Positions 1 through 64,000 of a DNA stretch of 64,000 bases are shown in pieces. The notes below the pieces were generated by a model. That model made no database searches, was not told the DNA's origin, and saw nothing but the letters and a program-made list of their open reading frames with translations. The position numbers were made by a program, and so were the translations under genes. Source of the stretch: Candidatus Gastranaerophilales bacterium (lineage in GTDB: Bacteria > Cyanobacteriota > Vampirovibrionia > Gastranaerophilales > Gastranaerophilaceae); assembly GCA_944324395.1 (NCBI GenBank), contig CALUWC010000005.1, positions 32,366 to 96,365 on the forward strand, read 5' to 3'. Positions within the stretch are counted from its first letter, which is position 1; every line of letters starts with the position of its first letter.

Positions 1-63
1 TTGAGTGTTAAAAAGTTCTAGACAAAATTTTTTTTTATGATAACATTAATTTGAACCTTAGAT

Positions 64-140
64 GGCGGGTGTCGCCAAGTGGTTAAGGCCTCGGATTGTG
101 GTTCCGATATTCGTGGGTTCGACCCCCATCACCCGCCCCA
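64..140 (+). tRNA. tRNA-His (anticodon GTG), CCA encoded
   Basis: Cloverleaf folded by hand. Acceptor GCGGGTG(65-71)/CACCCGC(130-136). Extra G-1 at 64 opposite discriminator C137, the His hallmark. Anticodon stem TCGGA(91-95)/TCCGA(103-107) with loop TTGTGGT. T-loop TTCGACC. CCA at 138-140. Confidence 0.93.
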
Positions 141-152
141 TTTATCAAATTT

Positions 153-172
153 GCCTCTTCGGAGGCTTTTTT
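153..172 (+). terminator. Intrinsic terminator after tRNA-His
   Basis: GCCTC-TTCG-GAGGC hairpin followed by TTTTTT. Confidence 0.75.
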
Positions 173-215
173 GTTAGGACTATTTCGGTTTTGATAAATT
201 CAAAAGTCACATAAT

Positions 216-245
216 TTGACATATTTTATTTGTTGATTATATAAT
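216..245 (+). promoter_or_regulatory. Sigma-70-like promoter
   Basis: TTGACA(216-221), 18-nt spacer, TATAAT(240-245). The predicted TSS near 252 excludes the TTG at 245 as a start codon. Confidence 0.5.
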
Positions 246-274
246 TGGCTAGGTTTAAAGCGGAGTTGTATATT

Positions 275-946
275 ATGGAGATTTCTAACAGGTATTACAC
301 TGCAAATGTCGGGTTTAATGGCTCTATTCACAAGTCTGTTAATAAAATTTTTAAAAATTTAAAAACAGATTTGCCGGAAGGAGTAAAGCTGGCTGATGAT
401 GTTGTTGTGACTGCGGATGATGTTTATAAGAATTTATATAATTATGTTAGTAAAACAGATAAGAATGTAGAATTGTATTATCGAAATCCTAATATATTTC
501 AAAATATTTTTTCTTCAGATCCTTATCGCGGGTTTAAGTTTAGAAATAAGGTTACCAAAAAGGAAATTCCCGGCGGAACAAATCCCGTACGCTATTTTCA
601 GGGGTTCATATTAAATCCGGTAAAGGAATGTGTCAGTGCATTGGGTAAAGATATCATTTCTCCGGAACTCAACCCTTCTTCCCGTAAACAGTGGACTTCC
701 TGTCAATCAAAATGGGTTAATTATTTGTGCGATTATAATAGCGAAATTTTTGATAACGGGTTTATATATGAAATTCGAGCTCCGTACAAAGCTTTTTTCT
801 GGAGTATAGTAAAGTTTATAATTGCTCTTATCCCTAAAATTGAAACTCATCCATATAATGAAGCAAATTTGAAAAGTTTAAATAAATGGGTTAATGAATT
901 AGTTTCAAAATCCAAGCCGGAAGATGTGAATGCTCTTTTGAGATAA
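275..946 (+). CDS. Hypothetical protein (223 aa from ATG 275; the track ORF begins at TTG 245)
   Basis: Long ORF. GGAG lies 12 nt upstream of ATG 275, and the promoter -10 overlaps the TTG at 245. I recognise no family. N-proximal VGFNG motif. Confidence 0.65.
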   Translation: MEISNRYYTANVGFNGSIHKSVNKIFKNLKTDLPEGVKLADDVVVTADDVYKNLYNYVSKTDKNVELYYRNPNIFQNIFSSDPYRGFKFRNKVTKKEIPGGTNPVRYFQGFILNPVKECVSALGKDIISPELNPSSRKQWTSCQSKWVNYLCDYNSEIFDNGFIYEIRAPYKAFFWSIVKFIIALIPKIETHPYNEANLKSLNKWVNELVSKSKPEDVNALLR

Positions 947-1048
947 AACATTTGTTTTAAAGATTTGATTGTTATATTTCTTAATAACCTTTTATTTGTA
1001 TAGCAAATTATACTTGGTACGGTTTTATATATAGCCGGAGGTATTTTT

Positions 1049-2014
1049 ATGATTTATACAGAACATTTAAATTCTGTATCCTTTAATGGTAAGATTATTG
1101 ATTCTCATGTTCACTGCGGCAAATGGACAAATGATAATTTCCCTGTAAAGTCTGTAGTGGAATTTTTTAATAGAAAGTTTAATAATGGAAAAGATACAGT
1201 AGACAAAGTTATTATTTCAAATTTGGATTGTGTTATAAACAATGTAAATAAACGCCCTTTTAAAGATGAAATTACCGGTAATATTGATTTATTGCGAAAA
1301 AGTCTTTCTGACTCCAGATTTGTCCCGTTTGTAGTTTGCCAGCCGGGTTACGGGTGTGCTGATAATATTGAACTTTTAATAAATTCTTATCCGGGAGTTG
1401 TAAAAGGTTTAAAATTTCACCCGGCTTGTCTTGATTTGCCGGCTAATGATATAAAATATTTTCCGTATATGAAACTTGCACAGAAGTATAATTTGCCTTG
1501 TTTATTTCATAGTGAGGTTTTAACGGATGATGCAGGAAATCTTATCAGAAATGGTGTTTCTGATCCTGAATTTATATATGAAACAGCTCGCAATTTTAAA
1601 GATGTACCTGTTATACTAGGTCATATGGGGTTAGGCGGCGACAAGGCTCATGAAGCCGGTATCAAAACTCTTATTGATTCCATTGATAATGCTGATGCAA
1701 AATTGTATGTAGATTTAGCCTGGGTTGACTGGGATAATCCTGCGAAACCTCATATTGTTGAAGTTATTGATAAGCTTTTGCATACATCAAAAGGTGATAA
1801 AACTGAAAGATTATTATTCGGAACAGATGCTCCGCTTGGGGTTTTCGGAGAAAAGGCTCTAATTCAAAAAGGTTCATATGATAATAATATTAAAAATATA
1901 AAAAGTGCTATTCGTGAACATTTTGGTTCAGATGCAGATAAACTGATAAGCAGGGTTTTTTATAGAAACAGTAAAAAACTTTTGAACAACAGCGGAATTA
2001 ATTATTCAGCATAA
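1049..2014 (+). CDS. Metal-dependent amidohydrolase-fold (TIM-barrel) hydrolase
   Basis: N-terminal DSHVHCG (HxH metal motif), internal GHMG, C-terminal FGTDAP. GGAGG SD. N-proximal VSFNG motif. Confidence 0.75.
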   Translation: MIYTEHLNSVSFNGKIIDSHVHCGKWTNDNFPVKSVVEFFNRKFNNGKDTVDKVIISNLDCVINNVNKRPFKDEITGNIDLLRKSLSDSRFVPFVVCQPGYGCADNIELLINSYPGVVKGLKFHPACLDLPANDIKYFPYMKLAQKYNLPCLFHSEVLTDDAGNLIRNGVSDPEFIYETARNFKDVPVILGHMGLGGDKAHEAGIKTLIDSIDNADAKLYVDLAWVDWDNPAKPHIVEVIDKLLHTSKGDKTERLLFGTDAPLGVFGEKALIQKGSYDNNIKNIKSAIREHFGSDADKLISRVFYRNSKKLLNNSGINYSA

Positions 2015-2015
2015 C

Positions 2016-2043
2016 AAAAAAGAGTCCGAAAGGACTCTTTTTG
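2016..2043. terminator. Bidirectional intrinsic terminator
   Basis: A-run, GAGTCC-GAAA-GGACTC hairpin, T-run, between convergent genes. Confidence 0.8.
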
Positions 2044-2062
2044 TTCCATATTCAATATTGAT

Positions 2063-2698
2063 TTATTTAACAGCTTCAGCAGGTGCAGCCGGTTCAATTG
2101 GCTCAGCCGGTTCAACTTCAGGAGCTGGTTCCTGCTCAAGCTGCATCATCAATTGACGCATTCTTTCATGTCTTCTGTGCATTCTTTCTTTATGAGCCTT
2201 TTTAAACTCTGCTCTGCGTTCTTGTTTAATTTTTTCAAGTTTTTTCAGTTGTTTTTTAGTTAAGATAGCTTCAAAGTCTTTTTTACCTTGAGCTTTTATG
2301 TCCCAGATTTGTTTTTTTAGAGCAAATAGATCTTTTCTTACAGGGGCAAGTTTTTCTTGTCTTTCTTTTAGAGTTAATTTCATATCAAAGATTTCTTGCA
2401 TTTCCTGATGTTTTAATTTTATTTGTTCTTTAATAGGTTTGATTTTTTCAAATTCAGATTCTCTGATTTGTTTTGCCTGTGCTTTTTGTTCATCGGTTAA
2501 TTTTAATTCTTCCTCAAATTGTTTAATTGCTTCACAGTGCATTTTCTTTATTTTTTCAGGACATCCTGCATTTGGACCAGGACATTCTTTTTTTATAGGA
2601 CATGGGCCTTGAGCTTCAGGAACGGCTGTTTCTTGAGCAAAAGTTGTTAAAGATGAAGTAAGTGCGATAACCCCAGCTAAAATTAATAATTTTTTCAT
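2063..2698 (-). CDS. Periplasmic LTXXQ-motif (Spy/CpxP-like) protein
   Basis: Signal peptide MKKLLILAGVIALTSSLTTFA. LTDEQ and LTKKQ LTXXQ-type motifs. Highly charged helical repeats. Confidence 0.65.
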   Translation of the reverse strand: MKKLLILAGVIALTSSLTTFAQETAVPEAQGPCPIKKECPGPNAGCPEKIKKMHCEAIKQFEEELKLTDEQKAQAKQIRESEFEKIKPIKEQIKLKHQEMQEIFDMKLTLKERQEKLAPVRKDLFALKKQIWDIKAQGKKDFEAILTKKQLKKLEKIKQERRAEFKKAHKERMHRRHERMRQLMMQLEQEPAPEVEPAEPIEPAAPAEAVK

Positions 2699-2867
2699 TT
2701 CTCTTCCTTTCGTTTTCTACTACTAATGAGATGTTTCATTCTACATGCATATAACGATTTAATTTTTATTTTTGTTCATTTTTTCTATTTTTATTATATT
2801 TGTTTTTAACAATTTGTCTAGATAAATATTAGAATTTGTGTTAAAATCAAGCTTATTGGAGGGGAGT

Positions 2868-4553
2868 ATGGACAAGAAAAAAAGTGTTATTAAGATAATA
2901 TTATTTGTTTTGCTAATAATTTTGGCAGCCGGATTAAGGTTGCTATATATAAATACTTCCTTCTGGTATGATGAAGCATGTTCTTGGTTTACGGCATCTA
3001 AAGCATTTCCAATGGGGATTATTGATAATCTTTTACATCTTGATTTGCAGCATACTCCGTTATATTTTTTCATTCTGCATTTTTGGATGAAAATTTTTGG
3101 AGATTCTGAAGTTGCTATCAGATCTTTATCTGTAATTTTTGCTATCGGAACAGTGCCTCTGGTTTATACTGCGGCTAAAAAACTTACCTCAGTGAAAAAT
3201 GCAATTATTGCGGTTCTTTTGGCTGCCGTAAGTCCTATTCTTGTGTTCTTTTCTACAGAGGCAAGAATGTATCCGCTGGTTATCTTTATGGTTATTTTAT
3301 CCGTAAATTATTTAATTGATTTTGAACAGAAAAATGATATAAAATCTCTGATTAAATTAGTATTTGCAAATCTTCTAATCCCTTATACTCTTGTAGGCGG
3401 AATTTTGTATAATGTTTCTCTTGTTATTTGCTATGGATGTTATTTATTTAAAGATAACAGAGAAAAGTTTTTCAGGTATATAAAGGCTGCTGTTGTTGAA
3501 TTCATACTGCTTATTCCGTATTTTGTTCTTATCGGCTATTATGCTAAAATGCGAAGTTTGTTCGTTGTAAGGCATGAAGGACCCCTTGCATTTTTTAATA
3601 TAATTGATTTAATCAGGAATTTCTTTGGTATTATTCTGACTCCAAATCCGTATTGGCCTGAATTAAATCCCTATGTTGTAACTCTGGTATTTACACTGCT
3701 TGTCATTGTTCCTTGTGTTTATTTCGTATACGGTTTGGTTCAAGGCTGTAAGCTTTCTGAAAAATTTTTGCAAGTCTTGTATTTTATATTCTTTTTAAAT
3801 TTTGGACTTGCCGTAGTTTGTTCATATTTTGAAATAAGTATATTTACGGTTCGTTATTATTTATACTTGCTGCCTCCGTTATTTATACTCGCTGTTATCG
3901 GCTTGTCAAAGAAGCTCTCTTTTAAGCATCTTGGCATTTTCGTGTCTATCTTTATAGCATCAGCCGTGTCATATAATATTCAACAACTTGATGTAATGTA
4001 TCATTTAAAATTTTTCGCATTTGAAGCTGTGAAGGCTGAAGCCGATGAGTTAAAACTGGGAAAAGATGATGTAATTATTATGCCGTTAGGTTCTGATGCT
4101 CCGTATTATTTCAGAAAGCCCGGATCTTCCAAAGTTTTCAATTTCGATTTTCATAAAGAGGTAAGAAATCCGTATAATTCTAATTATTATGATGCAGAAC
4201 AGCAGAAGTTAATGGACAAACCTGCAAAATATGGTGTTATTTATGATGCGGTGTTTGCAAATACTTATTTTTCAGAAAATCATTTTAAATATTTTACAAA
4301 AGAGGTTAATTCTTATGTGCCTTCCGGAAGATATGTATTGGTAGCATTATATGGCGGTGATGTTAATGCTATAGTTCAGCTCAGGGATTTACGTAAGTCT
4401 ATTTCAAGCGTTCAGGATATTAAAGACAGGTGTCTTGATATTATGCTGCAAAAATATATTTATGATATGGGTGAACTATTGAATTTGGATTTTGATTTAA
4501 TGAATTCCTATACTAAGGATAATTATACATATTTTATATTTAAAAAAAGATAA
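2868..4553 (+). CDS. GT-C fold glycosyltransferase (family 39 / ArnT-like), polytopic membrane protein
   Basis: More than 10 predicted TM helices. YDEA motif after the first TM segment. GGAGGGGA SD before ATG 2868 (track ORF starts at 2838). Confidence 0.6.
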   Translation: MDKKKSVIKIILFVLLIILAAGLRLLYINTSFWYDEACSWFTASKAFPMGIIDNLLHLDLQHTPLYFFILHFWMKIFGDSEVAIRSLSVIFAIGTVPLVYTAAKKLTSVKNAIIAVLLAAVSPILVFFSTEARMYPLVIFMVILSVNYLIDFEQKNDIKSLIKLVFANLLIPYTLVGGILYNVSLVICYGCYLFKDNREKFFRYIKAAVVEFILLIPYFVLIGYYAKMRSLFVVRHEGPLAFFNIIDLIRNFFGIILTPNPYWPELNPYVVTLVFTLLVIVPCVYFVYGLVQGCKLSEKFLQVLYFIFFLNFGLAVVCSYFEISIFTVRYYLYLLPPLFILAVIGLSKKLSFKHLGIFVSIFIASAVSYNIQQLDVMYHLKFFAFEAVKAEADELKLGKDDVIIMPLGSDAPYYFRKPGSSKVFNFDFHKEVRNPYNSNYYDAEQQKLMDKPAKYGVIYDAVFANTYFSENHFKYFTKEVNSYVPSGRYVLVALYGGDVNAIVQLRDLRKSISSVQDIKDRCLDIMLQKYIYDMGELLNLDFDLMNSYTKDNYTYFIFKKR

Positions 4554-4598
4554 TATGATTATTTATAAGTTATTATTATAATAATAAACAGAGGCTTT

Positions 4599-5003
4599 AT
4601 GTTAAATAAGATTATCAGTGTATTGTTATTTTTTATATTGTGTGTTTCTTCCGGATTAGTGTATGCAGAAACTTCCGAAGTTGAAACATGGCAGAAAGTT
4701 TCGGATAATAATTATATAAATCCTGATGGTGTTGTAGGTACAGAAGATATGTATGGATTTACGTTTATATTGAAATCTTATAACAAAGGTCAGTATGAAC
4801 CTGTTAATGGTCAAAAAATTCAGTATACATTAAGCCAGTATACAATAGATTGTGTGAAAAGACTTTATAAAATAGGAGTTATAGATTCTTACGGTTATCA
4901 AAATAATTTTGTAAACGGTGATTATAATAAATATGCTAAATTTCAGCCTATAGTTTCAGGAACGGCCGTAGGTGCTGTTGCTGCAAAATTATGCAGACCC
5001 TAG
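4599..5003 (+). CDS. Secreted hypothetical protein
   Basis: ORF with signal peptide (LLFFILCVSSGLVYA). Confidence 0.6.
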   Translation: MLNKIISVLLFFILCVSSGLVYAETSEVETWQKVSDNNYINPDGVVGTEDMYGFTFILKSYNKGQYEPVNGQKIQYTLSQYTIDCVKRLYKIGVIDSYGYQNNFVNGDYNKYAKFQPIVSGTAVGAVAAKLCRP

Positions 5004-5014
5004 ATTTCCATAAA

Positions 5015-5047
5015 AAGACCTTGAATGAAGTGAAAATTCAAGGTCTT
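5015..5047. terminator. Bidirectional terminator hairpin
   Basis: 12-bp stem AAGACCTTGAAT/ATTCAAGGTCTT between convergent genes. Confidence 0.7.
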
Positions 5048-5074
5048 AAGAGTTTTTGTATTTATGTCTTTTTA

Positions 5075-5413
5075 TTATGCTGCAGTGTCTAATTTTTTAC
5101 CTGCTTCAGGAGTTTTAGTTTCAGAAGGTTTTGTTTCCGCAGGTTTTACTTCTTCTGTTTTTTTATCGTCAGCTTTTTTATTTGTTAATTCAACGGTATC
5201 TTTTTCCGGAGTTTTTTCTAATTGTATATTAGCTACATTTGAAATTAATTCTTTTTTAAAATCTTCCATAGACATTTGGCGGACACCGTTTTTATCGCCT
5301 ACAAGTGTAACGATTCCGTTATTTTTTGTTGCTGAAATATGCTCACCGTCTTTTGTTGTGTATTTGATTGTTGTAAAAGGTTTAAGGTTTGTGTTTTGTA
5401 CTGCTTCTGCCAT
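5075..5413 (-). CDS. Hypothetical protein with Lys/Glu/Thr/Pro-rich tail
   Basis: ORF with GAAAGGAAG SD. Preferred over the overlapping + strand ORF 5064-5456, whose Phe/Ser-rich composition looks like an antisense artefact. Confidence 0.6.
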   Translation of the reverse strand: MAEAVQNTNLKPFTTIKYTTKDGEHISATKNNGIVTLVGDKNGVRQMSMEDFKKELISNVANIQLEKTPEKDTVELTNKKADDKKTEEVKPAETKPSETKTPEAGKKLDTAA

Positions 5414-5567
5414 AATAAACTTCCTTTCATTTGATTTGTTTTTACCCTTCTGTTAAATCATGTGAATATTTATAATTGACTTTTTAGTTACTAACATTTA
5501 CATTTCTTAATTTTTACTTATATAAACTCCATTTGTTAAATTAACTAATTAATGATATTCTAATAGT

Positions 5568-6092
5568 ATGATTGATTTGATGATTTTATATGTATTGTTA
5601 AAGCACGATTTGACTATGTATGCAGTGCATAAGCGTATTCAAGAAAAGTTTTTAGCCTATACCGCTCCAAGTTTTGGGGCAATAAAACCAGCATTGGTCA
5701 GACTTGAAAAAGCCGGTTGTATTACATCTGCAAGAATTATGTCTGACGGCGGTAAATTATCAGTATTTTATTCAATAACAAAAGACGGTTCAAAAAGACT
5801 CAGGGAGCTTTTGTTAAATCCGTTTTCTTCCAATCCGCTTCAGTTTCTTTCAGATGCAAGAGTAAAATTATCCTGTGCCGGATTTTTGAATGCCGAGGAT
5901 TCTATGGAATTATTTATGGATATAAAATCAAATGCTCTGATGCATAAGGTAAATGCCGAAAAAATTCTGTCTGATGAATATACTCCTTTAGATTTTTATC
6001 AGAAAATTGTTTTGGATAATACTATTTGTGAATATAATAACTTTATATCAATGATTGAAGGGTTGGAAAAGAATAATGCCGGCAATAGTTAA
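5568..6092 (+). CDS. PadR-like winged-helix transcriptional regulator
   Basis: N-terminal LMILYVLLKHDLTMYAVHKRI... resembles the PadR wHTH. About 170 aa. Confidence 0.55.
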   Translation: MIDLMILYVLLKHDLTMYAVHKRIQEKFLAYTAPSFGAIKPALVRLEKAGCITSARIMSDGGKLSVFYSITKDGSKRLRELLLNPFSSNPLQFLSDARVKLSCAGFLNAEDSMELFMDIKSNALMHKVNAEKILSDEYTPLDFYQKIVLDNTICEYNNFISMIEGLEKNNAGNS

Positions 6093-7344
6093 CAGTGTTA
6101 TCCCAAATTCTATCGCTGAAGAACTGGAGATAGAAAAAGGAGATATAATCCTATCTGTCGATGGTAATGGTATGCTTGATATGATTGATTATAATTTTTA
6201 TATAAAATCAGAGCTGATTACTGTTGATGTTCAAAAAACTAATGGCGAAATTGAAGAAATAGAAATAGAAAAAGACTTTGATGAAGATTTAGGAATAGTT
6301 TTTGAAAGTGCTGTTTTTGACAAAATCAAACCCTGTTTAAATCATTGTATTTTTTGTTTTGTCGATCAGCAGCCCAAAGGGCTTCGAGACAGTTTGTATG
6401 TAAAAGATGATGATTACAGACTTTCTTATCTTCAGGGTACTTATATTACTTTAACAAATTTAAAAGATGAAGATAAGGAACGAATAAAAAGAATGCATCT
6501 GGGTCCTTTTTATGTTTCTGTTCATACTACCAATCCGGAATTAAGGGTTAAAATGCTCAGAAATCCTAATGCCGGTAAAAGTCTTGATACATTGCAATGG
6601 TTTCGCCGTAATAAAATTCCTTTTCATGCTCAAATTGTTTTGTGTCCCGGCATAAACGACGGGGAAGAATTAGAAAGAACATTATCTGATTTGGCAAAAC
6701 TTAAAAATACAGTTTTATCTGTCGCTATTGTGCCGGTTGGGTTAACTCAATTCAGACCAGACGGAGAACTTAGGAAGGTAGATAAAGAATGTGCATTGGA
6801 AACTATAAAAATAGCTTCTAAGTATAAAAGGGTTTGTTGTTCCGATGAATTTTTCTTGCTGGCAGAAAAGCCTATACCTCATGCAAAATATTACGGCAGC
6901 TATGCTCAATTGAGTGACGGGGTCGGAGCTTTGAGGTTGACTTATGATGATTTTAAATCTTTAGAACTTCCAAAATCTGTATCTAAACCTTACAAATTGG
7001 TTTTTGCGTGTTCTTATGCCGCCAAAGATATGTTGCTTAAAGTGTCAGAAAAATTGAATAAAATAAAAAATTTGTCTGTAGAAATCCATCCTGTTAAATC
7101 CGAATACTGGGGACAGGATATTACTGTTGCAGGGCTTATTACAACAGAAGATTTAGTTAGAACAGTAAAAGATGTAGAATGCGATATTGTTGTGATTCCG
7201 TCTGTTATGCTAAGACCGTACAGTGAAGATTTTCTTGACGGTAAAAATTTAGATTATGTAAAAGAAAAATCGGGTAAGAACTTTCTTGTTCAGAAAAATA
7301 TTTATTCGCTAAAAGAAGTTGTTGAATTTATTTCAGGTATCTGA
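6076..7344 (+). CDS. PDZ + radical-SAM-like DUF512 Fe-S protein
   Basis: CLNHCIFCF cysteine motif after an N-terminal PDZ-like segment (GDIILSVDG). ATG 6076 is preferred over 6055. Confidence 0.75.
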   Translation: MPAIVNSVIPNSIAEELEIEKGDIILSVDGNGMLDMIDYNFYIKSELITVDVQKTNGEIEEIEIEKDFDEDLGIVFESAVFDKIKPCLNHCIFCFVDQQPKGLRDSLYVKDDDYRLSYLQGTYITLTNLKDEDKERIKRMHLGPFYVSVHTTNPELRVKMLRNPNAGKSLDTLQWFRRNKIPFHAQIVLCPGINDGEELERTLSDLAKLKNTVLSVAIVPVGLTQFRPDGELRKVDKECALETIKIASKYKRVCCSDEFFLLAEKPIPHAKYYGSYAQLSDGVGALRLTYDDFKSLELPKSVSKPYKLVFACSYAAKDMLLKVSEKLNKIKNLSVEIHPVKSEYWGQDITVAGLITTEDLVRTVKDVECDIVVIPSVMLRPYSEDFLDGKNLDYVKEKSGKNFLVQKNIYSLKEVVEFISGI

Positions 7345-7353
7345 TTAATGTTT

Positions 7354-7560
7354 TTAAGGAACAGGATCGTAGCCTCCTGGGTTACCGGGATGACAGCGGC
7401 AAATTCTCTTTATTCCGAGCCAAGAACCCTTTAAGGCTCCGTACTTTATAATAGCCTGTCTTGTATATTCTGAGCATGTTGGATAAAATCTGCATACTGA
7501 AGGTGTATATTTTGAAATCGTCTGATATATTTTTATTAAAAATAACAGTATATATTTCAT
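7354..7560 (-). CDS. yidD: Membrane protein insertion efficiency factor YidD
   Basis: [10 protein letters not shown]...[13 protein letters not shown] signature, 68 aa. Confidence 0.9.
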
Positions 7561-7573
7561 ATTCTATTCTATT

Positions 7574-9682
7574 CTATTCCGTTACGTAAGCTTCGCCGAT
7601 TGTGTCTATAGCTTCAACTTTGATATCTGTAATAAGTTCTGAATAAGAGATTACAACAATTGTCGGAATATGTCTTTCTAATAATTGATATAACGGTAAT
7701 CTGATTCTTGGCGAACATAAAACAACAGGCTGTCTGCCGCAGGTCTGGTGTGCTCTCAAAAGAGTTGTTGCTGTTGTTTCAATCAGTTCTTGAACCTGAA
7801 CAGGATTTAATAAAAACATTGTACCAAGCTCAGTTCTCTGGCAGCTGTCATCAAGAGTTTTTTCCCATTCAGGAGAGAGTGTGAGTGCATATAAAACTTT
7901 GTCATCTTGCACATTAGATAAACATATTTGACGACCTAATGCTGCCCTTAATCTTTCAGATAAAATGTCCGGTTCTTTTGAAAATCTTGCGTAATCGCAG
8001 AGTCTTTCAAATACAAAGATAATATCTTTTATTGAAACTTTTTCTCTAATTAAATTAACAAAGATTTTCCGCAGGTCGCTTGTTGAAATAATAGTCGGAA
8101 CAAGGTCATTGACAAGCGTAGGATCTTGAGAACGCACAAGTTCCATAAGTTTAAGCACATCTGTTTTTGTCATAACTTCATCAACGTGTTTTCTTACACA
8201 TTCTTGCAAATGTGTAACAATAACATCTGTCGCATCAACTGCCGTAACAAGTCTTGCAGATTTTGCATCTTCCGGAGTTATCCAGTAAGCTTGAGTTTGA
8301 TATGTCGGGTCAATACCTATAATCGCATCTTCCGGAACTTCTTTTTTCATAGAATCCCATTGGTCCGCAATTACCATATATTTCCCCGGATAAACATATC
8401 CTGTAGCAACAGTGTTACCACGAATAGATATCATATATTCATTTGCATCTAATGCAGAGGAATCCATAATTCTTATATTAGGAAGTATATAACCTAATTC
8501 ATCAGTTACTCTTTGACGCAGAGCTGCAATTTTTGCAAGCAGCTGACCTTCTTGATCAGGGTCAGCAATTACAAGCAGATTTGAGCCGACCTGCAAACTT
8601 AAAATATCAACTCCTAAACGCTCATACATTCTGTTCGGATTAACAAGATCCTGCATATTTTGACGAACATTTTCCAACTGTCCTAACTGAGATTGAACAT
8701 CGGCATTGATAAGTACTTGAAACCCTGCAATAAATAATATTACTGCCATTATGAAAAATGGCAGAGGCGGTAATCCTGTTCCTTGCCAGAACCAGGTATG
8801 ACCGGTAAATGCAAGTAAAAGTAAAAATGCTGCGGCAAAGAATAATGCATACGGTTTACTTGTGATTTGTGCAGTAACATCAGAACCTAATGACGGACTT
8901 GCTGCAGATGCACGAGTCATAAATATACCTGCTGCAATTGACATTAATAATGAAGGTACCTGAGAAGCCAAACCGTCACCTATGGTTAATACTGTGTATT
9001 TTGAAACTGCATCAGCTATAGGCATCTGGTTCATCAAACAACCGACGCATAAGCCTCCTACGATGTTAATAATTACGATAATGATACCTGCAATTGTATC
9101 CCCTTTTACGAATTTCATTGCACCGTCCATTGAACCCATAAGGTTTGATTCTCTGGATAAGTCTTCACGTTTTTTTGTCGCTTCTTCTGGGGATATTAAA
9201 CCTGCGTTAAAGTCAGCATCAATTGTCATTTGTTTTCCAGGCATAGCATCCAGTGCGAAACGTGCAGAAACTTCTGCAATACGTTCGGCACCCTTGGTGA
9301 TTACCATAAACTGTACAACAGTGATAATAAGGAAGATTACACCTCCGACAATCATATTTCCGCCTGTTACGAATGTTCCGAATGCGTGAATTACTTCTCC
9401 GGCTTCTCCTTTTGCTAGAATCAATCGAGTAGAAGCAATTGACAGTACAAGTCTAAACATTGTACCAATCAAAATGATTGAAGGAAAGGAGGAGAGTTCC
9501 AGCGTTTTTTGTACATATAGTGCAAACATCAAAAGAACAATTCCTAAAGCAATATTCAAACAAATACAGCAATTTATAACCCAGTTTGGCAGTTCAACCA
9601 GTAAAATAATCAGCAATGCCAATACGAACAATGCCATAAATATTTCGCTTAACGGATTATTGTTTGCTTCTGGTGCTGCCAT
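7574..9682 (-). CDS. flhA: Flagellar export gate protein FlhA
   Basis: 702 aa. N-terminal TM domain with FHIPEP-type loop (MPGKQMTIDADFNAG) and a large cytoplasmic C-terminal domain. Confidence 0.92.
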   Translation of the reverse strand: MAAPEANNNPLSEIFMALFVLALLIILLVELPNWVINCCICLNIALGIVLLMFALYVQKTLELSSFPSIILIGTMFRLVLSIASTRLILAKGEAGEVIHAFGTFVTGGNMIVGGVIFLIITVVQFMVITKGAERIAEVSARFALDAMPGKQMTIDADFNAGLISPEEATKKREDLSRESNLMGSMDGAMKFVKGDTIAGIIIVIINIVGGLCVGCLMNQMPIADAVSKYTVLTIGDGLASQVPSLLMSIAAGIFMTRASAASPSLGSDVTAQITSKPYALFFAAAFLLLLAFTGHTWFWQGTGLPPLPFFIMAVILFIAGFQVLINADVQSQLGQLENVRQNMQDLVNPNRMYERLGVDILSLQVGSNLLVIADPDQEGQLLAKIAALRQRVTDELGYILPNIRIMDSSALDANEYMISIRGNTVATGYVYPGKYMVIADQWDSMKKEVPEDAIIGIDPTYQTQAYWITPEDAKSARLVTAVDATDVIVTHLQECVRKHVDEVMTKTDVLKLMELVRSQDPTLVNDLVPTIISTSDLRKIFVNLIREKVSIKDIIFVFERLCDYARFSKEPDILSERLRAALGRQICLSNVQDDKVLYALTLSPEWEKTLDDSCQRTELGTMFLLNPVQVQELIETTATTLLRAHQTCGRQPVVLCSPRIRLPLYQLLERHIPTIVVISYSELITDIKVEAIDTIGEAYVTE

Positions 9683-10389
9683 TAAATTTCTTTTAGTACC
9701 TCACTGATTATTGCTAACTGGGATTCTATAGTTGCATCAATTACACCGTTTGTGGTTGTAAGTATGCAGCCTCCCTGCATTATTGTTTCGTCCGGAATTA
9801 TTATGATTTTTGCTTCTAACCCCAGGTTTGATGCTTCTTCAGGAACGTCCTGCTTAAGTATAGATACTTGAGAAGGATGTACCTTTATAGTTATTTTTGT
9901 TTCTTCTTTAGATAAATTTTTCAGAATATCTTTGATATTTTCCAGAAGAATTGTTGAATCTTCTGTCATTTCTTTTTTAATGATTTTTTTTGCTATTTCA
10001 AAACCTATATCCAGTATATCAGGGGCAATTTCATCAAATACACGTTGTTTTGCATCAAAAAATTCGCTGATGGCTTCTTTAACATGCTCGATATCTTCCT
10101 TTGCAGCACTAAGACCTTCGCTGTATCCTTCTTTTGCGGCGGCCTCTTTTATTGCTCCGGCTTCTTCTTTTGCTCTAGATATGAGATTTCTGTCATCAAT
10201 TCTTCTGAAACCTCTTCTTCTGTCGCCTTTTCTCCGCTCCTGACGCTGTTTAAAATCAATATTGTCCAAATCAAATATGTCGATATCCTTTGCTTTTTGA
10301 TCGGAATCGACTGCATTTTCATCTTGTGTCTGAGCAAATTGCTCAGCTTCTCCCTCAGCTGATTTTTTATGTTTCTTTTTTATTATCAT
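9682..10389 (-). CDS. fliH: Flagellar assembly protein FliH
   Basis: C-terminal GGCILTTTNGVIDATIESQL motif and a charged coiled N-terminal half. Its stop overlaps the flhA start by 1 nt (TAATG). Confidence 0.8.
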   Translation of the reverse strand: MIIKKKHKKSAEGEAEQFAQTQDENAVDSDQKAKDIDIFDLDNIDFKQRQERRKGDRRRGFRRIDDRNLISRAKEEAGAIKEAAAKEGYSEGLSAAKEDIEHVKEAISEFFDAKQRVFDEIAPDILDIGFEIAKKIIKKEMTEDSTILLENIKDILKNLSKEETKITIKVHPSQVSILKQDVPEEASNLGLEAKIIIIPDETIMQGGCILTTTNGVIDATIESQLAIISEVLKEI

Positions 10390-10401
10390 GATACAACATT
10401 A

Positions 10402-11397
10402 TTATACACTATCAGCCAGATGTGTGGCAACAATACTTGCAACTTTCGGAGGCATTTTATCATAGTATTTGCCCTCCATTGCGTTAAATACAAGACGTTT
10501 GACCCCCATGCGTTCTCTTATTAACATTGTATCTAAATCTTTACTTGAATATTTTGATGTAAATTTCTTTAACCTTAAGACAACTCTGCTCGGAGTTAAA
10601 TCTGTATTTTTTGGTAAAGTCGTTTTTATTTCCTGCAGACATCTCAAAGCATTTTGAGCTCCGACACGCTGAGCTAAGTCCGGCATACGCATAAATTTAA
10701 CGACCATTTGTGCATCTTCGGAGCCAAATTTGTCCAAAATAGTTTGTACTTTGTCTTGATTCATTTTCTTAAATAACATAGCTACAGTTGCAAGTTTTAA
10801 TACTTTTGAATCAACTTTAGGAAATTCTATAGCTCCTCCGGCGGCATTATTTTGTTGAGGTATAGGGGTACCGTCTGTAGCGGCCGGCGGCTGTGGATTT
10901 TGCATTTCTTGAGCCATTCTATCCATATTAGATTGTGAAGCTGCAAATTCCATTAAACCTTCATCTATTGCACCTTTGTTTTTTAGTTCGCCTAAGGCTT
11001 CAATATAGGCTTTTTTGACATGATGTTCTATAAGTTCTAATATTTTATCATTTGGCAAGCCTTGAGAGAATGTTTGTTTTGCAATTTCAAATATAGTATA
11101 TGCAATTTTTTGCATAATTGTATCCCAGTATTGCTGAGGAATTCCTGAACGTATTAAATCCACGGACTTATGAAAAGACCATTCCGCAATAATCTGGGTT
11201 ATTGTGATAGCTTGATCTTCATTAAAATTAAGATTAGGATCTTCGGCAAGAGCTTTTCCTGAAAGAAGTGCAAAATTACCGAGAGTATTAACGACGTATT
11301 GTTTTTGTACATCGTTAAAATCCGGAGGTACAAGCTCTTGTGCCTGTGCAGCTAAATTCTGTGCAAAAGTTTCATAATCAAAATTTTGAGTAGCCAT
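10402..11397 (-). CDS. Protein in the fliG position; only the C-terminal ~135 aa resemble the FliG N-terminal (FliF-binding) domain
   Basis: Sits between fliF and fliH. KLATVAMLFKKMNQDKVQTILDKFGSEDAQMVVKF aligns by eye with FliG_N (KAAVLLVALGPEKAAQVMKHLDEETVEQLVVEI). EHPQxIA and MFxFE(D/N)L motifs not found. Confidence 0.5.
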   Translation of the reverse strand: MATQNFDYETFAQNLAAQAQELVPPDFNDVQKQYVVNTLGNFALLSGKALAEDPNLNFNEDQAITITQIIAEWSFHKSVDLIRSGIPQQYWDTIMQKIAYTIFEIAKQTFSQGLPNDKILELIEHHVKKAYIEALGELKNKGAIDEGLMEFAASQSNMDRMAQEMQNPQPPAATDGTPIPQQNNAAGGAIEFPKVDSKVLKLATVAMLFKKMNQDKVQTILDKFGSEDAQMVVKFMRMPDLAQRVGAQNALRCLQEIKTTLPKNTDLTPSRVVLRLKKFTSKYSSKDLDTMLIRERMGVKRLVFNAMEGKYYDKMPPKVASIVATHLADSV

Positions 11398-11410
11398 TTA
11401 TTTTAACCTT

Positions 11411-13081
11411 TTATCCTTCTTTTGCCGAGCCTTCTTCTATCCAGCTCTTTATTTTTTCAGCGGATTCTTCTGTTATTTCACTGGAGATGCTGTCTAAAGA
11501 ATCTGTAAGCAGACTTTCATCAAATTGAGGTATAGCTGCTCTTTGCTGTTGATTGATTAAATCCTGAGCCAGTTCAGATTGTCTTTGTGTCAGCTGGCTT
11601 GCTCTTGAATTGATATCTTTCAATTGTTTTTCCTGTTCCAGTGCTTGCTGGCGAAGAGATTCAACTTCCATTTCATTTTCTTCTCTTATACGTTTTACTT
11701 TAGCTGAAATTGCCTTAAATATTATTATCAAACCTAAACCGGATAAAAGCAGGGCAAGCCACCATGGATTTCCTGTATCATCAACTTTAGGTTGATTTTG
11801 CTGTCTGTCAGGAGTAAGATACGGATCGGTTGAATTAGTAAATGCAATGGATACATCATTTGCTGTTACTTTTGGGCTTGCAGAACTTGCTATCAATTCT
11901 TTCAACTCTTCGATCGTTGTATCTGAAGGCATATTATTTCTATCTATTGTTACTGCTATTGAAATATCTTCTATTACACCCGGCTTTATGTATTCATTAG
12001 TTTGGGTTTTTGTTACTCCGTATTGAGTTTCCGTTGCCTGTCTTGAATAATTTCTTGACTGGCTGGAATCAGTTCCGCCTGTAGGTAATCCGTTAGGCAA
12101 ATATGTACTTACTGCATTTATACCCTGAGATTGATCCTGCGTTCTGTCTCCTAATCCTTCTCTGAATGATTGTTCTGAAACGGAAGCTTTTTTGGTAGGG
12201 TCATATTCTATGGAAAATCTTTCAACAGGAGCCTGACGTAAAAAGGTGCTGACTGTTGCAACATAATTCCCGGGACCAACCAATCTGTCTAGTTGTTTGG
12301 AAATTTTTTGCTGCATATATTTGTCATTTTCTTCCAATTTTTGCAGCATTTCATCTTCGGCATTCATAACACTGTGATAAACATTTCCGTTAGTATCCGT
12401 TATTGCAATGTTTTCAGCGGATATTCCGGTACTTCCTATAATAAGGTTTGTAATAGCTTTAACTTTTAACTGGTCAAGTTTTTCACCGGAAGGTATTACA
12501 ATTTGTACAGTTGCTGTTCTTGGTTTTTGTTCTTCAAACATGGAACCGTTTTCCTGAATAGAAATAAATACGGTAGCATTTTGAATTGGTTTTATTTGTT
12601 TTATAAGTCTTGCTAATTCTCCGTTCATAGCTCTTGCAAGACGTATTCTCTTATCTTCTTTGGTTGACGTAAAATCTCCCTTATCAAAAATCTCAAGACC
12701 TACATTTTGATCAACAAGACCGCTTTGGACAATAGCTATAATAGCATTATCTCTGTCTGTTACAGTACATTTTTTGGTTAATGTTGAACAATTTGCTTTA
12801 TTTAAATATAATTTAGATTTTGTACCGTCAAGAGATCTTTCTGCCGTAATTCCTTGTTTAGCAAGTAATGCTTGAATTTCTAATGCTTTGCCTAAGTTAT
12901 CTGTAGTCAATAAATCAACATTTGCTTTTAATGGTTCGCCGCCAAGGTTAGTTTCAGTTTTTCCTCCGCCATTGCTGCTTGCAATAGCAACACCTATAAC
13001 TACAATGGCAATCACCAGTACTACTCCTCCGAGTATGCCGTATAATAAAGGTTTATTTTCTAATAATTTACTAAAATCCAT
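11411..13081 (-). CDS. fliF: Flagellar MS-ring protein FliF
   Basis: 556 aa. N-terminal and C-proximal TM helices. YscJ/FliF periplasmic motifs (RAMNGELARLI, TATVQIV). Confidence 0.9.
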   Translation of the reverse strand: MDFSKLLENKPLLYGILGGVVLVIAIVVIGVAIASSNGGGKTETNLGGEPLKANVDLLTTDNLGKALEIQALLAKQGITAERSLDGTKSKLYLNKANCSTLTKKCTVTDRDNAIIAIVQSGLVDQNVGLEIFDKGDFTSTKEDKRIRLARAMNGELARLIKQIKPIQNATVFISIQENGSMFEEQKPRTATVQIVIPSGEKLDQLKVKAITNLIIGSTGISAENIAITDTNGNVYHSVMNAEDEMLQKLEENDKYMQQKISKQLDRLVGPGNYVATVSTFLRQAPVERFSIEYDPTKKASVSEQSFREGLGDRTQDQSQGINAVSTYLPNGLPTGGTDSSQSRNYSRQATETQYGVTKTQTNEYIKPGVIEDISIAVTIDRNNMPSDTTIEELKELIASSASPKVTANDVSIAFTNSTDPYLTPDRQQNQPKVDDTGNPWWLALLLSGLGLIIIFKAISAKVKRIREENEMEVESLRQQALEQEKQLKDINSRASQLTQRQSELAQDLINQQQRAAIPQFDESLLTDSLDSISSEITEESAEKIKSWIEEGSAKEG

Positions 13082-13126
13082 CTCTTGTCCCGTCGTCTGT
13101 AATTTAATTTAAATAATTATGTATAA

Positions 13127-13465
13127 TTATACTGAAATCTGAGAAATTCTATCGTATGCATTAATAACTTTACCTACAAGCTGAGTTGCAACGTTGATAC
13201 TGATTTCTGATTTTGACATGGCTGTCATTACATCATGGATATCGACATTCTGATTACCTGACATTACATCTTTTAATAGATTATCAGGGGCTTCCATTTC
13301 AGCATTCAGATTTTCTACTAAACCTGTAAATACCTGTTTGAAATTCTGGGTTTCGGGTTTTTCTACGCTGTCCATTCTTGCACTCGGCATTTTTCCGAAG
13401 CCTGTATCAAATTTCGTATGCTGAATTCTTGAAGCCAGATCATATTGTGGAAAATTACTTTGCAT
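13127..13465 (-). CDS. fliE: Flagellar hook-basal body protein FliE
   Basis: 112 aa. C-terminal VMTAMSKSEISINVATQLVGKVINAYDRISQISV is typical of FliE. Confidence 0.85.
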   Translation of the reverse strand: MQSNFPQYDLASRIQHTKFDTGFGKMPSARMDSVEKPETQNFKQVFTGLVENLNAEMEAPDNLLKDVMSGNQNVDIHDVMTAMSKSEISINVATQLVGKVINAYDRISQISV

Positions 13466-13712
13466 GTCTATACTACCTCTCTTTTTTATATTACCTTATG
13501 TTTGCACTTTTTTTCAATATATAAACTAAAAAATCAATCAAAAGGTGTAATTTTGCCTTTTAATATTGTTTTGCCTTATATTTAAGGATTTTTTCGGCAA
13601 AATCAACGGTAAGTGCTAATTTATATTGCTATTTTGAATTTTGTTTCTTCTAATTTGAATAAAATATATTTTAGGATATAATTTTTTTAGTCTTTATTTT
13701 TGAGGAGGAAAA

Positions 13713-14819
13713 ATGGATAAAGTTTTTTCAGGCGAAGTAACCTTATTAAAAGCTCTTGCGATTATGCTTGTGGTTTCAGGTCATTTGGAGTTTTCAATAT
13801 TCGGAATGTTTCCGCCATATTCATTTCAGCTGGCTTTGTTCTTCTTTATATCCGGTATGTTGTTCAAGGATAAATATTTAGATGATGTCGCTACTTATTT
13901 TAAACGCAGGATTAAATCTTTACTTGTGCCTTATTTTGCTTATGAAGCTGTATATTTGCTTATTACGCTGGCACTTGTTCCTGTAATAGGTGAATTTTTC
14001 GGTTCTCCGATTACTTTGAAAAATTTTTTCATAACTCCCTTTTTAAACGGTCATCAACTGTTGATGTGTGCTCCTTTATGGTTTGTTCCTCAATTATTCA
14101 TGACACTTATTGTATTTCTTTTCTTGATGAGAGTATTAAGACATATTGACAATAAATTTGTTCACCTGGCATTCTTTTCAATTTTAGGGTTTGCTTCAAT
14201 CCCAGTTTGGAAGATGCTTCCGGTTCATACTCCGCTTGCACTTATTGTTATTAGAACGACATTTTCTTTATTTTTTGTTTATTTAGGTCACTTTTATGTG
14301 AAATATATCAAAGATAATTATAATATTTTTACTCCGAAGTGGCTTGGTGCTGTTATTGTCTTTCAATCAATCTTATGGATGTTTAACAGAGATTATGATC
14401 CGGTGCATGGTATTGGTTTGAGTTATGTTCTTGTATGGTGCAGATTTGATGATCAGATAATTGTGCCGGTCTTTACTTCTCTCACCGGAATCTGGGTGTG
14501 TCTTTTGACGGTGAAGCTTTTGTATCCGTATTTGAAAGATGTAAAATTACTCCAGAGTATGGGCAAGGTTACTTATCATATTATGGCAAACCATCTGTTT
14601 GTTATGTATATGATTACTCTGATTATATTTAATATCAAAGGCATTCCGCTATCAGAAAAGGGTGATAAGATTTATTCAATTTATAACCCGGTTCAGACAA
14701 CGTATTTGTATTTTGTTGCAGTGATGCTGATAACTACATATTTTGGAGTTTTTCAGCAGTATATTTATAAGAAAGTTTCTACGGCAGTTTTAACCAAACT
14801 ACAGCATAAGGATACATAA
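13713..14819 (+). CDS. Acyltransferase-3 family integral membrane protein
   Basis: About 10 TM helices. N-terminal LKALAIMLVVSGH motif. Confidence 0.6.
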   Translation: MDKVFSGEVTLLKALAIMLVVSGHLEFSIFGMFPPYSFQLALFFFISGMLFKDKYLDDVATYFKRRIKSLLVPYFAYEAVYLLITLALVPVIGEFFGSPITLKNFFITPFLNGHQLLMCAPLWFVPQLFMTLIVFLFLMRVLRHIDNKFVHLAFFSILGFASIPVWKMLPVHTPLALIVIRTTFSLFFVYLGHFYVKYIKDNYNIFTPKWLGAVIVFQSILWMFNRDYDPVHGIGLSYVLVWCRFDDQIIVPVFTSLTGIWVCLLTVKLLYPYLKDVKLLQSMGKVTYHIMANHLFVMYMITLIIFNIKGIPLSEKGDKIYSIYNPVQTTYLYFVAVMLITTYFGVFQQYIYKKVSTAVLTKLQHKDT

Positions 14820-16857
14820 GAAGTCTGGTTTTCTTGTCTTTTAGAGAAACTCTCAGTTTGTATTCTTCATCAGTAAGAATATTTATTAAATAAGCTGTTT
14901 GTTTATGCGTCATTGCTTTTAACAATGTTTCTGCCGGAAGCTCAATTTCCGCAGTGCATCTTTTATCAGCCAAATTGTTAACTATAAGATATTTTTCTCC
15001 TTTGTAGCTTCTGATATATGCAAAAATATAAGGATCTTCTGTTTTTAAGATTGTTAATGAGCCTCTTCTTAGAGCAGGAATTTCTTTTCTTAAGGCAATC
15101 ATTTTTTGTACTTTGTGGAAGATTTTTCCGCTGTAAGTTTTTGTTGTTTTTGTAGCATCATAGAAAGTCTGTTGAGATAATGAACCTCTGTTAATATCTC
15201 TGGAATCAAAAAATGAGAGTAGTTTTATTTTACTTTTCTTTTGTTTTTTCTTTCTTAATTCCGCACTTTTTTTAGCGTTTGCAAAATTGTTTTTTGCTCC
15301 GATTTCATCACCGTAATAAATGATTGGAATTCCCGGCATAGAAAGCAGAACAGAAAATGCCATTTCTATATGGTCGTGGTCTTCGTCTAAGAAATTTGCC
15401 ATACGTCCGCTGACACCGAATCCTTTCCTAAAGGAAGCTCCTTTCGGTTCAAGTGCTTTATATATAAGTTCTCTCATTTCAGGAGTAACCATTTCAAGAG
15501 TTAATTCATCGTGAACTCTTAAAAATGTTGCCCAGCTTGCAGACTCAGGAATATTAGGTGTTTCTTTGACTGCTTGTTGAAAATATGAGCTGTCTTCAGT
15601 TATGAAACTTGCCCAGAGTGCAGGCATGTATGGAAAATTATATGCAATTTGAACTTCATCTGTTCTTTTTAATTCTCTTGGTTTTCCGTTGACAATTGTT
15701 TCGGTTTTCCTTTCTGTTCCGAAATATGGAATCACATCTTTCGGAAGCTGGCATGCTTCAGCTTGTAGAACTGATCTTGGAGCTACTGCCTGAAGATAAT
15801 TACTTAAAAGCTTTATAATTTCGTGTGTTCTTGGCAGGTTCTCTGCATTTGTTCCTTTTTCTTTTATTAAATAAGGAATTGCATCAAGTCTGAAAATATC
15901 AATACCCAAATTTGCCCAGTAATTCATTGTTTCCAGATTGTAGTAAAGTACGTCAGGATTTTCCCAGTTTATATCAAGCTGAAACGGGTAAAAAGTGTGG
16001 TATAAGTAGTAATCTTTACCGTTAATTGTAACTTTTCGGTAATTATTTTCTGTAATTTCAGGGAAAATCAATCTTCTTTTGCTGATAGAGCCGTCATCTT
16101 CTTTATATTCAAGAACTGTTCCCAATTTCGGGTCAACATATTTTGTATATTCCGGCATGCTTTCTCTTACTATGAAATTGTTAAGTTTATCAACATCACC
16201 TTTCAATGCCTGCTGAAACCATTCGTGTTGATCTGAAAAATGATTTAACACAAGGTCGGCTTTAATGTTAAATCCTTTATCTTTTGCAGCTTTAATGAAT
16301 TGTTCAAACTGAACTTTCCCGCCTAAATCTTTTCTTACATTTTGCGGATTTTTGACATCAAATCCTGAATCCTCCATTGGGGAATCTGCAAAAGGAAGCA
16401 TATAAATTGTAGTAACACCTAATTCTTTTAAGTAATCAAGCATATTGATTGTGTCTTTAAATTGATTAGGTTTTTCCGGTGTAATTGTTCCAAACTGGTC
16501 AACGTAGAACATATAAATTACTTCATCTTTATACCAGTCGCTTTCTCTTGTCAAATCTTCCTGTTTTAATTTTTCACTTCGCTGAGCTTTTGCTTTTTCT
16601 GCAATCTTTACAATATTATTGTATATTTCGTCAGTTTTTTCGCCCCCGTATATTTTTGAAATGTTCAAACGCATTTCTTTTTCTAATTTCGGTGAAATTA
16701 CTGCAGGTTCTCTGGTTACATAAACTCCTGTTTCATCTAATGTCGTTGAAATTTCTGCAGGTTCGGCAGTTGCTTGAGTATTTGCAAATGCAAAATCAGG
16801 AGCAGTATTCATTATCAATAAACTTAACAATAATAATGATATTCTATATTTTTTCAT
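14779..16857 (-). CDS. GH13 alpha-amylase-family enzyme (trehalose synthase / amylosucrase-like) with signal peptide
   Basis: GH13 regions DLVLNHFSDQHEWF, IDIFRLDAIPYL and FLRVHDELTLE. N-terminal MKKYRISLLLLSLLIMNTAPDFAFA. Confidence 0.85.
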   Translation of the reverse strand: MKKYRISLLLLSLLIMNTAPDFAFANTQATAEPAEISTTLDETGVYVTREPAVISPKLEKEMRLNISKIYGGEKTDEIYNNIVKIAEKAKAQRSEKLKQEDLTRESDWYKDEVIYMFYVDQFGTITPEKPNQFKDTINMLDYLKELGVTTIYMLPFADSPMEDSGFDVKNPQNVRKDLGGKVQFEQFIKAAKDKGFNIKADLVLNHFSDQHEWFQQALKGDVDKLNNFIVRESMPEYTKYVDPKLGTVLEYKEDDGSISKRRLIFPEITENNYRKVTINGKDYYLYHTFYPFQLDINWENPDVLYYNLETMNYWANLGIDIFRLDAIPYLIKEKGTNAENLPRTHEIIKLLSNYLQAVAPRSVLQAEACQLPKDVIPYFGTERKTETIVNGKPRELKRTDEVQIAYNFPYMPALWASFITEDSSYFQQAVKETPNIPESASWATFLRVHDELTLEMVTPEMRELIYKALEPKGASFRKGFGVSGRMANFLDEDHDHIEMAFSVLLSMPGIPIIYYGDEIGAKNNFANAKKSAELRKKKQKKSKIKLLSFFDSRDINRGSLSQQTFYDATKTTKTYSGKIFHKVQKMIALRKEIPALRRGSLTILKTEDPYIFAYIRSYKGEKYLIVNNLADKRCTAEIELPAETLLKAMTHKQTAYLINILTDEEYKLRVSLKDKKTRLLMYPYAVVWLKLP

Positions 16858-16886
16858 GATTCTATCCCTTATTTATTAAATTGGAG

Positions 16887-17336
16887 TTATTTTTGTTCTT
16901 CAAGTTCTTTTCTGATATCGTCGACTGATACTCTTACAATAGGAGAATTTTCATCTTTTTTTAGAACACAGTTTTTTATACCTGATTGTACAATAAATCT
17001 TTTGCATAAAATACAAATAAAGTTATGACCCCAGATGTATATAGTTGCATCTTTGCATCTGTCTTGTCCTGCTTGTATAATTGCATTTTGTTCTGCATGT
17101 ATTGATCTGCAGGTTTCGTATTTTGTACCGGATGGAATATTATTCTTTATTCTGTAGCATTCTCCTCTTTCAGCACAAGACTCTACTTTTGACGGAGTCC
17201 CGTTGTAGCCGGTAGCTTTAATTTTTTTGTCTTCTCCAACTATTACAGCACCGACCTGTGCTCTTATACAGTTCGAGCGAGTTGCACAGGTTTTTGCCAG
17301 ATCTAAAAAATATTCGTCCCAAGGTTTAATTTCCAT
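16887..17336 (-). CDS. dCMP deaminase (ComEB-type cytidine/deoxycytidylate deaminase)
   Basis: HAEQNAI zinc motif and a CxxC (CILC) motif, 149 aa. Confidence 0.85.
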   Translation of the reverse strand: MEIKPWDEYFLDLAKTCATRSNCIRAQVGAVIVGEDKKIKATGYNGTPSKVESCAERGECYRIKNNIPSGTKYETCRSIHAEQNAIIQAGQDRCKDATIYIWGHNFICILCKRFIVQSGIKNCVLKKDENSPIVRVSVDDIRKELEEQK

Positions 17337-17347
17337 AATATTCCTCT

Positions 17348-18283
17348 TTAATATCTGTAATTTCTTATTCCTGTTGCAATCAGCGACAGGTTATATTTAT
17401 CTGCCAGCTTTGTGATTTTTTGCGAAGCGGAGCTGTCGCAGGCTTCAATAATTAAGCCTATACGGCCTTGAATTGCTGCATTTATAACTTCTTCATTCTC
17501 AATAACACCGTCCACAGCAAGAACAGCATCTTTTGATGTTTCGCAGGCTATATCCATTGCAGCTTCAACAATATCTATTCCGTTAGTGTTTCCCTGCACA
17601 ATAGCCTTTGTCGCCAAATCTTTGGCTATTACTGCAGATTTGGTTTTGGTATGTTTTACTATTTTCCAGGCAAAAATTGCATCTTCAGCTTGTTCCTGAG
17701 TCGGTTTTATTTTCCCTTTTACTTTGAATGAAGATTTTGAAAGTTTGCTGAGATTTTGTTCTTGTATTAGGTATCCGAACGGGGTTACTTTTATGTCTTT
17801 AGCAATAAACCCCAAAAGTTCCTGCAAGGGGCTTGCAACCTGAATGACGTTTATCTGTCGGTTATTTAGTAAAATTTCTAACGCATCTTTTCTAAATTGT
17901 GAAGCTATAACATTTTTAATGTTCATAGATATCAATTGTTTGGCAATTTCTGATGTAACGTCTTTACTAAAACCTATTGTGCTGTTGGTGATGGAAATAG
18001 GGTCGTTTTCTAAAATTTTACAAAAAGCGTCCTCTGAAGAACTACCCAAAGCCGCAGCACACAGAGCATTTTCTTTTGCAATAGCAGAAGCATTTACATC
18101 AAAAAACTCTCCGAGTATTTCTATTACTTTTGATAGATTTAAATAATCAATATATTCAAGATTTTTATTTTCGCTCAAAATGTTATATTCGATTCCGTCC
18201 TCTACGGGAGCCAGAAAAGCTTCCTGATTTGTATTTTCTCCGCAGGGAAGGTCGCTGAAATCGCTTATTTCTATTGTATTCAT
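17348..18283 (-). CDS. PurH C-terminal (AICAR formyltransferase)-like domain protein, divergent
   Basis: AIFAWKIVKHTKTKSAVIAK and the C-terminal ...ATGIRNYRY align by eye with PurH LLFAWKVAKFVKSNAIVYAK ... MRHFRH. The N-terminal IMP cyclohydrolase domain is absent. Confidence 0.65.
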   Translation of the reverse strand: MNTIEISDFSDLPCGENTNQEAFLAPVEDGIEYNILSENKNLEYIDYLNLSKVIEILGEFFDVNASAIAKENALCAAALGSSSEDAFCKILENDPISITNSTIGFSKDVTSEIAKQLISMNIKNVIASQFRKDALEILLNNRQINVIQVASPLQELLGFIAKDIKVTPFGYLIQEQNLSKLSKSSFKVKGKIKPTQEQAEDAIFAWKIVKHTKTKSAVIAKDLATKAIVQGNTNGIDIVEAAMDIACETSKDAVLAVDGVIENEEVINAAIQGRIGLIIEACDSSASQKITKLADKYNLSLIATGIRNYRY

Positions 18284-18377
18284 AATATCCCTCTTTTTAA
18301 TATGATGCTAGCATAAAGACATGTTACTATCAAGTTAATAAAACTTAAACTATGTTATGTATATTTTTGTTATTTTC

Positions 18378-18406
18378 TTGATAAAATTGTATGTCTTTAT
18401 TATAAT
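18378..18406 (+). promoter_or_regulatory. Sigma-70-like promoter
   Basis: TTGATA(18378-18383), 17 nt, TATAAT(18401-18406), upstream of the 18439 gene. Confidence 0.5.
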
Positions 18407-18438
18407 TGTGATGTTTAGAATGATAATTAAGAGGAAAT

Positions 18439-19137
18439 ATGGCGGTAGAGAATATGAATGAAGGAATGGGAAAGAAGATTGTTGAAGCTTTAAAAATGCA
18501 GACTATGGATCATTCCGACGGTGAAGTTTTTGTTAATGAAACTCCGGAAGTATCAGTTTCCGAAATTTCCCATGATAGCGGCAGTATGGAAGATGTACCT
18601 TCAGTTGAAGATTCTTCTGTTGATGAATCATTCATGAAAACGGTCAGTGAAAATATTCAACCGTCTATACATACCGAATTGCAAATGAAAGTTCAATCCC
18701 AGCTTCAGGAACAAGCTAATCAAATGCAATTTCAATCCGCTATGCAGCCTGCATCTTTCGTTGATAGTGCTTTCCAAAAAAGTTTGGCTCAGAATTTAGG
18801 TGCTGATTCTTTTGCTCAAGATGATTTTAATTATCCTCCAAATATTGCGGTTTTAAAACAGTTGATAGCAAAACTTCCGACAGGTGTTTCAAGACAAACA
18901 GGAGCTATTATTATTAAGCAAACAATGGAAGCTCTTGGTATATCTATGAGCAGTGTTTTGCAGGAAGCTAAACAATTTCAGGATTCTTTAAACTCTAATT
19001 CTAAAGAATGTCAAAATAATATAATGGAATATCGTAAACAAATAAGTCTTTTGGAAGCAAAATCACAGCAGTATCAGAGACAGTCTGCTGTGATGAGTGA
19101 TATTATAAATCTTTTTGTTCAAACCAGTGCCAGATAG
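18439..19137 (+). CDS. Hypothetical acidic, Gln/Ser-rich protein
   Basis: ORF with AAGAGGA SD and a canonical promoter. No family recognised. Confidence 0.65.
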   Translation: MAVENMNEGMGKKIVEALKMQTMDHSDGEVFVNETPEVSVSEISHDSGSMEDVPSVEDSSVDESFMKTVSENIQPSIHTELQMKVQSQLQEQANQMQFQSAMQPASFVDSAFQKSLAQNLGADSFAQDDFNYPPNIAVLKQLIAKLPTGVSRQTGAIIIKQTMEALGISMSSVLQEAKQFQDSLNSNSKECQNNIMEYRKQISLLEAKSQQYQRQSAVMSDIINLFVQTSAR

Positions 19138-19150
19138 TTATTCAGCTTTA

Positions 19151-28450: not shown

Positions 28451-30202
28451 ATGACAGATAAGAAAACATTATTTATAGACGGCAAAGAAGTTGAATTTTC
28501 CAATGAGCCGAATTTGCTGGAAGTTATCAGAAAAGCCGGCATGAATGTTCCTACTTTTTGCTATCGTCCGGATTTAACATCTTTCGGTGCGTGCAGAATG
28601 TGTGTTGTAGAGGTTGAGGGCAGAGGAATTCAGTCGTCTTGCACTATGCCTCCTGAAAACGGTTTAAAAATTCATTTGAATACTGAAAAAACAAGAAGAA
28701 TAAGAAAAACCGTTTTAGAATTATTGCTTGCAAATCATGATAGAAGCTGTCTGACCTGTGATAAGAGCGGAAATTGTGAATTACAGCAATATGCTGAAGA
28801 ATATGGGATTAAAAGTATAAGATTTCCGGATAAAAAATTTGAAGATTATCTTCCTGTTGATGATAGTTCTCCGTCACTGGTTAGAGATCCGAATAAATGT
28901 ATATTATGCGGAGCCTGTGTAAGAGCTTGTTCTGAATTTCAAGGTCATGCTGTTTTAGGTTTCGCCAATAGAGGTTCAAAAACCGTTGTTCAGCCTATGG
29001 CAGGCAAGCCTTTAGGTCAAGTTGACTGTGTATCTTGCGGTCAGTGTGCTGCAGTTTGTCCGACCGGAGCTTTAACAATAAAAGATGATACAGATAGAGT
29101 ATGGAATGAAATTACAAATCCTGAAAAAACTGTTGTTGTTCAAATGGCACCGGCAACCAGAGTTGCGTTAGGCGAAATGTTTGGTTTGGAACCTGGTGAA
29201 AATACCATTGGTTTAATGAATGCAGCTTTGAGAAAGTTAGGTTTTAATTTTGTTTTTGATACTAATTTCTCTGCTGATTTAACAATTATGGAAGAAGCTA
29301 CTGAATTTTTGGAAAGATTAAAAGAGGGTAAAAATTTACCGTTATTTACATCTTGCTGTCCGGCATGGATAAAATATATGGAAGATCAGCATCCTGATAT
29401 GTTAAATCATTTATCAAGCTGTAAATCTCCGATGAGTATGTTATCTCCTGTTTTGGTTGATTTAGTTCCTAAGCACTTCCATATTGACAGAGAAAATCTG
29501 GTGGTTGTTGCGGTTATGCCTTGTACTGCTAAAAAATATGAGTGCAAACGTCCTGAAATGTATAGAAATGGCAGACCTGATACAGATTATGTAATCACAA
29601 CTCAGGAACTGGGCAAGATGATAAAATCTGCGGGTATTGATTTTAAAGCGTTGTCTCCTGAACCAAATGATTCTCCTTTTGGAGAATATACAGGTGCCGG
29701 AACTATTTTTGGTGCTTCAGGAGGTGTTGCTGAGGCTGCTGTTCGTACTGCGTATGAATTTGCAACGGGAGAACCTTTAAAAGATGTTGATATTAAAGAA
29801 ATGAGAGGTACATCTAACCGTTCTAAATCTATTCATCTTGATTTAAAAGGAACAAAACTTGTTGTGAGAGTTGTTTCTACTCTGAAAGAAGCTGAAAAAG
29901 CAATACAAGAAATCAAAAATGGTACTGCAGATTTTCAGATGCTTGAAGTTATGGCTTGCCCTGGCGGCTGTGTCAATGGCGGCGGGCAGCCAAGAAGTTG
30001 TGATGATTCTCATATCAAGGAAGAAAGGGCAGAAGGTCTTTATAAAGAAGATCTTGAACTTCCGATAAGAAAATCTCATATGAACCCGTCAATTCAAAAA
30101 TTGTATCAGGAATATCTTGAACATCCGGGTTCTCACAAGGCTCATGAACTGTTGCATACAGCTTATACAAATAAGTTTGCCGGTTCTTATAAAGATGTTT
30201 AA
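28451..30202 (+). CDS. hydA: [FeFe] hydrogenase catalytic subunit HydA
   Basis: H-cluster motifs TSCCPAW, MPCTAKKYE and EVMACPGGCVNGGGQP. N-terminal 2Fe-2S and 4Fe-4S cysteine motifs. Confidence 0.93.
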   Translation: MTDKKTLFIDGKEVEFSNEPNLLEVIRKAGMNVPTFCYRPDLTSFGACRMCVVEVEGRGIQSSCTMPPENGLKIHLNTEKTRRIRKTVLELLLANHDRSCLTCDKSGNCELQQYAEEYGIKSIRFPDKKFEDYLPVDDSSPSLVRDPNKCILCGACVRACSEFQGHAVLGFANRGSKTVVQPMAGKPLGQVDCVSCGQCAAVCPTGALTIKDDTDRVWNEITNPEKTVVVQMAPATRVALGEMFGLEPGENTIGLMNAALRKLGFNFVFDTNFSADLTIMEEATEFLERLKEGKNLPLFTSCCPAWIKYMEDQHPDMLNHLSSCKSPMSMLSPVLVDLVPKHFHIDRENLVVVAVMPCTAKKYECKRPEMYRNGRPDTDYVITTQELGKMIKSAGIDFKALSPEPNDSPFGEYTGAGTIFGASGGVAEAAVRTAYEFATGEPLKDVDIKEMRGTSNRSKSIHLDLKGTKLVVRVVSTLKEAEKAIQEIKNGTADFQMLEVMACPGGCVNGGGQPRSCDDSHIKEERAEGLYKEDLELPIRKSHMNPSIQKLYQEYLEHPGSHKAHELLHTAYTNKFAGSYKDV

Positions 30203-30210
30203 ATCTAAAG

Positions 30211-30245
30211 AAAAGCACCTGATTTAATCAGGTGCTTTTCTTTCT
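30211..30245 (+). terminator. Intrinsic terminator of the hydrogenase operon
   Basis: AGCACCTGA/TCAGGTGCT stem followed by a T-run. Confidence 0.8.
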
Positions 30246-30254
30246 TGTATTTTG

Positions 30255-30289
30255 AAAAAAAATCCGGTACTTTAGGTACCGGATTTTTA
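30255..30289 (-). terminator. Intrinsic terminator of skp
   Basis: ATCCGGTAC/GTACCGGAT stem flanked by A- and T-runs. Confidence 0.75.
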
Positions 30290-30302
30290 TATTTAATTTT
30301 GA

Positions 30303-30758
30303 CTATTTTACAACTTTAATAACTTTAGCAGTGATATCTTCTCCGCCGTATAATACAATACCTTTACTCAATACCATTGAATAACCGTCTTGTTTTGCTT
30401 GAGCTGCAATTTGTTGAGAAATAGATGTATCAATAGCTTTTAATTTTTCAGCATATTCTTTGTCCATTTTTTCCTTTTTAGCTTGCAGTTCTTTTGCATA
30501 TTTATCTTCAGCTTCTTTTTTCTTTGTAGAATCTGTAATTGAAGCTACATCTTTTCTTGCTTTTTCGATAAATTTAACGATATCTGCAGTTTTAGCTTGT
30601 TGTTCTTTTTTAAGAGCTTGAACTTGAGCTGATGCATTTACAACTTGCGGAACATCGACTACAGCAACTGTAAAATCTTGTGCTTGAGCTGCTAACCCTA
30701 ATGATAAACCTCCTAATACAGCTGCGGAAGCTGCTAATAATCCTAAATTTTTCTTCAT
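30303..30758 (-). CDS. skp: Periplasmic chaperone Skp (OmpH family)
   Basis: Signal peptide, about 150 aa, Lys/Glu/Ala-rich coiled arms and VAVVD motif. Confidence 0.8.
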   Translation of the reverse strand: MKKNLGLLAASAAVLGGLSLGLAAQAQDFTVAVVDVPQVVNASAQVQALKKEQQAKTADIVKFIEKARKDVASITDSTKKKEAEDKYAKELQAKKEKMDKEYAEKLKAIDTSISQQIAAQAKQDGYSMVLSKGIVLYGGEDITAKVIKVVK

Positions 30759-31040
30759 AATGCTTCTCCTTCTAACAGATTTTATATTATCACAAAATTT
30801 TTATTTTTACATACGCTAATACGTTTGGTTTATTTTTTTTGTAACAACTTTACATGATTTAAATAAATCGTTATAATAATTTTGTAGGTATAGTATATAA
30901 TAATTAAATTTTTGTAAAGTATTCTTAACAAAAGTTTAAAAAAGGTTTTTATTTAGCAATCCTTGTAACACAATATACTTACAAGATATAGTATTATATA
31001 TATAACTAGATATATGTTAACATAGAAGGTGAATAAAATA

Positions 31041-33053
31041 ATGGAAAAGATTAGAAAAAGTAGTTGCATAGGTAAAGCGGCGGCAGTGTCGCTGGTTTGT
31101 GCAGTTATGCTTACGGCTGCCCCGTCGTTTGCGGCTCCCGACGTTGCCCCCAGTGGTCCTGCGGGTGTAAATGGAGGTTTCGGCTTTACACATGGGCAAA
31201 TTCCAGTTATGGAAGCCGGTGCAAATTTGAAGCACGACAGCGATATTATGCGTTATGACAGAAATCAAAAACTTGAAGATCGGGATTTTAGTAAATATCA
31301 GGAAGAGCGTTACGGAACCGGAGGTTCTCCGGTTACAAATTCTGCTCCGCAGACGGTTCCTGATGCTATGAAAGCTACTATTGATGAAATAGGTACTAAA
31401 GGTGTATATATAAATTCTATTGAAGTTTCGCCTTCTGAAATTCTTACAAAAGAAGAAATAAATGGTGTTATCGGACAGTATGTCGGTAAAAACGTATTTA
31501 TGTCTGATATTCAAAATGCAATAAATGCAATTAATAATTTATATGCTGAAAAAGGTTTTGTAACAGCAAGGGCATATCTTCCTGAACAAACCGTATCAAA
31601 CGGCAATATTAGAATTGAACTTATTGAAAGTAAAGTCGGTAATATAACTGTTGAAAATAACAGATATACTACTGATAAATATATTTTAGATCGTATGCCT
31701 CAAAAGACAGGCGATTTGTTTGATATTGTTAATTTAGAACAAGATGTTCTTGATTTTAACAGATATCATGACGGTGTAAATCTTGCAGCTAATTTGAAAG
31801 CCGGTACGCAGCCGGGTACAACAGATATTGAATTAACTGCAAGAGAAACTTTCCCGTTCCATATTATCGGTATGATGGATAATGCAGGAAGAAGAAGTAC
31901 CGGTTCTTTAAGAGGCGGTCCTGCTATTGTTGCTGATAGTTTATTCCACCGAAGAGACCAGATGATGTTAGGTTCTTATTTCTCCGGCGGATCTGTCAGC
32001 CCGTTCTTTGATTACAGTTATCCTATCAATAAAAAAGATGGTAGAATAGGATTTTCATTTTCTTCATCTTTTTCAAAGGTTAAATATGGTCCCGGATATC
32101 TTACAAGTTTAGGTTTGAAAAGTAATTCATATTTATACAGTTTGTACTATGATCAACCATGGATAAGAAAAAGAGGTTTTGAATTAAGGACTATTGCATC
32201 AGTAAATTACAAGCGTTCAAGAACTTGGTCAAGCTACGATAATATGTTTGAACAAATGGGCTTTAATTCTCCTTTTGCTAATACAGATCAGGTTACAAGC
32301 CTTGATGTTGGTTTAAATATCAGAAAAGATACTAAGTATGGTATCTGGTATTTGTATCAGGGTGCGGCTATGGCATTGCCTGTCCTGGATGATCAGTCCA
32401 GCTATTTCAAATATTCAGGTAGTATTTTAAGATTACATGATTTCTCTCATGGTGTTATTGGTCAGTTGAGAGGCAGCTATCAGGTAATTCCTAATAGTAA
32501 ATATATTCCGTACATTGACCAGTTCCAGACAGGTGGTTTGTACACAGTAAGAGGTTACTCTGAAGGTATTTTAATGGGTAAAAGCGGTTACTTCTTCAGT
32601 GGTGAATTGATGTTCCCGTTGTTGCCTAGAACAATAACCAATAAAGACGGTGTAACAAAGAACTTCATCGGTCAATACATTAAGGGTGCCGTATTTGCTG
32701 ATACTGCCGGAGTATTTCCATGGGTTGGACAAGATTATTATGGCGGAAGTTATTTCTTAGCTTCAGTTGGTATGGGGTTAAGGGTTCAATTGCCGGGTGA
32801 CTTGAGTGCAAGATTATATTGGGGCTATCCGTTGATTAACAACGCTTATGAAACCAATAGAAAAATAGGTAGATTCCACTTTGAACTTACTTTGGAACCT
32901 GATTTTGATGCACTGTTGAGTAAACGTTCTACAAAGGCTCAGCCTGCACCTCCGAAACCTCAGCCTGCACCTGAACCGATTCAGCCAATTAACAACAATT
33001 ATGATGATATAAGACATTATGATTACTTGTTAGATGGCGGTGCTACATTATAA
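31041..33053 (+). CDS. ShlB/FhaC/HecB-type outer-membrane transporter (TpsB-like, POTRA + beta-barrel)
   Basis: Signal peptide. POTRA-like GNIRIELIESKVGNITVENN. Barrel with RGY motif and terminal aromatic strands. GAAGGTG SD before ATG 31041. Confidence 0.75.
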   Translation: MEKIRKSSCIGKAAAVSLVCAVMLTAAPSFAAPDVAPSGPAGVNGGFGFTHGQIPVMEAGANLKHDSDIMRYDRNQKLEDRDFSKYQEERYGTGGSPVTNSAPQTVPDAMKATIDEIGTKGVYINSIEVSPSEILTKEEINGVIGQYVGKNVFMSDIQNAINAINNLYAEKGFVTARAYLPEQTVSNGNIRIELIESKVGNITVENNRYTTDKYILDRMPQKTGDLFDIVNLEQDVLDFNRYHDGVNLAANLKAGTQPGTTDIELTARETFPFHIIGMMDNAGRRSTGSLRGGPAIVADSLFHRRDQMMLGSYFSGGSVSPFFDYSYPINKKDGRIGFSFSSSFSKVKYGPGYLTSLGLKSNSYLYSLYYDQPWIRKRGFELRTIASVNYKRSRTWSSYDNMFEQMGFNSPFANTDQVTSLDVGLNIRKDTKYGIWYLYQGAAMALPVLDDQSSYFKYSGSILRLHDFSHGVIGQLRGSYQVIPNSKYIPYIDQFQTGGLYTVRGYSEGILMGKSGYFFSGELMFPLLPRTITNKDGVTKNFIGQYIKGAVFADTAGVFPWVGQDYYGGSYFLASVGMGLRVQLPGDLSARLYWGYPLINNAYETNRKIGRFHFELTLEPDFDALLSKRSTKAQPAPPKPQPAPEPIQPINNNYDDIRHYDYLLDGGATL

Positions 33054-33082
33054 TTTGATTGAATATTTTGATGTTATATAAT

Positions 33083-33116
33083 ATAAGCGGTGACATATTG
33101 TTACCGCTTATGTTTT
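33083..33116 (+). terminator. Terminator after the TpsB-like gene
   Basis: ATAAGCGGT.A/T.ACCGCTTAT hairpin plus a T-rich tail. It lies inside the track ORF 33090, which supports the later bioD start. Confidence 0.6.
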
Positions 33117-33131
33117 GAGGAGAATTGCAAT

Positions 33132-33818
33132 ATGGTATGTAAGTCAGTTTTTGTTACCGCAACCGGTACCGATGTAGGTAAAACTTATGTTTCTGCTCTT
33201 ATTGTCAAAAAGATGAGGGAAATGAAATTGGATTGCGGCTATTATAAACCTGTATTAAGCGGGGCAATTCGTCAAAATGACAGTACTTTTCTCCCCGGAG
33301 ATTGCGATTTTGTCGTGAAAACTTCGGGATTAAATGTAAACCCTGAAGCTTGTGTTACATATTGTTTTGAAGAAGCTGTTTCTCCTCATCTGGCTGCTAT
33401 GAGAGCAGGGATAAAGATAGATAAAGATGTTATAAAAAATGAATTTTTAAAGAGAACTGCAAAGTATGATTATCTTGTTGTCGAAGGAGCAGGAGGGATT
33501 ACTTGTCCGTTTGATTTAGAAAATGATGTTTTATTATTGTCTGATATTATACAATATTTGCATCAAGATGTTCTTCTTGTTGCTGATGGCGGCTTAGGAA
33601 CTATAAATTCGGTGCTGCTTACGGTTGATTATGCAAAAAACTGTGGAATAAATATTTGCGGTATTATTTTGAATAATTATGATAAGAATGATTTTATGCA
33701 TCTTGATAACAAACGGCAGATAGAGAGGTTAACCGGCATCAGAGTTTTGGCAGAGGTTGCAAAAGGTGATAAAACCCTTGATGTTCAAAAAGATGAATTA
33801 TTAAAGATTTTTAGTTAA
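33132..33818 (+). CDS. bioD: Dethiobiotin synthase BioD
   Basis: FVTATGTDVGKTYVS P-loop. GAGGAG SD before ATG 33132. Confidence 0.9.
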   Translation: MVCKSVFVTATGTDVGKTYVSALIVKKMREMKLDCGYYKPVLSGAIRQNDSTFLPGDCDFVVKTSGLNVNPEACVTYCFEEAVSPHLAAMRAGIKIDKDVIKNEFLKRTAKYDYLVVEGAGGITCPFDLENDVLLLSDIIQYLHQDVLLVADGGLGTINSVLLTVDYAKNCGINICGIILNNYDKNDFMHLDNKRQIERLTGIRVLAEVAKGDKTLDVQKDELLKIFS

Positions 33819-33836
33819 TTGAAAGAAGGTAAATTT

Positions 33837-35180
33837 ATGAACTGGCAGGAAGAAGATTTAAAATATATTTGGCACCCTTGTTCTCAAATGAAGGATTATG
33901 AGACGCTTTCGCCGATTGTTATTGACCGTGCAAGCGGCATTAACCTTTACGATATTAACGGCAAATGTTATAAAGATGTTGTTAGTTCATGGTGGTGTAA
34001 TCTTTTAGGACACTGCAATCCGAGAATAAACGCTGCGATAAAAAAGCAGCTGGATACATTAGAGCATGTTATCTTTGCTAATTTTACCCACAAAACGGCA
34101 ATTACTTTATGTCAAAAACTTATGAAAGTGGTACCAAAAGGCTTATGCAAATTTAACTTTGCCGATAACGGTTCAGCCGCTATCGAAATGGCTATGAAAA
34201 TGAGTTTTCAATATCATCAGCAGACAGGTCATACTGAAAAGAAAAGATTTATGGCTTTAACTGATGCCTATCATGGTGAAACTATCGGGGCTTTGTCTGT
34301 CGGAGCATGTGATTTATATTCTGAAATTTACAAACCTATATTGATGGACGTAGTACGGGTTCAGGGACCGGACTGTTTCAGATGTCCTTATGGCAAAAAT
34401 CGTGATAATTGTAATTGTGAATGTTTTGAGCAGGCACAAAAAACTTTTGAAAAATACGGAAAAGAAACCTGTGCAATGATTGTTGAACCTTTATTGCAAG
34501 GGTCTGCAGGTATGAAAGTTTATCCGCCTTTATATTTAACAAAATTAAGAGCCTTGTGCGACTGTTATAATGTTCACTTAATAGCTGATGAAATTGCAAC
34601 CGGTTACGGCAGGACAGGCAAAATGTTTGCTTTTGATCATGCCGGTGTATCTCCGGATATTATGTGTCTTTCTAAAGGTTTGACAGGCGGCTATATGCCA
34701 ATGTCTATATGTGTTACAACTCAAGATATTTATGATGCTTTTTATGATGATTACAACAAGGGTAAGGCCTTTATGCATTCTCATACTTATGCCGGCAATC
34801 CTCTGGCTTGTTCTGCTGCAATTGAGGTTTTGAATATTCTTGAAGACGAACAAATTATTCCAAAAGCTGTTAAAAATGCTCAATATTTTAATAAAATTAT
34901 AAATGATAAGTTTAATAAACTTCCGTATGTTGGTGAAATTCGCCATATAGGGCTTATCAATGCTATAGAAATTGTTAAGGATAAGAAAACCAAAGAGGCT
35001 TATCCATCTAATTTGAGGCTCGGGTATCAAATTTATAAACAGGCTTTAAATAAAGGAGTTTTGTTAAGACCTCTGGGGGATGTTATATATTTTAATCCGC
35101 CGCTTATTATTCAGCCTGAGGATATGGATTTTGTTACGGATGTTGCAAAAGAATGTATGCAAAATATTATGTCATCTTAA
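33837..35180 (+). CDS. bioA: Adenosylmethionine-8-amino-7-oxononanoate aminotransferase BioA
   Basis: LIADEIATGYGRTGKMFA and the PLP-lysine motif CLSKGLTGGY. Confidence 0.9.
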   Translation: MNWQEEDLKYIWHPCSQMKDYETLSPIVIDRASGINLYDINGKCYKDVVSSWWCNLLGHCNPRINAAIKKQLDTLEHVIFANFTHKTAITLCQKLMKVVPKGLCKFNFADNGSAAIEMAMKMSFQYHQQTGHTEKKRFMALTDAYHGETIGALSVGACDLYSEIYKPILMDVVRVQGPDCFRCPYGKNRDNCNCECFEQAQKTFEKYGKETCAMIVEPLLQGSAGMKVYPPLYLTKLRALCDCYNVHLIADEIATGYGRTGKMFAFDHAGVSPDIMCLSKGLTGGYMPMSICVTTQDIYDAFYDDYNKGKAFMHSHTYAGNPLACSAAIEVLNILEDEQIIPKAVKNAQYFNKIINDKFNKLPYVGEIRHIGLINAIEIVKDKKTKEAYPSNLRLGYQIYKQALNKGVLLRPLGDVIYFNPPLIIQPEDMDFVTDVAKECMQNIMSS

Positions 35181-35192
35181 TTTTTAATTCAT

Positions 35193-36086
35193 TTACCCCT
35201 TTATCGGTTTGCCGAAAATCAGTCTTGCTCCTCCGAATTTTTGCTGAAGTGTCTTTTTGAGTCCTACTATAATTTCATTTACATTGCAGACAACAAGTTG
35301 TACGGCATCAATAAGTGTGCTGAGTTTTGGTATTAGTACCGAGAAATCCGAACTTGTTTTGTTGAAATTTCCTGTTATTGATATGAATTCTTTTGATGAA
35401 TTTGCAAAGTTTGATGTAATTAGTTCAAGATTTGCTGTACTGTTTTTGATATTTTGTTTTGTTATCCCGTCATTGATTTTTTCAGACATATCTTTAAGGT
35501 TTTTTGTTGTTGTTTGTAAATTCCCCATACTGTCTTTTAATCTGGTAGATGATGCAAGGATGTTTGCTCTGTTTTCTGTTAGTATATCTGTTATTAAATC
35601 AAACATTTCGGTTAATGAATCTGTAGTTCTTGTTGCTGAACTCAATAGCGTTTCCCCTTTTTCTGACAGGTTATCAAGGTGCATCTGGTTTGTGGCAGAT
35701 ATTCCGTTAAAACTCAGAGTGGATTTACCTTTTATGATATCTCCTGTCTTAATATATCTGAGCATTGGAGTTCTCGGGTATATTATATCAACATATTTTG
35801 TATCCTCATCATAATTTTTTATCTCAACACTTATGTTTCGAGGAAGGTGCAATCCACTCTGGTTCAGTCTTATGTATAAAAATGTAGTTTTAAAATCTTT
35901 AGATATTTTAAGATGGGTGCTCGTCCCGATTTTGTAACCTTTGTAATAGACTCCCATTCTTGGCGGCATCGGATCCATTTGTTTAAATTCGGCTTTGATA
36001 TATGTATGATTGAAGTATGTTATAAACATTGCTGCTATAATCAGCAATAGTAGAAGAGATAATATTATTTTCCCTGCTGTGCTCAT
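35193..36086 (-). CDS. MlaD/MCE-domain protein
   Basis: N-terminal TM segment, MCE-like GVYYKGYKIGTSTHLKIS, repetitive helical tail. Confidence 0.65.
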   Translation of the reverse strand: MSTAGKIILSLLLLLIIAAMFITYFNHTYIKAEFKQMDPMPPRMGVYYKGYKIGTSTHLKISKDFKTTFLYIRLNQSGLHLPRNISVEIKNYDEDTKYVDIIYPRTPMLRYIKTGDIIKGKSTLSFNGISATNQMHLDNLSEKGETLLSSATRTTDSLTEMFDLITDILTENRANILASSTRLKDSMGNLQTTTKNLKDMSEKINDGITKQNIKNSTANLELITSNFANSSKEFISITGNFNKTSSDFSVLIPKLSTLIDAVQLVVCNVNEIIVGLKKTLQQKFGGARLIFGKPIKG

Positions 36087-36134
36087 ATAAAAATTATTGA
36101 AATTTTCAGGAAATAAATAAATTCTTCAATCGGT

Positions 36135-37277
36135 TTAGCCTAATATGTTTTCAAATGTTTTGTGTAATTTTACATTGTGTACTCTTATATAATCTATATT
36201 TTGATTTATTAAAATACTGTTTAGAGCAAGTGTATAAATGTCTTTTTCATTGTTCTCAGCATCAGGCATTCCTAGCATACTTTTTCTTGAAAGCCCGATT
36301 AAGACGGGACATCCTATTGTTTTAAATTCTTTCCATCGTCTGATTATTTCAAGATTATTTTCTTTAGTTTTGCCAAAACCGATACCCGGGTCTATTATTA
36401 TATTTTCTTTTTTTATACCGGCTGAAATAGCAAGATCAACTTTGAATTTTAAATTTGTATAAATTTCATCTATAAGGTTTTCGTAATATGGTGAATCCTG
36501 CATATTTTCAGGGGTTCCTTTGGAATGTTGTAAAATGATTTTTATATGCGGATTTTGGGCGATTATGTCAGGCATTTTTTCATCATAATCAAATCCTGAA
36601 ACATCATTTATTATATTGGCACCGAGTTCTATACATTTTTGAGCAGTTTTTGCACTTCTTGTATCAATACTTATTGGAATATTTATATTATTTCCTTTTA
36701 TATATTTCAGTACTGGTATAAGTTTTTCAAGCTGTTTTTCTGCCGGAATTGCATTTGAATACGGTTTTGTAGATTCTGCTCCTATATCAATAATGTCGGC
36801 ACCATCTTGAATAAGCTGGTGTAAATGTTTTATGGATTCTTCAAATTCAAAATATTTACCGCCGTCAGAAAAGGAATTTGTTGTAATATTCAAAATTCCC
36901 ATAATCTGAGTCTTTGAAGTTTTAGACATTTTCGATTTTTCATCCAGTAATTCAGCAAGTCTTTTTAAACCGAAGGGCTGATGCTGAAGTTTGGCTGAAA
37001 TTTTTTGAATTTGAGAAATACTTCCGCCTAAAATACAATCTGTAGTTTCAATTTTACCTGTTATTGTTTCTCTGTGGGTTGCACAATCGGCCCCCACAGA
37101 CAATGCAGTTTGTTTTAAAATGTTTGCCTGCGGCAGGGTCAGACTAAAAATTTTAAATGTTTTATATTCAAATTTTGCGGAGGCTTTTTGAATATATGTT
37201 TTATCAAAGCCAATATTTTCAAGTTCTTTTTCTATATTTGTATTATTAGATAATTCTTTTATTAAAAAATCGTGCAT
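36135..37277 (-). CDS. folP: Dihydropteroate synthase with ~110-aa N-terminal extension
   Basis: GILNITTNSFSDGG and the pterin-binding barrel motifs begin near aa 125. Confidence 0.88.
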   Translation of the reverse strand: MHDFLIKELSNNTNIEKELENIGFDKTYIQKASAKFEYKTFKIFSLTLPQANILKQTALSVGADCATHRETITGKIETTDCILGGSISQIQKISAKLQHQPFGLKRLAELLDEKSKMSKTSKTQIMGILNITTNSFSDGGKYFEFEESIKHLHQLIQDGADIIDIGAESTKPYSNAIPAEKQLEKLIPVLKYIKGNNINIPISIDTRSAKTAQKCIELGANIINDVSGFDYDEKMPDIIAQNPHIKIILQHSKGTPENMQDSPYYENLIDEIYTNLKFKVDLAISAGIKKENIIIDPGIGFGKTKENNLEIIRRWKEFKTIGCPVLIGLSRKSMLGMPDAENNEKDIYTLALNSILINQNIDYIRVHNVKLHKTFENILG

Positions 37278-37325
37278 AAACTTAGTTTAGCACGATTTTA
37301 ATTATTTTCAATTTGTTATTTGAAT

Positions 37326-37826
37326 TTAAGAATTAATATCTATATATTCCTGTTTGAATTTGTCAATGGCCTCCGTTCCGGTTCTGAAAGCTTTGCTTAC
37401 TCCTGTTACAAGAACAAAGAATGCCAGAAATCCTCCGCCGATATTTGCGAATGCTTTAGTTACCGGACTTTTTACTATCGGTCCGATTATTTTAGCATTT
37501 TTTAATTTGCTTAATCGCATTATAATATCATCGGCATATTTTCTTACGCTGTTTTTAAATGCAGGGAAAAATCCTTTTGATTCTTGAATTGTTTGGAAAT
37601 TGCGATATGTATTTTTAATATTTACCATACCTTCTTGAAGCATTTTTTCTTTTGCTTCAAGAGTTGCTGCACGTTTACTGACAGCTTTTGCTGCTGTTCC
37701 GGTTACACCTGCGGCACCGCCGGCACCAACTGCAACTTTTTCTTGAGTTTCTTTTCTTTGATTTTCAGAAGCTGTGGTGCGGGCTGATTTTATAGGCGGG
37801 TGATTTATTGCATTAATTCCGGACAT
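37326..37826 (-). CDS. Hypothetical protein (166 aa from ATG 37826; the track start 37862 overlaps the upstream gene)
   Basis: ORF. TAAtATG junction with the upstream gene. Gly/Ala-rich segment GAGGAAGVTGTAAKA and one hydrophobic helix. Confidence 0.6.
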   Translation of the reverse strand: MSGINAINHPPIKSARTTASENQRKETQEKVAVGAGGAAGVTGTAAKAVSKRAATLEAKEKMLQEGMVNIKNTYRNFQTIQESKGFFPAFKNSVRKYADDIIMRLSKLKNAKIIGPIVKSPVTKAFANIGGGFLAFFVLVTGVSKAFRTGTEAIDKFKQEYIDINS

Positions 37827-37827
37827 A

Positions 37828-38661
37828 TTATTCACCGTATTCCATATTTTCAAGTTCTTCAAGATATTCTTTTTCGAGGTCTGTGTTATTATCAGCTATA
37901 TCTCTATCATCATTGCCATAGTCGTGCTGATATTCTTCATAATTACTATAATCGTCGTCATTATCATAATTTTGTGAGTTTTTCTTATTAGCTGTTTTTT
38001 CATCAGGACGGGTTGCAGCATTATAAACTCCTGCAATTCCTGCACCTACACCTAAAGTTGTACCTGTTGCTTTAGCTGTTTTATCAAAAACCTCACTTGC
38101 GGATTTTCCTTTAAAATGACTTGCTATGGCATTATAGCCTGATTTTATTGCTGTGGCTGCAAGCTTAACTCCGCTGCCGATAAGTTCAAATACTTTAACT
38201 ATTTGTCTGCCTACAGCATTATTGTTCATTTTATTCAAAAACTCAGAATTTTTAAAGCGTTTAGCTCCTTCTGCAATAGCTTCTGCAACCGAATTTCTTG
38301 CGGATTGGAGTCCTTTTGCTACCGGTTTTAAGATTGTTTTAAATTCTTTTGCGACATTGCTGTTTGCACTTGTTAAAATTCCATTTTTAATAAATTTGGA
38401 ACCTTTTGATGTTCCCCACATTACAAGCCAGCCGTCGAATAATCCTTCAGCTGCTATCTGGCAGCCTTTAAATGTTTTTTTTAGAAAGTCAGGAGTTTTT
38501 TTATCTTTACTCATTTGACCAAATTCTTTAGCTTGATTTTCATAAAATAAGGTTTTTTCACAAAAGTTGGAATCTTCTGCTGAGTTTATGGAATAATAAC
38601 CCTGTTTAAAAGAGATGTTTCTATTAGTTGCTTGTCTGAAATTTGGTTGAATTGTCAGCAT
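37828..38661 (-). CDS. Hypothetical protein with acidic Asp/Tyr/Asn-rich tail
   Basis: ORF. N-proximal ISFKQG motif. C-terminal NYDNDDDYSNYEEYQHDYGNDDRD. Confidence 0.65.
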   Translation of the reverse strand: MLTIQPNFRQATNRNISFKQGYYSINSAEDSNFCEKTLFYENQAKEFGQMSKDKKTPDFLKKTFKGCQIAAEGLFDGWLVMWGTSKGSKFIKNGILTSANSNVAKEFKTILKPVAKGLQSARNSVAEAIAEGAKRFKNSEFLNKMNNNAVGRQIVKVFELIGSGVKLAATAIKSGYNAIASHFKGKSASEVFDKTAKATGTTLGVGAGIAGVYNAATRPDEKTANKKNSQNYDNDDDYSNYEEYQHDYGNDDRDIADNNTDLEKEYLEELENMEYGE

Positions 38662-38787
38662 ATCATTCCCCCACTACCTTATAAATGTTTTCCAATCGTA
38701 TAATACGAATGAATAAATTTTTTTGCTATTTTATGTGAGATCCATTAACAAAATGTTACAATAAAGCAACTTTATTATCCCATAATT

Positions 38788-39732
38788 TTAAGGGTTTGTA
38801 AAGTATTTTGCACTTTGAAAAGAATTTCTTTTTATTAATTCTCTGTCTATTTTATTAAGACAGTCTAATTTTGCTCCCAGCCATCTTGGAGCTATTAAAT
38901 TTTTCTTTAATCCGTTGCCTGCAAGTCTGTGTATTGTTGTTTCAGGCGACAGCAGTTCGAGAAAGTCACATACCAGATTTACATATTCGTCCTCACTCAT
39001 AAAATCTATTTCATTATTTTCATATAGCTTTGAAAGTTTTGTATCTTTTAAGGCACAAAGCATATGAATTTTAACCCCGTCAACTTTTAATTGTGCAAGT
39101 TTTTGAGCTGTCTGCAAAATTTCTTCTTTTGTTTCCCATAGCCCGAAGATTACGTGAACACAAACATTAATACCTTTTTCTTTTGTTTTCTCATAAGATT
39201 TTAAAAAACAATTGAAATCGTGTCCCCTGTTTATTTTTTGTAAAGTTTTATCATGAATAGATTGTAAACCGTATTCAATCCATGTATAGTAATCTTTTGA
39301 AATATCTGAAATGAGATTTAGTTTATCCTCATCCACGCAATCAGGTCTTGTTCCTATAGATAAACCAACAATATCCGGATGTGTAAGTGCTGATTTATAT
39401 ATTTTTTCAAGTTCATTTATAGGTTTATAAGTGTTGGTGTATGCTTGAAAATAAGACATGAATTTTTCGGCTTTGAACCTGTCGTGCAGAGTCTTTGCAC
39501 CAATTTTTACCTGTTCTTCTATTGATAAAAGATTAGAATGCGCTTGAGAAAAACTTCCGCCGTCATCACAAAAAATACAACCACCTTTAGATATTGTTCC
39601 ATCTCTGTTTGGACATGAAAATCCTGCATCAATTGTTATTTTATAAACCTTTGCGCCAAACTTATTTTTAAGGAATGCACTAAATTGGTTGTATCTTTTG
39701 TCTGTGTTATTAAAAAACATTGCTTCAGTCAT
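38788..39732 (-). CDS. Radical SAM protein, TIGR01212 family
   Basis: FSCPNRDGTISKGGCIFC cluster motif near the N-terminus, about 310 aa. Confidence 0.85.
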   Translation of the reverse strand: MTEAMFFNNTDKRYNQFSAFLKNKFGAKVYKITIDAGFSCPNRDGTISKGGCIFCDDGGSFSQAHSNLLSIEEQVKIGAKTLHDRFKAEKFMSYFQAYTNTYKPINELEKIYKSALTHPDIVGLSIGTRPDCVDEDKLNLISDISKDYYTWIEYGLQSIHDKTLQKINRGHDFNCFLKSYEKTKEKGINVCVHVIFGLWETKEEILQTAQKLAQLKVDGVKIHMLCALKDTKLSKLYENNEIDFMSEDEYVNLVCDFLELLSPETTIHRLAGNGLKKNLIAPRWLGAKLDCLNKIDRELIKRNSFQSAKYFTNP

Positions 39733-39762
39733 AATTTCTTTGGATATTTATCCTTTAGAAAA

Positions 39763-39933
39763 TTATTTATTATCTTCTTCGTTGTCATAAATCGGATAAA
39801 CGTAATGTTCACCGCAATTTGGACAAACTACTTCTTGCTGCTTTCCGTCTTCTAATTGAGCTACTTCAAACAAGCATTTACATCCGGATTGTACACATCT
39901 GATTGCCCATGTCGGTCTTATTAATCTTGCCAT
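39763..39933 (-). CDS. Small zinc-ribbon-like protein (56 aa), not in the ORF track
   Basis: My translation: MARLIRPTWAIRCVQSGCKCLFEVAQLEDGKQQEVVCPNCGEHYVYPIYDNEEDNK. AAGAGGG SD. It sits 30 nt upstream of the radical SAM gene. Confidence 0.55.
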   Translation of the reverse strand: MARLIRPTWAIRCVQSGCKCLFEVAQLEDGKQQEVVCPNCGEHYVYPIYDNEEDNK

Positions 39934-40085
39934 ATTTTATACCCTCTTTTCCTTTTCTACAAATTGATTTTAACACTTAAGAGTGTAAGTTGCAAGTTTT
40001 ATTTGATGATGAAATATGATGTTTGCAGGGCTAAAATTTTATTTTTGTTATTTTTATAGTATTATGATTTTAAAGGATTTATACT

Positions 40086-41369
40086 ATGCAGTTTATAGAT
40101 AAGGCAAAAATAAAAATTAGCTCCGGTAAAGGCGGTAACGGTGTTGTAGCTTGGCGTCGTGAAAAATTTGTGGATAAAGGTGGACCAGCTGGAGGTGACG
40201 GCGGCAAAGGTGGTAGTGTATATTTAATTGCAGATGAGGGTTTATCAACTCTTCTTGATTTTACCTACCGTTCTATATTCAAAGCTGATAACGGAGAAAA
40301 TGGCTTCAAAAAAAGTATGCATGGAAAAAGTGCCAGAGATTTGTATATAAAGGTTCCGGTAGGAACTATCGTCAAGGATTTGAAATCTGGAAATATAATT
40401 GCAGATTTAATTGAACATGGTCAGTCTGTTCTTGTTGCAAAAGGCGGCAGAGGCGGTAGAGGAAATACTCATTTTTGTACTCCGCAAAACAGAGCTCCGC
40501 AATATTGTGAACCCGGAGAACCGGGTATTGAAAGAGAATTGCAGCTGGAGTTAAAACTTCTGGCTGATGTTGGGCTTTTGGGTTTTCCTAATGCCGGTAA
40601 ATCAACATTTATAAGCAGAGTGTCTGCGGCTAAACCTAAAATTGCAGATTATCCGTTTACGACAATTGTTCCGAATCTAGGTGTCGTAAGAAAAGATTCC
40701 GGCGACGGCTATGTAATTGCTGATATTCCCGGATTAATTGAAGGTGCTTCAAAAGGAGTCGGCTTGGGGCACGATTTTTTACGTCACGTTGAAAGATGCA
40801 GGTTTTTACTGCATATTGTTGACGGTACAGAAGAAGATCCTGTTAAAAATTATAAAATTATAAATGATGAACTGGCTAAGTATTCTGAAAAACTCTCTAA
40901 TCTCTATCAGGTTGTTGCGATAAATAAAATTGATGCAATTGATAAAGACAGATTAGATGAGTTAAAATCCCAATTTAAAGCTCTCGGTGTAGTGCCTTTC
41001 TGTATATCTGCTGTTACCGGAGAAAATCTGGAGCTGCTTAAACACGAATTAGAACATAAAGTTGATACAATTGAAAAACCTGCGTCAGAAGTTACTGTAG
41101 AAGAAGATTTAGATGCTACAAATAATGATGACGGATATTGGTCAGTACAAAAAGTTAATAAAAATACTTATGTTGTTACAGGCGGAAGAATAATAAGAAT
41201 TTCCCAGGTTACAGACCAGAGAAGTACTGAACAGGTTATAAGATTTCAAAATATAATGACATCTATGGGAATTATTGATGAATTAAAACGTCTAGGTATA
41301 CAAAATGGTGATACTGTTGTTGTCGGCAAGCTAGAACTTGAATACTGGGATGACGAAGTTTATAAATAA
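40086..41369 (+). CDS. obg: GTPase Obg/CgtA
   Basis: Gly-rich Obg fold (GGNGVVAWRREKF, GGDGGKGGSVY), G1 motif GFPNAGKST, C-terminal OCT-like domain. Confidence 0.93.
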   Translation: MQFIDKAKIKISSGKGGNGVVAWRREKFVDKGGPAGGDGGKGGSVYLIADEGLSTLLDFTYRSIFKADNGENGFKKSMHGKSARDLYIKVPVGTIVKDLKSGNIIADLIEHGQSVLVAKGGRGGRGNTHFCTPQNRAPQYCEPGEPGIERELQLELKLLADVGLLGFPNAGKSTFISRVSAAKPKIADYPFTTIVPNLGVVRKDSGDGYVIADIPGLIEGASKGVGLGHDFLRHVERCRFLLHIVDGTEEDPVKNYKIINDELAKYSEKLSNLYQVVAINKIDAIDKDRLDELKSQFKALGVVPFCISAVTGENLELLKHELEHKVDTIEKPASEVTVEEDLDATNNDDGYWSVQKVNKNTYVVTGGRIIRISQVTDQRSTEQVIRFQNIMTSMGIIDELKRLGIQNGDTVVVGKLELEYWDDEVYK

Positions 41370-41414
41370 AAACTTGCTTAAAAGAGAGTTTTCTTGTTAG
41401 TCAGGATATTGCAT

Positions 41415-41460
41415 AAATATTGGTGAGCTAGTTTGATTTTGCCCACCAATATTTAGATTT
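41415..41460 (+). terminator. Terminator after obg
   Basis: 14-bp stem AAATATTGGTGAGC/GCCCACCAATATTT with one mismatch. Confidence 0.6.
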
Positions 41461-41478
41461 TACAAAAGTAGTTTAATT

Positions 41479-41640
41479 TTAGTCCTCGGGTATAAATAGT
41501 GGAGTTTTTGATAATAATTCTCTTGTGTGTTCATAGCAACAGCTGTGTTTTGTCAATTGCTGATATTCTCTCACGATATTTAATACATCATCTGTAGATA
41601 ATTTAATAATCCTTCTTGTACCTTCAATAATTGTTGCCAT
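41479..41640 (-). CDS. Possible small protein (53 aa), not in the ORF track
   Basis: My translation: MATIIEGTRRIIKLSTDDVLNIVREYQQLTKHSCCYEHTRELLSKTPLFIPED. AAAGGGA SD. TTGAAT-17-ATAAAT promoter-like sequence upstream. Confidence 0.4.
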   Translation of the reverse strand: MATIIEGTRRIIKLSTDDVLNIVREYQQLTKHSCCYEHTRELLSKTPLFIPED

Positions 41641-41731
41641 ACCATAATCCCTTTCTTTTTTCTATTTATTCGGGATAAATTTTAATCTTCTTTAATTGTT
41701 CATTTATATGGTTTAAAAATCTTTATTCAAT

Positions 41732-41764
41732 AAAAAAGGATGAATTAGCTTCATCCTTTTTTTA
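41732..41764 (-). terminator. Terminator after the 438-aa gene
   Basis: AGGATGAA/TTCATCCT stem flanked by A- and T-runs, immediately after the stop at 41767. Confidence 0.75.
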
Positions 41765-41766
41765 TT

Positions 41767-43083
41767 TTAAAATTCATAGTTGCTTGGATTTTTAAGAGTT
41801 ACATTTGTGAACCCGTCAGCTGCAATTTGTTGTCTGATTTGTTCTGCTATATCTTTTCTTGCGTTTGTAGCGTTCCAGCTAGCTCCGGTACTTGCCGTGT
41901 ATGTATGAACTCTTCCTGTTGAATCTGTAAATCTAGCTACACCGGATCCTTGGTTAAGACCCATTGTATGGATTTTAAATGTAATTGTTGCGGTGTACGC
42001 TTTAGTTTTATTTTGTCTTGTAGCTTCTTGAGTATTGGAAACTTTCTTTTCAGTTTGAGCTCCTGTCGTTTTTGATTTGTATGAAACTTGGGCTCCGTCA
42101 TACTTTTTGCTTCCTTCTTCAACATATTGTTTTCTCAGATAGTCAATGCTTGGTAAATCTAATTTGTCCCAGTTAGCATTAGCTTTTATTGAGCCATCAG
42201 CGTTGAATATACTCGGGTTGTAGGAAATCATTTTCTTTGTTAAGTCTGCTCGGTCCGTTGCACTTAAGAAATCCATTTTACCGCCGGCACTTAATAGTTT
42301 ATCAACAACTGCTGCAGCACTGTCGCATTTAGAAAGCTGTAAGTGGATGTTTTCATTTCCTGTTTTAGTATCGGATCTGTACCAGCCATTAGCTACATGT
42401 ACTTTACCTGTTCCTGAACCTTCGCCAGTTCCAGATGCGTTGCCGGCTTTTGTATTTCCGTTGTCTGAAGGAGGTACGGCTGCTTTTTCTTCAGTTGGTT
42501 TGTTTCCATCAGGCTGTTCTGTTGGCTTATTTCCATCAGGCTGTTCTGTTGGTACATTCTTTTCAGGTTCTTCTTCGGCTTTAGGTCCTTGAGGTTCTTC
42601 TTTCTTGTGTTTTAGTAATTTATCGCACATTTCATCGAAGTTGCCTTCTTCATGTATGGTTTGATCTTTATTAACAGCATCATAATGTCCGTTTCCGTCT
42701 GAGGTTATAACCCAATCAGGGAACATTTTCTGCAGGTCAGCAAGTCGGTCGCCTTTTGGCTGATTTTGAACAGGCATTTGTGCCTGGTTTATCATTCCAA
42801 ACGGACTCATGCCCATACCCATGCCCATACCGCCGCCAAATAATCCGCCGAACAATCCGCCGCCGAACAGTCCGCCGCCGAACAGTCCGCCGAATAATCC
42901 TGACATAAAGCCCCAGAATCCTGTAGGTCCGTTATTTATGGTTACATTTGTTGTTTTTGTAAAAGATGAACCGCCTAACATTACTGGCCGTCCGCCTCTT
43001 ACATTGACGTGTGGTCTTCTTGAGTATTGTCCGCCCATTACGTAGCGGGTGTTGAATGCTTTACCAAATCCGTAAATGCCCAT
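41767..43083 (-). CDS. Hypothetical 438-aa protein with Gly/Phe/Met low-complexity segment and tandem repeats
   Basis: ORF with AAGAGGA SD. GLFGGLFGGGLFGGGLFGGLFGGGMGMGMGM, 2 x PTEQPDGNK, and a C-terminal globular region. Confidence 0.75.
   Translation of the reverse strand: MGIYGFGKAFNTRYVMGGQYSRRPHVNVRGGRPVMLGGSSFTKTTNVTINNGPTGFWGFMSGLFGGLFGGGLFGGGLFGGLFGGGMGMGMGMSPFGMINQAQMPVQNQPKGDRLADLQKMFPDWVITSDGNGHYDAVNKDQTIHEEGNFDEMCDKLLKHKKEEPQGPKAEEEPEKNVPTEQPDGNKPTEQPDGNKPTEEKAAVPPSDNGNTKAGNASGTGEGSGTGKVHVANGWYRSDTKTGNENIHLQLSKCDSAAAVVDKLLSAGGKMDFLSATDRADLTKKMISYNPSIFNADGSIKANANWDKLDLPSIDYLRKQYVEEGSKKYDGAQVSYKSKTTGAQTEKKVSNTQEATRQNKTKAYTATITFKIHTMGLNQGSGVARFTDSTGRVHTYTASTGASWNATNARKDIAEQIRQQIAADGFTNVTLKNPSNYEF
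42496..42549. repeat. Tandem 27-nt coding repeat (2 copies, 24/27 identical)
   Basis: TTGGTTTGTTTCCATCAGGCTGTTCTG / TTGGCTTATTTCCATCAGGCTGTTCTG, encoding PTEQPDGNK twice on the minus strand. Confidence 0.85.
42808..42902. repeat. Imperfect short coding repeats (CCGCCGAACA[A/G]TCCG and CATGCCCATACC units)
   Basis: Encode (GLFGG)n and (GM)n on the minus strand. Confidence 0.8.
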
Positions 43084-43102
43084 ATACTTGTCCTCTTATT
43101 TA

Positions 43103-43143
43103 ATACTTTATATATATAAAGTATATACTATTTAGATAATTGC
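43103..43143 (-). promoter_or_regulatory. Shared upstream element, site S5, with perfect 20-bp palindrome
   Basis: Minus strand reads GCAATT-N19(...ATATACTT)-TATATA. Palindrome TACTTTATATATATAAAGTA at 43104-43123, about 20 nt from the 438-aa gene start. Confidence 0.65.
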
Positions 43144-43301
43144 TTATATACCCTCGTTTTTGTTACATATCTTTACAATTGCAAGGAGTATATTATCGTG
43201 GAAAGTCTTTGGTGGTCTTAGTTTTTGGTTTGTTGTAAAAATAAGCAGAGTTGTTAAAATTTTTCTAACCTCTCTGCTTATTTTTTAGTTTACTTTATTT
43301 T

Positions 43302-44027
43302 TTAGGCTAATAAAATTCCGTTGTTTGTATATGATGATTTTATTGCAGAAGTACCGAGTTTTGAGGCTGCTCCTGCTATTGGATTATAGAATGATAATGC
43401 TGTAGTTCCTATATCTGCTAATCCGCTTAATAGTGATCCTCCCGAATTTTGTGCATTGTATGCATTTGCATTGTAGTTATTTCCGGATTCTGCATTTGAT
43501 TGTGCTGCTTGCATATAGCTCAGGATATTGTTATTCATGATTGTATTTAAGTTGCTTAACAGTGTAATATAGTTTATTCTGTTTGCCATTTCGTTTGCGT
43601 ACAATTCGTCTTGTTTCATTAATAGAGAATCACTTAAATCCGCAACAGCTTGAGCTTTGTTGTCTGTAATATTACTTAAATTATCCATGAATATTGAGTT
43701 GTCAAAGTTCCCGAATCTGGATGCGATATTATTTTTCAATGCCGTTTCCATTGGTGTGTAAATACTGTTTATCTGATTTATACCCTCTTGTTTGTAAGCA
43801 TCAAGCTGATTGTTCCACATCTGCTGTTTTTCATCCGATATTTCAAACAGATTACCCAGAGATGTTTCTAAATTGTTTTGGATGCTGTTGTAGATATTCT
43901 TTTCTGTATCAGACATATTGTAGGAACTGTTAATAGAACCGTCATTTTTGGAAGTTGAAGCTACAGTATTACCGTTTACTACAATATTTCCTGATGAATA
44001 GTTAGGATATTTAGATTTTTTACCCAT
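43302..44027 (-). CDS. Hypothetical Asn/Ser-rich protein (241 aa), distant paralog of the 270-aa Gly/Ser-rich protein
   Basis: ORF. Shares the K.QMW and SGLADI...G..S.LG motifs with 19982-20794. A hairpin at 43243-43279 follows the stop. Confidence 0.7.
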   Translation of the reverse strand: MGKKSKYPNYSSGNIVVNGNTVASTSKNDGSINSSYNMSDTEKNIYNSIQNNLETSLGNLFEISDEKQQMWNNQLDAYKQEGINQINSIYTPMETALKNNIASRFGNFDNSIFMDNLSNITDNKAQAVADLSDSLLMKQDELYANEMANRINYITLLSNLNTIMNNNILSYMQAAQSNAESGNNYNANAYNAQNSGGSLLSGLADIGTTALSFYNPIAGAASKLGTSAIKSSYTNNGILLA

Positions 44028-44170
44028 ATAAATATTTCCTTTCCTGATAAGGACAATATTTAATGGTTTTCAATCGGCTAGGATATCTATATTATAACAT
44101 TTTTTGGTAATTTTGTAAAGTTCGTTTTATATAATTTGAAATTAATTTATCCTCGTATCATAATTGTATT

Positions 44171-47005
44171 ATGTCTGATAGGATTAAAATTGTTGGAGCA
44201 AAAGAACATAATTTAAAAAATGTATCCTTAGAACTCCCCAAAAATGAGCTTATTGTTTTTACCGGAGTTTCAGGTTCTGGTAAGAGTTCTCTTGCTTTTG
44301 ATACGATTTTTGCTGAAGGTCAAAGACGTTATGTTGAAAGTCTTTCAACTTATGCCAGACAATTTTTGGGACAGTTGGATAAACCTAATGTTGAGTATAT
44401 TGACGGGTTATCTCCTGCAATTTCGATTGATCAGAAATCAAAAAGCAACAATCCCCGCTCTACTGTCGGTACAATTACAGAAATTTATGATTATTTAAGA
44501 TTGTTATATGCCAGAATAGGTACTCCTTATTGCCCTGTTTGCGGAAAGAAAATTAAGCCGCAGACTTTAGATGAAATAGTTAATAAAATTCTTGCTTTGG
44601 GCGAAGGTGTAAAAATTCAGATTTTAGCTCCTGTTATCAGGGGTAAAAAGGGAGAGTATTCTTCTTTGTTTGAAGAGTTAAGGCAGGAAGGTTTTGTCAG
44701 GGTAAAAGTTGACGGTGAAATCTTTAATCTTGACGAAGATGAAATTGAACTGGCAAAAACTAAAAAACATGATATTTCTATTGTTGTTGACCGTATTGTT
44801 GTAAAAGAATCAGCAGCTTCAAGAATTGCCGATAGTGTCCAAATTTCCTTGAAAAAAGCTGATGGAATTGTTATTGCCGATGTCGTCGGAGATAAAGAAA
44901 TTGTGTTCAGCGAAAAATTAGCCTGTCCTGATTGTAATATAAGTTTTGAAGAGTTAACTCCGAGAATTTTTTCATTCAATGCTCCTTACGGTGCTTGTGA
45001 AAGATGTTCCGGGCTCGGAGCAGATTTTATTGTTGATCCTGATTTGGTTGTACCCGATAAGTCACTATCGTTAAATGACGGTGCAATTTATGCGTGGGCA
45101 ACAAGAAGTGCTTCCACTTATTATCATGATTTATTAAGCTCTGTTTGTTCCGCTTACGACATAGATATGAATATGCCGTTTGAAAAATTGTCTGAAGCTC
45201 AGCAAAATATTATTCTGTATGGTTCTGAGGATCCTATAAAAATCAGGGTCAAACAGTTTGGTACAAGCAGATATCAGACGAATATACAAAGATTTGTCGG
45301 AGTCATTCCGTTTTTGGAAAAAAGATATAATGATTCGACTGGTGATTACTGGCGGGAAGAAATTGAAAAATTTATGGTTGCAAAGCCTTGTCCTGTATGC
45401 GGCGGAGCAAGGTTGAAGCCGTTTCCGCTTGCTGTGAGAATTAAAGATAAAAATATTTATGAATTTACCAAGATGTCTGTTGATGACGAACTGAAATTTA
45501 TAACGGAATTATATTTGGATTTGACAGAATATCAACTAAAAGTTGCAAAACAAATTTTAGATGAAATACGTGCAAGACTTAAATTTTTAAGTGATGTCGG
45601 GCTTCATTATCTTGATCTCGCTCGTATGGCAGGAACATTATCCGGCGGAGAATCGCAGCGTATTCGTCTGGCTTCTCAAATCGGCAGCGGTTTGAGCGGG
45701 GTTTTGTATGTTTTAGATGAACCGTCTATCGGTTTACACCAGAGAGATAATGATATGCTTATCAAAACTCTGTTCAAATTGAGAAATCTAGGGAATACTC
45801 TGATTGTAGTCGAACATGATGAAGATACTATAAGAAGTGCAGATTTTATTGTGGATATCGGACCAAAAGCAGGCGAGGCCGGCGGTAAAATTATAGCTAA
45901 AGGTTCAGTTGATGATATTATTGTATCTAAGGCTTCTATTACCGGTAAGTATTTAAGCGGTGAAAAATTTATTCCTGTTCCTGATAAAATTCGTGAAGGT
46001 AACGGGCATTTTCTTCAAATAAAAAATGCATATTTGAATAATTTAAAACATATAGATGTTGAAATTCCGCTTGGTAAAATTGTTGTATTAACAGGGGTTT
46101 CAGGCTCTGGAAAGTCGACTTTGATGCAGGATATTCTGTTTGAATATGCGGCTCATAAATTAAGAAAAAATAAGCCAAAACCTCAAGGTGTGGATGAAAT
46201 TTCAGGTTTTGAAAATATTGATAAAGTTATTGATATTGATCAATCTCCAATCGGGAGAACTCCTCGTTCAAATCCGGCAACTTATACTGATGTGTTCACT
46301 CCAATAAGAGAATTGTATGCTAAAACAAACGAGTCAAAAGTCAGAGGTTATAAGCCCGGAAGATTTAGTTTTAACGTGAAAGGCGGCAGGTGCGAAGCTT
46401 GTAAAGGCGACGGACTTGTTAAAATTGAAATGAACTTCTTATCTGATGTTTATGTGAAATGTGATGTGTGCAAAGGTAAACGTTATAATAGAGAAACACT
46501 TGAGGTTAAATATAAAGGTAAAACTATTTCTGATGTTCTTGAAATGAGTGTTAAAGAAGCTCTGGAATTTTTTGACAGTATCCCATCTATAAAAAATAAG
46601 CTGCAGACTTTAAATGATGTCGGACTTGATTATATGAAGCTCGGTCAAAGTGCAACAACTCTTTCCGGCGGGGAGGCTCAGCGAATAAAGCTTGCTTCGG
46701 AACTTAATAAGCGTTCTACCGGAAAAACTTTATATCTGCTTGATGAACCGTCTGTAGGTTTGCATTGGGCAGATTTGGATAAGCTTGCCAAAATTTTGCA
46801 GACTCTTGCGGATCAAGGTAATACAATTTTGATGATTGAACACAATCTTGATTTGATTAAAATTGCCGATTATATTATTGATTTAGGACCTGAAGGCGGA
46901 GTAGACGGGGGCAGAGTTATTGCTCAAGGCACTCCTTCTGAAGTTATCAAATGTAAAGATTCTTATACCGGAAAATATTTAGCAAAATATCTCAAAAATG
47001 CTTGA
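44171..47005 (+). CDS. uvrA: Excinuclease ABC subunit A
   Basis: 944 aa. Two ABC modules (GVSGSGKSS, LSGGESQR / LSGGEAQR) and zinc-finger CxxC pairs. Confidence 0.95.
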   Translation: MSDRIKIVGAKEHNLKNVSLELPKNELIVFTGVSGSGKSSLAFDTIFAEGQRRYVESLSTYARQFLGQLDKPNVEYIDGLSPAISIDQKSKSNNPRSTVGTITEIYDYLRLLYARIGTPYCPVCGKKIKPQTLDEIVNKILALGEGVKIQILAPVIRGKKGEYSSLFEELRQEGFVRVKVDGEIFNLDEDEIELAKTKKHDISIVVDRIVVKESAASRIADSVQISLKKADGIVIADVVGDKEIVFSEKLACPDCNISFEELTPRIFSFNAPYGACERCSGLGADFIVDPDLVVPDKSLSLNDGAIYAWATRSASTYYHDLLSSVCSAYDIDMNMPFEKLSEAQQNIILYGSEDPIKIRVKQFGTSRYQTNIQRFVGVIPFLEKRYNDSTGDYWREEIEKFMVAKPCPVCGGARLKPFPLAVRIKDKNIYEFTKMSVDDELKFITELYLDLTEYQLKVAKQILDEIRARLKFLSDVGLHYLDLARMAGTLSGGESQRIRLASQIGSGLSGVLYVLDEPSIGLHQRDNDMLIKTLFKLRNLGNTLIVVEHDEDTIRSADFIVDIGPKAGEAGGKIIAKGSVDDIIVSKASITGKYLSGEKFIPVPDKIREGNGHFLQIKNAYLNNLKHIDVEIPLGKIVVLTGVSGSGKSTLMQDILFEYAAHKLRKNKPKPQGVDEISGFENIDKVIDIDQSPIGRTPRSNPATYTDVFTPIRELYAKTNESKVRGYKPGRFSFNVKGGRCEACKGDGLVKIEMNFLSDVYVKCDVCKGKRYNRETLEVKYKGKTISDVLEMSVKEALEFFDSIPSIKNKLQTLNDVGLDYMKLGQSATTLSGGEAQRIKLASELNKRSTGKTLYLLDEPSVGLHWADLDKLAKILQTLADQGNTILMIEHNLDLIKIADYIIDLGPEGGVDGGRVIAQGTPSEVIKCKDSYTGKYLAKYLKNA

Positions 47006-47070
47006 TATTATTGAAAATTTGAATTTTAATAAAAATTTTGATATTATATATTTGTAAACTGGGTGTGTTT

Positions 47071-47736
47071 ATGTGGCAAAAAAATATAATTTCAGTTTTT
47101 TTAATAATATTATCTTGTATGTTCACACAAGCATACGCCCAGACTGTTGAGGTTTCTTCTCTGGATAAGTTTTCCACAGATAGTCCTCCAAAATCAATAT
47201 CCATAAAACTTCTGGAACCTTTAGAAATTTCTGATAATGAAGTTTATAAAGCCGGAGTGATTATGAAAGGCGACTTGTTTGATGTAGTCAGTCCGAAACG
47301 ATTAAAACGTGATGCGGATTTTTCATTTAAACCTGTGTCATTCACTGATGAAAGCGGAAAAACATATCAGATAAACTCGAACATTACAGCATCATATACA
47401 GAACCTTTGAATAAAGGTCAAATGGCGAAAAGTGCGGCTTTAACCGTAGGTGATTTTTTTGTTAAAGGATTGTCAATGGGAGTCGCAGCGGTGTCAGGAG
47501 CCGTAAAGAACCAGGAAGGCAACAGAATAAAATCTTCTGCTGTTTCAGTTTACGAATCTTCACCTTTGTCTTATGTCGAAAAAGGCGAAGATATCAAAAT
47601 AGAACCGAATATGTCGTTCTTTTTGAAGTTTTCAAAACCAAAATGTGAAAAAGTTTCAAGTTCTCGGCAAAATGATGTTCGTAATGAAGAAGTTATACAA
47701 GGTCAAAATTATACATTTCAAATAGAAAAGGAGTAA
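47071..47736 (+). CDS. Secreted hypothetical protein (paralog pair, long form)
   Basis: Signal peptide ...MFTQAYA. Mature N-terminus QTVEVSSLDKFSTDSPP matches the next gene. Confidence 0.65.
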   Translation: MWQKNIISVFLIILSCMFTQAYAQTVEVSSLDKFSTDSPPKSISIKLLEPLEISDNEVYKAGVIMKGDLFDVVSPKRLKRDADFSFKPVSFTDESGKTYQINSNITASYTEPLNKGQMAKSAALTVGDFFVKGLSMGVAAVSGAVKNQEGNRIKSSAVSVYESSPLSYVEKGEDIKIEPNMSFFLKFSKPKCEKVSSSRQNDVRNEEVIQGQNYTFQIEKE

Positions 47737-47743
47737 GTAAAAG

Positions 47744-48160
47744 ATGAAAAAACTATTTATGGCATTTACGGCTTTTGTCCTTTCATTGGCATTGTGCCAG
47801 GGTGTAAGTGCTAAAACAATTCAGGTTACTGCATTAGAAGATTTTCAAACTTCTAATCCTCCGCAGGTTTTGCATGTTCAGATGAATGCAAATACAAGAC
47901 TTAGTTATGATTTAATGCTGTTTCAGGGTTTTCAAGTTACAGGTAAGGTTCAGCCTCAGCAAAACGGTGGATTTGTTTTTATTCCGGTTAGTTATGTAAA
48001 CTATCAGGAAGAACAGCTTCCTATTCAAAAAGAGGTTCCCGCTGTATATAAAGGAAAAGCTGGTTTGATTAGACGTAATCAGCCGTTCCAGCTGGTGTTT
48101 CCGAATAACGGCCCGGATACATTCCAGTATTATGTACCAAGCAGCAGCGATATGAATTAA
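47744..48160 (+). CDS. Secreted hypothetical protein (paralog pair, short form)
   Basis: Signal peptide ...CQGVSA. Mature N-terminus KTIQVTALEDFQTSNPP. Confidence 0.65.
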   Translation: MKKLFMAFTAFVLSLALCQGVSAKTIQVTALEDFQTSNPPQVLHVQMNANTRLSYDLMLFQGFQVTGKVQPQQNGGFVFIPVSYVNYQEEQLPIQKEVPAVYKGKAGLIRRNQPFQLVFPNNGPDTFQYYVPSSSDMN

Positions 48161-48303
48161 GAAACAGCAGAAACTTGGTAATTTAATTGTAAAATACGGG
48201 AAGCCTTCTTTTGTCTGGAGTGCTTCTCGTTTTTTTATAGGATATGTTTTGTTGAATTTTAAGATATTATTACTTTAGTTATAAAGAAGAGAGGTAGATT
48301 AAA

Positions 48304-49371
48304 ATGCTGGAATACTTTTTAGGTTCATATATTGTAACTATAGCAGGTGTTATAGGTGCATATTTATGGGGAGAACATGTTCATCATGGAACAGGTTTTG
48401 CCTGTGTCTTTATTGTTTTGGTTTTGGCGGTATTGGAAACAAGTTTGTCATTTGATAATGCGGTTGTTAATGCTATGAAGTTAGAAAAAATGTCGCACAA
48501 GTGGCGTCATAGATTTTTAACATGGGGTATTGCTATTGCCGTTTTTGGTATGAGATTTTTATTCCCTGTGCTGGTTGTTGCTGTATTTGCAAATTTAGAT
48601 ATGGTAACGGTTACAAAGATAGCTTTGACTGATTCTGACAAGTATGCAAGTTATCTTCATGCAACACATGCCCCGATTGTTACTTTTGGCGGAATGTTTT
48701 TAATAATGCTGTTTCTTAATTACTTCTTTAATCATGAAAAAACTGTTCACTGGATTACTCCTATTGAAAGACCGTTATCAACTTTAGATCATGTAAAGGG
48801 GATTGAAATTGTTATATCGTTATTGATGTTAATTGCTGTTCAGGCTCATATTCCTGAAGAAAGTAAAGTTTCTGTTATTCTTTCCGGTTTGGGCGGGATA
48901 ATTACATATCTGGTTATTGATGGTGTTGCACATTTTCTTGAAAAGCATGAAGAAATGCGAAATGCTCAAAATGTAGCAGGCGGAGTTAAATGTGCAGGGC
49001 TTATAAGTTTTATTTATTTAGAATTGATTGATGCTTCTTTTTCATTAGATGGAGTACTGGGTGCGTTTGCATTAAGTAAAGATGTTTTGATTATTACAAT
49101 AGGTCTTGCTATAGGTGCTATGTTTGTAAGGTCTTTGACAATTATGCTTGTTGAAAAGAAAACTCTGGCAAAATTTTTATATTTAGAACATGGAGCTCAC
49201 TGGGCTATTGGTGCGTTGGCTATAATTATGCTTGTGACTACTGTAAGAGAAATCCCTGAAGTTGTTACAGGTTTAATTGGCTTGATATTTATTGTTGCAG
49301 CATTTGTGTCTTCTCTTTTACATAATAAGAAAGAATCTCAGAATGTTAAGAGTGAACAACAAAATAATTAA
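48304..49371 (+). CDS. TerC-related integral membrane protein (DUF475-like)
   Basis: ETSLSFDNAVVNA motif, repeated as ELIDASFSLDGVLGAF. About 9 TM helices. Confidence 0.7.
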   Translation: MLEYFLGSYIVTIAGVIGAYLWGEHVHHGTGFACVFIVLVLAVLETSLSFDNAVVNAMKLEKMSHKWRHRFLTWGIAIAVFGMRFLFPVLVVAVFANLDMVTVTKIALTDSDKYASYLHATHAPIVTFGGMFLIMLFLNYFFNHEKTVHWITPIERPLSTLDHVKGIEIVISLLMLIAVQAHIPEESKVSVILSGLGGIITYLVIDGVAHFLEKHEEMRNAQNVAGGVKCAGLISFIYLELIDASFSLDGVLGAFALSKDVLIITIGLAIGAMFVRSLTIMLVEKKTLAKFLYLEHGAHWAIGALAIIMLVTTVREIPEVVTGLIGLIFIVAAFVSSLLHNKKESQNVKSEQQNN

Positions 49372-49386
49372 ATTTTAATATGTATT

Positions 49387-49421
49387 TAAAAGACCATAGA
49401 ATTATTTCTATGGTCTTTTTT
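49387..49421. terminator. Bidirectional terminator
   Basis: AGACCATAGAA/TTCTATGGTCT stem with A- and T-runs between convergent genes. Confidence 0.8.
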
Positions 49422-49445
49422 GTGTTTTATTAAATTTTTGAAGAA

Positions 49446-50756
<1,311 letters not shown>

Positions 50757-50892
50757 CTACACGTATCATTATAGCTTATAAATATTGAAATTCTAATAAT
50801 CCCGCAGCTTTGTAAAATTTTCTTAATAATGGGCTGTTATCTAACAAAAATTTTTCTTTATGGTTGTTATAATTGTCACTAAGGAGTAAGGT

Positions 50893-53800
50893 GTGAAAGT
50901 AAATTTTGATTTAAAAAAGGACAAGGTTGATAACAATAAACCGGTTTCATTTGAAGGGCATAAGTTTGTAAAATCTGATCGCGGGCTTCGTCAGTTTGAA
51001 TTTTCTTACCCGTATGATGAAAACAGAGATAAATGCTATATTGAGATTTATAAACTTGATACAGATCGTTATGGTAATTATTTTTCTACCGGCAAAGCTT
51101 ATTCCCGTAAGGGTGCTGATAAGCTGGAAGTTAAACCGGGAGTTAATCGTGTTGATTTAGCCAGAACTTTTGGTATTGAAGATAATCAAGCATTTGCTTA
51201 TCACTTTTTACTTGTTGATAAAAAGACCGGTTATACAAAAACCAGAGTTGATGCCGGTGAAGTTATTGATGAACGAAATCCTGCTAATCAAAATCGTAAT
51301 ATTTTCAACGTAGTTGTTCCTACAAAATCAAGTTTATCCAAGGGCGGAGCAATGAAACTGGTTATTATTGACTCCCAGAAAGTCGGTTATGTATATAATG
51401 ACCAGAATATGATAGTCCGAGATGAAAAGCTGGCCTCACGTGGGGAAAAAGGTATAAAAACGATTGCTAATAAATTCGGCGGTACTATTGCCGGGTTGGA
51501 ATATGCAATTGATAAAGGCGAATATGATAAATATGCCAGAATAATTTCATTACCGATTTTTACTGATGATGATTTTTCTGCACACGCTTACTGGAATAAA
51601 AACTGTATGCAGATGGCAAGTTCTCTCGGTAATATCAATAATTATGCATCTTTGCAAAGAAAAATGTTTGCTCATGGTTTGAATTTTGTATCTGATGGTG
51701 CATTTGTTAATGAGGGGCTTGAAGGTGTTCACTTCAAACACTTATTAAAATGGGGTGATGAATCTCCGTACTTAAATTGGTTTAGAGCTTCCGGAATAAA
51801 AAATAATCCGTTATCTCTTGGTGTATTTGTAAAAAATAAAGATTTCATTTCTCATAAAATTGTAAACTCTCCATATCGTTATTCTCAAAATAGAATGGGG
51901 CATGTTTCTATTAAGAAAAATCATGAATACAATCCAAAGAAACCTACATATATTCAATTCTTTGATACCAGATTGGTAACTGAAGAAGAACGTAATGATC
52001 ATAAATCTTTAATTAAAACTTATTCCGTAATGAGTACTCCTAATGTATATGACTTACATTCTCATAATGATTCAGTATTTCCTTATTATTTTGAAATCGA
52101 TCCGGAAGTATATAATAGTAATATTAAAAACTTAAATAAATATAATGATATCAATCCGGATAGTACGATTTCTATAACCAGTCCGAAAGGTGCTCGTTTC
52201 TTATCAAAATTCAGAAACTTTATGGTAGAAGGTAAATATGAAAGCGGATTTGAAACATGGGATGCAAACCCTGATATTGCAAAGTTGAATTTTGTATTCT
52301 CAAATGCCGATACTAAAGCCTTAAAGAATCTTCCTGTTGATGAAAGAAAACGTGAAATGCGGAAAATTATCAGAGGTAATTTCCAGGTTCAAGACTATGC
52401 AATTTCATCAGGTCAGTATTGGACGGCTAAAACTGATGATATTTTGCGTTTGTATATTGCACAAAGTTTGAGAAGTGTTGATGTAGAAAATCCTTCTAAA
52501 GTTTATAATCAGATTATGAATTTGTCTGATAATAAGATATTCCCTAAAATTTTAAAGACAGAAGTTTCTAAAGATGAAGTAGAAAATGTTATAGAAGGTA
52601 TTTATAGTAATAAGCGTAAATTATCCAAAGAGGACAAAAAGTCGCAAATTTTGGAAGGATTGATGAATACTCCGCTGGATTCTTTCGAATTTGGCGATAA
52701 TATAGTTTCAGTTCTGGCTTCTCCATTAATATCCAAAAGAGCGGTTGTAGCTTCAGAAGTTGGAGTTCCAAGGTATCAAATATATAAACAGGGTAACAAA
52801 CATTTATCTCCTGATTATAAAGATACATACGAAGAAATGGATAATATTTATACACATGAAATGTCAGATTTTGCAACTACGGTTTTAGATACTGTCGATT
52901 CTGTCCTGCCGGCTGACCGAAAATTGTTTGACGGAGATCAGGTTACTGAATATGGTAAGTATGTTTTGCCGTTGATACTTCCTATGATTGCAAAATATGC
53001 GGTTATCAAATCTTTAGATCCTGATATTACGGTTGCAATAAGTTCTTCTAACGGCGAAATGTCTTATGATTATAAGGAATTGAAAGAGTTATCGCTGCAG
53101 GGTATCGGAATTTTAAATCCTGCATCTCCTAAAGATGAGGCTCAAATGCTTCTCCGCCGTATAAAGAAAGGTATGACAAAATTAGATTCTTCTATTGACG
53201 GAGAAATGGTTGAAGCAATTGTAAGAACTCTTAAAGATACAAATGTTGAGAGTTTCAAATTAGCTGATTTGATTATTGATAAGACTCAATCCGGTTTGGA
53301 TTGGAGAATTGATGCAGCTAAAGATATCGCTGATGTTGAAGCTTTACGTAACAAAAATACAAATTTTGATTATACGTGGCGTCAAGTTATCGGCTTTTGG
53401 AAGAAATTTGTGCAAGGGGTTGTTGCTATTAATCCTAATGCTTATACTGTTGCAGAGGTTACAGATGAAATAAACTTGCATGATCGTGGTTATGGTGCAA
53501 ATTCAAGAAAATTCCCAAATCCAAATTATGATATTCTTGCAAAATTCCAGAGAGAAACCGGCATGACATCTCTTGCTAATTATAAGCACTGGTTTAGATT
53601 AGTTTCAAAATTGTTCGGTAAAGATTTTGAGGACGGTTCATATTTTGATAAGAGTACAGATGCACAAAAAGCTGTATATGATAAAATGATTGAATTTATC
53701 AGATCAGGCGGTTTAGATTCTGTTATGTATGCTTATACTTTTATCGGCAACCACGATAAGCCAAGAGCTTTGCATTGTGCAGCTTTAGATATGTCTTTGT

Positions 53801-55041
53801 TCTATTGTGATTTGAACTATGTTGAGGGCAGGGCAAACAGACGTAAAGCTTATCAAATTATAAAGGATAAATTCTTAGAACCTATTTCAGATTCTGAAGT
53901 CGACAATTATGATTTTTCTGCAGTATCTCCAAAAGCTATAGCAATGGCAGATGCTATAAGACCGGCTTTTGTTAATGTATTGAATAAATACAGAGAAAAA
54001 TATAAAGATCAATTAGGAACAGAAGAACAGTTTAATAGAGCGTTTGTTCCTATCAGTAAAGCAATTTCAGATTTAGCTCAGGGTATCTATATGGGTAAAC
54101 GTTTTGACCCTGATGCATTTGGTGTTAAACCTATAGATGTAACAATTTCTATGGTGTTGAAACAGGCAAGAACTCAGTATGGATTCCAATTGCCGCCCGG
54201 TGCTGATTCAAAATACGAAGATGAAGTCTTTGAGGCAGTTATGAAACCTGCGTTATCAAAAGTTCTGGCTATGATGAAATATCTTGTAGCTCTTCCGGGT
54301 ATGCCTACTTTATTTGACGGTGATGATGTCGGAGCTACAGGTTATGACCCTAAAACTAAAAATATGTACTTGCAGGGTCGTCAAAGAGTTCATGATGAAT
54401 GGCTGGATGTTACTGATGCTACAAAATATAAGGCCTTTATTGCAAAATATAAAAAATATTTTGATGAAACAATGGCAGTCAGAAGCAATCCGAAATGTAA
54501 CGCTTTGAATAACGGTGCTGTATATGTTCTTCCGTTGCAAGAGTCTAAGGAACATGTTAAAGTTCCTGCAGTATTTAGACAAAGTACAGATGGAAGAATG
54601 GCAATTTCCGTATTTAATACATCCGCTCTTCATACTGACCACAGGCGTGAATACAAACAAGATGATATTGTTTTGGATTCTATAAAACTTAACTTTGAAA
54701 CTCAAAAAGATAATGACGGAGCAGATAAAACGGTTTATGTTGACGGTGATGCCGGTGTCGGTATTCCAGGACTGAAGCCGGGAACTGTTTTTGTTAATGC
54801 TAAGAATGAAAATGATAAATATTATGTTAACGAACTTGACGGCAAGTATTTCATTAAACATGGATCCGGTGATGGTTCTATTACGTTGAATGATAGTACA
54901 TTGATATTGTATTCCGTACCAGAGGGTACTCCGCTTACATTTACGGGCAATTTGAACTTTAAACCTAATTCCCGTTTTGTTACTAATGCATATCAAAATA
55001 AGACGGATGTTTGCGGACAGAAGTTAGCTTTAATTAAATAA
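50893..55041 (+). CDS. Giant (1382 aa) GH13-like glycoside hydrolase with large internal insertion
   Basis: GGTIAGLEYAIDKG...ISLPIFTDD, DGAFVNEG (region I-like, aa ~268), GLDWRIDAAKD (region II, aa ~807), AEVTDE (region III, ~855), IGNHDKPR (region IV, ~955). GTG start after AAGGAG. Confidence 0.75.
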   Translation: MKVNFDLKKDKVDNNKPVSFEGHKFVKSDRGLRQFEFSYPYDENRDKCYIEIYKLDTDRYGNYFSTGKAYSRKGADKLEVKPGVNRVDLARTFGIEDNQAFAYHFLLVDKKTGYTKTRVDAGEVIDERNPANQNRNIFNVVVPTKSSLSKGGAMKLVIIDSQKVGYVYNDQNMIVRDEKLASRGEKGIKTIANKFGGTIAGLEYAIDKGEYDKYARIISLPIFTDDDFSAHAYWNKNCMQMASSLGNINNYASLQRKMFAHGLNFVSDGAFVNEGLEGVHFKHLLKWGDESPYLNWFRASGIKNNPLSLGVFVKNKDFISHKIVNSPYRYSQNRMGHVSIKKNHEYNPKKPTYIQFFDTRLVTEEERNDHKSLIKTYSVMSTPNVYDLHSHNDSVFPYYFEIDPEVYNSNIKNLNKYNDINPDSTISITSPKGARFLSKFRNFMVEGKYESGFETWDANPDIAKLNFVFSNADTKALKNLPVDERKREMRKIIRGNFQVQDYAISSGQYWTAKTDDILRLYIAQSLRSVDVENPSKVYNQIMNLSDNKIFPKILKTEVSKDEVENVIEGIYSNKRKLSKEDKKSQILEGLMNTPLDSFEFGDNIVSVLASPLISKRAVVASEVGVPRYQIYKQGNKHLSPDYKDTYEEMDNIYTHEMSDFATTVLDTVDSVLPADRKLFDGDQVTEYGKYVLPLILPMIAKYAVIKSLDPDITVAISSSNGEMSYDYKELKELSLQGIGILNPASPKDEAQMLLRRIKKGMTKLDSSIDGEMVEAIVRTLKDTNVESFKLADLIIDKTQSGLDWRIDAAKDIADVEALRNKNTNFDYTWRQVIGFWKKFVQGVVAINPNAYTVAEVTDEINLHDRGYGANSRKFPNPNYDILAKFQRETGMTSLANYKHWFRLVSKLFGKDFEDGSYFDKSTDAQKAVYDKMIEFIRSGGLDSVMYAYTFIGNHDKPRALHCAALDMSLFYCDLNYVEGRANRRKAYQIIKDKFLEPISDSEVDNYDFSAVSPKAIAMADAIRPAFVNVLNKYREKYKDQLGTEEQFNRAFVPISKAISDLAQGIYMGKRFDPDAFGVKPIDVTISMVLKQARTQYGFQLPPGADSKYEDEVFEAVMKPALSKVLAMMKYLVALPGMPTLFDGDDVGATGYDPKTKNMYLQGRQRVHDEWLDVTDATKYKAFIAKYKKYFDETMAVRSNPKCNALNNGAVYVLPLQESKEHVKVPAVFRQSTDGRMAISVFNTSALHTDHRREYKQDDIVLDSIKLNFETQKDNDGADKTVYVDGDAGVGIPGLKPGTVFVNAKNENDKYYVNELDGKYFIKHGSGDGSITLNDSTLILYSVPEGTPLTFTGNLNFKPNSRFVTNAYQNKTDVCGQKLALIK

Positions 55042-55075
55042 AAAAAAGACCGATATAATTATCGGTCTTTTTTTG
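55041..55075. terminator. Bidirectional terminator
   Basis: AGACCGATA/TATCGGTCT stem flanked by A8 and T7 runs. Confidence 0.85.
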
Positions 55076-55088
55076 TATATTTGATTTT

Positions 55089-56186
55089 TTATACTGCAAA
55101 TCTGAAATGTACAAGATCTCCGTCTTGTATTACATAGTCTTTGCCTTCTAATCTAGTTACCCCTTTTTCTTTGCAGGCGGTGTAAGATCCAAGCTCAACA
55201 AAGTCTTTATAAGGTGTTATTTCTGCTCTGATGAAACCTTTTTCAAAGTCTGTATGAATTACTCCGGCAGCTTGCGGTGCTTTTGTGCCGGCTGTTATTG
55301 TCCAGGCTCTGACTTCTTTTTCTCCAGCTGTAATAAAAGTCCTGAGTTTTAGAAGATTATACACAGATTTTATCATTCTGTTTATACCACTGTCTTCAAT
55401 GCCAAGTTCTTTCAAATATTCTTCAGCTTCTTCTTTTCCCAGATCTGCCAATTCTTCTTCTATTTTTGCTGTTATAATAACCATTTCCGCACCATGTGTT
55501 TTAGCATATTCTTCGACCTTTTTTGTATAATCATTTCCGTTTTTGAGGTCAAATTCTGATACATTTGCACAGTATATTACCGGTTTGGTTGATAATAAAT
55601 TAAGACGTTTTACAATTGGTAGTTCATCTTCATCAAAGTGTTTTGTGATATCAATGAATGTGCAGTCAGATAATAAATCAGTAAGCTTTTTTAATACTTT
55701 ATCTTCCAAAACAGCTTCTTTATCTCCCGATTTAACTGTTTTAGCAATTCTTGTCTGCCGTCTTTCTACAGATGCCATATCTGCCAGAGCAAGTTCCGTG
55801 TTTATTGTTTCTATATCGCTTATAGGGTCTACTTTTCCTGCTACGTGTATTGTATTTTCGTCATCAAAGCATCTCACTACCTGAATGATAGCATCAACTT
55901 CTCTTATGTTTTGCAAAAATTGATTGCCTAAGCCTTCGCCCTTGCTGGCACCTTTTACTAATCCTGCAATGTCAACAAATTCTATGGCTGTAGGTATAAT
56001 TGTTTCTGTTTTACACAATTTTGCCAGTATAGGCAATCTTTCGTCCGGCACATCAACAACTCCAATGTTAGGTTCTATCGTGCAGAACGGATAATTTGCA
56101 CTCTGTGCGTTTCTTGCATTGGTAAGTGCATTAAATAATGTTGATTTCCCTACGTTTGGAAGTCCGATTATTCCTGTTCTAAGCAT
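55089..56186 (-). CDS. ychF: Ribosome-binding ATPase YchF
   Basis: GIIGLPNVGKSTLFNALT P-loop and C-terminal TGS-like domain, 365 aa. Confidence 0.93.
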   Translation of the reverse strand: MLRTGIIGLPNVGKSTLFNALTNARNAQSANYPFCTIEPNIGVVDVPDERLPILAKLCKTETIIPTAIEFVDIAGLVKGASKGEGLGNQFLQNIREVDAIIQVVRCFDDENTIHVAGKVDPISDIETINTELALADMASVERRQTRIAKTVKSGDKEAVLEDKVLKKLTDLLSDCTFIDITKHFDEDELPIVKRLNLLSTKPVIYCANVSEFDLKNGNDYTKKVEEYAKTHGAEMVIITAKIEEELADLGKEEAEEYLKELGIEDSGINRMIKSVYNLLKLRTFITAGEKEVRAWTITAGTKAPQAAGVIHTDFEKGFIRAEITPYKDFVELGSYTACKEKGVTRLEGKDYVIQDGDLVHFRFAV

Positions 56187-56365
56187 TTATATTTCCTTTT
56201 TCTGATAGCTATTTACTTTATTAATTTTACTTCAAATGCGGTCTAATAAGTAGCCTTTTTTTTTATTGTTAAGTTTTGTAACACATCTGTATATGCTGAA
56301 ATCCCTTCAGGCTTTGAATTTATATTTTTCCTATAATATGTATATATTTTTTAGATATAAATTAA

Positions 56366-56407
56366 TCAATTTTTAAATCTAAAAATACTTTATATATATG
56401 TAAGGGA
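56366..56407 (+). promoter_or_regulatory. Shared upstream element, site S1
   Basis: TCAATT-N19(...AAAAATACTT)-TATATA-TATGTAAGGGA. Confidence 0.65.
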
Positions 56408-56441
56408 TATAAAAAGAAAAAATAATAAAGGGGAAAAGATT

Positions 56442-56612
56442 ATGAGAAATGATTATGAAATGATTACAGTTAAAGATTATGTTGAAAGCTTAAATGATGT
56501 AAGATGTTTAACTGTTGAAGAAAAAGAAATTGAAGCAAGTGTTGAAAAATATTTATTAAGCATTCAAAGAGCTAAAACAAATGAAAAAATCGTTGAAGCT
56601 TTGTTAGCATAA
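56442..56612 (+). CDS. Small protein (56 aa) of the ...ALLA tail family, not in the ORF track
   Basis: My translation: MRNDYEMITVKDYVESLNDVRCLTVEEKEIEASVEKYLLSIQRAKTNEKIVEALLA. AAAGGGGA SD. 33/56 identical to the 57547 product. Confidence 0.7.
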   Translation: MRNDYEMITVKDYVESLNDVRCLTVEEKEIEASVEKYLLSIQRAKTNEKIVEALLA

Positions 56613-56645
56613 TAAAAATATCAAAAATGTTATAATTAAATTTTA

Positions 56646-56674
56646 GGGGACTGATTGATAAAATCAGTCCTTCT
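56646..56674 (+). terminator. Intrinsic terminator
   Basis: GGACTGATT/AATCAGTCC stem followed by a T-rich tail. Confidence 0.65.
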
Positions 56675-56729
56675 CGATTATATGGATCTTTTTGATTGTA
56701 AATTTATGTTAATATTATATATAATTTAA

Positions 56730-56770
56730 GCAAATTTTATATGAAAAAATACTTTATATATGTGTAAGGG
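56730..56770 (+). promoter_or_regulatory. Shared upstream element, site S2
   Basis: GCAAAT-N19(...AAAAAATACTT)-TATATA-TGTGTAAGGGA. Confidence 0.65.
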
Positions 56771-56802
56771 AAATGATATTAAGAGAACAGGGGATCAAGA
56801 TT

Positions 56803-57099
56803 ATGGAAAGCTATTCAGGATTAATGACAGTTCAAGAATATGTAGAGTCAATGAGAAAAGAAAATGAACAAAGAACTACAATGATGACAGCTGCAGATTA
56901 TGCAAAATCTTTAAAGACTCAAAGTGCATTATTTCAAGCTTCTACATTGATAACAGTAAAAGAATATGCTCAAGCTTTAGACAGAGTTAAGTATTCAACT
57001 GCAGAGGATAGAGAAATCGAAAGATCAATCGAACTTTCACTTTCAAAATCCCGTAAAGCCAGAGTTAATGCTCAACTTCTTGAATCTATGTTAGGATAA
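56803..57099 (+). CDS. Small protein (98 aa), same family, with triplicated N-terminal motif
   Basis: ATG 56803 has a CAGGGGA SD, analogous to its paralogs (track start 56773 lies only ~13 nt after the TATATA box). Ends KARVNAQLLESMLG. Confidence 0.7.
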   Translation: MESYSGLMTVQEYVESMRKENEQRTTMMTAADYAKSLKTQSALFQASTLITVKEYAQALDRVKYSTAEDREIERSIELSLSKSRKARVNAQLLESMLG

Positions 57100-57123
57100 T
57101 TTATATAATTCAATAACAAGTTT

Positions 57124-57160
57124 GGCGGAACTGATTATTTAATCAGCTCCGCCTTATTAT
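57124..57160 (+). terminator. Intrinsic terminator
   Basis: 13-bp stem GGCGGAACTGATT/AATCAGCTCCGCC (1 mismatch) followed by TTATTATT. Confidence 0.7.
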
Positions 57161-57239
57161 TAGCTCCGAATTATTGTCCAGCCTTGTTTTTGAATTGTAA
57201 CATTATATTAAGATTATATACTTTTTAAGTAAAAAATAG

Positions 57240-57280
57240 GCAATTTTTTATAGAAAAAATACTTTATATATATGTAAGGG
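57240..57280 (+). promoter_or_regulatory. Shared upstream element, site S3
   Basis: GCAATT-N19(...AAAAAATACTT)-TATATA-TATGTAAGGGG. Confidence 0.65.
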
Positions 57281-57314
57281 GAATACTAACAGGGAAAAAT
57301 AAAAGGAGAAAAAT

Positions 57315-57503
57315 ATGGCCAGAGTATTAATTTCAATGCCTGAAAAATTTTTAAATGAGATTGATTTAGTAGCAGATTCTGAAAATCGTACTCGTTCTGA
57401 ATTGATTAGAGAAGCTCTCAGAACTTATATGTACAGATCTCAAGTTCGGAATGGTAAAAAAGCTGTTACTAACGCAGAAATTTTAGATGCATTACTTGGT
57501 TAG
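57315..57503 (+). CDS. Ribbon-helix-helix (CopG/Arc/MetJ-type) DNA-binding protein with the family tail
   Basis: RVLISMPEKFLNEIDLVADSENRTRSELIREALRTY is a typical RHH. Tail KAVTNAEILDALLG. AAGGAG SD. Confidence 0.8.
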   Translation: MARVLISMPEKFLNEIDLVADSENRTRSELIREALRTYMYRSQVRNGKKAVTNAEILDALLG

Positions 57504-57546
57504 ACTTGATGTATTCAGCAAGAATTTAAAATAAGGAACAGGGGAA

Positions 57547-57720
57547 ATGAAGAATAATTATCAAATGGTTACAGTTAAAGAGTATTTAAGTATGCTTGAT
57601 AATGATGTTAAGTACTTAGATACTGATGCTCAGGAAATTAAAGCTAATGTTGAAAAATATTTATTAAGTATTCGCAGAGCTCAGACTAATGCTAAAATTC
57701 TGGAGTCACTACTGGCATAA
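57547..57720 (+). CDS. Small protein (57 aa), same family, not in the ORF track
   Basis: My translation: MKNNYQMVTVKEYLSMLDNDVKYLDTDAQEIKANVEKYLLSIRRAQTNAKILESLLA. CAGGGGA SD. It starts 43 nt after the RHH gene. Confidence 0.7.
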   Translation: MKNNYQMVTVKEYLSMLDNDVKYLDTDAQEIKANVEKYLLSIRRAQTNAKILESLLA

Positions 57721-57794
57721 TAAAGGTTTTGAAAAAAAAGAACTTCTAGGATTATAATTCCACTCGGTAAAGATTAAGAAAGTAATGTAAGTAA

Positions 57795-57829
57795 CAAAAA
57801 ACCTGATATTTAATATATCAGGTTTTTTG
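57795..57829. terminator. Bidirectional terminator (small-gene array / tuf)
   Basis: AACCTGATAT/ATATCAGGTT stem flanked by A6 and T6 runs. Confidence 0.85.
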
Positions 57830-57855
57830 TTTGTATTTTCTAATATTGTTAGAAA

Positions 57856-59064
57856 CTATTCAATAATAGTATCAACAACACCAGCACCAACAGTTCTTCC
57901 GCCTTCACGAATAGCAAATCTCATACCTTGTTCGATAGCTACCGGAGCGATCAATTCAACTGTCATAACAACGTTATCACCAGGCATTACCATTTGACCG
58001 TCAAATTGGATTGAACCGGTTACGTCAGTTGTTCTGATGTAGAATTGAGGTCTGTAACCTGGGAAGAATGGAGTGTGACGTCCGCCTTCTTCTTTTGTTA
58101 ATACGTAAACGTTAGCTGTGAACTTAGTGTGCGGATGAATTGAACCTGGCTTAGCCAAAACTTGACCACGTTCGATTTCAGTTTTATCAACACCACGAAG
58201 TAAAGCACCAATGTTGTCACCAGCTTGACCTTGGTCAAGTGATTTTCTGAACATTTCAACACCGGTAACTGTAGTTTTCTTAGTAGGTTTAATACCAACT
58301 AATTCAACTTCATCACCAACTTTAACAATACCACGTTCAACACGACCTGTAGCAACAGTACCACGACCAGTGATTGAGAAGATGTCTTCAATCGGCATCA
58401 AGAATGGTTTGTCTAAATCTCTAACAGGATCAGGGAAGTATGAATCTAAAGCATCCATCAATTCCCAAATTTTATCTGTCCATTCATTTTCTCCTCTTTG
58501 GATATTAGGATTAGCTTGAACTGCTTCTAAAGCTTTCAAAGCTGAACCTTTAATGAATGGGATATTATCTCCGTCAAATTCGTATTGAGAAAGTAATTCT
58601 CTAACTTCCATTTCAACAAGGTCTAATAATTCAGGATCATCAACCATATCGCATTTGTTTAAGAATACAACAAGGTTAGGAACACCAACCTGTCTAGCTA
58701 ACAAGATGTGTTCACGAGTCTGAGGCATAGCACCATCAGTTGCTGCAACTACAAGAATTGCACCATCCATCTGAGCTGCACCTGTAATCATGTTTTTAAC
58801 ATAGTCAGCGTGGCCAGGGCAGTCAACGTGAGCATAGTGTCTTTTGTCTGTTTCATATTCTACGTGAGCAGTAGAGATAGTAATACCTCTTGCTTTTTCT
58901 TCAGGAGCAGCATCGATTTCATCGAATTTCTTAGCATCTGCTTTACCAGCTGCTGCTAATGTACCGGTAATTGCTGCTGTTAATGTAGTTTTACCGTGGT
59001 CAACGTGGCCGATTGTACCTACGTTAACGTGCGGTTTCGTACGTTCATACTTTTCACGTGCCAT
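57856..59064 (-). CDS. tuf: Elongation factor Tu
   Basis: Full-length EF-Tu ([18 protein letters not shown]) with the cyanobacterial-type insertion [21 protein letters not shown]. Confidence 0.97.
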
Positions 59065-59236
59065 GAGATTAATCTCCTTCTTTTTTGTCTACTATATAAT
59101 ACTATACACTTAGTATCTTACGATATCTCTTATTCTATATGCTCATAATTTTTTGTCAACATTATTCGCTTATTTTGATACATTCTTTTAATTTTTCTTG
59201 TATTGTAAAGAAATGTAACAATATTTTTGTTTTTAT

Positions 59237-59277
59237 GCAATTTGCTCATTAAAAAATACTTTATATAGATAAGTCAG
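59237..59277 (+). promoter_or_regulatory. Shared upstream element, site S4
   Basis: GCAATT-N19(...AAAAAATACTT)-TATATA-GATAAGTCAG. Confidence 0.6.
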
Positions 59278-59302
59278 ATTATGAGTAACGGAGGATGAGT
59301 AT

Positions 59303-59509
59303 ATGACCACCGAATTTTCAATTTCAAAAATATCAGGATCAGCAGTTAATAAATTAAATGATTGGGCAGATGGCACAAGAAATTATTTTACAGCACAGCA
59401 GAAAAAGAAATTTGATTTACCAGATTTGCTGTCCAAGGGTTTAGTTAACCCGGCATCAGCTTCTGCTGCCACTACAGCTACTCAGATGAATAATTTGGGT
59501 AATATATAG
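59303..59509 (+). CDS. Hypothetical 68-aa protein
   Basis: ORF with GGAGGA SD. Preceded by S4 and followed by a hairpin. Confidence 0.6.
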   Translation: MTTEFSISKISGSAVNKLNDWADGTRNYFTAQQKKKFDLPDLLSKGLVNPASASAATTATQMNNLGNI

Positions 59510-59541
59510 ACTTTACAATAAAACTATGTTTGTAATAAAAT

Positions 59542-59570
59542 AGTCCTCGTGATATGTGAGGACTATTTTT
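59542..59570 (+). terminator. Hairpin plus T-run overlapping the coaX SD
   Basis: AGTCCTC-GTGATATGT-GAGGACT-ATTTTT immediately before ATG 59571. Confidence 0.6.
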
Positions 59571-60368
59571 ATGTTATTAACTGCTGATATTGGAAATACA
59601 AACATTACCCTGGGTTTATTCGATAGTGATAAGTATGTAAATGAATTTCGTCTTGCCTCAGATAAGGATTTGTCTGGTGAAGAATATGAAATTCTTTTAA
59701 AATCATTATTCAAAGATTACGTTATTGACGGGTGTGTAATTGCTTCTGTGGTTGAAGAATTGAATATTAAATTTAAGAGAGCTGTTGATAATGTTTTTAA
59801 GATTACATCGGTTTTTGTTGACTGTGATGTAAATTTAGGGATAAAAATAGCCACTGATAACCCTCGTGAAGTTGGTGCGGATCGCTTAGCCAATGCTGTT
59901 GCGGTGTCAAACAGCTATAAAGGTGCTGTTATTGTTATTGATTTCGGAACGGCAACAACTTTTGATATTATAAATTCTAAGGGGGAATTTTTAGGGGGAG
60001 TTATTGCCCCGGGTATAAATACCCAGATGAAGTGTTTAAAAAGTTCAACCTCAAAACTTCCTAAAATAGATGTGTCTATTTCGCAAAGAGCAGTCGGGCA
60101 TAATACTACGGAGGCAATATTGTCAGGTGTTATCAGAGGTACAGCATGTATGGTTGACGGTTTGGTTTCACAGTGTGAAGAAGAACTTGGTGAAAGAGCT
60201 ACAATTATTGCAACAGGTGGTTATTGCGGTTTGATTGCAAATTATTTAAAACGTCCGTTTGATTTTGTCAATCCGATATTAACTCTGGAGGGTCTTAAAG
60301 AAATATATTATATGAATACAAAGATGGTTCCAGCCAATGAAAAAGCAGTTCAATATTCAAAAGTTTAG
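59571..60368 (+). CDS. coaX: Type III pantothenate kinase
   Basis: MLLTADIGNTN start, EVGADRLANAVA, DFGTATTFD motifs. Confidence 0.9.
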   Translation: MLLTADIGNTNITLGLFDSDKYVNEFRLASDKDLSGEEYEILLKSLFKDYVIDGCVIASVVEELNIKFKRAVDNVFKITSVFVDCDVNLGIKIATDNPREVGADRLANAVAVSNSYKGAVIVIDFGTATTFDIINSKGEFLGGVIAPGINTQMKCLKSSTSKLPKIDVSISQRAVGHNTTEAILSGVIRGTACMVDGLVSQCEEELGERATIIATGGYCGLIANYLKRPFDFVNPILTLEGLKEIYYMNTKMVPANEKAVQYSKV

Positions 60369-60414
60369 ACCGTTTATAAGTTTATTGTTTTAAGTAATAA
60401 GATTTTATGTGACA

Positions 60415-60446
60415 AACAAAAAAGAGCCTTTTCGGCTCTCTTTTAG
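60415..60446. terminator. Bidirectional terminator (coaX / tRNA-Leu)
   Basis: GAGCC-TTTTC-GGCTC stem flanked by A- and T-runs. Confidence 0.7.
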
Positions 60447-60452
60447 AAAAAA

Positions 60453-60532
60453 TGGGCATGAAGAGACTCGAACTCCCACGCGTTAGCACTAGTTCCTAAG
60501 ACTAGCGTGTCTACCATTCCACCACATGCCCG
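60453..60532 (-). tRNA. tRNA-Leu (anticodon TAG), class II, CCA not encoded
   Basis: The reverse complement folds as follows. Acceptor GGGCATG/CATGCCC. Anticodon stem CTAGT/ACTAG with loop CTTAGGA. 11-nt variable arm. T-arm GGGAG-TTCGAGT-CTCTT. Confidence 0.88.
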
Positions 60533-60613
60533 TATAGATTTAATTTTCAAACCGATATTTCGGCATAAATTTACTCTATAATAACCCTTTGTGATTGTCA
60601 AGATAAATTTTTA

Positions 60614-60760
60614 GGGACTTATGTAGTAAATTCACCAAAAATTTTCAAAACAGTGTCATACTGAATGTTAGCGAAGTATCTCAATAAAAAGATTCTTCGG
60701 CCTGAAGTTCTCAGAATGGCGGGCTTTTATAGTATCAGTGGAATTTGCTGCATAAGTCCC
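60614..60760. repeat. 147-nt inverted-repeat-ended element, copy 2
   Basis: Aligns over its full length with 25744-25890. Ends GGGACTTATGTAGTAAATTCAC / GTGGAATTTGCTGCATAAGTCCC. Confidence 0.75.
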
Positions 60761-60821
60761 AATTTTTAAGCTGTAATATTTGTTATATTCGTGTTAACAT
60801 TTTGCCAAGAGGTTTTAAGAC

Positions 60822-61790
60822 TTGGAAATTCAAAAGATAAATTACATGCCTGTACGAAATTCAAACCTTCAACCGGCAGGCAGAAAATATAAATTTTATT
60901 CAATCCCCGCAAAAGGTGTTTCTGCGGATACTTTTGAATATCAAAACAGACAATCTTTGCCTCAGGTGAATTTTACCGGTACTAATGCTCTTCAAAGACT
61001 GATTATAAAATATCTGAAAAACAGAAGCTATGAAAATTCTATGCTGGGTTCACGCAGACCGTATCTTTCTATAGATCCGGAACTGGAGCCAATGTTAAAA
61101 AGATTTGAAATAAAAGTAGGAAAAAATGAATCTATTGAAGCTTTTGATATAAATCCTAAAAATTCAAATAAATATATTATATATTTACATGGCTTTTCTC
61201 AAAATGTTACAAGCAACCAGCCTTTATATAAAGCTTTAACCCAAACTGATTATGGCATACTTGCTATTGATTACAGAGGCTACGGTAAAAACAAAGCAAA
61301 AAATGAGACAACAGAAACAGAAATCATGCATGATGTCCAAGCTGCGGCAAAATATTTAAATAATAAAGGTATAAACAATATCGGACTAATCGGTCATAGT
61401 TTCGGGAGTTATATTGCTGCTAAAACTTCTAATCTCAATAATTTTAATTTCCAAATTCTGGTTTCCCCGATGTTATCGCTTGAATTCTGGCTCAAAAATG
61501 TATTAAAAAATCCTAAGAAGTATAAAATGGAGTCAACTCTTATAAAGTATATTCCGGGTTTTAAAGAGCAATATTATAAAGTTTTTGAAATAGACAAGCA
61601 TATAACAGAAAATTCTACTCCTACTTATGTTATTCATTCTAAAACCGATGGATATATAAATGTTCAAGGTGTGAACAAATTCGTAAAGAAAATTCCGAAT
61701 GAAAAAGGCTACATCCTTTTACCAAGAGGCGGACACAGAATGGATGAAAATAAAATCAAAAGTATTGTAGATGTTTTAAATCAATTGTAA
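60822..61790 (+). CDS. Alpha/beta-fold hydrolase
   Basis: GHSFGS nucleophile elbow and a late GGH motif. TTG start after AAGAGG. N-proximal VNFTG motif. Confidence 0.75.
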   Translation: MEIQKINYMPVRNSNLQPAGRKYKFYSIPAKGVSADTFEYQNRQSLPQVNFTGTNALQRLIIKYLKNRSYENSMLGSRRPYLSIDPELEPMLKRFEIKVGKNESIEAFDINPKNSNKYIIYLHGFSQNVTSNQPLYKALTQTDYGILAIDYRGYGKNKAKNETTETEIMHDVQAAAKYLNNKGINNIGLIGHSFGSYIAAKTSNLNNFNFQILVSPMLSLEFWLKNVLKNPKKYKMESTLIKYIPGFKEQYYKVFEIDKHITENSTPTYVIHSKTDGYINVQGVNKFVKKIPNEKGYILLPRGGHRMDENKIKSIVDVLNQL

Positions 61791-61851
61791 AACTCTGTTT
61801 TTTATGTAATACTGAATAGTAAGTTTAAGAGCAGGGAGTATTCAAAGGGAT

Positions 61852-63669
61852 ATGGATTACAAATTAAAAGACACATTATCAAAAGATGCTTTCAGATACG
61901 GATATTTAATAAATAAAATATTCCCGTTTATAAAACCTCATATGGGCAGAATTATTTTAAACATGATTTTGGCAGTTCCGCTGGGGCTTTTGGATAGTGT
62001 TGTTGCATTTGCTCTCAAACCTTATATGGACTGTGTTATAAACGGTAAACCATGGCATCTTTTCGGTTTTACTATTGAGCAGAGTCTGCTTGCAACGGTT
62101 ATTCCGTTTGGTATTATCCTTTTTGCAGTAGTTCAAGGATTATTAAAATACACAAACAACTACCTTACAGATTGGATAGGTAACAAAATATCAAATTCTT
62201 TAAAAGTAGAATTATTCAGAAAGTTAACTTCCCTTGACCCGAAATTTTATGACATAAATTCATCAGGACTTGTCTTAACAAGATTCTTTACTGATCCTGA
62301 AACAGCATCAAAAAATATTATAAACATGATAAAAAGTTTCATAATGACCAGTTTCGGCATTGTTGGACTTGTCGGAGTTCTGCTGTATAACTCCTGGAAA
62401 CTTGCAATAATAGGTGTAGGAATTATGGCAATTGCTATAACTCCGGTCACGCTTATCAGAAAAAGGATTAAAAAAGTTTCTAATGCGACAATGGTTGTCG
62501 GCGGGGATATGACAACCAATTTTAATGAAACGTTTGCAGGTAACAAAATTATGACAGCATACAACCTGCAAAAACTCCAAAATGAAAAATTTGAACACCA
62601 GATAAAAGAGCAATTTAACCTTACAATTTCTCTAACCAAAAGAGTCGGCTGGATGTCGCCTATTATGTATTTTATATGTTCAATTGGAATTGCTCTTGTA
62701 ATGTTTTACGGTAATCATTTAATAATTAGCGGTCAAATGACTGCAGGAAGTTTTGCTTCTTTTGTGACATCTTTACTTCTTTTATATAAGCCGGTTAAAG
62801 ATTTGGGAAGGACTTTGACAGATCTTCAAACCACATTTGTTGCTCTTGGCAGAGTTTTTGAACTTTTCGATTTGGTTCCAAATATTAAAAACAGAAATAA
62901 TGCAATAAAAATGCAGGGACTAGATTCTTCTATTGATTTTGAGCATGTATATTTTGAATATGAAGAAAATACACCTGTATTGAAAGATTTTTCACTTCAT
63001 GTAAACAAAGGTGAAACAATTGCTCTTGTCGGAAATTCCGGAGGAGGAAAAAGTACTATAGTTAATCTTCTTCCTAGGTTTTATGATATCAAAAGCGGCT
63101 CAATAAAGTTTGACGGTATCGATATTAAAAATCTTGAAATGGATTCTTTGCGTGAGAATATTTCTTTTGTATTTCAGGATAATTTCTTGTTTTCTGGAAC
63201 AATTAGAGAAAACATACTTATGGGAAAAGAATCAGCTGCTGAAGAAGAAATCCAAACTGTAGTTAGACTGGCTCATCTTGATGAATTTTTATCTACTCTT
63301 GAAAAGGGTATTGATACTTATGTAGGCGAAAGAGGTGCATCCTTATCAGGAGGACAAAGACAGCGTGTAGCAATTGCAAGAGCAATGATAAAAAATGCTC
63401 CTATTGTTATCCTTGATGAAGCGACGTCAGCTCTTGATAATGAATCAGAAGCAATTGTACAAAAAGCACTTGATAATCTTATGCAAAATAAGACGGTATT
63501 TGTAATTGCTCACAGATTATCAACGATAAATAATGCTGACAGAATTGCTGTAATTAACGAGGGTGAACTTGTTGAACTTGGAACTCATGAACAGCTTATG
63601 AGTATTCCCGATGGAAATTATAAACATCTTTATGAGATGCAGTTTAAAAACCAAGAGGCTGCAGTGTAA
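61852..63669 (+). CDS. msbA: ABC transporter, MsbA-like lipid A/lipid exporter (TMD-NBD fusion)
   Basis: 6 TM helices, Walker A GNSGGGKST, LSGGQRQR, Walker B ILDEATSALD. The symbol is tentative. Confidence 0.8.
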   Translation: MDYKLKDTLSKDAFRYGYLINKIFPFIKPHMGRIILNMILAVPLGLLDSVVAFALKPYMDCVINGKPWHLFGFTIEQSLLATVIPFGIILFAVVQGLLKYTNNYLTDWIGNKISNSLKVELFRKLTSLDPKFYDINSSGLVLTRFFTDPETASKNIINMIKSFIMTSFGIVGLVGVLLYNSWKLAIIGVGIMAIAITPVTLIRKRIKKVSNATMVVGGDMTTNFNETFAGNKIMTAYNLQKLQNEKFEHQIKEQFNLTISLTKRVGWMSPIMYFICSIGIALVMFYGNHLIISGQMTAGSFASFVTSLLLLYKPVKDLGRTLTDLQTTFVALGRVFELFDLVPNIKNRNNAIKMQGLDSSIDFEHVYFEYEENTPVLKDFSLHVNKGETIALVGNSGGGKSTIVNLLPRFYDIKSGSIKFDGIDIKNLEMDSLRENISFVFQDNFLFSGTIRENILMGKESAAEEEIQTVVRLAHLDEFLSTLEKGIDTYVGERGASLSGGQRQRVAIARAMIKNAPIVILDEATSALDNESEAIVQKALDNLMQNKTVFVIAHRLSTINNADRIAVINEGELVELGTHEQLMSIPDGNYKHLYEMQFKNQEAAV

Positions 63670-63670
63670 T

Positions 63671-64000
63671 ATGAAAACTATTATCTTGAAAAAATGGATA
63701 GAGCCATACAAACTGCTTGAACTTGTAAAAGAAAACTCTTGCAGGTGTTCTGAGTTTACATTTAATGGTTCAAACAAAGAACAGTTAAAACAGGATTTTT
63801 TGCAGCAACTCTCTGATACAAAAAATGCTGCTGGTTTATATATGAAAAACGTCAATAAATATTATTATTTTGAACCTAAGGAAGATATTAAATCTGTTTG
63901 GAATAAACTTTGTATGGAATTTCAATTTTCTGAATCAGATTTTGACAGTACGGAAGATTTAGGAAACACATTTTTTCTCGTTGACATGGGTAAAGCTGAA
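63671..64000 (+). CDS. Hypothetical protein, 5' partial view (runs off the window)
   Basis: Open frame from ATG 63671 to the window end, starting 1 nt after the msbA-like stop. Contains FTFNG at aa 29-33. Confidence 0.5.
   Translation, partial: MKTIILKKWIEPYKLLELVKENSCRCSEFTFNGSNKEQLKQDFLQQLSDTKNAAGLYMKNVNKYYYFEPKEDIKSVWNKLCMEFQFSESDFDSTEDLGNTFFLVDMGKAE

Follow-up and report, generated by a model that had tools for sequence, protein, structure and literature searches.

The stretch of DNA analyzed here (64 kb; hereafter the window) carries four tandem small genes on the forward strand. Three are small ORFs of 56 amino acids (aa) (56442 to 56612), 98 aa (56803 to 57099; with repeated TV(K/Q)EY units), and 57 aa (57547 to 57720; with a shared C-terminal TNAxILExLLA tail). 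The fourth gene encodes a 62-aa RHH (CopG-family) protein (57315 to 57503; PF01402, E value of 2e-7) and is predicted to be cotranscribed with the 57-aa ORF. An earlier note on this DNA had taken the RHH protein for the only regulator-like product in the set. This proved incorrect, because a relationship to RHH proteins extends to the three small ORFs (hhalign, 87%, E value of 4e-6), the 56- and 98-aa ORFs being paralogues. A 68-aa gene (59303 to 59509, forward strand) and a gene for a 438-aa Gly/Phe-rich protein (41767 to 43083, reverse strand) had no family match, and a signal peptide was not evident in the latter. All Rfam matches, both in the window and at 16 related loci, were tRNAs, and a leader or riboswitch reading of the upstream DNA was not borne out there.

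Five copies of a common element (S1 to S5) precede these genes. The earlier note had located them from 56366, 56730, 57240, and 59237 on the forward strand and at 43103 to 43143 on the reverse strand, and all five were present with the sequence described. They align without gaps as GCAATT, GCAAAT, or TCAATT, 13 nt, and then ATACTTTATATA. The S1 core promoter (56365 to 56404, forward strand; TCAATT, 17 nt, TTTATATA; positions -2 to +37 from the C of CAATT at 56367) lies upstream of the 56-aa ORF, with a predicted start at about 56400 to 56401. S2 (56729 to 56768, forward; GCAAAT, 17 nt, TTTATATA; predicted start, about 56764 to 56765) precedes the 98-aa ORF, and S3 (57239 to 57278, forward; GGCAATT, 17 nt, TTTATATA; predicted start, about 57274 to 57275) heads the operon of the RHH gene and the 57-aa ORF. 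S4 (59236 to 59275, forward; predicted start, about 59271 to 59272) and S5 (43105 to 43144, reverse; predicted start, about 43108 to 43109), both GCAATT, 17 nt, TTTATATA, precede the 68-aa and 438-aa genes, respectively, and sites orthologous to S4 were present in L030 and L137. The 16-mer AAAAATACTTTATATA had exactly four exact occurrences in the window and, at two or fewer mismatches, five matches against 0.6 expected (at least five in 0 of 100 shuffles). On an independent matrix trained on 115 sites from other genomes only, S3, S1, S2, S5, and S4 scored 47.1, 41.6, 39.5, 35.8, and 28.4 bits, respectively, compared with a mean of 11.2 and a maximum of 22.8 bits for the best match in shuffled windows. 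Chance as the source of S1 to S5 is excluded. A partial copy with one mismatch at 22024 to 22039 (reverse strand), overlooked in the earlier note, lacks the GCAATT block.

The core reads GCAATT-N17-TTTATATA. ATAC takes the place of an extended -10 element, and 5 to 6 nt past TTTATA comes a conserved pyrimidine-purine step. The 115 training sites were gathered by an exact pattern and are therefore uninformative about how well the 17 forced bases are conserved. In columns outside the search pattern (n = 112), G occurred at -1 in 90 sites, A at +16 in 106, A at +31 in 98, and a purine at +33 in all 112, while chance-dominated matches on viral contigs stayed at background level (20% G at -1, 48% purine at +33). 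Pattern-free sampling of RHH orthologue promoters from seven further species gave invariant GCAATT and TTTATATA blocks, a variable spacer, and an ATAC that varied in part; across all pattern-free samples, ATAC was the least conserved piece (TTCC, TGTT, and AAAC were found). Only the two modules are conserved, the 13-nt spacer and the flanks are not, and conservation ends about 8 nt past TATATA. Within species, 1 of 207 positions in the repeat (described below) and core was variable, against 24 of 453 non-motif intergenic positions, and the S1 core had no strain SNPs at all.

Two geometric claims needed revision. The distance of 19 nt between the upstream hexamer and TATATA is correct, as are the distances from the box to the start codons, but the impression of a long spacing came from choosing TATATA as the box. 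Since GCAATT and TTTATATA are the blocks that do not vary among orthologous promoters, the spacer to TTTATA is a standard 17 nt, a length found in all orthologous promoters and within the 16- to 18-nt housekeeping range. Likewise, the 20-bp palindrome TACTTTATATATATAAAGTA at S5 (43104 to 43123) exists, but the dimeric DNA-binding protein read from it does not follow: its right half is not conserved in the 112 other sites, whose positions 30 to 37 read T-A-Y-R-n-R-R-G, and the symmetry is specific to S5, with no symmetric half in the 112-site consensus.

Neither block fits a canonical housekeeping sigma-70 promoter. The invariant GCAATT is unlike TTGACA. Housekeeping sigma factors need a -10 hexamer with A(-11) and T(-7); A and T alternate in the consensus stretch ending at A31 (from T22, three Ts precede the first A), so that an A stands four bases past any A, and no register of TTTATATATA in the 112-site consensus gives the pair. 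A consensus scan of the region found no enrichment of canonical promoters (16 found, 17.2 expected). Such promoters coexist with the element, as the earlier note had held: the three that it called ordinary are present (216 to 245, 21932 to 21959 on the reverse strand, and 18378 to 18406, which is TTGATA-17-TATAAT), and tuf has TTGACA-16-TAGAAT.

Upstream of the core lies a module that had been overlooked, which extends the full element to about 95 bp, longer than had been claimed. It is a tandem direct repeat, in register with the core, that fits HLR1 (KTTACAWW-N2-KTTACAWW, 18 bp; activating window, -45 to -66), the published binding site of the OmpR-family cyanobacterial light regulator RpaB (PMC6525291, PMC13421787). 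The window contains only two 16/16 matches, at S4 and S5. The S4 repeat ATTGTAAAGAAATGTAAC (59202 to 59219, forward strand; reverse complement, GTTACATT-TC-TTTACAAT), placed between the 68-aa gene and the divergently oriented tuf gene, has its start at -36; that of the S5 repeat (43162 to 43179, reverse strand; forward strand, GTTACATA-TC-TTTACAAT) is at -37, counted from the reverse-strand core. In reverse orientation, S2 has a 15/16 match, ATTGTAAATTTATGTTAA (56695 to 56712, forward strand), starting at -36, and S3 has a 14/16 match, ATTGTAACATTATATTAA (57194 to 57211, forward strand), starting at -47, one helical turn farther out than usual and at a recurrent satellite position. No in-register upstream repeat was found at S1 (best in register, 12/16); a 15/16 tandem repeat in reverse orientation at 56265 to 56282 (forward strand) lies about 100 nt upstream of S1 and, being out of the usual register, may or may not belong to it.

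Among the 115 sites, 98 had an HLR1 match of at least 13/16, compared with 14% of shuffles and 7% of the chance-dominated viral-contig matches, and 37 had at least 15/16, compared with 0.1% of shuffles. The position of the repeat is sharply fixed across these sites: both orientations are found, offset by 3 nt, forward copies starting at -33 and reverse copies at -36 or -37, and the repeat ends about 15 to 17 bp upstream of the core. Counted from the predicted start, it spans about -50 to -70, with its center about 58 to 62 bp upstream. De novo k-mers recovered GTTACA/TGTAAC (13 times) and GTAACA (15 times), with 10-bp spacing dominant. The same repeat accompanies another promoter type, the sigma-28 type. 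The genomes that carry the element also have seven credible TAAAGTTT-N11-GCCGATA promoters, and at five of them an HLR1-like repeat starts 35 (or 45 to 46) nt before TAAAG. The register is the one found before GCAATT, so that GCAATT takes the position of a -35 element.

The sixth site of the earlier note, S6 (about 19787 to 19827, reverse strand), is an unsupported member and at most a possible degenerate copy: it scored 4.0 bits with a matrix trained on the window and 11.1 with the independent one, which is chance level (mean of shuffled best matches, 11.2), and its upstream repeat in the expected register is weak (12/16, at -34). A further possible degenerate copy at 30954 to 30995 (forward strand; GCAATC, 13 nt, and then ATACTTACAAGATATAG) is likewise statistically unsupported at 8.9 bits; HLR1-like repeats (14/16) lie at 30901 to 30942, and a ShlB/FhaC-type transporter gene lies downstream.

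An exact-pattern scan of one genome per species (185,579 species) matched at least 120 stretches, and 112 of the 120 matches listed had the composite features. Gastranaerophilales, Melainabacteria, or Cyanobacteria metagenome-assembled genomes (MAGs) were named in 43 of 80 listed titles, and among the matches listed the element was almost exclusive to Gastranaerophilales, an order of nonphotosynthetic gut bacteria related to cyanobacteria. In about 100 genomes, start codons lay 10 to 60 nt past the sites and belonged to more than 70 downstream families, mostly unannotated. A ribosome-binding site and start codon were found 10 to 60 nt downstream of 63 of 97 sites, compared with 2 of 97 on the opposite side. 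Other sites precede terminator-ended units of 55 to 170 nt without an ORF. Five phage contigs have a complete host-type composite promoter ahead of one 96-aa gene that lies within the structural module and is encoded on the opposite strand. The earlier proposal of a distinct, noncanonical promoter-type class is upheld by this conservation: throughout the order, the element precedes many unrelated genes with a single orientation and a short, fixed spacing to the start codon. On the same order-wide evidence, S1 to S5 (S6 excluded) head separate transcription units and define a regulon.

We consider the most probable reading, at roughly 60%, to be an activator-dependent composite promoter class, order-wide in Gastranaerophilales and read by a non-housekeeping sigma factor. 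The Gastranaerophilales homologue of RpaB, or else a closely related protein such as its paralogue RpaA, would bind the upstream repeat and recruit RNA polymerase in a class-I-type manner; OmpR-family paralogues, RpaA among them, also bind 10-bp direct repeats. Homologues of rpaA, rpaB, and nblS are reported from Melainabacteria/Gastranaerophilales (PMC3787301, PMC4040986), and none of RpaB, RpaA, or NblS was encoded within the window or the fetched loci. The core would comprise GCAATT at -35 to -30, 13 nonconserved nucleotides, ATAC at -16 to -13, and TTTATA(TA) at -12 to -7, with transcription probably beginning at the conserved pyrimidine-purine step. The shortest leaders place the ribosome-binding site at +33 or +34, so the start should lie at or before about +33. 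Because +1 was placed from this geometry and the leader lengths, every -35, -10, and -60 coordinate is a prediction too. Hexamers unlike TTGACA and TATAAT, together with the missing A(-11)/T(-7) register in TTTATATATA, point to a sigma factor other than the housekeeping one. The sigma genes in the fetched DNA were a FliA-type gene and a group-2-like gene with its own canonical promoter, and no candidate for reading the core was among them. The expected output would be short-leader transcripts of a large, fast-evolving gene set: small regulators of the RHH family, including all four small genes at S1 to S3, many low-complexity or effector-like proteins without signal peptides, small RNAs, and single-gene phage inserts.

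The geometry of the core also bears on an unlikely alternative, a housekeeping-sigma promoter without a usable -35 element that depends on two bound factors, a response regulator on the repeat and a second sequence-specific protein recognizing GCAATT (and/or ATAC) and substituting for -35 recognition, like T4 MotA at phage middle promoters. The AT-rich, TATATA-type sequence resembles a -10 element, GCAATT is short and invariant like a factor half-site, and neither the window nor the fetched loci yielded a dedicated sigma factor. However, TTTATATATA offers no A(-11)/T(-7) register, GCAATT falls exactly at the sigma-28-type -35 place relative to the shared repeat, and the invariant blocks keep the standard 17-nt hexamer spacing. 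That the core is mainly an operator through which the RHH protein (57315 to 57503), the small RHH-like paralogues, or both regulate themselves and repress or gate the regulon also seems improbable. RHH proteins commonly autoregulate, and this one is unusually conserved, with little change across the order: the best 120 of its 2,297 homologues are at least 79% identical, its mean column identity across 10 species is 89%, compared with 46% for the adjacent small ORF, and the motif is present at its own promoter in every one of the eight species examined. Such a role would be compatible with a promoter. Nevertheless, the consensus lacks the direct or inverted subsites used by RHH dimers-of-dimers, the palindrome is confined to S5, the conserved blocks match -35/-10 geometry, and the element also drives phage single-gene inserts and small RNAs.

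A promoter of a phage-type single-subunit RNA polymerase is very improbable. There is a loose likeness between the (A/T)ATAC...TATA block with its purine start and promoters of the T7 class or of mitochondria, the conserved stretch of 16 to 17 nt ends at a purine, TATATAAGTA occurs in some sites, and phage contigs carry the element; the separate invariant GCAATT at -35 and the activator-type repeat shared with sigma-28 promoters argue instead for a multisubunit enzyme, the phage copies drive one oppositely oriented small gene rather than the phage's modules, and no such polymerase gene was seen in the DNA examined. Local tandem duplication of a gene-plus-promoter cassette could account for S1 to S3, which stand ahead of tandem paralogous genes. 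As an explanation of the whole set, however, such duplication is already contradicted, as is a mobile or dispersed repeat that has nothing to do with transcription, by S4 and S5 ahead of unrelated genes, by the more than 70 unrelated families in about 100 genomes, by unconserved flanks and 13-nt spacers, by the strong bias in orientation and start-codon distance (63/97 versus 2/97), and by the lack of any visible terminal repeats or duplicated flanks.

If the composite promoter reading is carried further, gut Melainabacteria might have kept the cyanobacterial NblS-RpaB/HLR1 circuit in rewired form, with a dedicated sigma factor reading GCAATT-N17-TTTATATA, as an order-wide program of about 50 to 150 promoters per genome; we offer this only tentatively. 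Such a program would link late flagellar (sigma-28) genes, RHH mini-regulators, effector-like proteins lacking signal peptides, and anti-Shine-Dalgarno small RNAs, and phages would tap it through single-gene inserts. It would be the first RpaB function outside photosynthesis and would help to predict, from sequence, what is expressed in a lineage that has not been cultured.

Several known systems resemble parts of this element. Morons are autonomous promoter-gene-terminator inserts in prophages, and the phage copies here are likewise single promoter-driven genes inserted in a structural module; however, these inserts use the promoter and are not its origin, most copies being chromosomal. SigJ J-Box promoters of Nostoc punctiforme (GGGaAtacT; PMC6495340) share the cyanobacterial lineage, a conserved extended -10-type block including (A/T)ATACT, and presumably regulons of about 100 promoters of motility or surface genes. 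The element differs in lacking the G trio and in having a strong -35 block, which is weak in the J-Box, and AATACT as a -10 element would put the start 3 to 4 nt upstream of the conserved pyrimidine-purine step. Membership in that class was rejected, as +13 to +15 is A-rich rather than G and ATAC is replaceable in orthologous sites. Sigma-28 (FliA) promoters (TAAA-N15-GCCGATAA) have a similar two-block alternative design and, in Gastranaerophilales genomes, the HLR1-like repeat at the same upstream distance; in one lineage the RHH operon lies between fliA and flhB. Their blocks are unrelated to GCAATT and ATAC-TTTATATA, and a sigma-28 assignment of the core was rejected; true TAAAGTTT-N11-GCCGATA promoters form a class of their own alongside the element. 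The HLR1/RpaB promoters of Synechocystis PCC 6803 and Synechococcus PCC 7942 match the upstream module in consensus and in the unit of 8 nt plus 2 nt with a 10-bp period; its predicted position, at about -50 to -70 from the predicted start, would overlap the published -45 to -66. Unlike them, the Gastranaerophilales repeats belong to a nonphotosynthetic host with no photosynthetic target genes, have relaxed half-sites in which TTAACA and TTAAGA are common, occur in both orientations with a 3-nt shift, and are coupled to a fixed noncanonical core as well as to sigma-28-type promoters.

Five of the six sites proposed in the earlier note as copies of one promoter-like element were found where it had placed them (S1 to S4 on the plus strand, beginning at 56366, 56730, 57240, and 59237, and S5 on the minus strand, 43103-43143), and they aligned without gaps as (G/T)CAA(T/A)T, 13 nt, and ATACTTTATATA. 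The 16-mer AAAAATACTTTATATA occurred exactly four times in the window, and tolerating up to two mismatches gave five matches against 0.6 expected, a number reached in none of 100 shuffles. We then scanned one genome per species (185,579 species) for the pattern CAAWT-N13-ATACTTTATATA, which returned at least 120 matching stretches. Because a matrix trained on the window would be circular, an independent matrix was built from 115 sites of other genomes. On this matrix, S3, S1, S2, S5, and S4 scored 47.1, 41.6, 39.5, 35.8, and 28.4 bits, respectively, versus a best match averaging 11.2 bits (maximum, 22.8) in shuffled 64-kb windows. The sixth site (S6; minus strand, 19787-19826) scored 4.0 bits with the matrix trained on the window and 11.1 bits with the independent one, which is chance level, and it is therefore not a supported member; no orthologues of its gene pair were present in the fetched related loci, so orthology could not rescue it. 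Exact copies of the element number five per 64 kb in the window. The window also contains the canonical promoters with which the earlier note contrasted this class.

The full element is longer than had been described: besides the core (GCAATT, 17 nt, TTTATA) it has a second, upstream block that had been overlooked. Alignment of the 130 to 200 nt upstream of each gene revealed this common block, TTGnATTGTAAAgAnATGTAAC, approximately 17 nt upstream of GCAATT at S2, S4, and S5; the S3 copy lies one helical turn further out. The S4 repeat, read on the opposite strand, is GTTACATT-TC-TTTACAAT, and the S5 repeat is GTTACATA-TC-TTTACAAT. Both match the consensus of HLR1, the RpaB-binding tandem repeat (G/T)TTACA(A/T)(A/T)-N2-(G/T)TTACA(A/T)(A/T) (PMC6525291, PMC13421787), at 16 of 16 bases, and they are the sole perfect matches in the 64-kb window. 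With positions counted from the C of CAATT, the repeat matches at 15/16 bases at -36 in S2 and at 14/16 at -47 in S3; S1 has no in-register repeat; a 15/16 match lies roughly 100 nt before the site. Among the matches listed, 98 of 115 sites carry a repeat of at least 13/16 (versus 14% of shuffles) and 37 of 115 a repeat of at least 15/16 (versus 0.1%). The register is sharp: forward copies begin at -33 (±1) and reverse copies at -36/-37, with satellites 10 to 11 nt off. In pattern-free k-mer counts, GTTACA/TGTAAC, GTAACA, TTAACA, and TTTACA were enriched 9- to 15-fold, and a 10-bp spacing was dominant.

HLR1-like repeats were also seen away from the core. Two strong intergenic copies (15/16) at 5487-5504 (+) and 38745-38762 (+) have no recognizable GCAATT/TTTATATA core, and at two loci from other genomes (L012 and L033) a repeat lies 15 nt upstream of a TTGACA-17-TAACAT promoter. 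The perfect S4 copy sits between the S4 core and the divergent tuf promoter (59132-59219), TTGACA-16-TAGAAT at 59159-59132 (-), whose -35 element is 42 nt from the repeat, not the usual register. The repeat may have a role at other types of promoter as well.

Of 80 titles among the matches listed, 43 named Gastranaerophilales, Melainabacteria, or Cyanobacteria MAGs, and the remainder were mostly gut or rumen MAGs. Several matching contigs were syntenic with the window at 72 to 87% nucleotide identity, which places the window in the same order. Since the 115-site set was ascertained by an exact pattern, we put weight on columns outside the search constraint, orthologues, and controls. In 112 sites among the matches listed, the unforced columns showed G at -1 (90 sites), A at +16 (106 sites), A at +31 (98 sites), and a purine at +33 (all 112), together with TTT at +5 to +7, a pyrimidine at +32, and R-R-G at +35 to +37. 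Viral contigs with the same pattern, mostly chance matches, gave the background: G at -1 in 20%, a purine at +33 in 48%, and the upstream repeat in 7%. The gene for the ribbon-helix-helix (RHH) protein downstream of S3 was then fetched from further species by protein identity, ignoring the motif (2297 homologues, the best 120 of which are at least 79% identical), and every orthologous gene fetched had the composite of repeat and core about 74 nt upstream of its ATG. In an alignment of RHH promoters from seven species, not including the window copy, GCAATT and TTTATATA were invariant, the 13-nt interval drifted, and the ATAC directly before TTTATA became TTCC or TGTT in two lineages. Related DNA totaling 828 kb contained 17 further nonexact sites of at least 18 bits (about 1 per 49 kb), versus none in shuffles, with ATAC again the variable part. 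Comparison of 10 strains of the species to which the window belongs showed variation at 24 of 453 nonmotif intergenic positions, versus 1 of 207 in repeat plus core. It is highly likely that these sites act as promoter elements for a regulon spanning the order.

The complete composite was also observed on MAG contigs filed under Acinetobacter sp. (L021, L026, and L036), Muribaculaceae (L011 and L025), Brachyspira (L074), Clostridium (L079), and Eubacteriales (L032); L036 is 72% identical to the flhA region of the window. Contigs with the composite under unrelated taxa are probably mis-binned or mislabelled.

A ribosome-binding site (RBS) and start codon followed 10 to 60 nt downstream in 63 of 97 sites (mode, 20 to 40 nt) and in the opposite direction in only 2 of 97. 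In the shortest leaders the RBS starts directly at +33/+34 (e.g., TAC[A]AGGAG...ATG), so that transcription should not start much beyond +33. If TTTATA (+22 to +27) is the -10 hexamer, GCAATT would occupy -35 to -30 with a 17-nt spacer, ATAC would lie at -16 to -13, in the extended -10 place, and the Y32-R33 step would be -2/-1 (+1 at +34), or R33 itself would be +1 (start at +33). The upstream repeat would then span about -50 to -70, resembling a class-I activator position and overlapping the -45 to -66 activating window of HLR1 (PMC13421787).

Promoters of the sigma-28 type, TAAAGTTT-N11-GCCGATA, are present in the same genomes. In 5 of 7 credible cases an HLR1-like repeat begins 35 (or 45 to 46) nt before TAAAG, the same register as before GCAATT, which gives independent support for GCAATT as a -35 element and makes the repeat a common upstream module for at least two kinds of core promoter. 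The loose sigma-28 pattern showed no excess over shuffles, and the strict pattern alone was informative. In the window, a sigma-28-like sequence, TAAAGTTTTTAACGATTTTACGAAA, lies at 22049-22073 (-), upstream of a 350-aa gene (20828-21880), and is directly followed by a partial core copy without GCAATT, AAAAATACTCTATATA, at 22024-22039 (-); at L024 and L035, the promoters of homologues of the 350-aa gene are clearly HLR1 plus TAAAG...GCCGA(C/T)A. Two other ideas about the sites were rejected. A canonical promoter inside the repeat (TTGTAA plus TATAAT/TATACT at S2 and S3) showed no excess over shuffles in a consensus scan, and the stretch preceding GCAATT is rich in A and lacks a conserved TAnnnT (112 sites among the matches listed). 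An RNA leader or riboswitch had no Rfam match, and the leader is unconserved. Short public contigs with RHH homologues, considered as a source of transcript 5' ends, proved to be ordinary metagenome contigs.

We favor a two-module, activator-dependent promoter class, in which the lineage's RpaB-type OmpR-family regulator would bind the HLR1-like repeat and a nonhousekeeping sigma factor would read the core. For this full statement, including both protein identities, we put the probability at roughly 60%. RpaB-type homologues have been reported in Melainabacteria (PMC3787301, PMC4040986). A phmmer search of the fetched DNA with the sequences of Escherichia coli PhoB and FliA yielded no RpaB or second group-3 sigma factor; it returned single-domain receivers, NarL-type regulators, one FliA, and one group-2-like sigma factor, none of them motif linked, and the group-2-like sigma gene has its own TTTACA-17-TATACT promoter. 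The strongest alternative is that the housekeeping sigma factor reads the core together with a second factor on GCAATT. Neither GCAATT nor TTTATA resembles the housekeeping consensus, and the A/T alternation in TTTATATATA means that no register gives A(-11) plus T(-7); canonical promoters occur in the same genomes (tuf, TTGACA-16-TAGAAT; the L096 sigma gene, TTTACA-17-TATACT). Next comes an RHH operator superimposed on the promoter, which is compatible with the two-module reading. The palindrome noticed earlier in S5 does exist, but it is confined to S5, and the consensus lacks the repeat symmetry used by RHH proteins. A duplication relic or mobile repeat ranks third and is contradicted by the data. 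Last is a phage-type polymerase promoter, whose sole basis is a resemblance.

Sites S1 to S3 head four small genes, all belonging to one superfamily. One encodes the 62-aa RHH protein (57315-57503, +), which matches PF01402; the three small ORFs (56442-56612, 56803-57099, and 57547-57720) are divergent RHH relatives (hhalign, 87%; E, 4e-6). All four products end in the tail TNA(K/E)(I/L)(L/V)E(A/S)LL(A/G), which may act in all of them as a signal for docking or degradation, and the 98-aa product of 56803-57099 contains a TV(K/Q)EY unit three times. When the small ORFs were considered as possible FlgM-like anti-sigma factors, profile searches against PDB sequences and Pfam returned nothing; they are RHH related instead. 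In one other Gastranaerophilales lineage (L134 to L136, 1498-4180), the order is fliA-[motif]-RHH-small ORF-flhB, where fliA is a FliA/WhiG sigma-28 gene (TIGR02479, 235 bits), and the window contains flhA, fliH, fliF, and fliE. A tie between these mini-regulators (RHH plus small ORF) and flagellar control or motility is suggestive only. A 1,382-aa ORF without a Pfam match (50893-55041, +) adjoins ychF, a position kept in relatives (1,354 to 1,382 aa, L121 to L139).

Among the matches listed, the sites lie upstream of genes for 102 proteins, which represent more than 70 families. The majority matched nothing in Pfam or NCBIfam and lack an obvious signal peptide; many are of low complexity (Gly/Phe/Met/Asn/Pro rich); some have LysM plus glycine-zipper, L,D-transpeptidase, transglutaminase-like, or EF-hand domains, and others have HExxH motifs, read by eye. 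Several regulon proteins, at L011, L016, L049, L020, L106, and L026, carry domains normally acting outside the cytoplasm (LysM, L,D-transpeptidase, transglutaminase-like, and HExxH metalloprotease-like). An evident signal peptide is absent from all of them, which hints at a non-Sec export route.

More than 12 sites are followed by no ORF but by units of 55 to 170 nt ending in strong terminators (e.g., L096, 1247-1310), which are candidate small RNAs without an Rfam match. Putative family A is CA rich (ACACGAGG...CACACTTCACAC; L045, L074, L081, L112, L114, L109, L093, L040, L102, and L036), and putative family B is CU rich (CUCUCUCUCUUAAUAUCCUCGUGUUU; L009, L034, and L100). The two share a 12-nt perfect complement (AAACACGAGGAT/ATCCTCGTGTTT), and family B is complementary to the AAGAGAGAG leaders frequent in regulon mRNAs. 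Both families belong to related genomes and are absent from the window.

Five contigs of genuine phages have a lone 96-aa gene under the complete composite, located within the structural gene module and on the opposite strand (L157, 5662-6010, -; also L150, L162, L185, and L225). The product reads MLFTT...RKRSLQQVMxESFFxGANRFGNNFIA, and the portal, capsid, and tail genes are on the plus strand. This is the layout of an autonomous, moron-like promoter-gene insert, and the composite possibly marks phages infecting this order.

No description of this promoter class was found in the searchable literature. The core did not qualify as a housekeeping, sigma-28, or J-Box promoter. The upstream module has the sequence that defines HLR1, and these promoters are at most candidates for the RpaB regulon proper. 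The composite can serve as a precise signature for annotating transcription units, small proteins, and small RNAs in Gastranaerophilales MAGs, for flagging mis-binned contigs, and for assigning phages to this host. It also suggests that a common, cultivation-resistant gut lineage has a large set of co-regulated proteins, unannotated and possibly secreted. Since 2013, nonphotosynthetic Melainabacteria have been known to retain the "light" regulators RpaA, RpaB, and NblS in an unexplained role (PMC3787301, PMC4040986), and an HLR1-type site in fixed register before more than 100 promoters offers concrete targets for that question. The class is lineage specific and is paired with a conserved cyanobacterial activator site, in a host that does not photosynthesize.

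Follow-up and report, generated by a model that had tools for sequence, protein, structure and literature searches.

The window, by which is meant the whole 64-kb stretch of DNA analysed, holds four same-strand genes (+) flanked by ychF and tuf, with products of 56, 98, 62 and 57 aa that are here called P1 to P4. The four open reading frames were confirmed over 56442-57720, where a sequence-only reading of this DNA had placed them, and they are arranged with their promoter-like modules and hairpins as follows:

56366..56406, + strand: promoter-like module before P1 (TCAATTTTT-N-ATACTTTATATATATGTAAGGG); exact copy of the 22-nt element, member of direct-repeat family D1, match to the module regular expression
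56442..56612, + strand: P1, 56 aa, acidic, pI 4.7; predicted paralogue derived from a ribbon-helix-helix (RHH) protein, with tail ...RAKTNEKIVEALLA
56646..56672, + strand: terminator-like hairpin after P1 (GGGGACTGATT/AATCAGTCCTT), -16.2 kcal/mol, z -3.2
56730..56770, + strand: promoter-like module before P2; 22-nt element with one mismatch, match to the module regular expression
56803..57099, + strand: P2, 98 aa; three tandem N-motif units, then a helix 2 like that of P1 and P4, and tail ...KARVNAQLLESMLG
57124..57153, + strand: terminator-like hairpin after P2 (GGCGGAACTGATT/AATCAGCTCCGCC), -21.4 kcal/mol for the 76-nt stretch containing the hairpin, z -4.9
57240..57280, + strand: promoter-like module before P3; 22-nt element, match to the module regular expression
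57315..57503, + strand: P3, 62 aa, RHH protein by sequence, of CopG/MazE(EndoAI) type
57547..57720, + strand: P4, 57 aa, predicted RHH-derived partner
57793..57831, no strand assigned: terminator hairpin with a perfect 17-bp stem between P4 and the convergent tuf, found as inverted repeat I7 and by folding

The start of P2 is favoured at 56803, rather than at the mechanical ORF start of 56773 (108 aa), by orthologues of 98 aa and by the Shine-Dalgarno sequence. Two of the genes had been described as missing from the ORF track; these are P1 and P4, and their absence is likely due to the 60-aa minimum that the ORF lister applies by default, which neither reaches. Public gene callers do call both. 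Comparison with orthologues gave dN/dS values of 0.05-0.14 for P3, 0.05-0.23 for P4, 0.34-0.40 for P1 and 0.35-0.53 for P2, indicating that all four genes are under purifying selection and that P1 and P2 evolve faster.

The 22-nt element ATACTTTATATATATGTAAGGG is present in three copies with no more than one mismatch, ahead of P1, P2 and P3, with a chance expectation of zero, and the hairpins after P1 and P2 both contain ACTGATT...AATCAG, a shared feature of the internal terminator stems that had been pointed out previously and is now accompanied by the folding scores listed above. These repeats uphold the proposal that promoter, gene and terminator were duplicated as units: a separate promoter-like module precedes each of P1 and P2, and a separate terminator follows each. 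P4 has no module of its own and lies 43 nt from P3, with which it is probably co-transcribed, and the hairpin between P4 and tuf appears positioned to serve both of these genes. An Rfam scan of the region returned sub-threshold terminator-like matches only. Across the order, GCAATTTTT and TTTATATA hardly vary in the sequence ahead of the RHH gene, and in 540 kb around RHH loci the full-form module precedes RHH-family genes only, a loosened pattern also matching a few unrelated sites. A metagenome scan, however, placed the promoter-like class GCAATTTTT-N13-CTTTATATA ahead of about 88 unrelated genes as well, and the upstream element was on this ground rejected as a dedicated RHH operator. Given that the module belongs to a general promoter-like class, it provides no evidence of autoregulation.

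P3 passes the Pfam RHH_1 cut-off (31.2 bits against 20.5; 2e-7), in keeping with its earlier description as a textbook RHH protein, and its best sequence match in the PDB is EndoAI (4ME7_E, E 7.9e-8). The protein consists of an RHH core (residues 1-46), a linker (47-52) and a tail helix (53-61, TNAEILDALLG). In the AlphaFold model of the monomer, helices span residues 10-23 and 27-46, the N-terminus is not in a strand and the tail forms a separate helix after a low-confidence linker. RHH proteins take the first two places among the Foldseek matches of this model and most of the 14 places that follow, with probabilities of up to 0.91 and rmsd values of 1.2-1.5 Å, yet every E-value exceeds 0.1. 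Homologues of P3 are numerous (2302 were retrieved), and P3 with its tail is present at all 49 of the genome loci recovered, almost every one of which bears Gastranaerophilales or Melainabacteria in its title, as well as in divergent cluster representatives. The RHH gene is thus a core gene across the recovered loci, looks to be single-copy, and is syntenic between ychF and tuf within the clade of the window. On sequence grounds, P3 is predicted to act as a small DNA-binding regulator, chromosomally encoded and of the RHH class represented by CopG or Bacillus subtilis MazE (EndoAI). A literature search on RHH proteins in Melainabacteria and on RHH antirepressors found nothing specific.

The remaining three proteins point to a common origin with P3. 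P1 and P4 are identical at 34/57 positions (E 2e-23), in close agreement with the 33/56 counted previously, and the C-terminal 50 aa of P2 are 39-44% identical to both (E about 1e-12), so that the three are homologous. By BLASTP, P3 has only a 14-aa tail in common with the others (8/14 with P4). Profile-profile comparison reaches further: in hhalign, the P4-type family aligns to the RHH family over 48 columns spanning helix 1, helix 2 and the tail, with a probability of 96% (E 3.8e-9), and P4 orthologues that lack the tail, from other species, retain an alignment to both RHH helices with a probability of 74% (E 2.9e-5), so the homology does not rest on the tail alone. This bears out the suggestion that the array is a diversified RHH family and argues that P1, P2 and P4 are paralogues derived from the RHH gene. 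Direct family searches gave a different picture, as P1, P2 and P4 have no significant match in Pfam, NCBIfam, PHROGs or PADLOC (RHH being looked for at E up to 1-10), and eight orthologous variants of P1/P2/P4 type gave no RHH match in Pfam at the same thresholds.

Nevertheless, the paralogues do not appear to have kept the RHH fold entire. The N-terminal region enters the alignment of the P4 and RHH families at low confidence only (-mact 0.05), and P1, P2 and P4 have no basic residue to match Arg3, which is invariant in the RHH ribbon. The AlphaFold model of P4 comprises coil (1-9), a helix (10-20) and a long helix (26-56) in which helix 2 and the tail are continuous, with a pLDDT of 90-94 over residues 31-57; a Foldseek search of this model against the PDB and BFVD returned no RHH protein and no meaningful match. 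The by-eye threading of the non-RHH members onto the RHH pattern is borne out for helices 1 and 2, which hhalign finds homologous, and is not seen in the fold as modelled for P4, which is coil-helix-helix. In P2 the 22-aa N-motif unit ([LM][MI]T[VA]x[ED]Y..) occurs three times, at residues 7, 27 and 49, and shows in the direct repeats as a 66-nt spacing. With three strand/helix-1 units to a single helix 2, P2 is incompatible with a standard RHH domain. In the paralogues, both helices and the tail seem to have been kept and the N-terminal ribbon region remodelled.

These observations bear on whether all four proteins are simply independent RHH DNA-binding regulators of diverged specificity, arising from ordinary paralogue expansion, with a tail that serves homo-tetramerisation like the C-terminal helix of Mnt. 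The extent of the homology, over both helices and the tail, is consistent with such a role, as is the strong purifying selection on P4. In the hhalign register, moreover, the side of P4 that would face DNA carries the polar Asn4 and Gln6, and being polar at RHH DNA-contact positions P4 could still bind DNA. Mnt of phage P22 and AmrZ, two RHH proteins that oligomerise through C-terminal regions, offer a precedent. However, independent regulation is unlikely for several reasons. A Pfam RHH match was obtained for 0 of 11 sequences of P1/P2/P4 type; the N-terminal alignment is of low confidence, a basic equivalent of Arg3 is missing and no RHH protein is among the Foldseek matches of P4; P1 has Glu6 where P4 usually has Gln, and carries a net charge of -4.5 (pI 4.7); and the three-to-one imbalance of units in P2 is at odds with a standard RHH domain.

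A type II toxin-antitoxin-like pair, with P3 as antitoxin and with P4, along with P1 and P2, supplying one or more toxins, has in its favour an RHH gene followed by a small gene, which is the gene order of such modules, the antitoxin EndoAI as best PDB match, and the name 'antitoxin EndoAI' given to a relative by one database source. This pairing is nonetheless improbable in the extreme. P4 is itself RHH-derived, and none of P1, P2 and P4 matches a toxin family or PADLOC; the distribution is not patchy or mobile, given the RHH gene at every one of the 49 genome loci and its ychF-tuf synteny; P3 evolves at a dN/dS of only 0.05-0.14; and about a third of loci have no partner gene at all.

The array itself varies among relatives. 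It ranges from 2 to 5 genes, with the order swapped in some; in 37/55 loci the RHH gene is followed, after 21-89 nt, by a partner gene. Orthologues of P1 were found in L001-L006, L055, L180 and L182, with a fresh duplication of P1 in L180 whose copies are identical at 54/56 residues, and P2 has five close homologues only, of 98-130 aa. The array evolves through duplication of whole promoter-gene-terminator units.

The feature common to all four proteins is the C-terminal tail. A regular expression for it, N-x-x-[IL][LV][ED]-x-[LM]L-[AG], was applied to all stop-to-stop ORFs of at least 20 aa in the six frames of the window and matched the ends of these four only, which agrees with the earlier claim of a common tail. 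Applied to another 805 kb of metagenome DNA from relatives (3645 ORFs), the expression matched RHH-family proteins and one 29-aa chance ORF only, and no other protein class carried the tail in about 1.3-1.4 Mb of window and related DNA. In P3, the tail is a conserved LxxLL-like C-terminal helix after a short linker, N-A-x-[IL]-L-[ED]-x-L-L. Its conservation in orthologues, which had been put forward as a check, was borne out at all the genome loci, and the tail is taken to be ancestral on the RHH protein. Most species have the tail-bearing RHH protein without a tail-bearing partner, the partner being tail-less in 20 loci and absent in about 17, so that binding these paralogues cannot be the primary role of the tail. 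A membrane-targeting amphipathic helix was considered and, from the sequence, rejected: the tail is acidic or neutral, and its helical hydrophobic moment is unremarkable, being reached by 31-57% of same-residue shuffles.

Given its hydrophobic end, the tail might alternatively be a C-terminal degron (ssrA-like, ...LLA/LLG) that destabilises all four proteins and makes the paralogues competing protease substrates. RHH antitoxins are typically protease substrates, and an extra paralogue in L038 ends in ...QQALAA. The degron is nevertheless very doubtful indeed, since conservation holds for the internal N-A-x-x-L-E-x-L-L but not for the last residue, which may be G, S, D, E, A or N or give way to extensions such as LLED, LLGQ.. 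and LLSK; acidic C-termini are poor ClpX LAA-type signals; the tail of P4 is modelled as a confident helix; and no tmRNA whose ssrA tag could be compared with the tail was found across the window and related sequences.

The tail might instead be a docking peptide for a third partner encoded elsewhere, for example a protease adaptor, an enzyme resembling a toxin, an ATPase of the cytoskeletal or partition kind, or a flagellar chaperone such as FliS or FliW. Its retention, as an ancestral feature, where tail-bearing paralogues are absent would fit such a role; the small proteins would be competitors or decoys, or would deliver something else to that partner. The closest solved relative, 4ME7_E, is an antitoxin whose C-terminal extension binds the toxin, and the low-confidence linker that carries the tail in the P3 model would suit such docking. 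ParR-type RHH proteins bind ParM/CorM by a C-terminal peptide (10.1101/2025.06.27.661541). Genomic context is mixed: the RHH gene lies in a flagellar cluster in L178/L179 and beside flagellin in L050, but flagellar neighbours occur in these two sampled lineages only, and neighbourhood analysis found no conserved partner gene beside distant RHH loci, where the neighbours vary widely. The tail is also on no other protein class in the DNA searched, and has no flagellin or FlgM family match. Docking on a third partner is hence considered somewhat unlikely.

The narrower analogy drawn by the sequence-only reading, from the tail to the C-termini of flagellins and FlgM and from GGA motifs in the leaders to CsrA, gained no support. 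The resemblance extends over a motif of about 9 residues, and no Flagellin_C or FlgM match was obtained for the array proteins in Pfam or NCBIfam. GGA is present in the GTAAGGG leader motif, near which transcription is predicted to start, and in the Shine-Dalgarno sequence; it is contained in any Shine-Dalgarno sequence, and where this promoter-like module stands ahead of unrelated genes it is likewise succeeded by a GTAAG/GTACGAG-type sequence, in several cases with GG. Since GTAAGGG belongs to the class found ahead of about 88 such genes, the GGA motif there appears to be generic. The suggested search for csrA, fliW and fliS gave a divided answer, in that tblastn found none of CsrA, FliW and FliS in the 64-kb window, which has no flagellar genes either, but fliW-csrA lies on one contig, L174 (taxon unconfirmed), that carries the same promoter-like module. 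It is very unlikely that the tail is read by a cellular machine, whether a flagellar export chaperone or FliW/FliS, as for flagellin/FlgM, or a protease adaptor, with the array acting as titratable decoys that couple the order-wide RHH regulator to machine state, a checkpoint of the FlgM kind on an RHH scaffold.

The reading preferred here, at a probability of roughly 0.45, is that the small proteins arose from the RHH protein and modulate P3 by pairing with it through the common helix 2 and tail. P1, P2 and P4 would not act as independent repressors but would associate with P3, either as mixed RHH-type dimers or by tail-tail contacts between dimers, and would thereby tune its oligomerisation on DNA, by a logic like that of SinI/SlrA on SinR/SlrR or of eukaryotic Id-type micro-proteins. 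At tail position 3, P3 of the window's clade has Glu and P4 has Lys, a pairing that, speculatively, would favour hetero- over self-association.

The closest parallel is SinR-SinI and SlrR-SlrA of Bacillus subtilis, in which a repressor is accompanied by small proteins of about 55 aa encoded alongside it, paralogous derivatives whose homologous C-terminal helical segment is the hetero-association surface; SinR and SinI have this heterodimer-forming surface in common (PMC3163267). In the array, likewise, a small protein adjoins the regulator gene and has its helix 2 and tail. This is, however, a likeness of logic and not of membership, with a heteromer that is only inferred here: SinR is an HTH protein and P3 an RHH protein, with no sequence relationship between them, and the array proteins gave no Pfam match to HTH_3 or the SinI domain. 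Furthermore, the small proteins of the array, unlike SinI, retain most of the DNA-binding domain scaffold, and are tandem and variable in copy number. If they do pair with the RHH regulator, the array would carry the antirepressor principle of SinI/SinR over to an RHH scaffold and would be a bacterial example of transcription-factor-derived "micro-proteins", in a family caught mid-expansion by promoter-gene-terminator duplication in the uncultured, poorly studied gut Gastranaerophilales. The analysis in any case defines three small-protein families without existing annotation and, at the C-terminus of a core regulator found throughout the order, a conserved motif.

Among RHH proteins, B. subtilis MazE/EndoAI (PDB 4ME7) and other RHH antitoxins (CopA_SO, Rv0298) have the domain closest to that of P3 by sequence and fold, and likewise combine an RHH core with a C-terminal extension, used in antitoxins for protein binding; P3 differs in having no adjacent toxin gene, an extension of only about 16 residues, and a gene that belongs to the chromosomal core throughout the order. 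Mnt and AmrZ resemble P3 in that their RHH domain is followed by a C-terminal helix, through which dimers could assemble into tetramers and bind operators cooperatively, though the coiled coil of Mnt is about 30 residues against about 9-11 for the tail here, and Mnt is not known to have paralogous decoys. The ParR/CorR-type adaptors also combine an RHH dimer with a short C-terminal peptide, which in their case docks on a partner, but P3 is much smaller and has no ParM-like or other partner gene linked to it. In eukaryotes, the micro-proteins Id and LITTLE ZIPPER are small paralogues that keep the interaction module of a transcription factor, as the array proteins may do by analogy only. Finally, TraY has tandem RHH repeats in one chain, and tandem units are found both in P2, where only the strand/helix-1 part of the fold is repeated, and in a 73-aa variant of L014, L019 and L024. 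In this variant an N-motif is followed by an RHH-like strand-helix-helix stretch, complete as judged by eye, and then by a P4-type tail, and it appears to bridge the RHH and P4-type families.

Four same-strand open reading frames (ORFs), P1 to P4, of which P3 encodes a ribbon-helix-helix (RHH) protein, lie between ychF and tuf in AT-rich DNA (G+C of the window, 34%), and the array is read here as an RHH regulator accompanied by a growing group of RHH-derived mini-paralogues that share its C-terminal tail. The features of the region are as follows.

55089-56186, minus strand: ychF, flanking the array
56366-56406, 56730-56770 and 57240-57280: promoter-like module, GCAATTTTT-N12-13-(C)TTTATATA[AT][AG]T..
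56442-56612, plus strand: P1, ORF of 56 aa
56803-57099, plus strand: P2, ORF of 98 aa
57315-57503, plus strand: P3, ORF of 62 aa
57547-57720, plus strand: P4, ORF of 57 aa
57856-59064, minus strand: tuf, flanking the array and convergent to P4

In all six frames of the 64-kb window, P1-P4 are the only stop-to-stop ORFs that match a regular expression for the tail. Intact-frame orthologues of all four genes are present in related contigs, and the genes are under purifying selection, with dN/dS values against orthologues of 0.05-0.14 for P3, 0.05-0.23 for P4, 0.34-0.40 for P1 and 0.35-0.53 for P2. Public gene callers predict the four genes too; two had been reported as missing from the ORF track, likely because P1 and P4 fall below the 60 aa that the ORF lister requires by default. 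The sequence-only reading was correct in its anatomy of the array, the four ORFs, duplicated units and hairpins being as found.

Exactly three copies of a 22-nt element, ATACTTTATATATATGTAAGGG, occur in the window, where none is expected by chance, and they end 33-36 nt before the start codons of P1, P2 and P3. A stable hairpin with ACTGATT...AATCAG follows P1 and likewise P2, P4 begins after a gap of 43 nt from P3 and has no element of its own, and a 17-bp perfect hairpin between P4 and the convergent tuf is placed to serve both. Given this placement of elements and hairpins, three transcription units are predicted: P1, P2 and P3-P4. The blocks GCAATTTTT and (C)TTTATATA, spaced 12-13 nt, are nearly invariant upstream of the RHH gene order-wide, and across 540 kb surrounding RHH loci only RHH-family genes are preceded by the full module; a loosened pattern matched a few unrelated sites there as well. 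A private operator of the RHH family was considered and rejected: 120 stretches in the metagenome contigs (L056-L175) match GCAATTTTT-N12-15-TTTATATAWRTR, and in about 88 cases an unrelated gene, usually small and unannotatable, begins 11-97 nt (mostly <50 nt) after the module, which is therefore a lineage-specific promoter-like class. Families with '..DPIYYVFDCIENRPISTLAKEFVKD..', 'MTNPMYSSQPNYSGVTIQIANPAVYAG..' and '..RESFFYGANRFGNNFIA' recur among the module-preceded genes, as do proteins rich in G, M, N and Y. In two related loci, L033 and L039, an insertion with repeated 'CCTTGAGAAAG(C/T)ACGG' parts the module from the RHH gene, leaving about 190 nt from module to start.

P3 is an RHH protein found throughout the order, and its C-terminal helix is conserved. 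It matches Pfam RHH_1 at 31.2 bits (cut-off 20.5); a homologue search yielded 2302 sequences, of which the 120 listed are all at least 79% identical, and a one-genome-per-species scan gave 49 RHH loci with titles nearly all of Gastranaerophilales or Melainabacteria. Every full-length RHH copy recovered carries the tail N-A-x-[IL]-L-[ED]-x-L-L-[G/S/D/E]. Clustering at 50% identity leaves 1250 matching representative proteins (E up to 0.001), and most of 33 divergent representatives inspected have an RHH domain, a linker of about 10 residues and ..NAxxLExLL.., an architecture that marks the tail, by sequence comparison, as ancient within this RHH subfamily. By sequence, the nearest protein of solved structure is EndoAI/MazE, an antitoxin of B. 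subtilis (4ME7_E, E 7.9e-8), the match covering the RHH domain only. In the AlphaFold model of P3, two helices (10-23 and 27-46) are parted by a break at 47-52 from the tail, which forms a helix of its own at 53-61. RHH proteins make up the first two Foldseek matches of this model and the majority of the 14 that follow (CopA_SO, Rv0298, CdbA, PutA and StnY, with Arc and AmrZ lower), at rmsd 1.2-1.5 A and with E-values that are weak, as expected for 40 residues.

P1 and P4 are identical at 34 of 57 positions (E 2e-23), and both share 39-44% identity with the C-terminal 50 residues of P2 (E about 1e-12); by BLASTP, P3 aligns with the other three through the 14-residue tail alone (8/14 with P4). 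The N-terminal motif [LM][MI]T[VA]x[ED]Y stands once in P1 and in P4, at residue 7, and three times in P2, at residues 7, 27 and 49. Scans of P1, P2 and P4 against Pfam, NCBIfam, PHROGs and PADLOC gave no match.

At 37 of 55 loci the RHH gene is followed, after 21-89 nt, by a small partner gene; about 17 loci lack one. The tail-bearing form, that of the window, ends ...EKYLLxxRRAQTNAKILEALLA; a tail-less form, YIMSSLDEYFEILDKENKKRSELVAKSLVKYLQKSKE..KFQALQVAK, is found at 20 loci, where the RHH protein shares 75-85% identity with P3. Against a profile of 182 aligned RHH sequences, the tail-bearing partners align from P4 residues 11-57 to RHH residues 10-62, spanning helix 1, helix 2 and the tail (probability 96%, E 3.8e-9), and the tail-less partners align over helices 1-2 (74%, E 2.9e-5). 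These profile-profile alignments support P1, P2 and P4 as diverged derivatives of the RHH gene, which keep helix 1, helix 2 and, in the clade of the window, the tail. The threading by eye of the non-RHH members onto the RHH pattern was thus broadly right. Their ribbon is putative, as the N-terminal nine residues of the partner family align to RHH with low confidence only. AlphaFold gives P4 (pLDDT 83) an N-terminal coil and helices at 10-20 and 26-56, and no RHH protein is among the Foldseek matches of this model. The invariant Arg3 of the RHH protein is without a basic equivalent in the P1/P2/P4-type paralogues; P1 has Glu at a position that is usually Gln in P4 and is acidic overall (pI 4.7). 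A 73-aa partner version in three species joins the N-terminal motif and the P4-type tail through a middle stretch, VVLALPAKAINELQTVKYSKNRSELVSKTLKKYL, that by eye looks like a whole strand-helix-helix of RHH type.

Between ychF and tuf, the composition of the array differs among relatives:

L007, L009, L032: RHH-P4
L001, L055, L182: P1-RHH-P4
L008, L015, L184, L186: P2-RHH-P4
L003-L006: P2-P1-RHH-P4
the window: P1-P2-RHH-P4
L180, L181: P1-P1'-P2-RHH-P4, the two P1 copies 54/56 identical

Five close relatives of P2 only were found in its homologue search, and farther P2-like proteins of 95-103 aa keep all three N-terminal motifs. In L038 an extra 55-aa paralogue (about 4790-4960) lies upstream of the RHH gene behind the same promoter-like module, with a C-terminus, ...KYLRNKKEQQALAA, that is an ssrA-like LAA terminus.

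The tail is older than the paralogues that bear it and is kept where they are absent, so that its main role must lie within the RHH protein itself, in self-oligomerisation, or with a different partner. Among RHH proteins, antitoxins use a terminal peptide for partner binding, and ParR/CorR bind a partner in this way too. The family is co-located, shares a promoter-like class and varies in copy number, and the paralogues may act on the RHH protein by hetero-association via the shared segment, either in mixed ribbon dimers whose DNA-reading face would be defective or through tail-tail contacts that would change dimer-of-dimer assembly. The proposed logic would resemble that of SinI/SinR, in which the part conserved between both proteins is the heterodimer surface (PMC3163267).

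A flagellar or CsrA connection, suggested earlier from the likeness of the tail to flagellin and FlgM termini and from GGA motifs in the leaders, is not supported, and nothing found favours it. No array product matches a flagellin or FlgM family in Pfam or NCBIfam, and across the window, 475 kb of RHH loci and a further 805 kb of contigs no protein of another class bears the tail. CsrA loses its main support because a GTAAG/GTACGAG-like sequence, in several cases with GG, also follows the module before unrelated genes, and because GGA is trivially present in every Shine-Dalgarno. L050 (flagellin) and L178/L179 (CTP_transf_3, FlgL and FlgK) are the only loci with flagellar genes next to the RHH gene. 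A 621-aa protein without assignment accompanies CTP_transf_3, FlgL and FlgK downstream in L178, where the 1.1-kb intergenic region upstream of the divergent RHH gene (2836-4000) is full of GC-rich repeats ('CACCCTCACCCCTGCCCTCTCCCTTTAGGGAGAGGG'), the genome being AT-rich elsewhere. An adjacent fliW-csrA pair (L174, 3087-3691) lies on a metagenome contig with two copies of the module.

Three other genes without a Pfam match stand out in the window and in related loci.

50893-55041, plus strand: gene of a 1382-aa protein, no Pfam match
20828-21880, minus strand: 'SSQARLL.LT.R' family, unannotated, no Pfam match; also L034 3889-4677 and L053 5373-7274
59303-59509, plus strand: small conserved ORF, 61-71 aa across relatives; also L180 4754-4960 and L182 4739-4942

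The first is syntenic upstream of ychF in L001-L006, L180, L182 and L184, and its product has a GH13-like 'FIGNHDKPRALH' motif, seen by eye. The second family, named for its N-terminus and ending in '..FKLFS', adjoins the RHH gene in L034 and L053. The small ORF has no Pfam match, does not belong to the tail family and lies between tuf and coaX in all relatives.
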